DNA from: Camelus ferus
Taxonomy: Eukaryota
Length of the DNA: 64,000 nt
Direction of reading: 5' to 3'
NCBI RefSeq assembly: GCF_009834535.1
Contig: NC_045696.1
Span: 80,478,001-80,542,000 of the forward strand
In this document: one piece after another, positions 1 to 64,000 of the stretch
How positions within the stretch are numbered: position 1 is the first letter of the stretch
Layout of the letters: the number at the start of each line of letters is the position of its first letter
The notes under the pieces: model-generated
What the model was told of the DNA's origin: nothing
Database searches by the model: none
Seen by the model: only the letters and a program-made list of their open reading frames with translations
Translations under genes and position numbers: made by a program

Positions 1-54
1 TATATGTATGTGTGTGTATATATATATATGTATGTGTATACATATATACGTATA
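1..54. repeat. Mixed (TA)n/(TG)n microsatellite
   Basis: tatatgtatgtgtgtgtatatatatatatgtatgtgtatacatatatacgtata. Confidence 0.85.
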
Positions 55-2639
55 GAATAAAATGGATCTCTTAAAAACACTTACACGTGTCTTTTCTTAT
101 AGTTAACAGAAAAAGTAGGTAGTTTCCCTTACTAAATTGAAATGCTCCACAGGAATTTTAATAAGCTCTTCAATTCCTAAAACTCTCTCCTACTTCTTCT
201 GGGTTATAAGAAACAAGAATCAAAAGAGGAGCTTCAGTGGTAGGAGGCATAAGATACATGCCTTTAAAGGCTGCCCCGATGACCAGTGATGATCCAGGAC
301 GCGGGCAGAACAGGCTGCACGTGGACACACAGGAGCCGGCAGGCACGGGGGCTTGCCACAGCACCGAGAAAAACACTGCGTGAGCTGCCCGCACACAGGA
401 AACTGGGACCAAAAGAGTCTGCGAAAGTTGTGCTCAGACTCAATTCCAAACTAGGGCCAAAAGACTTGGAAGTGGGCTCCCAGGCCATTCTGGTACAGGA
501 AGAAGTCTCAGCTAAAACTGAGCTCACAAGCAGTGAACAAGGAGAGGAAAAATAGAACAGCCATGTGGACGGAGGGAAGGGCAGGCAAACAGTCAAGCCT
601 TCTCCCAGCCAGAATGGTACCCACCCACCAGCACCTCTATCCTGTAGCGCAGGTTACGGATCTGACTTTCCCACCAACTGCAAGTCCCTCGAGATATCTG
701 GGCCCAATGTATGTTAGTTAATGAATAAATAAATGAAAAAGCAAGCAAGCAAAAAAAAAAAAAAAAAAGTTTATCTGCTTAGATTTAATGTCTACCAAGA
801 GCTATTATTTAACACATTCTTTATCAAATTTTCTCCCTGTAACTCTGGTAAATATCTGACATCCTACTCTAAAATGTCAGATGATCTAAAACCAGTTAAT
901 TCCAGATCTGTCATTCCTGACACTCTTAAGTAAGTATGATTTTTACCACAAGAAAACACAGGAAATTTATACATTTCCAATATAAGTTCTATTTCAAACC
1001 CAAATGCAGCTGAGTGGTTTTATTTTATTCATCATCAACCAGGGAACACAAGAGCGTGAGCTCTCACCCTTGGTTTCTGCACTAATTCCTCACTCTGCAT
1101 TTTCTAATACAGTGAACAGCACAAAAGAGGAAAACCAAGTCTGTCTGTTCTTCATGGATAGTAGAGACTCGGAACTTAAGGACTGCACTTTCCCTAGACC
1201 AAACCCTTTTTTTTTTGCTGCTATGTATCAAACTCCTACCACCATCATTCAAGTACCACTAAAAAAAGTGAAAACGGGGATAAAGGAATATTCAAAGGGC
1301 AACCGAAGACTTACAGGAGCAAGCAGTCATTCTATCTTACAGATGAAGTTAAGTTACTTGACTTAAAAATGGTGGAAGCATTGAATGTATTTCCCAAATC
1401 GCCTGACTAACTTGTCTTTCTTTTCAAATGTAATGACTATAACTATGGTTGAAAACTCCCAAAGTTACTTCTCAGTCTCATTTCTCTTCACATTTATAAC
1501 AGCCAACACTGATGAAATAATATGTGCTCTTTCCAATGTTCCATGATCATGACTGTCCTGAGACAATAAACCCTCTCCGTTTAGGACCAGCTCCTTTTAC
1601 CACTCAGCATGGTTATTTTTGTAGCGAAATGGAAAAATAAATTATTGGTGATGTTTCTAGGTTGTTAAAAGCCTTTATATAATATCAAAGGACTACCCTG
1701 CAGTGTAGTTGCAGATTGATAATATCCTTTCCTGAAATCAAGAAAAAAAATTCCAAAAATCTGAAAATTCCGATTACTTTTCTCAAACAGTTCTTGCCAG
1801 TGATTAAATAAACTAATTTTCATCTGCTTTGTAGGTAACCAAATCTAAGGTTTTTAAGTGATAAGGTGAGTCATGAATGAATAAAAATTCCTCAAACATT
1901 TTACTACATACTCATTTATATCTAGAAACCTTAAATTTTCCACTGATGCATAATTTTTAATGCACATGCCAACTCCAGACAACGGTTAAGATATAGACCA
2001 AGGCGGGGAATGGTTAGATTCAGATAACAGATCTGAGGTTGCTGTATAGGGGGTCACAAGCTGAAGGTACTGACAGCATGCCTGACTTCAGTGATAGGGG
2101 CAGGGATCTTATAGACAGGTTGGGTCAGAGGTGACCAGTATAAGGAGACAGGCTCATAAATGGTAGCCCCACTCTGCTGGCTTTATGTGAACAAACACTT
2201 TGATGCACAGAAAAACTACTCACACTTACATAAATCTTTGATCTGGAAAAAGGAGCACGACTAGGGCATATATAAATAAAATCAACTTTTAGTACTTTAC
2301 TAAACAGACCTGGCTCTTTCCAGATGACTGCTCAGTGGGTCATCATCACACCCACTCAGGGCTGGAGAGGATGGAGACAAGCACATCTTCTGTGGGATCA
2401 CCTTAATCCCACTCCTTCAGTAAAGTACGCAGTGCTGTAGGTGAGGAGACACTGGCAGCAACTGAGACCTTCCAAATTAAGAAGGAAGCCCAGCAGGGTT
2501 TGAGATACATCTTACGAACCTCAGAACTGGGGTTGGGTCCTCAGCTGGTGCTCACTCCATCTAATCAAACCTCCGCTGCTCCAGCTTGAGGGACAGGGAG
2601 GCCCCGTTCAGAGACAGCTAAGCAACTTAGTTCATAAAG

Positions 2640-2826
2640 CGCTTGGCACGTAACTTAACTCGCACAATACTCAGAAGATCCTCTAACATAGGCAACACCA
2701 CAGTCCTAAATTCTAGATGAAGTATCTTCAGGAGCAATTAAGAAATTAACCTAAGGCCAGCTAAATGGGTGACAAGATTCATACCCAAGTACTCTGATTG
2801 GAATGCTACGCCTTTACTACCATACT
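2640..2826 (-). mobile_element. MIR SINE fragment
   Basis: Degenerate MIR pattern in reverse orientation (aagaaattaacctaaggccagctaaatgggtgacaagattcatacccaagtactctga). Boundaries approximate. Confidence 0.55.
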
Positions 2827-5800
2827 TTATTGTGTATCACCAACCTAGATACCAAAAAGAACCACATTTGAAAATCAAAAATCAAATCTAATCCTCCCCC
2901 AATATCTCTGTGGTACCTAAGAACACTGGACAAGTAAGAAGAGTTACACCCATAGAGTTTCAGTGAATGAAATCAACCGAACAATTATTTCAGACTAAAG
3001 AGAAATGCTGCTTTAAGAAACTGAAGAAGACAAATAGTAAGTAGAGATCTGATGGTTTGATTTGTGCCAAACTGAGCTGCCTTTAAGATATTAATGAAGC
3101 TATCGTAACAGGAATCATACCTGTCCAATCAGCATAGAAGAGATGTCCAATCATGTCTTTTCAGTCTAGCTTCTCTGCCACGTTTACGTCCATGGAAACA
3201 CAGACAGGTTGTTCTAGATTGTATCTATGAATTTTATACCTTACACTTAAAAATGCTTCACCAATCTGGCAATTGGTTCCACGGCACAAGAAAGGATTAA
3301 GAATCTGTACTACTGATACCAGATCATATTTATCACAAGGCAAAATTATTATATTACAAACCTAAGTTTGTAAACCTGGTGAATTTCAAAGAGTGTGTAG
3401 GAATATAACTACCGAACCTTGGCTAAGTTTTGTGCCCAAAAGATAATTTTCTAAGAAAAGTTGATATATATGACAAACATGGGTCACTAATTTGTAAAGG
3501 CAGACTACAATAATCGTGCAATAAAGTCAAATGCAGCATAATGTGCATAATCAATCCTTACTAATGATTCAGAAGTGATCTCTAGATGTGACATCCTCTC
3601 AATACTGATTGCTTATGCAAACGTACATATATTTATATTCTCTCTGTCTCCTCCTTAAGGAGTAATATGAACAGTAGAGGAGAATCACCTAATTTTAGAT
3701 TACAAAGAACTTCAGGATCCCCAACACTTTCCTTTCCCTTCCTCCTTCCACAAGATAAAAATTCCTTCAACCAGTCAGTCAAATTGGTCAATGCCTAGTA
3801 CACACTGGGTCCCTGGTCTTGGGGAGCTTACATGCTAAAAGGGAGGAAGACCAACAATGACTGAGTAAATAAACAAGTGAAATACCCAAATAAATAACTT
3901 TGAAAATATTCCTAAAATCACACAGGGAGCTGGATGTAGAGTCCCATCTGGGCTCATAGTTCCTCTGGCTAATCCTGTGTCCTATTACGCCGCAATGCCA
4001 GGATCCCAGAAACAAAGGAAAGACATCCAAGAGAAACTGCAGAACAGGGAGACCAAGAGAGGGCTCAGAAAGAGGAAACTTGCACAATGCTTTGAGGGAG
4101 ACATACATCCTTGGTACTTCTCTTTAATTTAGCATTGCCAACCCTGTCTGTAATTGCTCCTCAGACATAATAACCATAAAATGATAAAGTTACTGTAAAT
4201 CTGCTGACAGTGGCAACTAAAACAGGATGGACACGTAAGTCCTCTGCTCTTTTCTACAGATGCTTCTAACACCCATGCACAAACTCTGTTCACTGTGAAA
4301 CATTTCCCTCACTTCCTAAGGAAAAGTCAGTTCTTCCAAAGGAGGTGAAGTCTTGAAAAAAATTCCAAATCTCTTATTATTGGCTGCCAAATAGATCTGA
4401 TTTTCAGTCTGCTCAGGCCCAGGGCAATGCCCCATGTTCCTTCCTGCTTATCATTTTCACAATATTGAAGGTAAAACACAGCACTGGTTTAACCCCAGGC
4501 TGTAATCACCCAAAGGAAGCAGTTGAGGCTAATGTTTATAGCTTGGCTGGTGTGGCTGAACAAAATGGAGAAAAGCATCCCATAGCTTCCACCTAACAGG
4601 CTGTTTCTCCACAGGGCTCTGATTTCTAACCAACTCTTGAAACAATCCTCATTGGAGAATGACCAACCAAACCAAAATTTACATGTGTTTTTAAGTAGAT
4701 TTCTCGTCTCTCCTCTGTCAATATAATTACAACAGGTATTCACCCATTAATTAATGCCCAAAACGACAGAATGGGGTAAAGTGTGTACTTCTGCTATAAC
4801 AGAAACACTAGTTTTGACTACTCTTTGAAGTTTTTAGGTTATATCAATCAATCTGGAAAAAAGAAGAGTGGGTTCTCAAATGACAGAACACTTAACTTAG
4901 ATGCTTCACTTTTTCTCTTTTTAAATCTTTGGGTCTACATGAAGACCTTTCCCTGTAACTTTTGAAAAATGTTTCATAAATTGCTATGGAAGTATGGAAA
5001 ATAAAACTCAAGGCATCTGCCTAAGAATTTTTTATATATAAATTATTCAGAGAGCTAATGATGAGATTAAAAAAAATTAAGAATAGCCAGAGCAAGTTTA
5101 CAATGAAAGGAAAAATTTGTTTCATACTGTGTGATCTCAGTATGTATTTAGGAAGGCAAAGCCTGCCAAACTTTCATCAAAATTGTTCTAACAGCCTCTT
5201 TCATTTCAATAGTGACCACTCAGTGAACACCCACTGTCGACTACACACTGTACGAAACATTTCTCTTAATTCCTGCCTCTTTCACATCAGGTAGGTATTT
5301 GCCTGTGTGACACAGGAATTTTAAAAGTTTTATGGGAAGTAGTCATGGTGGACTTTGATGGCAGGCCTTTTCAAGTAATGTCCACGTTGCTCTCAGCTCA
5401 CCCTGTTTTCCCAAAGTTTCCAACCCTAATTCACACTAACAAATGCTTTTACGTAATGGAAATGATGATGGAAATGAGTGTACTAAGACTAACTTCCTCT
5501 CACTCTCAAATCCACTTTCTCATAGGTGGGAAAAAAAAAACTTACACTGTATTTTCTCTTAAGTTGAAAAGATCATATTACATCTTCCTCAAATCACCCC
5601 AGCCTCCCACCAAAAAAATAAAGCAACACACACACACACCCCAACAACACATAAACACCTACTATCTCAGATAAGATTCCACTGTCCTCCTACCCTCGTC
5701 CACACTATCTCTAAGGTCCACTGGGTCAGTCCTTAACCTAAGAAAACCCAGGCTGTGCTGCTGACTGCACGTCAGAGCAGAACACAGCTGTCTCTTCAGC

Positions 5801-6124
5801 TCTGGATGTGTGTCTTTCTATAACATCATCTGCTTATTACTGACAATTGTATTTTGTCAATTTGATTAAGTTTATCAATTTATTTTTAAAGCACTTTTAG
5901 CTACTAAAGTATGTAATGAATGCTAAACCAAGAATTTCTCCATTGACTCTAGAGTTATTACTGTAACATCTGTAATCATTCACTTGCCTCCCTCCTCAAT
6001 TTTCTTACAGTAACAGGTCATCTCATAGGTGAGTAGTGGGTGTTTTAGTACTGGAGATGCACGAGTAGGCATACCACACATCCACACTCACACTGTCAGA
6101 AAGTGACGGAACATAAAACAGATA

Positions 6125-6348
6125 CAGTTAACCTTGAACAAGGAGGGCACTGGGGCGCTGACCCTCCTTGCAGTCGGAAGACTGCATATAATTTACAATC
6201 AGCTCTCCACATCTGCGGTTCTGTACCCACATCCACAGAGTCAACCAACCACGGATCGTGTAGTCCTGGGTATTTAATATTGAAAAAAATCCACATGTAA
6301 GTGGACCCACCCGCACAGTTCAAACTCATGTTGTTCAAGGGTCAACCA
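6125..6348. mobile_element. Tigger2-family (TcMar, MER2 group) non-autonomous DNA transposon
   Basis: Terminal inverted repeats cagttaaccttgaacaa ... ttgttcaagggtcaacca flanked by TA on both sides (6123-6124, 6349-6350). The internal aaaaaatccacatgtaagtggaccc...cagttcaaac is typical of Tigger2/MER8-like elements. Confidence 0.88.
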
Positions 6349-6384
6349 TATATCCATCAAGGCAGGCTCTGTCACTGACTGTGA

Positions 6385-6550
6385 GGTCCCATCATAGTGG
6401 GAAAAAGGTCAATAAGATCAGAAATGTCTGCGCTGCAATCCTGGTTCAACTCACAGCTTTAGCTTCCTCATTTGTAAAGTTAGACTGGTGAGAATTAGAG
6501 ACATGAATAAAGCGTTTAGCATGTTGCACAGCATACAGAGTAGTTATTGC
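6385..6550 (+). mobile_element. MIR SINE fragment
   Basis: aatcctggttcaactc...agcttcctcatttgtaaag...aaagcgtttagcatgttgcacagcatacagag. Confidence 0.65.
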
Positions 6551-6659
6551 CATCGTCAACACAGGCACAAAGACAGGCTGGGCCATTTTTCCCAGCTGTG
6601 CCATTGTTTGCTAATTAATAATTAGGACGAGTCACTATCTTTCCTCTCTCCCTCTTGTG

Positions 6660-7930
6660 TAACAGCTTTGAGATATAATTTACATATCATAAAATCCATT
6701 CTGATTCAGTGTCTGATTCAGTGGTTTTGAATATATTCAGAGTTGAGTGACCATTACCACAATTTCCAAAACATTGCCATCATCCCCAAAAGAATGCCAT
6801 ATCCATTAACAGCAATCCCCTAATACTCTCTTCCTTAGTCCCTGGCAACAGCTAATCTATTATTAGTGTCTTTGGATTTGCCTATTCTGGACATTATATA
6901 TAAATGGAATGATACCGTATATGGCTTCTGTGTCTGGCTTCTTTCAGTTAGCATAATATTTTCAAAGTTCATCCAGGTATTAGCATGTATCAAAACTTCA
7001 TTCCTTCTTATGGCTGTATAATAGTCCATTGTATGGGTATATCATGGCATATCTATCCACTCATAAGCTAACAAACATCTGGGTTGTTTCCACTTTGGAG
7101 CTATTATGAATAATGCTGCTGTCAATATTCATGTATAAGCTTTTATGTGTGTGAACATATGTTTCTTTCCTCTTGGATATCGACCTAGGGGTGGAATAGC
7201 TGAGTCATATGATAACTCTATATTTAACCATTTAAAAGAATGCCAGACTGTCTTCCAAAGCAGCCGTACCATTTTACATTACTACATGCAGTGTATGAGG
7301 GCTCCAATTTTTCCACATCCTTGCCAACACTTGTTAATGCCTGTCTTTTTGGCTAAAGCCATCCTAGTGTGTGTGAAGTATATTGCTCTGCAGGTTTGAT
7401 TTGCATTTCCCTGATGGTTAACGATGTTCACCATCTTTTCATGTGCTATTTGGCCATTTGTACATCTTTTTTGGAGAAACTTCTATTCTGATCTTTGCCC
7501 ATATTTTAACTGAGTTTTTGTCTTTTTATTCTTGATTTATGTTTCCTTATATAGGCTAGATACAAATCTCTTCTAAAATAGACGATTTCCATATATTTTC
7601 TCCTAATCTATGAGTTCCCTTTTCAATTTGTTGATGATGATCTTGGAAGTGCAAAAAAATTTAATTTGGATGAAGTCACATTTATCCGTTTTCTTCTTTT
7701 GCTGCTTGGACTTTTGGTGTCACATCTAAGAATCCACCGCCTAATCCAAGGTTACAAAATTTTACTCCTGGAGTTATACAGTTTTAGCTCTTACACTCAA
7801 CATCTATAATCCATTTTGAGTTAATTTTTGTATGTGGTGTGAGGTAGACGTCCAACTTCATTCTTTTGCATTTGAATATCCAGCTGTCCCGGCACTATTT
7901 GTTGAAAAGACTATTCCTTCTACTGAGTTT
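6660..7930 (-). mobile_element. 5'-truncated L1 (L1MA/MB-like), ORF2 3' end plus 3'UTR; sense to FNDC3B
   Basis: Reverse L1 3' end (aacagctttgagatataatttacatatcataaaat) and ORF2 C-terminal remnants (ORF 6835-7029 MDYYTAIRRNEVLIHANTWMNFENIMLTERSQTQK). Ends near ttgttgaaaagactattcc. Confidence 0.92.
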
Positions 7931-8104
7931 TCTTGGCACTCTTCTCTCTCTTAAACCCATATTCAGAGCATTTTGTTCCTTGCAGGTATACATAAGTCTG
8001 ATCGTGCTAATCTTCCAGCTACCAGGTGTTTCATTATCTTCTCGAAACTGCAAATCTTTGAATCAAATCTATGAATCTATCCTATATTTACTTTATTTCA
8101 GCTT

Positions 8105-8600
8105 GGCCAATCATTTACATTTAAAACCACTCACCAAGTACCTACTATATACCAGGCAGGATTCTAGATTCTCAGATATAATCTCAATGAGGCACTAAGA
8201 TATTTGGAGATGGTTATAAAATGTATTGTATTTCATGACAGAGATGGGGACAAAGTACCAAAGATGATGGGAAAATAAATAAATAAATAAAACTAGAACA
8301 ACCATTTCTGTGTTGGAGGTTCTGAAAGGTCACAATGAGGAAGGCCATCTGAACAGAAGAATGAGTGAACTATCAGACAAAGAAGGGCTCTTGAGTATTC
8401 CAAGAAAAGAGATATAATGGGTACAGAAGTACACAGTTGAGAAAGGCCAGATGTGTTCAGGAGACAGAAGCTGAAGGTGGTAGCAATGTGAGGCAGCAGG
8501 TAAAGGTGACTCTCAAAAGGACAGCAAGGCTGAGTATTAAGAACCCATATACTACACCACAGAGCTTTAACTCTACTCCTGTGCAATGGACCCCTAACTC
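8105..8600 (-). mobile_element. L2 LINE fragment(s)
   Basis: L2-like reverse 3' end (accaagtacctactatataccaggcagg) followed by purine-rich L2 body (aggaaggccatctgaacag...). Boundaries approximate. Confidence 0.5.
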
Positions 8601-9677
8601 TAGGTCTGAACAAGGAAGCCACATGTATTTGAGGAAAATGACTTGTGGGGTTAAGACACAGAGTTGACTTGCATAGGGACAGACTAGTATCAGGCACCCT
8701 CATATACGTCCAGCCAAGAGGGAGATTTTTTTTTTTAAGTGATTCTTTCTTCCCACAACTGAATAACAAAAATGTATTCTGCTCCTTAGATCTCTTGATG
8801 ATGACAAGCCTCCTAAGACATTTCATACTTGGTTACAACCTATGTTGTTTTTTGAAGTGTGGATACTGTCGACCTTAAGGAAAACGTGCATCTTCCTCAG
8901 GCTCTCAGTTTTCTTCACCATAATATTCTCTTCCACTTAGATACTTCATTCACTATCAAACATCATTAAAGTTACAGTGCTGCCACTGAAGGTTATTTAA
9001 CTCTGGGGCCATCTTCTGAGCAGGGAGTCCAATCTAAATGGAGTTGAATAATGCCTTACAGACTGCTTCTTGCTTTTTTTCAATTTGGAATCCAAATTAT
9101 TCCATTTTTACTATTCTTCCAATATCTCCCAGCACTTTCAGCCATAATTCTAAGCTGAGAAAATGTTTCACTGTGCTTCCATCGTCAGTTTTAGGAAAGT
9201 AAGTTTACAGCTCTGCTTTTCCTCTTTCTACTTGGATTTCCTATGGAAGTTTCTAGGAATCAGAAATATACCACGGTCTAAAATTCTCTATTTTTCCTAG
9301 GAATCCCAATTAGTGTTTGGTAGTTAAGTACAACCGTAGCAACACCACTAGCAAGAAAAAGCATACTGCAGCTTCTCTACACTTACAATGTTCAATTTGT
9401 ACCTGGTACTCACATTCCTTAAATGGACCTTTAGCACAAATGGAGGTGTTATTTCAGCCATCACAATGGTGAGAACTGTACTCTGGTTCAAAGGAATGAA
9501 ATACTTCCTCAAAATAAATGAGTAGGAGACATAATGGAATTCTGCATTCCTTGTTCTTTTCTGTTAATTGACTGTTGACGTGAGCATGATTGCTGGAAGG
9601 GCCCCCCTGCACCCTCTTCTCCCTTCAGTGATTCTTATTTACAAAGACTTATGTAAAACAAGTCATTTATTTGCAAC

Positions 9678-9696
9678 GGGGGGGGGGGGGGGGGGG
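9678..9696 (+). repeat. G19 homopolymer
   Basis: 19 consecutive G. Confidence 0.9.
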
Positions 9697-10182
9697 ACAA
9701 GCCAACACTCTGGCTACTCAGGAGAAAAAAAGAAAGAAGGAAAGAAGGAAAAGAATGATGTCAAATTGGCTCACATAAAAGTAGGGATGGAAAAAGTGAA
9801 ATTATAGTGGCTGCCCTATGGCTTAGACAGAGAAGAAATGGATACGTTTTTACATCAGGGAAGGATAAATCTTCTTTGATTCCTGCCTGCACTTCAGCAA
9901 TTTTCCTATGTAGCTGCCAATTTTTTCACCCTAGCAAAATCATTAAAAACTGAAAATTACAGATTTTTAAGTTACTTTAAAAGCAGACAGACGGACAGAA
10001 AGAAAAAAAAATTTGCAAGACTATAATCCAAAAAAATGTTAACACAAAGATTATCACCTTCTGTGGGTAGTAAAGTTATAAATATTTTCTTTTTTATATT
10101 CTTCTCTGTCTTTTTGGATTTTTTTCCCAGTGAGTATAAGATGCGTCTGCCTTTATAATCAGAAAAAAAGAACAGCAGCAGC

Positions 10183-10573
10183 ATCACTTATATGTGGAAT
10201 CTAAGAAAATGATACCAATGAACTTATTTACAAAACAGAAACAGACTTACAGACATAGAAAACAAGCCTGTGGTTATCAAAGGGGAAGGGGTGGGGATAA
10301 ACTAGGAGCTTAGGATTAACAGATACACATTACTATATATAAGATAGATACACAACAAGGTCCTACTGTAAAGCACAGGGAACTATATACAATATCTTGT
10401 AATAACCTATAATGGAAAAGAATCGATATATATATATAACTATATAAATATATATATAACTATATAAATATATTATATATATATATATATAAAAATAAAT
10501 AAAAACTGAATCACTTTGCAGTACACCTCAACCTAACACAACATTATAAATCAACTATACTTCAATTTAAAAA
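10183..10573 (+). mobile_element. Cetartiodactyl-type L1 3'UTR fragment (L1_Art/L1-BT-like) with internal (TA)n
   Basis: cacttatatgtggaatctaa...aatgaacttatttacaaaacagaaacagac...aacaaggtcctactgtaaagcacagggaactatat...actgaatcactttgcagtacacct...aacacaacattataaatcaactatacttcaatttaaaaa. Confidence 0.92.
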
Positions 10574-11342
10574 GGAGGGAGGGGGCAAAAAGAGAAAAAC
10601 AGGTGGTTAGTTAGGTATTTGGGGAGGAAATTGTAGAGGGAGGAGTTCCTTTCGTCCTAGGAGCCTAGGACAAAATCTCAAGTATATACAGATGTCCATG
10701 TTCCAGGCACCTTGAAGATTTTAAACCTTATCCAGGTATAGGAATGTAACTTTATCCTTTAACATTTTTTTTATTCTTCCAAAATACCTCTGAAATTACT
10801 ATTACTTTTTAAATTGCTATTGCTATTTCTACTTAAGAAATAATCCGATTCCAGAGAAATTAAAGTACAAACAGCCAAGTTCTCACATCATGTTGAGTAA
10901 CTCACCAAGCCCAGTCTTGCCACGTTACAGTGAAATGGGGCTCCCGTAACAGAGGGCAGACCCTACTTAAATTAACTAAGTCTCCTTTGATATTTTTACT
11001 AATTAAGTCCACAAATTTTTGTTTTTCCTAGGAAATTGTGGTACAGGTGGAAGGAAGTCTCTGAGGCAGCAGACTCTATGAAGGAATCACAATCAAATGG
11101 TCAAATGTGAAACTCACCTCAGCCGAGGGCAGCCTAGCCACCCTGCTACATTTCCCCCACTCTAGCTTTCCAGCACGCCAAGAGGCAAGATTCAGGAAGG
11201 GCCCTATGGTGCCACAAAAATGATAACAACTCTAGCATTATCCTAACTAAATTAATCCTGGAATAAGTTTCTGAAGCCTCAATATGTATTCTCTTGAAAT
11301 AATGATAATGCCCATAGTAGAGAAGTCCACCAAATGGTTTAC

Positions 11343-11419
11343 CTGTGAAATATAACCTGGAGGCACATGGATGGGAGGAATGGATCCATTGGGTGACATC
11401 ATGGGAACTTCAGCAGGTC
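11343..11419 (-). CDS. FNDC3B: Internal coding exon of fibronectin type III domain-containing protein 3B (equivalent to human exon 4, about residues 63-88)
   Basis: Minus strand reads cctttctctccttttttag|GA CCT GCT GAA GTT CCC ATG ATG TCA ... ATT TCA CAG|gtaaac. The exon is 77 nt with canonical AG/GT, phase 1 start and phase 0 end. The peptide (G)PAEVPMMSPNGSIPPIHVPPGYISQ matches the FNDC3B N-terminal region as I recall it, and differs from the paralogue FNDC3A (recalled as GPAQVPMMSPNGSVPPIYVPPGY). Confidence 0.96.
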
Positions 11420-11947
11420 CTAAAAAAGGAGAGAAAGGTATTAACAACTGAATAAACATACCTTACTCAAAATAATTTCTTGGTATTATTTAATATTATC
11501 AAAACTGAAGGGAATTAATCACTTTGACTGTTTTCTCTTCAATACTTGGTACGCTGTGCCTTAGATCTGAAATCATGGATGAAAAGGAATTCTCTGGCTG
11601 CATAAGTCAAAGGGGTGGGGGAGGGGGAACAGCTATGAGCATCTTTATAAATAATGATTTCCAAATCTCCACTTTCATAAACTAAGGCTGATCAGTTAAG
11701 AGTTGTCTAGCAAGGTGGGGCAAAAAGTTTCCTTTTTTGCCTTTAAAAGGATGTGTTATTAATACATTCTTAAGCGAATAAATTTATCTCCTCTGGTTTA
11801 AAAAGCTCCCACATACTTTGTATTTATAATTTTCATTCCAATTATTATTTTCAGTAAGTTACTGTAACATGCCATTAATTTCAAACAGAAGAAATCTTTA
11901 AAATACTCCAAATCAAAAAGAGAAAAAAAAAAAGAAGAAAAAGGAGA

Positions 11948-12255
11948 GATGAAACACATAGTGGTGATGGTGGTACACTGTGAACGCAATTAATGCCACT
12001 GAACTGTAGATATAAAAATGGTTAAAGTGACATATCTTATGTTATCTATATTTTAATATAATTTTTAAAATTAAGAATATAATATTGTGCTGAACACTGG
12101 AATTTGACACATTGTAAAATGATTATAAATCAATAAAAAATGTTAAAAAAAAATATAATATACCAAAGAGTACCTGCTGAATTGTATACTTTAAATGGAT
12201 GAATTCTGTGATATAGTGAATTATATATCAGTAAAGCTGTTTAAAATAAATAAAT
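11948..12255 (+). mobile_element. Old L1M (L1MB-like) 3' end, interrupted by a younger L1 fragment
   Basis: gtggtgatggtggtacactgtgaacgcaattaatgccactgaactgta ... gaattgtatactttaaatggatgaatt...gaattatatatcagtaaagctgtttaaaa. Confidence 0.8.
12086..12151 (+). mobile_element. Ultra-short young L1 3' end insertion (camelid-type) with 10-bp TSD
   Basis: tgtgctgaacactggaatttgacacattgtaaaatgattataaatcaataaaaaatgttaaaaaaa, flanked by aatataatat at 12076-12085 and 12152-12161. Confidence 0.85.
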
Positions 12256-13370
12256 AAAATACTCCAAACCAACTGAATTTGGTATGCCTCTTATGTTAAA
12301 AGGCAGGGGGGAAAATAGATCATATTTTAAAACTAGGCACTACTAGGGATACTCATACCAAATTTACTTGGATTACTTCAAAGTAAAGCATCCAATTAAT
12401 GAAGAGCTTAGTTTCAAAATATTAAATTCAACAAATGTTAATCAAATGTCTAAGGCAAACCATGACAGTCAAGGTAACATTCAGTTACCTAAGACTTGGC
12501 TTGAGTTAATATTACAAGGAAACATTGTCATCAAAATCAACTTCTGACACCCTTCCAAAGATCCTATGACTAAATGGTTTCCCTGGAAGAGTAAGAACCT
12601 CATAGTCACTGGTTTTCAGTTTGGTAAGTGGCTCCCCTATTTAGTAACCCATATCCCAAACGTCAATCCAAAGCTGAGTTCTAGTCTGAGATGCGACTTC
12701 CTGGCTCCAAGTGCCTTGTGTTGTTTATTTGCTTTCTCCTAATGCGTGTTGTGCTGCCGGCAACGAAAATTGCTCCACTGTAACAAAAACCAAGAAAAAT
12801 ACACTTTTCTTGGCAAAAGAAGATAGATCCTGCCACCCACTGCTGCATTCACATATAAGCACAATGCACCTTTCACCTCACAGTACAATCCAATGTTATA
12901 GCTACTTCTCAGGAAAAGTGTGGAGGGACAGGGATGCTGGGGTGCCATCAAAAGTTCTACTAGTACAGGGGAAAAAGCCATAGAAGCAGCACAGAAAAGA
13001 TTCAAATATTCATGTAACATTCCATAGGACTAGAGGTCACTGCAACTTCATGGACAACATACCAAAGCACTACACTATCTGATAATCTCTTAACACGTAC
13101 ACAGCACCACACTGGTCTCTCACATGCTGACACACTGGTAATCATTTAAAGCAAAGAATGACAATGGCGTAAGAATGGATAATTTCACGACCCCATTGTA
13201 TTTTTAAGTATGATTCAAACTAATACATCCACCAATCACCGGAGGCACTTTCCAAATTCATCTTCCAAATACATTTTTCTTGTCAGCTTCAGCATTTTTG
13301 CCCTAGCCATCAAGACATTTAGGTAATTATTATTTTTATTTCAATTGACTCACTTAAAAAAAAAATCAAT

Positions 13371-13608
13371 GGCACTAACATATACATACTACTATATATT
13401 GAATAGATAAACAAGGTCCTACTATATATAGCACAGGGAACTATATATCTTGTAATGTCCTATAATGGAAAAGAAACTGAAAAAGAATATATATATACAT
13501 ATGTGTGTTGTGTATATATATATATCTGAATCATTTTGCAGTACATAAAACTAACACAGCACTGTAAATCAACTGTACTTCAGTTTAAAAAAAAAAAAAA
13601 CAAAAAAC
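13371..13608 (+). mobile_element. Cetartiodactyl-type L1 3'UTR fragment with poly(A) tail
   Basis: Same family as 10183-10573: aacaaggtcctactatatatagcacagggaactatat...ctgaatcattttgcagtac...taaatcaactgtacttcagtttaaaaaaaaaaaaa. Confidence 0.9.
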
Positions 13609-13689
13609 CATAGACAACTCTTTTACCCTGAGCCTGAGCATTATCTCTGAAACCCAAGGGACAACGCACTCAGCTCTATAAGCATGCTC

Positions 13690-13905
13690 TCTGCCTGGCT
13701 TCATTTCCCAGTTCACTATTCACAGTGGTTGTATGACCTTGGACAATTCACTTAGACTTTCTGAGCCTCACTTCTCAACAGCTGTAAGTGAGAACAACAG
13801 TACCTACGTCATAGGCTTGGGTTTAAAGATTAAATTCAATTAATACGTGCAAAAGCGCTTAGAGCAGCGTGTGGCACAATGCTCACTCATCAAAATGTTA
13901 GCAAT
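13690..13905 (+). mobile_element. MIR SINE
   Basis: gtatgaccttggacaattcacttagactttctgagcctcacttctc...ctgtaag...acagtacctacgtcatagg...aaagcgcttagagcagcgtgtggcaca...aaatgttagc. Confidence 0.88.
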
Positions 13906-16467
13906 CATTCCAATTTTTTCTTTCTTTTTATTTACAGCTTTTTGTTTTTTCCTTGCTCTTTTAATAGTACATATCCCTGTAACACATAAAAACAAGTATA
14001 TACTTTGTACAATATTGACTTAAAAGGCAAAACTTCGTCAGATAAATATCAAACATTTCACAGTACAGAATGTGAACAGAAATGCTACCACCTCAATAAA
14101 GTATTACTTTTTAATCACCAAAATGTACACCAGGCAAACTGTCTCTTAACCCCTGGCATGACCCCTAAAACTGTTAAAGTCATTTCTATAAAATGCTTCA
14201 AAGAATGTAGGACAAGTAAGTGATTTACGGCCAGAAAATGTTTTCTTCCTGGCCTTGATTTCAAAAGTAGCGAAATGACTTTAACATGCTCGTTCCCCCT
14301 TCCTCTTGTCACTGTCATCAAAACCCTTTCAAAGGACATTGTGAAATATACAGTAATGGTTTCCGAAACTCAGCTCTGTCTTGGAACCCTAAGGTTTCTC
14401 TTCTTTCTGAAATAGGCCATTGCCCCCATAAGGCATTCAGGAATTTAAAAAGCTAGGAAAATAAAACCCGTTTCACAATGGTGGTATGAGAAAAGCTATC
14501 GTCTCTATATACTTATCTCCTAATCAGTGAGTTTACTGCCTCTGCTCAACTGTGTTTGAGAACCTCCTGATATTATTATAATCCTTCCCTAATTAAAACA
14601 CAAACTTCTCTTCCTGAACTTTTAGGACTACTAGGTCCCTTTTGATTTTTTAGTTGATAACCTCATGACACACAAGATTTAAAGGATATGAGAATATGGT
14701 GAAAAATGGTTTTCTTCCTATTCAAACCACGAACACTGGATATGTGAAGTAAAAAGCCACACAATCTCCCCAAACTAATTTCCTTTCTGACTGTATTGGG
14801 AAATCATTGATCTATTAAACTTTTAGCAGGGGGAGGATTTCTTTTAATCTCTTAAAGTGTCTGGAACTCCCTTTAATTAAATACTCTTGCCACTTACAGG
14901 TAGGTCTACACAAATGTACATACACACAGATTAAATAAAGTGGAAACAAAAACACACTTTCAAACTTTTTTTTTTTTTTTTTTTTGAGAAACTATTAAGA
15001 AGCTCAGAGGCCACATGTACTCTTCCACAGACAGATGAAAGATGTCACATGTACAATTTCTAGAACTGGAACTAGAATGTTTGCTAAAAGCCAAGTAATT
15101 CCATGAAAAAAACGCCTTGGGAAATTTGATCAATTTCAAGTTTTAGGCTGTGACTTCAACAGTCAAGAATTCCTTTTTTTTTTTTTTTCATTGAACAAGA
15201 TGTGAGCACAAACAAGAACTATGATCACGTTTATAGTCATTAAAAAACTTAACTGCAATATGCAAGTACATGGTTTAACATCTTAAAAGTCTACTAGCAT
15301 TTATTAATAAACTGCCTTCCCATTTACTTATAGCATATTGTGAAAGGTTGGAGGGTAGCTTAATTATAACCAACAGTAATTCATGCAATGATCCTACAAC
15401 TTTATTCCCACATCAAAGAGAATGAAGGAAAGCCCAGCAATGTTGTATTTTTAGGGCCACACATAGCTCACGGAGAGCTTCTGAGCCCCTGCCAAGACCG
15501 TGAGGCCATTTGGTTTCACTCTGTGCTTCTTTCCTGCTACCAGGGATGCACCAGAGCCCACACATGTAAACACCCCTTGCTCTGATGCTATATTCAGAAT
15601 ATTCACCCATTCTGGGAGAAGAATTAACTAGACTGACTTGAAAAGAATGTACAAATGAGGCTGACACATCTGAAAATAGTGGAAAATAGGCATCCAGGGT
15701 ATAAATTATCATTTAAACCAGTCTCAGAAATAGATCAGCTATAAATAATTATACTACAATTTTGACATTTCGAAATGGTATTTTTATAAGCTGAATACTC
15801 ACCAATAGGTAAACAAGTAGTGAATAAACAGAATGTTATTATTGTACTAGTCTATAAACTGGTACTTGTGTTTCCAAATGGCTATTTTCAACAATTGTGC
15901 CTTTGTAGCAATAGAACATATTCTTACCTTATTAACTTAAATATTACATTATTCAAAAAGGATATAAGACGACTGAGATCACAACATAGCAAGATAAAAG
16001 AAAACTGAGAAAAATATAGAAAAGGCAAAATATTGATACGATAAAATCCAATAAACCCTATTTAAAAAAAAAAAAAAATCCTTGAGTCTTTCTAAATAGC
16101 CAAAAGAATTTCTTGCTGGCTAAAGCAGTCATAAGGATAAGGCCACAGCTAGTAGGTAACCAGTTAATTATGGTGAAAGCAATTATCAGAACAAATAATG
16201 GAAATAAAAAACTTGTGCTGTTTGGCATGGGTCTAAGACCTAAATGTGAGGTCTTCTGCTGAACCCTGTGAATGTCTAATAATGAATCTCCAATTATTCA
16301 TGGGAACTCGAGACATAGACAAGCTAAAAGATTACGTAGGCAATTTGCGGGAACACTGACTTTTTAAAAAAATTATTCAACACTGACAAATCCCACAAGA
16401 AAACTAAAAGAAATACAAAGATAATAAAATAAAGCACAGGTCCTAGCCTAAGCTTAAACTCTAGAGC

Positions 16468-16620
16468 CGTGACTCTTAAACTTTGGTGCGCATCAAATTT
16501 ACCCAGAGAGTTTCTCAAAATCCAGACTAAGTTCCATTTCCCACAGTTTTAGAATCAGAAGATCTGAGGTGGGTTCCAAGAGTTAGCATTTCTAACCATT
16601 TCTCAGGTGATAACTCTGAT
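16468..16620. mobile_element. MER5A-like hAT-Charlie MITE fragment
   Basis: aaactttggtgcgcatcaaatttacccagagag...gatctgaggtgggttccaagagttagcatttctaaccatttctcaggtgat. Confidence 0.75.
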
Positions 16621-16639
16621 TTAATGGATTAAAAGTCAA

Positions 16640-18662
16640 TAAGCATCCACATCCGACACTATACTCAAAGGCTAAAATACTGAAAGCTTCCCCCTCCCAA
16701 CATCAGGAACAAGGCAAGGACGCCCACTTGCACCACCACTATTCAACACTGTACCAGAAGTTCTAGCTAGAAAATCTGAGCAAAAAAAGAAAAGCCATTC
16801 AAATTGAAAAGGAAGAAGGAAACTATATTTGCAGATGACATAATCCTATATACAAAAATCCCAAAGATTCCACACACAAAAAACTACTAGAGATAAAAAA
16901 TGAATTCAGTGAATTTAAAGGGAAAAGAGCAATGCACAAGTCAACTGTGTATCTATACACCAGAAAAGAACAATCTGAAAAGGAAATTAAGAATACAATT
17001 CTATTTACAACAGCATCCAAAAGAGTCAAATACCTAGGTATAAATTTAATCAAGGGGTGAAAGATCTATGCATTTAAATTACAAAACACTGCTGAAAGAA
17101 ATTAAAGAAGACCTTAATAAATGGAACCAAAGAACATCTAAATAAAGACATAAATGGAAGACTTAATATTGCTAAGATGGCAATACTACTCAAAGCGATC
17201 TACAGAATCAATGTAACCTCTAACAAAATTCCAACGGCCTTTTTGGCAGAAATGGAAAAGTCCATCCTCAAATTCATGTGGAATTACAAGAGGCCCCAAA
17301 CAGACACAAAGAATCAACTTGGACCCCTACCTGACATCATATATAAAAATTAACTCATCATAGAGGGTGGGAGTACAGGTCAGAGCATGTGCTTGGTGTG
17401 CACGAGGTCCTGGGTTCAATCCCCAGTACCTCTGTTAAAGAGGAAAAAAAATGTTTTTAATTTTAATTAACTCATCATAGACCTAAATACAAGAGCTAAA
17501 ATTATAAGACTCTTAGACGAAAACATGGGTTTCATGATGTTGCATTTGGCAATGGATTCTTAGATGACACCAAAAGCACAAGCAACAAAAGAAAAAAAAA
17601 AAAGATAAAGTGGACTTCATAAAAGCTAACTTTTTGCACAAAGGGTATTACTAATGAAGTGAAAAGACAACATATAAAATGGGGGAAAATATTTACAAAT
17701 AATTATACATTTGGTAAGGAATTAGTATTCCAAATATATGAAGAATTCTCACAACGCAACAACAACAAAAAAAACCAATTTAAAAGTGTAAAGGGCTTAA
17801 ACAGACGTTTCACCAAAGAACAAAGAAGATACACAAATAGCCAACAAACATATGGGAAGATGCTTACAATATCCTTAGTCATTAGGAAAAAGGAAATCAA
17901 AACCACAGTGAGGTGCCACTTCACATCCACTACAATGGCTGTTGTCAGAAAAACAGAAAATAAGTGTTGGTGAGGATGTGGAAAAAAATCGGAACTTTTG
18001 TGCTGATAGGAATGTAAAATTGTACAGCTACTGTGGGAAACAACCTGGCTCTTCCTCAAAAAGTAAAACAGAAAAGTACCATATGATCCATCAATATCAC
18101 TCCCAGGTATATACACAGAAGGATTAAAACAAATATATGTACACACATGTTCACAGAAGCAGTAGTCACGATAGCCAAAAGGTGAAACTGCCAAAATACC
18201 CATAAGGAGATGAATGGGTGAACACAAGTAGTATACTACCAACAAAGGAATATCACTCAGTCATAAAAAGGAGTGAAGTACTGATATATGCTACAAGGGG
18301 GATGAACCTTGAAAAGATTATGTTAAGTATGCTACAAGGGGGATGAACCTTGAAAACATTATGACCAGACACAAAAGGTCACATATTGTGTAATTCTATG
18401 TATATAAAATATCTAGAATAAATAAACCAACAGAGACAAAACTCAGATTTGTGGTTTCCAAGGGCTGAGGGGTGGTAGGGATTTGGGAAGTAACTGCTTA
18501 TTGGGTGCAGGGTTTCCTTTCGGGGTGATGAAAATATTTTAGAACTAGATAGAAATAGTGATTGCAGAATACTGTAAATATACTAAATGCCAAAGAATTA
18601 GAATAGTTAATTCTCTGGAATTAATAGTTAGTTATATGCAGTTCACCAGAATTAAAAAAAAA
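16640..18662 (+). mobile_element. Decayed 5'-truncated L1 (L1MB-like): ORF2 RT domain to 3' end, with internal deletion and nested SINE
   Basis: RT motifs SGTRQG (tcaggaacaaggcaagga, 16703-16720) and FADD (tttgcagatgac, 16828-16839). ORF2 C-terminal remnants (ORF 17659-17973) and an A-rich tail at about 18651-18662 are present. Many frameshifts and stops. Confidence 0.93.
17365..17464 (+). mobile_element. Camelid tRNA-derived SINE (Vic-1-type), short copy nested in L1, 17-bp TSD
   Basis: gggtgggagtacaggtcagagcatgtgcttggtgtgcacgaggtcctgggttcaatccccagtacc (B-box ggttcaatcc). Flanked by aattaactcatcataga at 17348-17364 and 17465-17481. Confidence 0.9.
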
Positions 18663-19334
18663 ATTTTTTAATGATGAGCACATAACCAAAGAACTAAGCT
18701 AGTAAAACTGGGGTTATAAATAAACTACCCAAAAGCAACTGACCATAAATCTCCTAGAGCACATCTTCATTCCTCATGCATTCATTTTTGGGAGGATGCT
18801 ATGTCTAGACATTGTGCTATGCAAAAACCAGTAGGATGCATTCTCTATACTCAAAGTACTGGTAGTCTTAATTATGGGGATACAGATATATAAACAAATA
18901 AACACAAGGAGTATCTCAGGCACTGCTTAAATTTAGTAGAATTTTAAAAGATTATCATCCTATGGTCACGTTAGTAAATATACAAATGAGTTGTTAGAAG
19001 TCCCTTAGGATTTAGTAGAGGTCTCACTGTTTGCAAGTAAAGAAACTGAGGCTCAGAAGCAAACTGACCAGCAGGCAGGTGATGAAACAACAGGGTCCAG
19101 AAGTCAGTTCTTCTAGTATTTAGTTCAACGTGGTTTCTAATTTTACCTTCCTATAGGAATAAGATTTGCCATGTCTTACAATGGTGCCGCAATGTCATTT
19201 TTTTCTCAAGGTATGATTTTCATATAGAGCCAGGTACAGACAGCATGTTTCTCTGGGTCAAATATATTTATCAGTCTCTCCAATCTGCAAGCATCCCGCC
19301 AGAGAGGAAACAGACTGGGAAGAGCAGAGTCTGA

Positions 19335-19610
19335 GCAGTGCAAAAAATAAAAGCCTTACAGCTAGTCAGGCTGAGGTCTGGGTGCGAGCTCTACCACTCT
19401 TCAGCACTATTTTAAGTAATTGGGAAAATTACTTAAAATCTCTGACAGATCTGCACTTTTCTGACCTACATAAAGGGATGATGACAAGAGCTATTTGCTG
19501 TTCTGAGGGTTGTTTTATAAGGGTTGGTCTATAAGTGTTGTTCTGAGGACTGGAAGTTGTAATAATGCATATAAAGTGTCTAGTACAGTATCCTGTCAAA
19601 TAATGTTGTT
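19335..19610 (+). mobile_element. MIR SINE
   Basis: gtcaggctgaggtctgggtgcgagctctaccact...tgggaaaattacttaaaatctctga...aaagtgtctagtacagtatcctg. Confidence 0.7.
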
Positions 19611-22600
19611 TTAAAAGCAACTTTAACATTGTGCCATGAAGGAAAATACTATATGAGCAAAGAGATTAATAGAAAGTAACCATTTACCACAGAGAGGAAT
19701 GAAGAGTTACATGGTTTCTCAAATGAGCAAGTTAGTTATTCTGTTCTTCACATTTTTTCCTCTAAAAATGCGTTTCTATTTGTATCTTCAAAAATAATAT
19801 TTTAAAAATGTAAAACATTTAAGATGTATGAATTATGATTATTTAAAAGCAAGGAACAAGTAAGAAAAACGGAAGACTGTTTTCCCACAGGTGTGTACTT
19901 TCCCATCCCTAATCCTAGCCCTCTACCTGTCCTAAAACTACCTGTTATCTTCCCCTAATTTCTAGGAAACCCTGGAAAATTGGGTGTGCCTAACTTTGTA
20001 AGTGTCTGAAACAACTAAATCAAAGGCCCAGCCCTTGTTTTCTGAAAGTCAACACTCTCTCTCTCTCTGACACTGGCTATTTCCTAGTCTGGCTCAGCTA
20101 TTGTCCTTAAAAGCAGCAAGCTGACCATAACAACAAATTGCCCAATGACTGAAATATTCCTGCTGAAGTCTTCCTGAAGTAAACCAGCACCAAGGACCAA
20201 AACTGAGCTGCTGACAGAACTCATAAACAATGGGTCACCACGATCCTATCACTTAGCCACTTCAAAACACAAGAAGGTGCTACATTAGTTAAACCTGTTT
20301 TGTCAATGTGAAATACAAGTCTTTTCTTTCCAAATACTCCTCTTTGAACTTGTTTTGCTACTTAGCTGTTATAAGGGCATCAGGTGCAGAGAGACAGGTC
20401 TCAAATAAGACTAAACTTCATGAATTCCAATTTTCCTTAATTTCAATAAAACTTAAGTATCTACCCAATCTACTTTATCAAGCTGTTTTAAGGCTTAAGT
20501 GTTAATAAATCTACATATTTACTGAGTGATTATAGAGTGCTTTCCTTATATTAGTTAATATTTTACTGCATCTAATTCAATTAACACTTACTGTACAAGA
20601 TGCTGTTAAGGGATCGAAAGCCACACAGAATATTTTATAACAGATACATTACTAACAAACTACTACATGAATAAGCAGTAATTGTTTTATTAGAGGCCAA
20701 GAGCTCTGGACAATAAAAATTATCCATGGGGTGGGTAGAAGGAACGTATTTAAAACTCCCAGTAACTGGCAACGAACGGTAAAGGAAGCTGGTGAATCCA
20801 CTCACAACAGGCATGATGGCTAACATAGCTTTTAAAAGAACTTGATTTAAATTCAAGGCTACAGAAATACAAGCTCTAAGACTATCAAAGATATTAGGTG
20901 TTATGAGAGAGGCCGGCAATACAGCCTTCAACTGCTGATTTTACAACTCCTGGTTGTTGCTTTGTTCAGTTCTACAAACCTTTGCTGAACTCAATCTAGT
21001 TGCCAGGCCCTGTGCAGGATGCCAAGGACACAATGACACTGAAGAGAACAAGCATTTCTGTTCTTAATTATGGAGAGAATGGCATGCGGAATGAGTAATG
21101 CACAGGTGCACAGAAGTGCGGGGGAGGGGGACAACCCAGCTTTGCATCCTGCTTTTGGCCTGAGGTTTCTGTGATAGACACATTGTATCTCGGTACGGAG
21201 TCAGGCATCTAGCCCAGACATCTCAAGCAGTATGAGCATTTGGTAAAAGTCTAGCCTAGCAATAGAAATGATTAAAGAATTAAGTAGAAGGCCTATGAAA
21301 AATAGTTCAAAAAGTTCATCTTTGGGGAAAAAATAAAACACAAAACAGTGAGTTCATACATCCAGCCTGATGCTGAAGCCGGATCTCCCAAGGTCCCAGG
21401 GCCCTACTCCTCACATTAAACATTATCACCCTATCCAAATTTGGAATGTAACTTACCCAGGCCACAAAGGAAAAACATTCACTATCACCCTGTCAGGTAG
21501 ACTTCTCTAAATGAACACTAAGATTCAGTCTGTCTTTTGTTTTTAGTTTTAATGTCAAGTTTTAATGGCAAATAATCCATAGATTATGTATTTCTACTTA
21601 AACCAGACCTTATACACTCCCAAACTCTGAGGAATGACATAAATAAAACCCAGTAATACTGAGAAAAGGCTTCTGATACTCTACAAAGTCTCTGCGAATA
21701 GCAGCAGCAAAATTAAAATAAAGGCATCAGAAAGGGCATGCACTTCAAAGGCCGTTAAAGCAAGCCTTTCCTTGGTTCTGCGTGTTTTCTCCATGCCCAT
21801 TGAGAGAGCCCCTCACACTTCCTCACACAGGGTAATGAGCCCATTTCACCCACCTACTGGTATTCCGGTTAATTACAAATTCAGAAGGAAGCTACACAAA
21901 AACCTGAGTCCGAATAGGTGAGCACAATTTCAGTGGAACCCTCCAGGTAGTCTTGCTGAGGGTAAAAATTTATCAGAGCAGAGTATCTTGAACTTCATTT
22001 TAAATGTCCTAAAACAGAAACTGACGTTTTTAAGAAATAAGTCTATTAATTTTGTACAGAAAAAAAATCGGAGAGCATTATTCACTAAAAGGAAATGGCA
22101 GAAACAGCAACTAAGCAACGTGCCAGCAGGAATGGGGCAGAACTTACTCACTGTGGCCCTGAGTATTTTAAAGGGGTCGCCTTCATTCTCTCACCAGCTT
22201 TCTCTGCTCTCAGAAAGGGCTATGAAAGGGAACAAGGATAAATAAAACCTTGTCCACTCTTCCTTCCCAGACCCCAGCTCCCACCCCATTTGGCTGGCCA
22301 CAAAGCCTGCTTCTCCCGGGAAGGACAGAACAGCAAGCAAAAGATAGGACAGCGAATGGATATTTTCCTAACAACTCTGTGAAGAACTCAGGGGCAAATG
22401 TGCACTTCCTGTTTTATTTGTGCTCCGCTCTGCATTTCCAAGGTCACCCTCTAGAGGGGCAAGTTTGAAAATAGTACTGAAATTATTAACCCAACAGTAT
22501 GTGATTACATTCCTCCCAAGATCTGTTTTGCATTATTCACCTGTTACAAATGAAAGAACATTAAAAACACCACCCACCTGAAAGCTGAATTACGAATAAT

Positions 22601-23435
22601 AATAATGTATAGCTCTACCAACATTTCCTTACGCAATATACTGAGGGAGTTCAATTATCCATTGCTCTGATGAGGTCTACAAAGCAAAGCACAGAGGATC
22701 CCTTTTAGCTGCCCTCAAGGCTGCCTCTTCTGCCCCCACCCCAGAGTGTTTGCCGTAACAGAAAACCTTTGACAACGTTCTAAAGGCATTTTATTGACAA
22801 CATCCCAACATGGTTTACTATCCTAGTTCTTTTAATCCATGCACCTCAAAAATGCAAAGGCAAGAGAGAAATATCTGGGATCAGTGGAACAGAACTGCTT
22901 AAAGAGAGCCAACAGTTACTGTGGAAATGGACGGGACAAGTAAGCCAAATGTTCCAAGAACACAAGTCACAGTTTACCTACCTGATGCCAATTTGTTCTC
23001 CAATCTATGAGTTATTCACTCAGAATCACACAAAGTCAGGTTAGAAGCTGTCTCTCAACTGGAACTGTCTCTCAAGACCAGCAATCTTCTGAAATTAACT
23101 TAATTTTACAAAAGTGATTTGATTGCTAATAAAAATTCTCTTAATTATCCAGTGGCTGGGACCTAATAACTGGCTTTGAGATGACTAGCTCAATTTATAG
23201 TTCTAGTCCCTGCCTTACCTAAACCACGCAGAGGAGGCCAAGAAAATAAACGAGAGTTCCTACAGACCAGCAATGTGTATACAGCTTGCCGCTTTTACTG
23301 TTTTGTTTGTATGCAAAAAGCAAAGGGCAGGCTGAGACTGACAGTAAACAACAACCACAAATAGGTTAGACTCTCCCTCTTGAAACCTGATCAAAGGCGG
23401 TCAGTAAACACCTCCAAGTAAGAGCAGGAAGTTTA

Positions 23436-23535
23436 NNNNNNNNNNNNNNNNNNNNNNNNNNNNNNNNNNNNNNNNNNNNNNNNNNNNNNNNNNNNNNNNN
23501 NNNNNNNNNNNNNNNNNNNNNNNNNNNNNNNNNNN
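23436..23535. other. Assembly gap (100 N)
   Basis: Exactly 100 N, a conventional placeholder for a gap of unknown length. Confidence 0.98.
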
Positions 23536-23675
<140 letters not shown>

Positions 23676-24878
23676 GGAGGAAGAGAACAGAGAGAAAGAC
23701 TGGGACCTAACATTTAACACAGTTAACATAAGACTACAGATTTAGAGAGAGGCAGAAGGACAGAAATGAGGAATGAACAATCATAAGCAGACATTTATTT
23801 ATTTGTGTTTTTCTTAATACTGAGACTCTAAATAATGAATTCTTTCAGATAAATTTCTGAGTTGAAGTTTTAAAGACACTGTTCTTTCCAATCTGTAATA
23901 AATTGCATTTGATATAGCCAAGCAGGATGAATAATTTATCTTGATCTCTGCAATTAAGCCCTTGTTCCTAAAGTAAGTGCACCAGAGGCTATAGACTCCT
24001 CACAGGAAAAATCTCCAAAATTAAGATGAGAACAGAAATCGTCATGCCCTGTAATTAGAGATCGAGGCAGTCAAAATAAAACAGGAGATAAGTTATCTAC
24101 AGAATCATTCCTCAGTGAATGTGAGTATACCAAGCAACAAAGGTGGATTACTGAATTGGCGTTAGCACTTACTAAACAGTCTTCTGTGAATTCGGTTAGT
24201 ATGAGTTGGTTTTCCAGAGCATGGTCACCAATTCTATCTCCATCTTCCCATGTAAACTTAAAACTGAATTTCCTATCCTGTGAAACTAAGAATCAATTCA
24301 CTACGTTGAGGAAAAATAGTAAGTCTGGCAATTTGTGTCACATATATCATCTTTAACCTGATTCCAAGACCATGGCAGACCATCAAACCATCAAACACTG
24401 CACACTTGGCACTAGGCCTGGAGGCTGTTTCTGGATCCTGCACACGGTACTCCAGTCAGCCACAATAAATTGGTTGAGAGTTGGCAGGAGAGTTGAAACT
24501 CACTTTCCTTGCTGCAAAATAGACGGTACTGTAAAGTTAGACAAGAATCTGAAGCCTCGATCCATCACCTCAATAGCCTGCTTAAGTTCTGAGAAACTCA
24601 GGCCTGCCAGCCTCTAGAATGGGATGAAGATGAGGCCAACAGTGACAATATTATCAGTTCTCATGGCATTAAAAGTGATGATTATTTGAGATTAAAAGTA
24701 AAATTTGCCCAGCATAAAGCAAATGTTTAATATACGTTAAGTTCTTCTAAGATACTCTTGCAGCCCACAGAATATGCCACAATATTGATATCAATGATAG
24801 TACATATACCAAATACTAACATAAAAAATGATTTTGTGAGTTTAATATTGAGAACAAGGACCAAGCTGAAAACAACTA

Positions 24879-24903
24879 CACACACACACACACACACACA
24901 CAC
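24879..24903 (+). repeat. (CA)n microsatellite
   Basis: About 12 CA units. Confidence 0.9.
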
Positions 24904-24924
24904 TCAGTGAGATGAAGCTGAAAG

Positions 24925-25070
24925 GACCCGGGCTACAATCATGACCAGCTGTGTGCTGTGTGATTTTGAGGAAATTATGTGGCTTCTCTGAGCCCTAGTC
25001 TCTTCATCGGGAAAATAAGGAGGGTTAGTCATGTTCTGTGGTCTCATTTACTTCTTAAACCATATGACTT
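24925..25070 (+). mobile_element. MIR (MIR3/MIRc-like) fragment
   Basis: ctgtgtgattttgaggaaattatgtggcttctctgagccctagtctcttcatcgggaaaataagg. Confidence 0.65.
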
Positions 25071-25544
25071 TATAAATGAAATGAGATTATAGGTAAAGAT
25101 AATTTCAAGTTCATCAATATTTTATCATTAAACAAGAGATCCAATGGTTGTCAAATTACAAATTTTTAAATATTTAATCATTGACTTCCCCCTCCGATAT
25201 TACACTAAATAAACTTACCCATTATGGTTTACTAACCTATCATTGAAGCCTATTAATATTTACAAGAACAAAATTCAGAGAGACAATAGAAAGAAATTTC
25301 ACGGTGAATGCTGTGTGAAGCAGATGATGGAGAGTTCTGCTGTGAACACTGCAGTGTTTCCAACCTCATCCTCTGGTAACTCCCATAGCTTCTGAGCCAC
25401 TGCAGCCTTCACTAAGAAGGTTACACTTAAGATTATATAATTTAAAAAGTCGGCACCTTTAGAAAGGGGCAGGCACTCTGAGCAGGCCGGAATTCACAGG
25501 AGAGAAAACATTCTAGCAAAGCTCCAGGGGGACAGAGACGTGGT

Positions 25545-25720
25545 TCAGAGCAGGGGATCTGAAGTCTTGCCTCCTGAGTCAGCATTCCAACTTCCTCTCT
25601 TACTTCCTATGTGAACTTGGTCAAGGCACCTAACATCACTGAGTTTCAGTTTCCCCAACTGTACAACAGCAATCAAAATATATACTGTCACGACACAGCA
25701 AGCAGTGAGTAACTGTTAAT
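25545..25720 (+). mobile_element. MIR fragment
   Basis: tacttcctatgtgaacttggtcaaggcacctaacatcactgagtttcagtttccccaactgtacaa. Confidence 0.7.
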
Positions 25721-26611
25721 TGCTGGTATTTGAAAATAATAAAAATCACAAAATCCCCTGATATTTCCTCATTCCAAACACTGTAAGAAACATGACTGAA
25801 TAATGTGATTTTAAACAAAGCAAATAATCAAATTTATTTAAAACATTGGTGTTTCTGGGATCATCATTTATTATCAGATTTAAGAAGGTACAACTTTGAT
25901 AGTCCAAAATGGAATAATCTACCTTGCTGCCATGGTGAGCACTTGTTGAGGAGGGAGCACCTTGTCATAGGAAATTTGAAATGGAAAGCAGTTAACTGTC
26001 AATTAAGGACATTGCAGAAGAGACGCCAGGGGAATTTTGGCGGTGGGATGAGACAGCTTCTCAAACTTGCCAGACTAAAGTGAAAAAAATCATTCTTATC
26101 ACATCTTGAAAAATAAGTGTTTAAATGACAATATTTTAATTGAACTTTTTCTTTTCCTTTTTCTTTTTTTAAAACAATGTTCCTCCTCTACAATGGCATC
26201 AAAGCAAACTGTCTTACAAATAAGAATAACTATATATTCTATGATTATGATTACAATTCACTAAGTTTAGACAAGGTTACCATTCCTTGCAAGCAGATAC
26301 TAATACTAAAAAAAAAAAATAGTCATAGTCTCCCAATTAAAAAAACTTAGTAAAGAAAGTTTAAATGCTTCCCTTTCCAATATGATGGTTCATTCCTAGG
26401 GCCCTTCTTCTAGTAGTAGGGGAAACACTCTGGCAGTGATAAAACAAGAATGAACAAAATAATGTAACTGAGTACAAAATTGTACAAGGCAATCTAAAAA
26501 TGTTTCAAGATAACTAAGACATCTGATCTGGCCCATAGTGAAGGGAGGAGCTTCACATTTTAATGAGAGGTTGGGGCACTGGAGGTACGGAATCTAAAAC
26601 AAAGGCCAAGA

Positions 26612-26770
26612 GGGGAGGGTATAGCTCAAGTGGAAGAGTGCATGCTTAGCATGCATGAGGTCCTGGGTTCCATCCCCGGGACCGCCATTAAATAAATTAA
26701 CTAATTAACCTAATTACCTCCCACCCCAAAATAATTAAATTAAATTAAAATAAAAAACAAACAAACAAAA
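26612..26770 (+). mobile_element. Camelid tRNA-derived SINE (Vic-1-type), full length, 14-bp TSD
   Basis: ggggagggtatagctcaagtggaagagtgcatgcttagcatgcatgaggtcctgggttccatcccc (A-box tagctcaagtgg, B-box-like ggttccatcc) with an AT-rich tail. Flanked by taaaacaaaggcca at 26595-26608 and 26771-26784. Confidence 0.93.
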
Positions 26771-27139
26771 TAAAACAAAGGCCAGAAGGCAAAATGTGCA
26801 GAGTGTGTGCTCAGAATGGTTCATGGGCTTGAAATCTTTTCACTTTAGTCAAATTCAGCATCAGCACTCTTCGAAAAAGTGAGGGAAAAACTCTGTCTCA
26901 ATAGTACCACTTCTTAGCGTAACAATAAAAACGAAATTTTAATTATAACTCAATGTATATTTCTGCGGTTGAATTTTAGTTAATAATACAAATAAAGAAG
27001 TTGACTAAACATACTTGTAGTATGTACTCAGGCCAAGATTTATTGAAGTTGGTTTACGAATTGCAGAATTAATTGAAATAACCATGCCTGAAATTTTTAC
27101 TATCTCAATTATGCACTCTCTAGAACTGATCAATGATTC

Positions 27140-27260
27140 ATGTATTTAGCAATCATTCCTCCAACATTTGCTGAGTGCCCAAGTGCCAGGTATTGGCTTG
27201 AAAGGGCATAGAGGTGAACAAGACACCCAGCATAGCATCCCCACTCGCATGAAACTCACT
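27140..27260 (-). mobile_element. L2 3' end fragment
   Basis: aatcattcctccaacatttgctgagtgcccaagtgccaggtattgg...gaggtgaacaagacac. Confidence 0.6.
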
Positions 27261-27558
27261 TTTTCGGACTGGGCTGGTCAGAGTGACCCAACAGTCAGCA
27301 CCAAGGAAGTAACTTTGTTACACATGACTACTGCCCAGTGAACAAGCAGGGTCAAGTAATGTTTTCACCTAAAACAATCCCATTTATTTTTCAAATAAAT
27401 AAATTTTTAAAAAATAACAGATTTTAAGATGCTGTCTTAAAACATGCAATACAGCCATTTTTTAAAAAGGGAGTTCTATCCCCACTTTTAGATGGATGAA
27501 GTAGGAGAGAGGACAGAATAAGAGGAAAAAAACACTGAGATGGGAAAAATCTTCAACC

Positions 27559-27581
27559 TCAACCTTTCTTCATCACCTCAT
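27559..27581 (-). CDS. FNDC3B: Candidate alternative terminal exon of FNDC3B, coding part (D)EVMKKG-stop
   Basis: Minus strand reads ttctaac...cctccctgcctttgttgttgtcttttaatag|AT GAG GTG ATG AAG AAA GGT TGA GGT TGA AGATTTTTCCCATCTCAG. Read in phase 1 (the same phase as the constitutive exon) it gives DEVMKKG*, which resembles the recalled human short-isoform tail DEVVKRACD*. Minus-strand AATAAA signals lie at 27388-27383 and 27044-27039. Confidence 0.6.
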
Positions 27582-30009
27582 CTATTAAAAGACAACAACA
27601 AAGGCAGGGAGGTGCTAAATGAGGACCGTTAGAATCCTCGTTATTCTCACATCTATTTCATTTTCCAGCATAGGTTCTGTGAAATAGGAATAAAGACAGC
27701 ATAGTGCCAAGGCACTAGAAACCAGGAATCTGGGGAAATGGCATGTGCATTTTCCTTCTTGGTTAAGTTTATTCGGTTGGTCAAGCCTCTCAGACTGTGG
27801 GGGCCGGCAGTAAGTCTAGGGGTGTTTCTCTGGGCCATCCTCCATAAGTGTGTCCCACCTATAAATCTTGAAGTTCTTAACTGAATTTATAAAGCAAGCA
27901 TTTCAGATGCTTTTAGAAGTACTTTGCCACAATGCTCAAATTCCCAAATTTGGAGTTTTTTTTAACCAAATATTATCACAGAGGTGAGGAGAAAAAGCAT
28001 ATATAATCCCAAATTTTATTTAGACATCAAAAAGAAACAGATAATAATATATGAACTAATAATTTGCTTTTTCCAAGTTCCATAAATTAAAAAACTACAG
28101 TAGACAAAGCATCATAGAAAAAGTTCCATTGTTGGAAGAGGGAGAGTATTAAAAGTAATTGTAAGGATGTTTAATTCATGGAAATTCTTTAAGCTTCCCA
28201 ACTTTTGAAAGCCTTACTTCAGCTTTCAATACTCTTCCTCTTTTAGCCTCTCTCCTGAGAGGCTTGTAACATTTCCAGTCACTTTTTGTCAGTTATATTC
28301 ACTCTCCTCTTTATTTCCTGGTCTTTTAAAATCTTGGTCTCCAAGTAAAATAAAAGGTATGGTCTCCAAAAGCAGTGATAGCTCCCCAGAGCCGGCAATT
28401 CAGGGAGAATTCAATATACACTTATCGCATTGAATTTTTGAAAGAGAGGCAAAGAAGGCACAAAATCCACATTAATTAGTGCAGTATAATTACTTCCTTG
28501 TAATTAGAAAACACAGTGAATACATTAGACATATTATTTTTTTGTAAGGAACTAAATTACCAATACAAAGTTCACAGAATCTATCGGCCTGTTTTCTGGC
28601 AACAGTTGTTAAATTTTCCTACAACTCTGATAAGCATACTCTAAATAAAAGGATACAGAGTAAAACGACGTATTGCAAACAGAAGGAAATTATGTTTCGT
28701 CCATAAGTTTTTAAATCAAAGCATTCCTTTTCAAATCTAAGAAGATTACTTCGAAAAGAACTAACTCAATCTTAAAACTCTTGAAAACAGAGTAAGTGCA
28801 TTCTGTGGAAGAGCTGAGTATCTCAAGCTTTCTCAAAATAAGAACGAAAGGAATGAAAATAGAAATGCTCAGGTTTATGGCACAATGAATTCCTCAGACA
28901 CGAGGCCTTGCGTAAGGTTAAGTGTCTTCCTTGTCTCTCTGGATGGCCTGTCTCTAATCAATTTCCAGGCTATCACACTCATCAGTGGGTGTGGTGGAAG
29001 GAGACAATGAGCCAGAAAGAGGCCAGGACATTTTTCAAGTCTACCTGGTAGGAATAAATGGGAAATCCTTTCTCCAACCTTTTATAAATGAAAAGGTTAT
29101 GCCTCATGTGAAAGACATTATGAACCTGACGAGAACCTACTAGACAAGAACCAAACGATGGACGATGGAGCTGAGATGGCTCTGGTGCTAGATGAAAGTT
29201 CATGGCAACAGTCATTCATAAAAACACACAACCTCAAAATGCCCAATAGTAATGGCTGTTTCCTACACTCCTGAAAAAAAACTTTACACATAATTTTTCA
29301 GTGCTTGAACACCGGCTTCTAGACAGCCACAACATTCTTTCTTAATGTTTGAATTTTGTCTTTTTCTTCCCCTTGCTTCTGAATCTTTAAAAATTCATTT
29401 GTGGGCATTATCAAAAGGGATAAAACAGAAGACTTCTGCTAACTGGCACTTTTTAATGAAATGGATTTAAAACAGTATTTCCTACAGAAAAGGAAAGCTC
29501 CAGAAGAAAACTCCTCACAACCGCTATCTGAAAGGCTGGTATTGTAACTCGGGAGTAACCGCAATGCTGGCGCTCTCAGCATTTACCCAGCCTCCTTCTC
29601 ATGCACCTTCTGCCTGGTCACACTCCCCTGTGAAGTACACAAACAGTGAGCTCTTCCAGTTCGCAGGCTGACAAGCCATTTGTCAGTAAGTGTGAAACTT
29701 TATAGAAAGTCTGATTTTTTTTTTTTTTTTTTGCCTTTTCTTCATACTGTCCTGGGCTGTTGGGCAGAACCAACGACTAGAACAATATCTTACATTGTTA
29801 AAGTTTTGCCAGAAAGCACACTCCTTCCATTACTCTTACCAGTATTTTCCTCATAGCCATCACCACCTCTGGTGATGTTATATGTTTATTTCTTTGTTGT
29901 CTGTTTCCTCTCAACTCCATTTGTTCCAGTCTGCTGTCCTCTCAGCAGGCAGAACCACAAGCGGCAGGGTCAGTGCTCATTAGCACAGGCTGAATACAAG
30001 AACAGTGCA

Positions 30010-30250
30010 AGAGGCAGCAGAGCAGAGATGAAAACTCAGGGCTCTGAGGTCAATAAGGACCTGCGTTCAAATCTCCCTCATAGTTACTTGACTTTGGATA
30101 AATTACTTAAATTTCCTATACCTCTACTTCTTCATTTGTATTTTAAATAATAGCACCTATGTCGTAAAGTAATTATGGAGGTCAGAAGCAGGTTACACAG
30201 CTAGCCACGTACCTAGCATAAAATGAGAATGAATAAAAGTCAGCTAGTGA
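30010..30250 (+). mobile_element. MIR SINE
   Basis: gggctctgaggtc...gacctgcgttcaaatctcc...gactttggataaattacttaa...ttcttcatttgta...aataatagcacctatgtc. Confidence 0.75.
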
Positions 30251-30860
30251 TGTTAATGCAAATCACTATGTCAAAACTCGCAGAGAGGGCTAGGAACCTT
30301 AGTTTCAATATAACTGGTTAAATATTGCAAAGTTATCACACCTGTCAGATGATGAGACTTCTAGCCTTACACTGAAAGTGGAAGGGAGGCTGTGGAAGGA
30401 AGGGAAAGCATCTCTCTCTAATATAAATATATAATTTTATAATGAATTTATAATGATTTTATAATGAATTTTAAAATGAATTCAGTAATATTTAAAAGGG
30501 TTATCTTAGTCAAGAAGAAGAATAGACTGAGCACATAAACTGCTATCTAACACTAGCAAAACTTGGATGGGTGAAAGCATGAAATGCCACTAAAGACCAA
30601 AAGAAATGTAATATCATCCAAAGAGAAAACACAGATAGCATTTTCTTACAAAGTAAACAGGCAGTAAGACCAGTAAGTCACTTAACTATATTTGAGCAAG
30701 CAAAAAAGTCACTGGTTAATATGACACACATTCTGACAAAATTCTCTAAGAACCATCCTGGACATATAATTAAGCAAAACAAATCACTTTAATGACACAG
30801 TCTAAGAGAAACGAAAATCAGACTTTTAATGTATTTGTAAACTAAAGGACAAATCCTAGG

Positions 30861-31006
30861 TTTTTATTTTTTAATTATTTTATTTATAATTGGGGGGAGG
30901 ATTAGGTTTTATTTATTTATTTATTTAATGGTAGTACTGGGGATTGAACCCACGAACTTGTGCATGCTGCGCATGCACTCTACTGCTGAGCTATACCATC
31001 CACGAG
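30861..31006 (-). mobile_element. Camelid tRNA-derived SINE (Vic-1-type), 10-bp TSD
   Basis: Reverse complement reads ggatggtatagctcagcagtagagtgcatgcgcagcatgcacaagttcgtgggttcaatccccagtactaccattaaataaata...aacctaatcctcccccc. Flanked by aaatcctagg at 30851-30860 and 31007-31016. Confidence 0.92.
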
Positions 31007-33259
31007 AAATCCTAGGGTACATGGTAATTGTAAAACTCTGATAATGAAATCGAGAGCAAGAGGGCAATTTTCATTTCCTATTTTATCAGAAATTATACAC
31101 GTAAATTTTGTGTCACAAACCATGTTTTTAAATAATCAAACTTAAAAGCTATCAGACAAATTCTGACCCACTAATCAGAAAGTCTTAACTTCTTAAAAAG
31201 CACAGAGAAGTATAGGGATGACCTGGATCTGTCCAAATTCCAAAGAGGAACCGCCTAAGGGCTTCTTATTTCTTCTATTTTGAACCTTCATGTCACAGAA
31301 AGTGAAAGCAATCTAAGATACTCATCTTCTAGATTGCTGTATCTTGCTTTGACTTGCCAAACAGACAACACAATCAGCTTTCTGTAGTTTCTCTGCCGCT
31401 AGTGTAGCAAAGGGGTGGGGCTTTGGAGCAGAAAGCTGTGTATTAACACTCACAGAGTTCCTTTTTAACACTTTTTTAAACAAATAAAATACTTCATCTC
31501 TATTTCTCAGTCACATGCCCGAAGTTCATTACATCATGCCACCAAATGAAACATTCTACTATAAGAACCCTTAAGATTAACTCCAATTATCATTCCACTG
31601 GCATTAAAAATACGCATGAGACTCTCAGTAGAGAACACTTAATCAAGATTCAGTGTTAAGAGTCCCCTGCCCCTAAACAGGTTCTTACAGTTTGCATTTG
31701 ACTGCAGCTGATGAGCACTGCTCACGGTGCCAAATGCAAATCATACCCTGATCACTCATCCTGCAAGTGCTTCTGGCAAAAGTGTGCCCAGTACTGGCTC
31801 CATGGCTCTGCCAGGCTGATGCTATGGACAATGGATGGGCCAGCGTGCAAGGTGTTGATCATCAGTTCCCACACAACAGGAAGAGCCCAGGAAGCTCTGA
31901 GCCTAAGGAAGTTCTCTTGGTGTCTGGCACACCCCACCCACTGCACTGCCCAGACCTCTGTCCAGGCTGCTCTGACTCAACCTTCGGCCCCAGATCTCCA
32001 GCTGCTGCTGGTGTGAGCAGACCACGATGGCCACCAGCCTGACTCATGCTTCTTCCTGACTCTATCCTTCCTGTGACCACACCAGCTCCTTGAATTGTTC
32101 TCCTCCACTGAGCCCAGCCTCACTCGCTGCTTCCTGTCCTGCTGGCAAAGGATTTCTCCCAACCTACCATGCTGATTCTGGTGGGACAAAGAGAAGTCAC
32201 AGCCAGAAGTGCAAAAAAAAATCTCAATGCTGAAGCCACTGCTGTTGAGAAAGGCACACTCTACATCTGGTTTGGAATCCCAAGACCCTTTGAAACTCAA
32301 TAGGCTACTCAGGCCAAAGGGGGAAGAAAAAAAGCAAAGCAATAATGTACAACTTTCATTTACTAAGCTGTCTGGGAAAACACTAAGAGGCAAGGAAATC
32401 CACTCAATCAGTGAACAGCAGTCTGTGCTCCCCTCCCCCCAGAACCTAAGGAGGGACCAGGGTACTGAGCGGCTATTTTTAAAGAAAACATGCCAATACT
32501 CCAGTTGACCATGAAAAGTAAGTTCTAAAGGCATTCTTTCTTTAAAAATGTCAAATGAATATTATCTGCTTAGAATGTCTGTATCATTTCAAATCTTATT
32601 TCTAAGGGTTACTCTGATAGAGATTCAAAATCAATTAAGAGTTTATTAAGAAAAGCAGCTTCTCTCAAGTCTGAGAGGAAAGGTCACTTTTATACATAAC
32701 AGCTTCCCTCATTACATTTTTTTCCTGACCTAAACCACAGCCTCCAAATGACCGGTTTCTCCTGCTTCTGAAGTGACTGAAACAGCATCTAAACGATCCC
32801 TCCCAACTCTAAAATACGATGAATTAGTGAGTGGTACCAACTTTTATAACTGGTTCCAGAAATTCAGGTATCTTTTATCATCACTTTGTAGGCTCCCATT
32901 TACACAGGCATCTTCTGTCCCAAAGCTGCTGCCCGCTGTGCCTATGTGCCCATTTTTCTTAACGGCACAACTAGATTTCCACACGAGATGTAAACCTGCT
33001 GTGACCTCTCCCAAGTCCCACATATCCCATCAGTCCCTGAGATCTGTCCTTTCTGCCTTCCTTCCCACAGCAACTAACACAGGGCTTTGTATACAGTAAG
33101 CATGCAAATATTTGTTACACGAACGAACAAACCAGATGATTACAATTTCTTCTGAGTTTTATTTATACACACACATACACGCATACAGCATGGCCCCTGG
33201 CTTCAGAGAACCATGGGTTACGTCTAGAGACCACAGCACATACTTAGAGCTGAATCATT

Positions 33260-33425
33260 CAGGCTCTCAACTTGTAGTAAGCCCAAAGGTCACTTTGGAG
33301 ACTAATTAAAATACAGATTCCACAGCCTTACTCCCAGAGATTCCTCAATAGATCTTCAAGAAGTCTAGCATTCTGCACTTCTCCCAAACACCATGAAGAC
33401 CCATAGTATACATTTGAGAAACACC
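33260..33425. mobile_element. MER5-like hAT-Charlie MITE
   Basis: ggctctcaacttg...ttaaaatacagattccacagccttactcccagagattc...tctgcacttctcccaaacacc...tttgagaaacac. Confidence 0.6.
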
Positions 33426-34814
33426 ATCCAGCTGGAAGGACAGCAGAGGCACGGCTGGCGCCAAGGGACCATCCACACCCACTTCTATGTGCTTCAGAGG
33501 GAGACAAGCTTGCTTTGCCTGTGGCCCCACTAAGTTCAAGGAAGAGTGCACTCAAAAAAATGCTAATGTGAAGAGAGGAGGAGGAAGACAAATGTTTCCA
33601 GGAGTCATCAGGTCAAAATGGGGCCAGTTAGGGTCACCACCAACTATGGCTGATGATCATGAAATGTAAAACACAAAGGAGGGGTCATCCACTAACTCCT
33701 CTCATCAGACAGATGAGGAAACTAAGGTCCAGGAGAGAAAATCACCTGTGTCAACTCTTACAGCTGGGGAGCGCGTGTATGCTGTGGGCAGGGAGGATGT
33801 GGGCACAAAACCCCAGGTGTCCCAGTTCATACCATCCCCCCTTGTATCTGTGGAATGAATGTTTTGTTTTAACACAGATGTTTTAATTGCCTCAAAGGAC
33901 TTTCTGCAATTACATCCTGTATTTACCTTGATCACAACTGTTATTTTTCTGAGATTTCATGGTCCGTAGATTAGCAAATACAGAGTAACTGTACATTCCA
34001 AAGACAAACCAATTTTCTGGTCAAATGCTAATATTTATGTCATTCATATTTAATCACAAGACAGAAATACGAAAGTCAAAAAAAAAAGAGCTTACCCACT
34101 GGGAGTGTGAGAGAGCTGAACTGACGGGGCAACGTGGAAGTGAAACACTGAGGCTCGCAGAAGGTACACAGGCCTTTTACCCACAAACTATGTCAAGCTT
34201 CTTCCAACTCTCCTTATCTGTAAACTATTACAACCCACATTTTTGTTCCTTTCACCATCATTCTCTGCAAGATCTCTGGTCCCGAGACATAATGAAATGA
34301 CAAGAATGTGGGGCTACAGGGACGTCCTGGCTCACATGTCCTGGTCTCCACATGTCAAGCTTTTGTTGTTTTCTCTCTTCCCTTTTGCCCATTACTCCCA
34401 CAACTGAAGCCCGGATCCCCCGCAAAACTTCAGACAGGCCCCTTAACTCTTACCCGTCTACGTCTTACCATCTGTCAAGAGAAAACAAATGAGTACTGTT
34501 TTGAAAAGCCATATGAAGGGTTCACAGGCAGTTTTAAGTAAAACGTGTGATCTCTTCTTCCCACCTTCCTTTAGAAAGTCCACATATGAGCTTTCAGGTG
34601 ACAATGCAGCCAGCTTCCTACAAATGTCTCTCCTAGGCCTTAACTTCACACAGCAGTGTACCACGTCTATTGGGTCGGCCGGGGTTTCAGTCCGTCTGGC
34701 TTCCACGGGCCAGCGTTCTGGCCATACTAACCCATTGCTGTAGTGATGTCTTAGCCTCTGTCTGCTTCTCCCAACCCTACTGGCTGTGACCATCCACAAC
34801 TGTCAATCTAGAAC

Positions 34815-35035
34815 GGACAGCGGCTGAGAGCTTCAAGCTCAGACAGATCAGAGTTCAAGTTCAGGTCCTTTGTGACTAGTTGTGTGGTCCTGAGCAACTT
34901 ATCTAGCCTTTCTGACTCTCAGTCTGTCCCTGTGCAAAAAATAGGGGTGATAAAAACTGTACCTTCCTCAGGGCTATGAGGAAAATTGTATCATGTAAGT
35001 AAATTAAGTGTATCACATAATAAGCTTTCAAGACA
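34815..35035 (+). mobile_element. MIR SINE
   Basis: cagacagatcagagttcaagttcagg...actagttgtgtggtcctgagcaacttatctagcctttctgactctcagt...aataggggtgataaaaactgtacc. Confidence 0.8.
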
Positions 35036-35174
35036 TGAGCCTTTCATCCTTGTTTCTAAGACAGCAGAAATGTTTAGCAACACCTTCATTTAGTAAACTT
35101 GTCTCCAGCTCTGACTGAGCTGCCACATTCACACTCCCCTGCTACCCAATAGCGAAGTTTCACAACTGGCAACG

Positions 35175-35385
35175 TCAAAAGGCTCCAACTTCCAGCGTAC
35201 GGAGCTCTAGCGTAAAGTGCAGAAGAAACGCCCGAGGAGTCTGTGAAAATGCAGATTCTCAGATTCTTGCTCTTAGAGATTCTGGCTCAGCAGACCTAGG
35301 ATTAGGCCCAGGAATTTGAATTTTTAACAGGCACTGCAGATCATTCAGAAAAGCAGTATCAGCCTCACGTTAATAAATACTGAGC
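35175..35385. mobile_element. MER5B-like hAT-Charlie MITE
   Basis: gtgaaaatgcagattctc...agagattctggctcagcagacctaggattaggcccaggaatttgaatttttaacaggcac. Confidence 0.75.
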
Positions 35386-38300
35386 TATAGTTTCAGATGA
35401 ACTCTTGTTCCTATAGCACTCTCCTACCAAAAAGCAGGCTCACATGCTCTCACTTAGCCATCACCATCACGAGGACGAACTCTAAAGGGAAGCTGCAAAA
35501 CCGTCTCTAATCACTGGCCCATCCTTCATCTTCCCCATGAAATCTGCAGCCACAGCAGGAACTAAGTTTTCTAACCCAATTCAGAGATTATTTTTATTTG
35601 GCTCTTATTTTAAGGCAAACATCTGATGAATACAACAAACAAGCTGAGACATCCCATGGAAAGTTAACCCTCTTACAGTATCAATACTTAAAATGGACAC
35701 CTCACTGGAAACTACCACGCTCTAGGAATTGTGTCCACTTCCCATAGTTTCAGCCTTGTTATTACTATATCCTCCCTCTCTGATAGATCCTCTTCCTTAA
35801 AATTTGCTGACTTTCATCTCATTTGGTCTGAGAAAACAAAAGCTTCAGTGGAACCACAATAAATACCATCAGCTGCTAGTGAGAGAGTAGTGGGTTCTTG
35901 TATGAATCCAGTGCACACATGCTTTAGTGGTGGTTCATCTGGAATCTGATGGGCTCATCAAAGGCCTTGTCAACCAACTGCCTGGCTTTGTAGTTGGTTT
36001 GAGAATTGAACACAGAACCGCATTCCTTTAACTAACATTTTAGCCAAGTAGGGCCTGCATACCTATCGTAAACTCTCCCTTGATGGAGGAAAATTATATT
36101 CTATGTAGACACTTAATATTCAAAAAGAAACAAAAACAAGTTTATAAAAACGGCAGAGATAAAACTGTTTGGTATAGAAGAGTTTTCATTTCCATCCCCT
36201 GAGTGCAGACAGGGAATTTTAGGGCACAATTTTCATATCTCTACTAACTCTGGTCCCTTCCCAGAGCAACAGTGACCTCTGGGAGAGCCCAAACACTCCA
36301 TCTACATCTGCAAGTTGCTCACATATCATGTTAATCATGAGTTTATGTATTGGTTTTAGATTTACAGTTTTCTGTGTAGACTCCTCTCCTAGATTTATTT
36401 AAACCTCCTTAAAGCCAGAATCTAGGTCAAATTCATTTTATATCTTCGATAGCATTCAAAATATAAGAACTCAATAAATTAGATATTTGTTCCACAAAGA
36501 GCCATTGAAGGTCATTTTACCTCTGTAGCTGCAACCCCATCCCAAATTTGAACTTTCCTCAGATACACATACTCTAAAAGGCCCCTTTCTAATGACTTGT
36601 GTTTCAGCAAATGGAACAAATATCCAAGTTGAGAACAAAAAAGGAAAAAGGATGAAAAGACCATTTAAGCGTTTAGCGTTAACACCCCCCCCCCCCCCAC
36701 AGAACTGTCACATCCTGAAGAAACCAGCTAAAAGAGCAGCTTGGAAATGTTTGGGGGAAGACTCTTGCTCTACTCTGTCTCCACTCCTTCGTTCCACAAA
36801 GGCCCAAAGAAGACAGAGGGGTAAGCAAGGAGCAGCAGACATCACCTTCCGTAGAGTTTTCCCCTAGCGGGTAACTAGTTTCTCTACCACTCATCTGAGA
36901 TAATTGAGAAACAAAAGCTGAATCAGACAAGAACCCTGCACTGTCAGGGATTCAAGGGAACACAGCAGAGAAAGCAAAATAACAAGGGCCTGATAAGGAA
37001 ACAAAAATAAAAATGAGGAGAGCAGCTGGGAACCCCTCTGAGAAAGCTTGGCGAGAGAGGAAACCAGGCCATGGGACCGGATGGACGACAAATGGGGGGG
37101 GGGGGGCGGGGCAGAGGAAAGGTCTCCAAAGTCCATAGAGAATCAGCAATTTGGCCAAAGCATGTATGAATAATTGGGAATTAACTGTATACGCAAAAGA
37201 CTTCACCTCATTTACCACAGCAGCTAGATAAACACCATACCAAATCCAGTAAGAGGCTGTTCACCCACAGCCTAACCAAGACCGTTTGTCTTCATTCTCC
37301 TTTACAATTTTATAGAAATTTTACCATGCCTTTGCAGTCACCCTTTCAATCTGTATGAGGCTTCTGTTTGTTTTGAAGAGGCTGATTCCACTCCTCAAGA
37401 CTGAGGTTGGAATAGGACCACATTAATCCAGATGCTCTTTCTAAAAATCTTTCAAATCCATGGACTCAAAACATTAACATAAAGATACTCAGGGAGCAGC
37501 TGTTGCAGTTAACAAATTGTATTTTTTCTTCTGTTGGCTTAAAAGCACTAGAAAGAATTTTAAGCAAGATGAAACCACCATTCAGATTTGGGAGTTTTAA
37601 ATAGACAATTTTCATGGTTTTCAGGTTAAAAATAATGGACTCCATGTTGTAAAAACAGGTTTCAATTCACAAGACTAAAACAACGTGGGGGTCCAACCAT
37701 GCAGGAGAAAATAAAGCAGGCAGAAAAAACTACCTCTGGAGTAAAGGTCAGCATTTGGAAACTTGTGATCTTTTAGAATTTTCCCACTAGGGAACAAGAA
37801 CAGTCTCCCCCAAACATGTTCAGACGCTTTCGGTCATAACAAGCTGAACGATGAATCCGCACGATGGTCAGGGGAAAATGGGAGTCATTCTGCACCTAAA
37901 GGTGTGAAAGCGGCAGTTTTCACAGCCCCCACCAAAATCAGCCCAAATTCCCCCAGTCTGAGGAAGTGCCCACAGAGCTCAGAAACATTTCCCCTATGGG
38001 TATCTTTCACTGCACCCATGAATGGATTCTCAGTTTGCTGATGGACTCAGAGCTTTCCCTGTAAATAACACATTCCTGAGCCGTGCTATATCAACACCAA
38101 ATGAGTCTCACTGGCCGCAACCACCATTCCCATTTCCCTGCTACAGCCTTCTCGTCCTAGGACATCTTGAGGCTTCAAAGATCTTCAACGCAATTCACAC
38201 AGTAGCTCAAAAATTACACATCCAGTCTTCTAGAAGCAGTGAGTTCAAAGGACCCATTAAAATAGTTTATCCCATGTATCTTAATAGAGAAATCTCTATT

Positions 38301-41300
38301 AAGGTGTTTGGTTACCCTTAAGCTTTATTTTAAAGGAGTTATAGTCAAGTTTAGGACCCTTGTGATAAAAGAATCTGTGATACAAGGCTTGGGACCACCA
38401 CCAGGGAGACGCCCAAAAGAGGAAACAGATAACCTGATGACAAGCAGAAAAAAGAATTCTACAAATTGGCTTGTCGTTTACCCTAGAGCAAAAATTCTCG
38501 TAATATTCTTCCTTCATTTTATTGTATTTCTAACACTTCTTACTAATTCCAGTTTCTTTTTCTCTGACTCATGAGAAGGGGAAAGGAAAATTCCCTTAAG
38601 AAACTCCTTAGGAAAAGTTAATAATTTAACTTTCAAAGTTTTCTATAAATGATTTTATAGGAATTTCCTCACAACAAACTAAACCATTTCAATGCCCACA
38701 TTACATGAACGAGAGGCATTAAGATATAAGATTCAATAAAGCTGTAGTAAAACTGACAACACTCAGAACAGAATAAACCCTTAGTAACCCACTTTTGGGC
38801 TCTCATCTTTCATTGAAGAATTTTTTTTAAATGAAAGAAAGGAAAAGAGATAGGCTCCTTACATTTAAACTGTGACTTTTTAAAAATCATGACTTGATTG
38901 GACAAGTGGAAGACAGAAGATCTGAGTGATATAAATGCATATTAAAAACAGGTATTAAAATATCAAACCCATATGTCTAATTCTCTATTAATATCAAGCT
39001 ATTTGACCTGTAAGGTTTAAAATAATATGGGAACTCCCCAGGCAAGTTCTTGGAAATGTGTTTTTGCTGTGTTCCCTCAGAGAGAGAGATCTCCTCAATA
39101 CCAGTTCTACTTCATTTCTTCCCCAGGACCAGTCAGGAATGCTCCTTCCCACAAGAACATATTGTTTTAGAATTTTTAAAAAGTGACAGGATCTTTGAAT
39201 TTTCTCTTAAATTTGTAACCTTAGACATTTGCTTTGCCACACAGAAAAAAATCTAGAAATTGAGATCGAAGTAATTCTAGATATTCCTACTTCTAATCTT
39301 AGTTATTCCTTAAGTACAGAAATTCCTACAGGTTAAAAAAAAAAAAAGTCCATTTCCAGACACGCTTCAGAGGACATATTAAATTGTAAATCCCTTAAAC
39401 TACCATTTACCTACTGACAGCACTAAAAGCCGCTAAACGATTTAGACCACTGGGTGTCTGAAGGCTGATAATGGAGCATATGTTGCAGGCACACAATGTT
39501 TTCTTTTTGTAGGAGGCAAAGGAGGAGGAATGGAATGACTGGCTGGGCAGCAATGGCTCTCTTAAAATAATAAACTTTCAAATGTTTCTAGTCAACCACA
39601 ACATACCTTATTTTGCTACAAACATACCTACTTTCACCACGTGTCCACCTTTCACATGCTGGCTTCCATTTCTAACCCTGAACAATGGTGCTAACATACA
39701 GGGTAGGCACAGGAGAAAGCCACTGTACACATCTGGTGTTTATAGGGGGAAACCCCACTATTGGATTTTTTTATTTCAAAGTACTTTCATTAGTAATGTA
39801 TACAGCTGTTTTCTGTTGGCGAATAATCAGAGCTGTAACACACATGCACACGCACTCCAGGCACAACTGCCAAGCTGTTTGTGCTCAGCTGTAAAACGCT
39901 GGAATTCTGAGTGTCAGGGGAGATGCCCCCGTACTTCTCCCTGCTACCCCACCCCTCCAAAAAAATGGTGAATACAGCTGTTTTCCTCTCAGGAATGCCA
40001 AAAGCATGCAATTCCTCCCACTAAACCTCCCCCAAGCCCACCTCCACCAGTATCATGTTACCTATTCATACCAAGAGATGAAGAGAGTTTTAAAAAGACA
40101 TCCCATTCTTTAATAAAAAGAATCGAGGCGGGAAGGAAATGCCGGATATCCAAGTTTCCAGTAGTAATATGTACCACATCTACAACAAGGAAAACAGAAA
40201 TCAAGCGGAATTTTCTACTAAATAAGAAGTATAAAGTACTAGATCATACTCACATAAAACGGCAGTTAATTTGGGAGAAGACGAACACATGCTTTTGAAC
40301 TATGTGTTTTTAAAGTATGTTCTTAGCCTGCCTTAACAGAATCATATGAAATGTTTATGTTACTTGTCTGGTGTGTCACTTTGTTTTATAAATAAAGGAG
40401 CACCTTCATTTTGAAATAGCAGGACAGGGAGCTTCAGTTTTGCATTTCTGTAGACTTCCCCCCGGGCTTGGCTTACCACCTTTGTAGGGCCACAGAGACC
40501 CAGCACAGAAGGCCTTTGTGCACAGGTCTCAGCCGCCTACCTTCACACAGCCACTGGCAAGGGTCTCCAAGGAGTCCCTTTCTTTTCCAACTAAACACAA
40601 AGGTTTTATCTTACAGTAAACAAAGAAGACTTTTAACATTAGAGCAATCCTAAGGCAGTGATGCTCTAAAAGTGGCTCAAAGATTTGCATAATGAAATTC
40701 TATTGTCTTGGTTTGAACTCAAAGCTATTTTAAAAAAGGTCAATAACAGGAAGGGCATGTTTCAATAGCTGAAAACTACATTTACAAAGTATGTTTCATC
40801 TGCACTCTCCTAATGGTTTCCATAGGAAGTTCTGAGAAGACCAAGTGAAAGGAGTAGAAGTTATACACAGCCCTGCTCCTATGTAACATTCTCAGAGTCT
40901 CCGCTCACTGGAAGCTTGCCTTCTGCACATTCTCCCCGAGCCTTAAGCAGCTCCAGGAGGAAGCAGGAGGGGAACAAGTGGTTACATCCTCCCTTCCTCT
41001 CTCCATCAGCTCTGGAAGCCAGACTGGAATGGAGAATGGGGGCAACAGGCAGGTAAGAAATGATGCATCTGTAGTCAAGGAATCATAAACCTTGCCTACC
41101 CCCCAACCCCAGCCATTATCACAGCACAGGTGAAGTTTTGGTATCTGCCCTGACCCACAAGGTCCTCTATTCTGTGGGTCACCTGTGGTTGATTCACTTG
41201 AGAGGTGGGGAAAGGGAGATGACAAATACATGATTCGTCCATAATCCTGAATATTCTAAACTCAACTAAAGAATGACAGAGAAGGTATGGCCAGATCCTA

Positions 41301-43162
41301 GGGAGGAAGATGCTACAGGAATCTAGAGAATTAGGAAATAATTATCCCCTTTAGACTCGAATTTCTGTTTTTAAAAATCAGTAGGAGAAGGAGGGGGAGA
41401 ACCTGGCTAATACTTTTCAACATATCAATTAAATAACAAGATAATGAAATTTAAACCAAAAACTTAGATTTGAGTGTTAAAAATTCTCCTTGAAGGAAGG
41501 TAAACAGTAAACCTCGAAAGGAAGCCCGTTCTGTGTAAAACAGCAGAGGCAGCACAGAAACTGACCGCAGTGGCTTATGCTGATGCGTTGAAGTCAGTCT
41601 TACAGGATCCTTTAGTTTTTAAAAATTCTAGTTTTTAAGAATTTTTAAGTTTAATTAAGCAATGAATTTCCTTCTTTGTTTTACACATAAAATGTGAAGG
41701 TACTGCGTGAAAATTTTCATAAAATGCTATTTAAATGGAAATATTAACAGTGAGCTTTCAGAATGGGGAACAAAGTATGTCATCCAGTAGAAGTGAATGG
41801 ATCAGAGCAACCTACTTGGCACACACACTGCTTTCATCATTCAGTGTTACATGGCATGCTTCCTAATGAGAACAGTTAACTCAGCCCGCTCTTTTCAAAG
41901 GGTAGGTATCATAAAATCAATCCCTGTAGGTTTTTCTGGCTGCATGGCCCTATCCATGAAATGGTTTTTAATCATTTGATACTGGCTAAGTGGCTAGGAA
42001 ATGTATGACTCATCTCCACTGTACTTCAATGTTGTTTCCACCAAATGTGCAATCCTGGCAGCAAACAAAACCATCCTGATTGAAAAACATCTTCGTAGGG
42101 AGCATTTAATCCCTGCATCTATTCTAATATTTAGTAACTACTTTGTGAGCACACACAAGCACCAGACCCCACTCCTCCACCTCCAAGAACACCCACTGGC
42201 CTGTTTCTACAGGCAGACCTTCACTCTGAGCAATGGGCATCCGGCAGAAAGTTGCACAACATTCCAGAGCCCCACTCAGGCCACCCCTTCAGTGGCTTTT
42301 CTACAGGGCTGTTGGGCCCCGCTGGCAGCACGGACGCGGCTCTTGGTGTTCCACGGGTGTTCAAGGCATCCTCGGCACAGAACTGACTGTGGGCGCTGAC
42401 ATGGGCCTGCTGGTGAAGATCAGTGATGCGTGCATTCTGCGTGTCACTCAAGAAAACAGGACTGACTGGCGTAAGCCAAACTTTTACATCAAGGTAGGAG
42501 TGAGGAAAACTTTGAGCAATCTCTCTTGGCTGTTTGACTTCAAGGCCCATGTGTAAGTATCTAAAAGTGGGTCTAAATTATAAAACACTGAGTTATTAGT
42601 TATACACACATACACATACATCTGTCACCACCACTGCATGATTAAAAACGAGTGCAAGTTGGTATATCGGAACCTTACATAACATAATGTTACATACCAA
42701 ATTTACCTCAATTTTTTAAAAAATGAATGAAGACATCTCAAAAAAATTTTTGTCTCAAAAGCAAGCTGGACTCCCTGAGCTCTAAAAATTTATGAAATTA
42801 TTCTAGAATTGCTTACATGCAATAACATTTACACACAAAAAAACTAAATGATTATTATAAAAGACTTTTAGCTAAGAATAAGATGTTGGGTAATTGTTTT
42901 CTAAAGCTGAATCCTTTTAAAAGAAAATCTTCTAAAAATAATCCGCAATACCAGTAAATTAATCAGTACAGTTTTAGCATACACATCATCTAAGCACAGA
43001 AGCAGACATGAGACTAAGGCACACCTCTGTAGCCTAACTTTCTTCCCCACTGTTGTCCCCCTATCTATGAGCTTTTCTTTCCCTCACTGCGACTAAATAT
43101 TAATGATACAAACACAAAAGATGGCAGTATCATTCTCCTCGTTTCCAGGCATCCCACTGAGT

Positions 43163-43598
43163 CCGTGGTTATAAATATTTAACGACAAATGGCTCTCCAG
43201 GAAAAAAAAGGGGAAGGTATGTCCTGGATTGTAGTGTGTGCCAGTTTTCTTGGCATAAATATTCCTGCCATGGCCAATATCAACCCAGCAACATGACATC
43301 ACTGATCAAGACTTGGAAAGACATGCCCAGCAACACACTGCTATGTAGCATTTCCACCATTTAGATCGACAGACCTAGAAAACCTCAAAAGTGTAGACAG
43401 CAGCAACGTGTAGTGAAAAATCAGGAGGGGAGGAGTATTACGTATTTATTATCTTTGTTACTAAATATAATTTAAATTGTAAGCCCTTGTGTATCTTAAT
43501 GTTTAATGATGACTGTTTAACAACCAGGTCCCAAGATGTCTGAAAATTTGACAGTCAGGTCTTGGGAGATGGTACAAGCCACCGCCAGCATCCCACTG
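43163..43598 (-). mobile_element. MER63 (hAT-Blackjack) non-autonomous DNA transposon, near full length (MER63B-like)
   Basis: Reverse complement starts cagtgggatgctggcggtggcttgtacc...tcaaattttcag...ggttgttaaac...cttacaatttaaattatatt...aacaaagataataaatac...atggtggaaatgctacatagcagtgtg...cagtgatgtcatgttg...ggccatggcaggaatatttatgcc, which follows the recalled MER63 consensus throughout. Confidence 0.85.
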
Positions 43599-44269
43599 AC
43601 AGTCTGCTCAGTTCCGCTGCAATATCTGGGCAGAGGTGCAACAGAATGGTAGAGACAGCAACGCCTTCCCAAATTCCCGTAACTTCGAAATGGCAAAAAT
43701 CAGAGTAAAAGAAAAGAGAGCTAAACTAACCTGGTCGAGTCCTTCTATATGATTAGTAGGAGAGTAGGAGGGGCGGACTGCTGTATGAAACTACTGGGCT
43801 CATAGAAGCGAATCATGCTAAGAAAACAGCAATATGTGTGACAATGGTCAGTTATCAGCTAATACTTTTAGTTATTTTCACTGGTTATAACAATTTGAAA
43901 ATATGACAATTTGAAAAAATATATACAAATCTGAAAAAAATGGGAATAAGTAATACATTACATGAGCAAGCACACTGAGCAGCCAACGATACAGTCATTA
44001 GCCTGTTCTGTGTAGAGAAAAGACCTCACCGCAGCATTAAAACAGATGCCACACCAAAATCCTGTCCACACTGGGAAGTTCAAAATAAGTACGCCACTGG
44101 AATATGACCCCTTTTTCTGAGAGATGTGCAGCTCATAATCATCTCCTAGAAAACTAAAAGAACTACAGCGAAAAGAGCTCAAAAGCTGTGGAATGAGTAA
44201 AAACCACAAGCAATCTCTCAGTGCTTCCACTAAGAAGTCATGTGATCCCAGCCAAAAGTAAAGCCAAAG

Positions 44270-44380
44270 TATTTATCCATCGTGTGCCAGGCACTGTACT
44301 ACATAATGAAAACACAATGGTGAACAAGACAGACACAACTGCAGCCTTCATGGAGCGCACATTCTAGGGAGCAAATAATG
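44270..44380 (-). mobile_element. L2 3' end fragment
   Basis: tgtgccaggcactgtact...acacaatggtgaacaagacagacacaactgcagccttcatggagcgcacattctaggg. Confidence 0.75.
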
Positions 44381-44682
44381 GAGCATTTGAGAGCCTTAGT
44401 TTCTCAATCTGTAAAATAGGCTAACCACTATTCCAACCTCACAAAGCAATTAGGATAATTAACAAGACAATGCAAATGGCACAAAGGACACTCATCTCTG
44501 TTCTACAAAAGATGCATTTGAGGTAGCAACAGAAAAGTAAATGACACCATTTTCAATCTCTTTTTATTACCTTCTCTGGGAAAGAGCTGAAGAGGAACAG
44601 AGATGAATGGATCTCCAAAATTCTAACCCATTTGAATGGGTATAGAAACAAATCACTGTTGGGACTATCAAGAGTTCTTATA

Positions 44683-44738
44683 TTGACACAACATTGTAAA
44701 ATGATTATAAATCAATAAAAAATGTTAAAAAAGAAAAA
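44683..44738 (+). mobile_element. Ultra-short young L1 3' end insertion with 13-bp TSD
   Basis: ttgacacaacattgtaaaatgattataaatcaataaaaaatgttaaaaaagaaaaa, flanked by aagagttcttata at 44670-44682 and 44739-44751. Near-identical to 12086-12151. Confidence 0.88.
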
Positions 44739-44989
44739 AAGAGTTCTTATAGATTCTGATTCTTTAGCCATTACCTGAGACAGTCATAATTACTCTTAAA
44801 AGAAAAATGAACACACCAGAGACTTAGGATCTAGATTCCAGAGCGTCTGGAACAAGCAGACCATGACAAGAGCACATGCATTCTTCAGGTGAATTACTTC
44901 TGACTGTAATTTTAAGAACCATTTCAATGGTGAGAGATCAAACAACTCAACATAGCTTATATGCTCTCAGTCAACAGAGGGCCAATGAT

Positions 44990-45100
44990 CACTCATTCAT
45001 TCATTCAATTCATGAAGTCATTCAGCAAAAATTCAGAGAACCTACTCTGTGGCAGGTATTGATTGAGGCACTAGAAATATAGCAGTGATCAAAGCAGTCC
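44990..45100 (-). mobile_element. L2 3' end fragment
   Basis: cattcattcattcaa...cagagaacctactctgtggcaggtattgattgaggcactagaaatatagcagtga. Confidence 0.7.
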
Positions 45101-45615
45101 AATAAATACTGGAAAAATAGTCATGAGTTTGGCTACAAGATCACAATCCTCATAATTCAGAATGGAATGGGTAGCTTCCAAAGTCAATGCACACACATGT
45201 TCTGAGCTAGATTAATAAATCTGGGCCACAAAATCTAAAATACACTTCATATAGACGTTTACTCTGAAATATACATATTTTACAGTTTCTTGATTCTGTA
45301 CAATCTAATCTCTTTGGTTTCAACTTCAACGGTCTGAAATGTGCCCAGCAACCCTTGCTCCTGGCAAAATGCAACATACCTTAAATTGCTGGTTGAAATG
45401 AATTAAATATAGTTTCCTAAAGTGTCAATATATTTCTTAACATAAGTCTGTGCACTTTAGGCCCTTTGTGTATAAAAGGTATCTGAGAAGCCTTCTTCTG
45501 GTACCCACTGCCTCATATTCCCACGGTGCTTGAGCATTCACTGAGGAAACAGAAATATCTCCAAAGAACAAAAATAGAATGAAACAGTGTCTCCTGATAA
45601 TCAATTTATTTTCTA

Positions 45616-45659
45616 GCATACACACACACACGTATACATATACATATATATATATATAT

Positions 45660-45698
<39 letters not shown>
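45616..45698. repeat. Compound (CA)n-(TA)n-(TG)n microsatellite
   Basis: gcatacacacacacacgtatacatatacatatatatatatatatacgtgtg...tg; uninterrupted purine/pyrimidine alternation. Confidence 0.95.
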
Positions 45699-45699
<1 letters not shown>

Positions 45700-47339
45700 A
45701 ATATTCCTGGATTTCATAATGTAATGTGATTCAGGAAGATTATGACAAAATTCAAGATAGTGAACATCCATCCATCATGTAAGTAAACAATTTGTCAGTT
45801 TTTTTGTATCTCCCACCACCACATGTAAACACTGTTCTATAAAATGGACATCTTTATGAGACAGTCTATAAAATGGGATTTTAGTTATAGAAAACAAAAT
45901 AAAAATTTATGACTTTAGAGTCAAAATTTAGTGTACTAATAAATTCATTTCCACTCTGTATGGTACAGTATGAAAACTCAACCTAAAGCAAGTTTATTAG
46001 AGACTGCAGCTGTACGCAGGTGGAAACAAACTAATTTGGTCTAAAATATTCAATTATAAAAACAAAACAAAAAAATGTAAAGCGATTCAGTGGTCCTATT
46101 TCAATTTTTAGTATCAATGAGAGAATCTGCTTGCTTCATTCTTCCTTGAAACCACCCCCCCCACCTCTGCCACCACCAAAATTCACTGAAGCATAGAATT
46201 CACTTTTGGGTAGGCTTCCCTTACAAACATAAGAGTTCAAATATTCCTAAGATATCTTGAAAAAAATATACTCAAGAGTAAGGCATATAAATAATTATGC
46301 TACTAACTAAAAAACGTAATAAAATATTTCATATGATTAGACAAAATATTTTCCCCCAAACAACAACCTAAAGTCATTGATATTCAAGAACTAGACATCA
46401 AGGCAGTAACTCAGTTAATTTTTCTCTCCTAAAGCACCGGAGAAATCACCCGACAGGACTCTACATCACTTGTATCTGTATCTATGTTTTTAAGTTAGAG
46501 GAAAAAAAAGCAAATCCTCCCAGTACAAGTGGAATTTTCCTCTCATAGGAATCATATAGTGAGTATTTATAAATACATTTTTTAAATTTCATATCAAAAA
46601 AGTTTAAAATTTCATATAAAAAAATTTCATTCAAAGAAGTTTCCATTTCCTCATACTTGAAGTGATAGTCTTATTCTTTCCTATTAAATTAAGCAACATT
46701 TGCTTTTAGGTTACTGTTAGGTTTTCAAAATACTAGTTTCCCCCTTTCCGAACAGTAACTTTCCTCCCCTGGTACGAAACAGTAGTCAACGCAATCAAAA
46801 TGCCGCATCTTTCAGCACTTCCTTCCACACATATACACGTGTACACAAAGACACGTACTCACACCAACACACAAGCACGCACACACAAAAAGGTATTATT
46901 TCTGAATAGCTAGAATCTTTTAAACCAGATGTTATGAATTCCTCTGAAGTGTAAGTACTTGATTCATCATAAACAAGTGACAATTTATATAAACTGGACT
47001 TAGAAGACCAATATTAGCAAACCACAGACGTACTGCCTGTAGTTGCCTATATGTTAGGGAAAAGGTACCAAGTTGGTAACCTAAATAAACAAGTTCATAC
47101 ATTTTTAACTTTATTCAAAAATTTACATGGCAAGAGAAAAAAATCACTGGATTGGAAAAAAATCTGATGGCATTCACCTAAGTGATCTAGTTCTCAGTTA
47201 TATTATAATCGAGGGAATATACCAGTGATTTTTCAATAGCACAGACAGGATTTCCAGGTAACTCAATGTCCACTTTGCTTCAAGGAAATAAAAAATAGAA
47301 CTCCACATGTGCTGGGTGAAATTTTAAAAGGAATAAAAA

Positions 47340-47787
47340 CACTAGGAGAAATGCAAATTAAAACCATGATGAGATATCATTACAAGAACTACCCACCAGA
47401 CGGGCAAAATATTTAAAGTCTGAAAATATTAAAGACTGATAAGGTTGTGGAAGAAAGAATTACAGTGTTTTGAGAGTCTGGCATTACCCAGCAAAGCTGC
47501 AATTCTATTCTTTGGTAAATATTCCAGAGAAACTGCAGACCTGGAGACAGGGACAAGAGTGTAGCAGCACTGCTCAGCGCATCCAAAAACCAGGAACAAC
47601 ACAAACGCTCCCCAAGGAAGGAGTGTAGAAATAAGGAACTGGAGCACTATCTGGTAACAAAAACATGACCACCACATAATATCTGTGAAACGTGTAAACT
47701 AATTATAGCAAACGTTAGGAAATGATGCATATAGTATGGATGGTTTTATTTATAAAGTTTAAAAACAAGCAAACTAATCTACACTTC

Positions 47788-47835
<48 letters not shown>

Positions 47836-48150
47836 CACATGTGCTCATATGCTTGCAGTAAAACTACAAGGAAAAACAACCAAAAAAAAATTATTTCAAA
47901 AAGTTAGTGAACTGGAGGGGGTTGAGAGGAGGCAGGTGGGGAGATGTGATAAGGAAGGGCACAGAAGAGATTTGTTAATGATTACTCATGTTCACAATAT
48001 TCAGTCATCTTCATTATTAACTGTTACCTAGAACTACAAATTTCTGTTTTACAATCTAGGTGGGTTTACGAGTATTTCCTTTATAATTGTTCTTTAACTA
48101 TACATATATTTTACGCATTCTCGTTGTACATCTGATACAGCTCAAGATTA
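47340..48150 (+). mobile_element. Ancient L1 (L1MC/ME-like) 3' fragment containing (TG)n at about 47788-47832
   Basis: gaaatgcaaattaaaaccatgatgagatatcattac...aaaaaccaggaacaacacaaacg...catatagtatg...tgggtttacgagtatttcctttataattgttc. Confidence 0.7.
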
Positions 48151-48399
48151 AGCTCAAAAAGATCTGATGTGAGCTTCTAAAAAGAATTATTTTTTTGTAG
48201 CATCTATGTGGTTTGGTCAATGCTGGGATCTGAGGTCAAGGTTAGAAATCAAGAAGCATGCTGGTTCTAGCACAGAGCTTCATTACAGCTCACAGTCATC
48301 CCAGAGTTAACCACATCCTACCTCCTTGGGTATATAAATACCAATCCCTTGAAGGGACAAATGCTAACAATGCAAAGAAAAGAAAGGAAAAAAAAAACC

Positions 48400-49125
48400 T
48401 AAAATTGCATTATAACCCTCTCCCCCCTATAAAAACAGTAATAACCAAGTGTTGGTGAGGATGTGGAGAAACTGGGAAAGCTCATACATTGCCAGCAGGA
48501 GTGTAAAATGTTGCAACAACTTTGGAAAACAGTCTGGCAGTTCCTCAAAAAAAATATAGAGTTAACACATGACCTAGCAATTCCACTCCTAGGTATATAC
48601 CCAAGAGAAATAAAAACATATGTCCACACAAAAACTTGTACACAGATGTTCCTGACAGCATTATTAATAATAGCTAAAAAGTGGAAACAACTCAAATGTC
48701 CATCAGTTGATGAATGGATTAAAATGTGGTATGTCCATACAATGGAATATTTAATCTGGCAATAAAAGGAAATGGTGTACTGATACAAGCTACAAAATGG
48801 ATAAACCTTAAAAACTATGTTAAGTGAAAAAAGTTAATCATAAAAGACTACATATTATATAATTCCATTTATATAAAATGTCCATAATAAGGAACTCTAT
48901 AGAGATAGAAAATAGATTAGCAGTTGCCTAGGGCCGGGGTGTAGGGAAATTGGGGGTGACAGCTAATGGGTACAGGATCTTTCCAAGTGATGAAAATGTT
49001 CCAAAATTGATTGTGGTGATAGCTGCACAACTGTGAATACACTGAACCACTGAATTGTACACTTGACCTAGGTGAATTGTAAGGTATGTGAATTATACCT
49101 CAATAAAACTGTTATTATTTTTAAA
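48400..49125 (+). mobile_element. L1 (L1MB-like) ORF2 C-terminus plus 3'UTR
   Basis: ORF 48463-48765 (LWKTVWQFLKK.IEL..D.AIPLLGIYP...KTCTQMF..AL..IAKKWKQ.KCPS.DEWI.MWY.HTMEY) is the L1 ORF2 C-terminal segment. The 3' end reads gaattgtacacttg...gaattatacctcaataaaactgtt. Confidence 0.95.
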
Positions 49126-51739
49126 AATTGTATTACAGGTGATCCCTGCCATAAATAATAGAAACAGTCCTCAAGTTGTAAGGCTTCAGTAAATACGTGC
49201 ATGTGTCAGATAAACTTCTACATTCAGCCCCAAAGCCTCGGAGAAATCTGACTAGTCATAAACCTAAATGCTGCACAAAATGGCTTTGTTTCCGATTCTT
49301 GGTACAGTAATCAATAGTCATCCATCAGAAGCTGAGCAAGAATCCATGGCAGCCTGCAGAACGTGCTAAGTCTTATATGCATGCAAAGCAGTTTCTTCTA
49401 TAAGTGACCCATAACCTCTTTTCTGAAATGATTTTCCAGGGCTCTCCATGAGAGGAAAATCTGAAACTTACTAAATTCATTAACCAGAAGGTTTCCTTGA
49501 GCTTTCTTGACTTCGTATGTAGAGATTTTTTTTTTTCCAAACCACACTGGAAAATAACAGGATTGGAAAAACGATCAGTGAGTTCATATTCCAGCCCACC
49601 AATGTCCAACAGCCTGCCTAAATGCAGACGTGAAACTAAAACACTTCCAATGTCATTCAATCCTATCCTAATGAGAGTTCTACCTAACAGTTAAAAACGA
49701 ACACAACTGGAAAAGTATAGAAATACGGTACCAAGAATAATCACTGTTTAAGAGCTTTGGAAAAATCAAAAATCACCCCTGGCTCCCTCTCACTTTGGTG
49801 ATCTTATTTTCCTTGCATGATTTTTTTCACTTTTTAAAAATTTATTTTATCTTAATATATAGTATACTTATCTGTATATTGCCAGCAATTCTTTCAAAAG
49901 TAAGTTGGGGTAAAAAAAAAAAAAAATCCAAAGGTGAAAATAGGGATTTCTTCCATTGTTCTGAATTTATACTATTTATAATAGTTACAGCCAATATAAA
50001 TGTTTAGTAATAACTTACTATTATGTGGCTTCTCCATTGTAAAAGCCTAATTATAAAACCAAAGGCCAACATTATTAAAGTTTTTTCTAATCTTTATAAA
50101 CAATAAGTACACTTTAAAATATAGTTATATAGACGTTTCTATTCATCTTTTTCCACTATTGGATCGTACCTCCCCAGCCCACCAAACTGACATTTCTGAT
50201 TTATAGTTGGCCTTCTCCTTTCTCTGTTCCACAACACCACTGAAAGGAGTGGACTGATATTGTTTAGGAGGCAGTTTTCAATGTCTTGACTTTTTAGCAG
50301 CTCTCTCATTAAGATTTAATATGACTTCTTAGAGTTGGGGTCTAAACTCTAGAAGATGCTAACATGGACCATAGCAAGGACCAGACTAAGTAGCTGGCTG
50401 GTGAGCATAAAGAACAAAGCCATAGAGAAGAAACTTCAAGAAATGTAGTCAAGCCCTGGGGGGCACAAGGGGCAGCTCCTCCCTAGCAGGTGGGATGCTA
50501 AATCCACAACAGGCAAGGCCCACAGAGCACAGCCAAACTTTAGTCCCCCAGGCACAGGCCTATGAACAGAGGGTCCCATTCAAAAGAACTGGCGTAGTAC
50601 TGTGATACCCACTGCTGCCCTTGGCCTCAGGGCCATGTCAGATGAAAAAGAACAGTTTACAGGGAGGCAGAAGATTGAGACTCCACCCACAAGGAGAGAG
50701 CTGCCCACTCCCACACACATATATGTACCCTCTGCAAGAGACCCAGGACACAAACATGCTGAAGCCAGGAGAAGATCCAGATGTGCAGGCTGGACCTCAA
50801 TGTACAATTTTATTTGGGGGAACATGGATCCAAAGGCACTCACCTCCATGCAGAGCTGACCAGTGAAGTGGTCCTCCAAGCCTTTGGCCCTGAGGTTTAG
50901 AGTCACAGAAGCCTATTTCAAATCTCAAAGTTCATGAGGATGCGGCTCCTGTACAGTTTCCACATCAACAGTCAAGACTCAAGACAGATGGGATGGTGCT
51001 GGGATATATCAGGGACTGATGGGCTTTCCACAACTTTTAGTGAGTTATCAGTTCAGTTCAGCTGGGCCCAAATGATCTGCTTCCCCATGTAAAAGCTGAT
51101 GAACTGGAAGTGACTGGCTGCCCTGGATCAAGATACTCTCTCACTTGGACAGGCTGTTTGCCATTCTGCAAATGGATCGGCCCATTTACAAAAGAACCCT
51201 GTTTCCTACCTGTAAAATGAGAAGGTTAAATTAATTGACCTCTATCTCCTCATCAAATCTAAAATGTTGCAATGTCTGTGCTCTCTAAAGATGGCAAAAC
51301 ATACAGAAGGCTTCTGTAAGGGTAAGATATCTTACAATACACAAATGAGTGGTGAAATTTTAAAAAATGGATCTAGACACTAACTTGAAAAAAAAAAAAA
51401 GAAACTTTCAGCTCATGTGGTTCCTTTTCTGATTATCAACAGCTGTTATTTCAACCCAAAGAGACCCAAAGATCTAGACTTTATGATCATTCTAGTCCTT
51501 GGGGGCCTCAGTGACAGCTGTACAGAACTTCAGACTTACAAATCAATTATTATTTCATTTGTCTTCATTTTTGTGTGTGTGTACTTCCTTTGTGGTTTTT
51601 CTACTGATTTTCTCAAGATAAGTCAAAGCTAACCCAGCACTTCTAAATGAAAACTCATAAGTACTCATTTAAGGAGAACTGACATATTTCTATTGAGTCT
51701 TTTATTTATCTTCAATACTGATGATAAAATTCATTTTAA

Positions 51740-52475
51740 AAAATTCTAAGGCTTACTTTATATAGCTACAGTAATTAAGACTGTGGTATTAGAGAAGGGA
51801 TAAATATATAGATCAGTGAACAGAAACAGGGGATCCAGAAATAGACACACACAAGCTGGAAAAGCTTGGCAGTTTCTTTACAAAACTACATATGCAATTA
51901 TAATACAACACGGCACTGTAGTCGGGCATTTTTATTTTTAACCGCCAAAAACTAGAACCAAATGTCCTTCAGCAGGTGAACTGCTAAACTGTGATCTGTC
52001 CATATTATGGAATACTACTCAGCACTAAAAAGGAACTACTGGTACATACAACTTGGATAGACCTCCAAGTATGCTCAGAGGGAAAAAAGCCAATCTCAAA
52101 AAATTACATACTGTAAGATTCCAATCATACGATATTAAGTCACAAAATCATAGAGATAAAGAAGAGTTTAGTGGTTGCTAACAGTAAGGGATGCCAGGAG
52201 AACAGAGGAGAGCCTTTTGGCAAAAGAATAGTTCTTGATTGTAGTAGTGACTACACAAGCCTACCCACACACACAAATACATGTACATGGACAGTTGGTA
52301 AAATCTGAATAAACTCTGTGGGCTGTACCAACGTTAATTCCTGGGTTTGATATTACATTATGTTTATACAAGATGTTATTACATTAGGCAAAACTGGGTC
52401 AAAGATAGAGGGGATCTCTCAATACGTTTTTTTCCAACTTCCTGTGAATATATAATTATTTCAGAATAAAAAGTT
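51740..52475 (+). mobile_element. Old L1 (L1MC/MD-like) fragment with internal deletion
   Basis: atagctacagtaattaagactgtggtatt...gatccagaaatagacacac | ctggaaaagcttggcagtttc...ggaatactactcagcactaaaaagga...caacttcctgtgaatatataattatttcagaataaaaag. Confidence 0.85.
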
Positions 52476-52489
52476 TTGGTTTTTTTAAT

Positions 52490-52640
52490 ATCAGGAGCTT
52501 TGGAATCATCTTGAGATCAAAATCTGGTTCTGCTATTTATACTACTGTGGATAAGTTACTTAGCCATTCTCAACTTTGATTTCTTCATGTTTTAAGTAAG
52601 CATAATAATTTTAGCTGGCAGCTTAATGAGAATTAAAAAG
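52490..52640 (+). mobile_element. MIR fragment
   Basis: ggagctttggaatca...aatctggttctgctattta...ggataagttacttagccattctc...ttcttcatg. Confidence 0.65.
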
Positions 52641-55122
52641 CAAGAAAAAAAGCAGTGTTTCTTTTTTCCTTGTCTGAGATAAATGGGACCAGATGGCAAA
52701 GAAGTCTTCAAGAACAGTGCCATATATGGGAGACTGCTTGTATGATTAAGTTACACACTGCACCTACAACTTTTTATAATCCATTTGTAAATGTGACTTT
52801 TCTTATTTGTAGACAAAATTAGGTTTACATTTAAGAGCATTATTAGAATAATAGACATGCCACCATATAGATTAGAATACTGAGGACGAATACAAATAAA
52901 CTCTCTATAGCCCATAATCTGATGAAATGTACCTCGAAAGGTTAAGCAAACATTCTACAAGGGAAAGCGATGTGACCTGGAATTTGATATGGTTCATTTC
53001 CACATCAAGATCAAACAGATTAATTAGCTGCTTTTTAACCAAATAAATTCTGGATGCTTAGGAGAATGAGCACTGAAAAATATTTCAAAAATCACAATGG
53101 CCATTTTTCACGTCAGATCCCTCCACAAATAAAGCTTCCCAGGCTGGACTAGCAAACAGTACAAGAAACCGCTTGAGATCCTGGCTGGCAACGCAACACC
53201 CTCGGGCCTACCCGGTTCCCTCTTGCAGGATAAAGGAAATTCCTGCGCCCATCTCTTGCTGGCAGCCCTTGTGAAGGCCTGCCCACTACCAGCCTCCCAG
53301 CCTCCTGGCAGTAATTCTGCACTCAACCCTGAACACTTCCTCTTGCCTTCCTCCAATACCAGGGTGAACTGACACTTGGCAGTTAAACGCTGACTCTGAG
53401 TGGGTGGCTGGTGGTGGGAACAATAGCAACTCTTAACCAGACTTGGTCAAATTGTACTTGGGAGACAGAAGGAGAAAAGACAAGACACCAAACAAATCAT
53501 GGCCTGAATTCTTTTATTCAAAACAATGGTGTAAGTTTATGCAACTGATGACAGCAAAACATGAAATTAATAAAGACTTTTTTTTTTTTAACGAAGCAAA
53601 GAGGGTTGGTAATGTGGCTTTCCAAAGACTCTGAAGTTTCATTTAAACAAAGAGTGTCCTGAAAGTTTGTAATGCAGAAATTATCTTATTACCACCACAC
53701 AAAAGAATGATCCCTCCACCGCCCTGGCTTCCTATTCACAGTGGTATCTGAAGAGCAGACCTACCAAGAACATTTGGAAAAAAGCAGCTGAGTATTTTTT
53801 TTCTTAGTATGAGTGGACTAAAAGCATTTAATTGCATATATAGCATCTCCGCCACTGAAACAAGATTAACAGATAAAACTTTCTCCCCTTCTCATCTTCA
53901 CAAAGTGAAAACCCAACCTCCAAAAACAGCAACAAAACACCATGAACGGTTTAAACAACTTTCTAATTCTACCCATGCATGGCCTTTGAAATCAAAGCCT
54001 TTTTAAAGGAAGTCAGGTGACTTTACTGAAAATGCAAGTAGATCTATTATGCATTTAATATCCCATCCCCTCCCTTCCATTCCTATCTTGCTTGCTCTTT
54101 CCTGACAATTCATTTACTAGGGCAGAGGCTTCTGTTTACTGAGCTGAGGGTAGTAATCTGGGGAGCAACAGAAGAAAGTGGCTTTCAGGAAAGAAAAAAT
54201 ACTGAAAAATAAGACCAATTTAAGTAATTTCCAAAATCTTAAGTCCAAGTCCACCTACTTACTAGATTTGGGGGCTATGTAGGGAAAGCCAACACTGAAT
54301 CACGAAATGCGGTTCATATGCGAGACCTGACTCTGCCTCAGGTTTGTTCCATCATCCAGGGTAAACAACCCTCCAGACACAGTCAAGTGAATTATATAAA
54401 TAAATTATATACCAGGAACTAAGGGTTACACCACATGGCAAAAGCCACCAGCAATTACGCAGGGACACTGAAACAGTAAAGAAAATCAGGAATCAGACTT
54501 GTTGGCCATCTCCAGAAAAGAGTCCTCAATGAGGACTCGCTGAATCTTAAACCTAAAGGGTGCAGGAAACTGGGAAGTAGGGAATTCTCCCCGCATCTAC
54601 GGCAGACAGGCTCCACGCTCCCCCTACTGCCTTGGCTGGGCATTTGAGAAGCATCTTTGCCTAAGTTCTTTTGGTTAATTTTCTGTATCAAATTTCTGTA
54701 ATTTAAACCATACTTTAAAACTTAACTATGCTTAAAAAGTGCTGACGGCTCTTCCTTTCAAATGGTTCCCTTCATCTTCAGTCTTACTGCCACCCCCCAA
54801 TTCACCTCACTCCTAGAGTAGTGACACCATCGAGGTCACACTCACACCATTTGAGTTGTAGTCTGATGTCTAGCTCTCCAGCCTACACACACACACACAC
54901 ACAGTGCACAGCAACAACGCCTGCCCCAAATCTGTGCTGGGGGCAAGGAGATGGAGGAGGCTCCTCCAACAGGGCACTAAGAGATAATGAAGGCTCAATA
55001 GCAAGAGGCAGATCAAAGAACTTTCATTCTAAGGCACTCTGAATGTCATTATAACATTACCTAACAAACTGACCTACCTGAGGCACAATTTCCTCACCTA
55101 CAATATGGGAAGGGTGCATCAA

Positions 55123-55332
55123 CCAGTGGTTTTTCAACATATGCACGCCAGGAGGGCAAGGTAGTCAGGGGGAAAGTTTTACAGGCCTTACCAAAAGAAA
55201 GATAAGCAGGTGTGCCTGGGGCCTTCTGCCCTCCATCACATCCGCTCCACTGGTTTGGTACAGAAAATGTCTCTGTAAAATAATCTGAGGAAAAGTTCTA
55301 CAATTACCTTTAAAAACTGATGAAGTCACTGA
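55123..55332. mobile_element. Possible hAT-Charlie MITE (family unresolved)
   Basis: Charlie-like termini cagtggtttttcaa ... tgaagtcactg about 210 bp apart. Confidence 0.4.
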
Positions 55333-57783
55333 ATGTCTAGATCAGAACCGAAGTCCCATCTCACTAAAAACTTCCATGACAGCTTGATTTTTTCAGCCTA
55401 TTAGAAGGTAACAAGGAGTTGTACTTGGACCTTTCCAAATGAGCAAATCCAAAGTACCAAGCAGTGGGTGGAACGTAAGCCAACACTGAGTATCCAACAG
55501 GCTTCTGACACCGCTGACGGGAAAGCCACGCAAAAGGATTTTTGCTCCTCAACAGCTTCTCAAGAATCCCTTTCTCCAGTTCCTACCAAGCTGAGAGCAA
55601 TTTTTCCACCAAGACACAGACTACAGTTTTGCTTTGCTTCTTGGAACGTCCATCTGCAGGATCTGACCGGGAGCTCATACTCCCACCGACCTCTGCCGGA
55701 GCGGGGCCTGAGCAGGCTGCGGGCTGCAGCCCAGTCTGGCCTCCTCGAGCATCCTCTCAGATGTCTGCGGCAGACTGGGTCTCACCCCAGAAGTCAGCTC
55801 CTGCTGATAAGAAACCCTTCCTGTGGCCAAACAAATCACTGTCTGATTCTTGTAGCATTCTTCACTCCTGTTTTTCTTCCTCCTCCTCCCTTCCTATAAA
55901 AAAAGGTGTCTTTTAAGTCTATCTAGAAGGAAACCTGAACAGCTAGGCGCTTTCCCCTCTTAATGTGTTCCTTATCCCGCTGGTGATTCATGCCCTGGGC
56001 CGCTCCTTCCTCAGCACACTGAGCCGGCTCTGTTCTGCTCAGTGGTGGGAGGCCACGTCAGCAGGAAACAGCGCTGGCTGCCAGGTCACATTCGAGACTG
56101 TCTGGAGCAAGTCAGCGTGCGTGCAGCACCCGCAGGACAGAGGCTGCTCTATGGCTTTCCCAAGCGAAGGGAGCGCTCGGCCTGGAGAAAAGAAGACTGG
56201 TCTCTGCGTACCATTGCGACACAAGCTTAGGGGAGACTCCAAATACCACGGCTTAGAGTTTCCCCTGTCTAAATACTCCCCAAATACTTCTAGTTAGAGA
56301 GTTATTGGTTTCCCTTCTCCTCCTTTTCTTAGAGGACGTACTGTACTGCATCCAAATTCATATTTGGAAAAGGCTGCCCCAAGCCAAATCAAACTTCGTC
56401 GTGGCTTTCTGGCTCTTGGGTCCGACGGAGGAAATTCTGCACACCCTCCAACCCATCTCCACAGTCCTGACACACAGTGAGTCAGGACGGAAAACCTGAC
56501 CCAAAGGGCTGACACACAAAAGTGACCACTACGGGCCTTTTTTTGCTTCTAAACACACACAAGAAAAACAGTAAACAAATAAGGCATGCCAGATGTTATC
56601 ATGGTATCTCAGAGGATGAGTTCATGACAAGAAGCCAACAAATTGTTTTGTACAAAAAGATACACTGCATAAATGGCAACACTGTGTTTCATGCAGCTGC
56701 TCAGTTAGGTCCAAAACCAATCCTGCTCATGTAAACCAGCACGATCAAGGTTAAATGCTGAAACAGCAGGACTCCTATGCAACTAGGATAACTAGGAGTT
56801 TCTTACTTTGTCACAAATTTAGACCAGAGAGCCTGTAAAAAAGAAGGAACACAATTTCTCTCAGAAACCTCCTAGGTTGAGGGCTCTCTCTTCCACTCTT
56901 GGAGGAAGGTCTTCAGTGGATGCCCAAGAGTCAAATCTTTCTCTCCAAAAATACCAGGTTTGTTAAAGAAAAGAGCCCATCCCATGGAGAGTAGTTATCA
57001 AAGAAACAAGAGAGAAAGGAGGTGAAGACAAAGAAAGTAGTTCAGGACACGAGAGCAGAGGCAGAGGATGGAGAGCAGACCAAGTAACACACATAAACCC
57101 TGCAGACACAGCAAAGGTGGCCTGACCCTAAGAGTTCCGGACGGGGGCTGAGCTCCTGTGCAGAGAGAAGGCGTTAACTACCCCAAGAACGTGCATGCAC
57201 ACACAAACCCAAGTGCAAACGGGATAATGCAGCTTCTGAGAGACGTCTACAGCAATAAAGGCACTGGGAACAAACCAGAAAAGGAAGACACACAGAGCCA
57301 GGAGACCACATGTGGCTACAGAACTAACTTTCCCATGAAGAGGAACGAGGCACCAAAACAAAAGCAACTCTAAGTACTTAGAAACTTAGTGATATAAAAT
57401 CTGAGGGGCCACTTCATCAAGCCTGGTCGTCAGACAGCACTGAGTACCCTTAAGTGGATCTCACCAGCACCTCCTTACAGGGGGGAAAAATAAAATATTA
57501 GATTTGGCTACCTACTAATTTACTGAAAACCAAACAAGTATTCCAAATTGAACTGGCCACCACAGGCTTTACAGAAATCCATAGCATTTTCACCAAAGAA
57601 AATATTCTAACGCCCTGATAAACTACAATAAAGCTTTAAATGCATCTCAGAAATAAAAACTACCAAATCGCATATGCTGCTTGTACATCTGGCATAAATT
57701 GAGTCTTACGCAAGGGAATTTTTTAGAGGCAGATACTATAGATCCAAAAGTAATAACGTTTCTTGGTTAACACAGTAGGTATG

Positions 57784-57855
57784 TAGGAAGGAAAGAAGGA
57801 AGGGAGGGAGGAGGGAAAGAAGGGGAAAAGGGGGTGAAGAGAAGGCAAAGAAAAC
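57784..57855 (+). repeat. Polypurine low-complexity tract
   Basis: aggaaggaaagaaggaagggagggaggagggaaagaaggggaaaaggggg. Confidence 0.8.
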
Positions 57856-60800
57856 AAAGTGTTTTCTGCATAAACGTTAGAAGCATGTGATAAGACTGCT
57901 GACCTGGGCTGTGTTGTTTTCAATAGGATAAAGCTGCAACAGCCAGCATACACATGAACAACAGAAGAGCCTTGAAATTTTTTAAAACCCAAAGTTTAGA
58001 TTTATCAAAAAGTTAGACAAAACAGAGAAGACACAAGTGATAACACTGCGAACTCATACACACTGTACGTGTGTAGGTGTGTATGCACACACATACACAC
58101 ATTAAAAAAGTAAGCCTTTTGGCAGAGTGAAGCAGAGACATTTGGTGAGATGCTAAAGCTAACAAAGAGCATCACAAGATTATGATTTGTATCTAAATTC
58201 TCCAGGGCATATTTAGAAGGTACAATGTTTAAACACATGAGTCGTATTTCTACAACTGAGAGGTAAACAGAATAGTAAGCTATTTTAATTTTTACACAGA
58301 CGCCCACACAAAATGGTTATGCAAACACAAAAATAGGAAAAATTCCAATCAATTTGTGATTTTTAAAGATCTAATTAAATCTGAAAGAGAAACTGAAAAC
58401 TAAAGAAATGTATTTCATTGATTCCAAATATTTTTGTTTTCCTCATCTTAAGCTCTCAAAAAAAAGGAAAGCACCTTACAGTTAAGGCAAGTCAGTTTAA
58501 CTGACAGTACTTTCTCATGAAGAGATACGTAAATTACCGCGGTATCTTAAAATTAATAGCATCTTTGAGTCAGTAAAATGACAGCAAATAACCTCTGAAA
58601 CCAATACAAAAAGGACAACCATATGTGCTGTCTCAGAGAAGAGAGACAGGCAGCAGCAAGGTGATCTCGGCCAGCTTCTGGGTAAGCAGTCGGCACAAGT
58701 GTGGAGCCAGGGCACACACAGCCTTCAGCTGAGGCAGTGCACCTCAGAGGAGAAAGTATCACGTTGTGTTTTTAGGGTTTTTTCCATTCACAAATAATTT
58801 GATACTCTAAACATCAGAGGACATAAAATAAAATTCACCAACTGGTTTACTGAACGCAATGGTAACTAAATACTGATGACAATTCTATCCTTAAAAATAC
58901 ACTGGGTACCAACTACATCTAAATATCTGGAGGTGAGGACTAAAGCATTTTTTTTTAATTGCAGGTGATTCAAATATGCAACCAGGATTGACAAGTGATA
59001 TAAAGCCAGCTGGCATACAATTGGTACATACGTACAATTTCAAATATGGCAATTATTAAAACAAGAAAAAATTATATACTGGGTAATTTCTTTTTTTGCT
59101 ACTAGTCAGGATTGAACTTATGCTGACAAGATTTTAGAGAAATTAATGTAGTACCTTACCTTAAGAGTCCTAAATGATAATTTAACATCTCACTTTCAAA
59201 TAGAAAATTCTAGATAATTAGGCTCTTGAAATCTGCCCACATTTGAACCTATTTAAGCAAAGCTTTAGTCTTTGCATGAAATTAAGAAGATCTAAATGGC
59301 AGAAAACTCTAGAGGAATTAAAATTACAGAGGAAAGAGAAACTGAGCGAAGAAGAATTTTAGAAACGATCTGGTCCAATCCTCTCACTTGGAGGTGAGGA
59401 CCGTGAGGCCTTGATCAGTGGACCCAGTTTGAATGGCAAGGGGGTTAAAGTATATCAGGGCATTCTCTTTCTCTAACCCAAGCCAGAAGGTTCTGTCAGT
59501 TTTCTTCATTTAAAGGGAAGAGGAAAAATTCACAATATAATCTACTGATTTTTACTGTATGAGTTCAAGTCTAATGACCTTTGATGTGAACCTAAGTCAA
59601 TTAAAAAAAAAAAAGAGGGTCTGTTGAAGGCGCACAATTAAGACTTGTATCGAGGAAGGGAACCAGATTAGCAAGGCTATTTCACCCTTCCTGTTGAGCC
59701 ATTTCCTATGTCTCCTAAATACATTACCCAGAGCTACTTTTCAGCACTCTGGCTCAAATTCTAAAGAATCTCATTTTCTCCAAAGTCTGTTCTATGGTTA
59801 ATTACTTGCCTTCGGACTGCACCGGGTATAGCCAAGAAACAGGTAGAATGCACCTGTTGTTCTCGAGCTCCATCTGAGATGGAGGCTGGCATTCTATTCA
59901 CCTCTGAGGAATGTTAATTGCTGATACCAGCATGACAGGTGCAATGAGTAGAAAAATGATCAATGAGCTCAACTCACAGAACAGCATCAGAACTTATCTA
60001 GTGACCATGAGAAAACTCCTCTCAAGAGCTGCAACTTTAATTACTAACAATTGGTCTGGAATTCAATTTGACCCTTGAAACAGATTTTTAAAACAGAGCA
60101 CAACGTTCTAAATTTCTACAATGGTGCCCTGTCCACAGGAGGAAAAAAAGGGAATATGTATAATCCTGTTTTCCACGTTACTATGGAGTCCGTTCACTAA
60201 CCGCAACTGCTTCTCATGGATTGCTTCTGCTCTGTTCTGCAGGCCACGTTCTTCCCACTCCAGATCCTTACTGGTGTAGAGTCCTATCTATTTTGAATTC
60301 TGAGTCACTTCCTTTTCCCCTAGTTTTATGCTTTAAAAACCTTCCTGTTTCTTTAGAATACTTTACAGAGTGAAGCCCACTTCCATATCAGTTCCCCCAC
60401 TTTTTATCCTCCCCTTTTGGCTTTGTTTTTTGTTTGTTTGTTTTTGTTTTTTTTTTTTACTATGACCCAGCTGACTTGCTTACTGAACACAGTGTCAGAT
60501 ACTGTTTATCTGTTACACTATTTTTCACATTTGCATGAGTTTCCTAACTCAGTCATCCCCAAATACTACATACTACTATTCATTAAACCTTAAAGTCCTA
60601 GGATATCTTCAGCAATCATATTTATTCTATGTGGGAACTGAGGCATGGAGAAGAAAAAGGAATTCCTGATAAAATAGCAATTGTACTAGAAGATGTAAAC
60701 TGAAAGGCTCCACAAACAAATCCTTTGAAAAGAGTCCCTGATTAAAACCTCAGTTCATTAAAACCATAGGAGAGCAAGGGGAAATTTTTTCAGAACAAGA

Positions 60801-61002
60801 AAAAAATTATATCTTTGAGATTCCAACTTAAGAATTTAAGCCAATCATTATTTTTCATTTTTCTGCATTCATAAGGATTTTCTTCCTTTTCTTCACTTTG
60901 TGACCAAACTTAATCCTGAGAATTTTCTCTTCCATTCAAGGGCACTACCTCTATAAATCTCCTCTTCTTACAAGCTCCCCTCACCCCCAAAAACCTCCTA
61001 CC

Positions 61003-61182
61003 TCAGTTGTTTTCAAAGCCTGGTCTCAGAACCACGAACATCGGTATCACCTTGGAACTTCTTATAAGTACAAATTCTCAGGGCCCACCTATCCCAGACC
61101 AGAAACGCTGGGGGGGGCGGTACCAGCAATCGGTGGTTTAACAAGCCCTCCAGGTGATTCCAATCCATATTAAAGTTACTGG
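61003..61182. mobile_element. MER5A hAT-Charlie MITE
   Basis: cagttgttttcaaagcctggtctc...catcggtatcaccttggaactt...caaattctcagggcccacc...cagcaatcggtggtttaacaagccctccaggtgattc. Confidence 0.85.
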
Positions 61183-61842
61183 TAATTGTCAGCATCTGCC
61201 AAATGTAATACCCTGGGGATTCAGGAATGCTGGAGGAACCACCTGAGTCAGACACCAAGCTGTTTCCGGGGCACCTACACCATTTAAGGCATGAGGCAAA
61301 ATTTATGAAGGAAAACAAAGAGGAAAGCAACAGTCTCAGCCCAATTCTTCCACAGAGTCAAGTGGAAACAGGGCCAAAAGCAGCTTCTGCAAGCAGCAAG
61401 TTGAAAGATGTTATCTTCTCATCTCACCTTTCAACTTCATCCACCTTGCACAATCTTACCTATTTTAATCAACTTTGAATTTTAATAGTTTACAATAGGT
61501 GAGCTATTGTGTTTACATCTAAATAAAGGTAAAATAAATCCATTCTCTGCTGAAAGAAGTCAACTCAAATTTATGTTTGGTAACGCTTGTTTATTACTTA
61601 CAGAAGTTTATTAAAAAAGCTAAACAGCAATTTTAATTATTAGGTTCAATAAAGACAACCACCACATAGAGTTTACTTAAGAAGTATACAAATACAAGAT
61701 AAAAGACCTTTAAGCACTTTGCATACCTTAAAGAAGACTAACCTGGATGGACAGACAGGTACGCAGCATGTGTGGTGTGGGGTACTTGGGAAAGGGTACC
61801 ATGAGAATTTCTTAAACTGTCCTGATGGTTAGGTTAACCAGA

Positions 61843-61997
61843 CATTCTCAATCTCCACTGCATATTACCTTTCAAGACTAATGCCCAGGTGTTACCCCCT
61901 ACAATCTGACAATTACCTACAGTTAGCCTGCAGATCAACTTGTGCATTTTTTAAAGCCCCCCAGGTAACTCTGATGTGCAAAAGTTACAATCCACTA
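61843..61997. mobile_element. MER5A1-like hAT-Charlie MITE
   Basis: ttctcaatctccactgcatatt...actaatgcccagg...ttttttaaagccccccaggtaactctgatgtgca...aatccact. Confidence 0.7.
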
Positions 61998-64000
61998 TGT
62001 TAATACAACCAGCTTTAAAATCCTGAGATGTTAGAGATGTTCTTTGCCTTAAGAAAATAAGGCAAGAACTACATCACTCAAAATGTGAATGCTTGACCCA
62101 CAGAATAAGAACTAGTCTTGATCATTAAGAATAAACTAACCATACATGCAATATAATGTATATGTGCAGTCAAACTGTAATAATTCTACCTAATAAAACT
62201 GAAAAAGGAAAAAAACAAACAAAAAAATAAATTCACTAAATTAATCTCAGGTCTTGATTTCTAACTTATGGGATAACAAGCCACGCTTTTTCTGTATTTT
62301 AACATTTTGTGACTATTTCATGCTTACACTCAGGCAATTTAAGTATAAACGTTTGGTTATACTACCCGTAAAGCCTGTTCTTCCTCCACTGAAGGAGACA
62401 AGCTCAGTTCCAGCGGTGCAGAAGCACTCGTTTTGTCCGCACGGCTTGGGCTCTGGTACAGCAGACACAGGAAACTGATGCTGCCGAGTCTAGCGTTAAG
62501 GCACAGTGAACTGATGTTAAAAGATCCAACCCCGGATAACCAAGATAATCCAATCCTAGACAACTGGTAAAGACTTGGCACTTCAAGAAAAGAACAAGCA
62601 GAGCTTAATTTGACATTTACATGAGATAAATAGTGTGTATATCCACTTTAATGAGAACTGCAGAACAAAACAGGTAAAATTCATCTAGTCAGCCCACTAA
62701 CAGAGAATAACACTTTCACTCAAAAATACCCTAAGAATAATGCTTCTATTTATCTCTTCGAATTTCCACTCCTATTCCTGAAGACTTCTCTTGATGCTTC
62801 GCCTCCTTATCAGTTTAAAACAGAAATTATAATTTGCTAATAATTGGAAGCTTTTTAAATTAAGTGAAAATATAAAAATTCCTATAGCCAGAAAGACACC
62901 ACAAAACTGATGTTAATTCTGGCTCTGTTATACTGCAATATATAAAGTGTCCATAAAGGTCAGCAGGTCGTGGCTATCTCCTAAACATCTCAATTCCGTT
63001 CCCACTTCCACACCCCACCACCACTGCCCTAACACAGGCTCTCTTCCCCTCCTTCCTGCCCCTCCCCACCACCTATCTCACCACCTCCCTCACCCCTTCA
63101 GTTGTACTATGGATGAAGAAAGAGAAGAATTACTATCCCAACTCCATATAATTCAGTAACCAAATTCATTTACAATTTATAAGGTAATTTATCTATTCCT
63201 GGGTCTGAAACAGAATTTATTGAGTTTACTGCGACAGATAAATGCTATAATTTTAAACTGCATGATAACAACAAAATATTAATGAGTAATCTAAATTATT
63301 TCCTAATAATACAAAAAAGATAAAGTTAGTCTATCCTTCACTAGAAAATAGCCTTAAAAATGTTTTTCCAAGGTGTTCCTAGCCTACTCCTCACAAAGGA
63401 AAAATGTTACCAAGAAAATGAATATAATGATCATGCCCTCATGCTTTTTGCAGGGAAGAGGAGCTGACCTACTTATGGACGTCTTCAGAATTACTGTGTG
63501 CTTTTGAAAACACCGTCATACCAGCATTTACTCTCTTAACTTGAGGAACTGAGAGTAAAAATAACCAAATTTAACTACTTAAGTATAATAACAATAAGAC
63601 AAAAGAACCTCTGTGAATTAACAAGAGACTTTTCCCAACATTTTGAAATGGATTTTTTTTAGCAGTACAGTAGGAAATGACTTTCCTTTTTTCTGAACAC
63701 CTAAGAGGTGCTGGATCGGGACCAGGATACAAGGATCACTAAGATTTGACCCCTACCCTTGAAGAACCCCTTACAGTTTTCTTTAAAGACACTTCTACCA
63801 TGAAATTTTCCACTTCAAAATTTAAATGTAAAAACAAAGGTAAAAAATACATGAAGAATAATAAAGCAAGAACTAAAAGACTACAAACTATGAAATAAAA
63901 TGTGGCAGACAACTGAGGTAGTATGACAGTCAGCGCTTCGGAATTATCTAGCATACAAAGGTCTCTGATATTTAAGGAACTCCAAGCAATAGTACCCTCA

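Follow-up and report, generated by a model that had tools for sequence, protein, structure and literature searches.

A stretch of the minus strand within the FNDC3B gene of Camelus ferus is an ordinary orthologue of a known isoform, one made by intronic polyadenylation at a skipped terminal exon. Given a codon-by-codon match to the human tail and a similar exon length, we regard its orthology to the skipped terminal exon of human FNDC3B isoform 3 as very nearly certain. Use of the exon in Camelus ferus itself is likely, and we judge it somewhat probable that a minority of transcripts take it up, thereby diverting output from the full-length protein. An earlier note on the same DNA had called the exon hidden, which holds for the track of open reading frames, where it is missed, and not for the human form, which is already present in UniRef, PolyA_DB and PolyASite.

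The window is the whole stretch of DNA that we analysed, 64,000 nt (64 kb) of AT-rich mammalian sequence. The frame of a 77-nt exon and the named protein matches to it identify FNDC3B, on the minus strand, as the host gene of the candidate exon, and two features fix its surroundings:

11343 to 11419, minus strand: next canonical FNDC3B coding exon, with the competing acceptor; 77 nt, phase 1, GPAEVPMM...PPGYISQ
23436 to 23535, no strand: assembly gap of 100 N, between the candidate and the canonical exon

Read from 11419 to 11343, the 77-nt exon gives GPAEVPMMSPNGSIPPIHVPPGYISQ, is bounded by AG and GT and requires one base from the upstream exon. A protein search with its frame returned 526 matches, the named ones being mostly FNDC3B among the at least 120 listed, and in complete mammalian FNDC3B proteins the segment comes after residue 62. 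A scan of the 64-kb window with eight short motifs found no upstream FNDC3B coding exon, so the candidate lies in the intron between codon 62 and the 77-nt exon, that is, before the GPAEVPMM exon, on the strand of the gene and in phase 1. It stands 16.2 kb upstream of the canonical exon, a spacing that is a lower bound because the 100-N gap falls in between. The human exon presumably lies about 40 kb before its next exon, against 16 kb plus the gap here, a difference that needs the gap or lineage-specific insertions to reconcile. As a side observation, 20 of the 24 sequencing runs listed contain at least half of the words of 26900-27900, and five of the runs with these words are RNA on record (two studies, shares 0.86-0.95); the words include about 440 nt outside the exon, are uninformative on splicing and ends and were not counted as evidence.

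All the motifs claimed by the earlier note are present on the minus strand. Those at the head of the exon are:

27628 to 27632, minus strand: CTAAC, branch-point-like but doubtful, with an AG at 27616-27615 between it and the acceptor
27619 to 27623, minus strand: CTCAT, putative alternative branch point of the yUnAy type, about 38 nt before the exon
27587 to 27612, minus strand: polypyrimidine tract, 77% pyrimidine, rank 172 of 4321 AG sites
27582 to 27583, minus strand: weak 3' splice site AG, probable counterpart of the human acceptor at hg38 chr3:172186712
27559 to 27581, minus strand: coding stub (D)EVMKKG with the first TGA (27561-27559), unique best match to the human isoform-3 tail
27553 to 27555, minus strand: second TGA, at the codon of the human stop by ungapped codon alignment with P0211

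After the AG the sequence runs AT GAG GTG ATG AAG AAA GGT TGA GGT TGA, which in phase 1 reads DEVMKKG*G*. The human short isoform with whose tail the earlier note aligned this segment does exist in the protein collection, as 'Isoform 3' (P0211, 71 aa, tail DEVVKRACD). We searched the shared N-terminus against proteins of 62-200 residues and obtained 97 matches. Among the 15 listed members of the top cluster (n = 20) were human 'Isoform 3' and 13 further short forms, from primates, carnivores and a peccary; a 356-residue fish protein, also among these 15, was left out. A squirrel short form stands in its own cluster, making 14 non-human short forms altogether among those listed.

To turn the 30 bases after the A of the candidate AG into the human tail plus stop takes a minimum of five base changes, and the next best site requires eight when all positions on both strands are considered (4372 minus-strand and 4478 plus-strand AG sites). 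Chance would give 0.002 such matches over the 3545 AG sites that precede the next exon, the scan having covered the part of the intron within the window. What exceeds chance is this match to the human tail, and not the signals around it. With a six-codon average as the statistic, the candidate was outscored at 1416, a position that lies downstream of the canonical exon; with the full tail-plus-stop statistic the candidate is unique.

As bare signals, the motifs of the candidate are not above chance. On a rough matrix its acceptor scores 0.5 bits and ranks 527 of 4321 minus-strand AG sites, and the acceptor of the real 77-nt exon scores 6.6 bits and ranks 24 among the same sites. On matrix score, pyrimidine content and AG-free zone taken together, 55 AG sites equal the candidate, with an AATAAA within 600 nt in 23 of them and two AATAAA in 2. 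The CTAAC proposed earlier as the branch point is doubtful in view of the intervening AG and the alternative CTCAT, and a CTRAY occurs 15-55 nt before 479 of the 4325 minus-strand AG sites in the window.

The human exon supplies a second measure of correspondence. Passages of PMC10960005 class an exon of human FNDC3B as a 'skipped' terminal exon, with an acceptor at hg38 chr3:172186712 taken from spliced reads and presence in 12 of 12 fetal marrow cell types; they also give a novel end for it 4.1 kb downstream. In the FNDC3B rows of PMC12548281, a 3'-seq peak is tied to PolyA_DB hg19 chr3:171905083 and PolyASite hg38 172187294, and the coordinates of the two sources put 583 nt between acceptor and annotated cleavage. 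The intronic site in the FNDC3B rows of PMC5928244 keeps 187 coding nt, or 62 codons and one base, a position from which the human exon at 172186712 probably encodes the isoform-3 tail.

The corresponding features at the 3' end here are:

27383 to 27388, minus strand: proximal AATAAA, exon nt 194, with U-rich sequence and UGUA upstream and a poor downstream element
27039 to 27044, minus strand: distal AATAAA, exon nt 538, apparent match, by position, to the intronic poly(A) site annotated in human
26984 to 27013, minus strand: U/GU-rich downstream element of the distal AATAAA; U rank 6 of 50, GU triplets rank 16 of 50
27016 to 27558, minus strand: predicted 3' UTR of the short transcript, from exon lengths of 559-566 nt against 583 nt in human

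The earlier note gave both hexamers GU/U-rich sequence downstream and looked for cleavage past either of them, but the two are not equal. Both are indeed there and the element beyond the distal one is fair, but that of the proximal one is weak: among minus-strand AATAAA, its U-rich upstream side ranks 2 of 50 and its downstream GU triplets rank 48 of 50. Only the distal signal thus combines AAUAAA with a U/GU-rich downstream element, and only it matches the human exon length. Cleavage at the CA dinucleotides at 27023 and 27016 would give an exon of 559 or 566 nt, by which the distal AATAAA appears to be the positional counterpart of the human site and the one at 27388 does not; the rows of PMC5928244 and PMC12548281 list no human poly(A) site at the proximal offset (nt 194). 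Of 4325 AG sites, 155 are followed by an AATAAA no more than 25 nt from where it would be expected, a chance of about 0.04. Internal priming is unlikely, since the longest run of A in the exon and just beyond it is 6.

Compared with human isoform 3 (P0211, EAW78472.1; hg19 chr3:171905083 / hg38 chr3:172187294), the stretch thus shares the gene, the phase-1 splice after codon 62, a codon-for-codon tail, a stop kept at the human position and an exon length within about 4%. It differs in its tail, DEVMKKG (7) instead of DEVVKRACD (9), in the extra AATAAA at exon nt 194, and in that use is documented in human and predicted here. Other searches added no further members. Two metagenome scans for orthologous mammalian DNA gave 0 matches to a degenerate exon-head pattern and 596 pattern matches, none confirmed, to a 63-residue frame of the UTR; a further protein search, directed at the tail, yielded 49 proteins, and no new cluster carrying the isoform-3 tail headed the list, the residues of the three new ids from this search not having been individually inspected.

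The product predicted by the earlier note stands as described, since the phase is correct and 62 + 7 gives 69 residues without FN3 domains or membrane anchor. FNDC3B has nine FN3 domains, and the stub would end before all of them, before the membrane anchor and also before the PPGY motif. It matched no Pfam family, and no confident fold was predicted for the stub or for the N-terminal 189 residues (pLDDT 55 and 41). All 13 orthologues compared share the first 62 residues with human without a single change, the squirrel being left out for an insertion, and each of the 13 differs at 1-4 of the next seven tail residues; the short forms are 69-72 residues long across annotated species. Divergence of 20-30% is the range used in the neutral model, in which the expected number of changes in 30 has means of 4.3-6.5, as with the five observed. 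The isoform-specific residues and stop show no purifying selection, and the suggestion that the signals matter more than the peptide agrees with a tail and stop that drift at a neutral-looking rate.

The ungapped codon alignment places the TGA at 27555-27553 at the human stop, which has been kept as the earlier note said. The TGA two codons earlier, taken there to be new, is probably old. Seven annotated tails fall short of the human one by a single residue, several non-simian ones among them dropping exactly that codon: loss of window codon 8 (TGA 27561-27559) fits best for four of the seven (squirrel monkey, mouse lemur, squirrel and a Laurasiatheria entry), the peccary ties codon 8 with codon 9 and two are uninformative. 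These fits come from protein annotations, with a margin of one base each. A Cys occupies the place of codon 8 in four apes and the owl monkey, and is next to last in the marmoset and Old World monkeys. From the dropped codon and the Cys of apes and most monkeys, the more likely account is an ancient early stop with read-through in simians, which turns the earlier order of events around. Projection-based gene builds swap in-frame stops for tiny introns, so the short-tail entries are best read as projections and are no proof of use. The cross-species short proteins are presumably UniRef entries of the kind projected from human; with the dropped codon suggesting edited-out stops, they indicate alignable DNA and not use.

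Use of the isoform is documented in human. In the FNDC3B rows of PMC5928244, use stands at 0.20 in plasma cells; the values for three myeloma groups are 0.22 (adjusted P 0.95), 0.08 (adjusted P 0.004) and 0.09 (adjusted P 0.026); full-length FNDC3B is higher in the two low-use groups (TPM of 124 and 188, against 96). The passages of the same paper present the loss of IpA isoforms in myeloma as a general trend and not a gene-specific one, and describe skipped terminal exons as typical of long 5' introns. According to the rows of PMC12548281, the site amounts to 2.8% of the last exon in A549 cells and to 14.7% after cisplatin (adjusted P 0.24), and falls to 0.22%, against 14.7%, in heavy polysomes (adjusted P 0.007). 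A short ORF alone would also give depletion from heavy polysomes. We found no paper devoted to the short FNDC3B isoform, although subscription papers and preprint supplements could hold more. The passages of a 2026 review only note two FNDC3B splice isoforms differing in length (PMC12907209), there is no FNDC3B row in the supplements of PMC13262950 and PMC6428223, and the passages of PMC13721586, PMC13235742, PMC13622307 and PMC2394776 have no bearing on the short isoform.

In the reading that we prefer, the donor that follows codon 62 and lies beyond the window would be joined, in a minority of Camelus ferus transcripts, to the weak AG at 27583. Cleavage and polyadenylation would then take place some 15-25 nt beyond the distal AATAAA, around 27023-27016. 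The weak acceptor and the poly(A) signal would thereby compete, within a very long 5' intron, with the strong acceptor downstream. The resulting short polyadenylated mRNA should be stable in principle, as no junction follows its stop, and would encode a product of about 69 residues. Its main effect would be to draw some of the FNDC3B output away from the full-length, ER-anchored protein, as a leak or an attenuator whose size may be set by the general balance of splicing and cleavage in the cell; the tail residues would be incidental.

The principal competitor to this reading is that the intron is silent, the DNA being homologous but spliced or cleaved to no appreciable extent in Camelus ferus, and real use being primate-specific. 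We consider this unlikely, though it is the strongest of the alternatives. It would account for the weak acceptor and for an exon head at neutral-level divergence. Among the matches listed there is also no transcript-assembly (Logan) protein with the isoform-3 tail, and no XP_ accession with it, 15 of the 20 members of the key cluster being listed. The rows of the mouse cleavage-site table in PMC11094166 that could be consulted give a single Fndc3b end, a non-intronic one, which counts mildly against wide use. On the other side, the stretch has kept the AG and the phase and also, at the human offset, an AATAAA whose downstream element is U-rich; each could persist by chance, but their joint retention is less likely without use.

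At the other extreme, and close to the conserved switch that the earlier note suggested, the exon could be a selected, regulated switch, one that placental mammals in general have retained for tuning FNDC3B in secretory and immune cells. Such a switch would act by lowering the ER anchor of TENT5C/FAM46C or through a soluble N-terminal decoy of 69-71 residues. The 20% use in plasma cells and its loss in two myeloma groups would fit (PMC5928244, FNDC3B rows), as would the 62 invariant shared residues and passages reporting that TENT5 in plasma cells is tethered to the ER by FNDC3A/B (PMC13291444), that an N-terminal deletion abolishes FAM83H binding and that a mutant without the TM acts opposite to full length (both PMC12126894). 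However, the IpA loss in myeloma is a global trend in the passages of PMC5928244, the tail and the stop position drift, the stub ends before PPGY with no Pfam family or confident fold, the passages of PMC12126894 and PMC13291444 do not map the binding regions to residues 1-62, and heavy polysomes contain hardly any of the isoform (14.7% vs 0.22%, rows of PMC12548281). A placental-wide selected attenuator that is raised in plasma cells and sets the amount of ER-anchored TENT5C/FAM46C poly(A) polymerase, possibly with a decoy, therefore seems improbable to us.

A further feature of the exon raises the question of its 3' boundary:

27254 to 27262, minus strand: strong-looking 5' splice site AAA/GTGAGT, GT at 27259-27258, matrix rank 55 of 3952 GT sites

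Joined to the candidate acceptor, this donor would yield a 322-nt cassette exon containing a stop, and hence a poison exon whose premature stop leads to nonsense-mediated decay. The donor scores slightly above the real one of the next exon at 11342 (rank 55 vs 68 of 3952), but 54 other GT sites in the window score equally well and the passages and rows of PMC10960005 and PMC12548281 treat the human exon as a terminal one that has an annotated cleavage site, so we hold this outcome to be very improbable.

The weakest alternative, which we regard as extremely improbable, is a chance or paralogous likeness, in which the head of the exon would descend from a widespread ancient repeat (a MIR-like core), now decayed, and would merely happen to resemble the human tail. 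Ten repeat-like copies picked by seed from the window agree, in their majority base, with the acceptor region at 12 of 13 positions, and the acceptor ranks 115 of 8752 on the repeat-copy matrix, but its flanks rank only 1995 of 8752, a weak repeat HMM built from the window has no match to the candidate, no other site, repeat copies included, comes under eight changes, and a repeat origin would in any case be compatible with orthology. The acceptor bears some likeness to MIR, an origin that these comparisons did not confirm. The view that MIRs exonize mainly in sense is contradicted by Table 3 of PMC2394776, where 33% are sense. The site at 44576, which reads EKVIKRD* behind a pyrimidine-rich acceptor and would favour a chance likeness, was rejected because it needs eight changes and lacks, over 1000 nt, any poly(A) hexamer past exon nt 8.

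Returning to the reading of a minority-use terminal exon, its architecture is that of the skipped-terminal-exon (5' IpA) isoforms described in passages of PMC5928244 and PMC10960005: a new acceptor in a long 5' intron, an in-frame stop, AAUAAA and a loss of about 95% of the coding region, known here from DNA sequence and there from RNA. It also resembles the miP-5'UTR-IPA isoforms of PHF20 and PRKAR1B (passages of PMC12548281) in that an IPA transcript carries a short ORF, and heavy polysomes are depleted of the human isoform. Those isoforms, however, end upstream of the annotated start and carry a separate small ORF, whereas the ORF of the FNDC3B short form consists of the initial 62 codons of the host protein itself. 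FNDC3B also undergoes alternative polyadenylation by tandem 3'-UTR shortening (PMC7293090, as cited in the passages of PMC13721586), an event that falls in the last exon, leaves the protein intact and increases expression; the short form, by contrast, removes nearly all of the coding region.

The immediate gain is one of annotation, as a terminal exon known in human has been placed in another mammal together with its likely poly(A) signal. The drift of the tail and stop implies that any function lies in the diverting of transcripts and not in the tail. An isoform that reaches 20% in plasma cells now appears only as a row in a supplementary table. If it is used here and in other orders, it would be an old, testable regulator of the FNDC3B-TENT5C secretory axis, and if the reading as a selected attenuator were true, its loss in myeloma would be functional and not a passenger of global IpA loss.

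The following features were noted in the window, which contains the candidate FNDC3B terminal exon, the counterpart of the human isoform 3 exon:

27259-27254, minus strand: near-consensus donor AAA/GTGAGT, between the proximal and distal AATAAA of the candidate exon
44576, minus strand: AG after a long pyrimidine tract, with the phase 1 translation EKVIKRD and a stop
23436-23699: assembly gap of 100 N beside a 40-copy AAGA microsatellite
26614-26758 and about 30900-31000: a SINE-like repeat, short and young, present as two copies

The candidate donor could end a 322-nt cassette exon containing the stop; alternatively, it could bind U1 and so damp the distal poly(A) signal. Across the whole window there are 112 copies of AATAAA on the plus strand and about half that number, 54, on the minus (transcribed) strand. 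Under an order-2 Markov model the expected counts are 81 and 44, respectively, and most of the strand asymmetry is therefore accounted for by base composition.

The site at 44576 gives the second-best match in the window to the human tail DEVVKRACD, with 8 changes (0.58 expected by chance), a likeness compatible with chance. On the minus strand, an AATAAA lies 8 nt inside the would-be exon.

Self-comparison of the window flagged the SINE-like copy at 26614-26758 and gave four self-matches in 48431-49113, and found no significant match for 27200-27135 (minus strand), which resembles a worn L2 3' end in sense orientation. The InPACT terminal-exon table gives an extended human exon of 4.1 kb (PMC10960005). 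If lengths are preserved, the end of such an exon would fall roughly at the gap and microsatellite.

Proteins continuing past the donor of the canonical GPAEVPMM exon into the next intron include P0017, P0047 and P0001-P0006 (matches from our FNDC3B protein searches), whose mammalian tails are alike (VNHL.DFSTH..H). Either gene calling ran through the donor in these cases, or 11342 is the site of a composite terminal exon. Two further matches, P0124 and P0228, from a river otter RefSeq entry and a rodent-like assembly, are short FNDC3B forms spliced after residue 62 to unrelated tails, which suggests that the long intron at this point may offer several minor exits.
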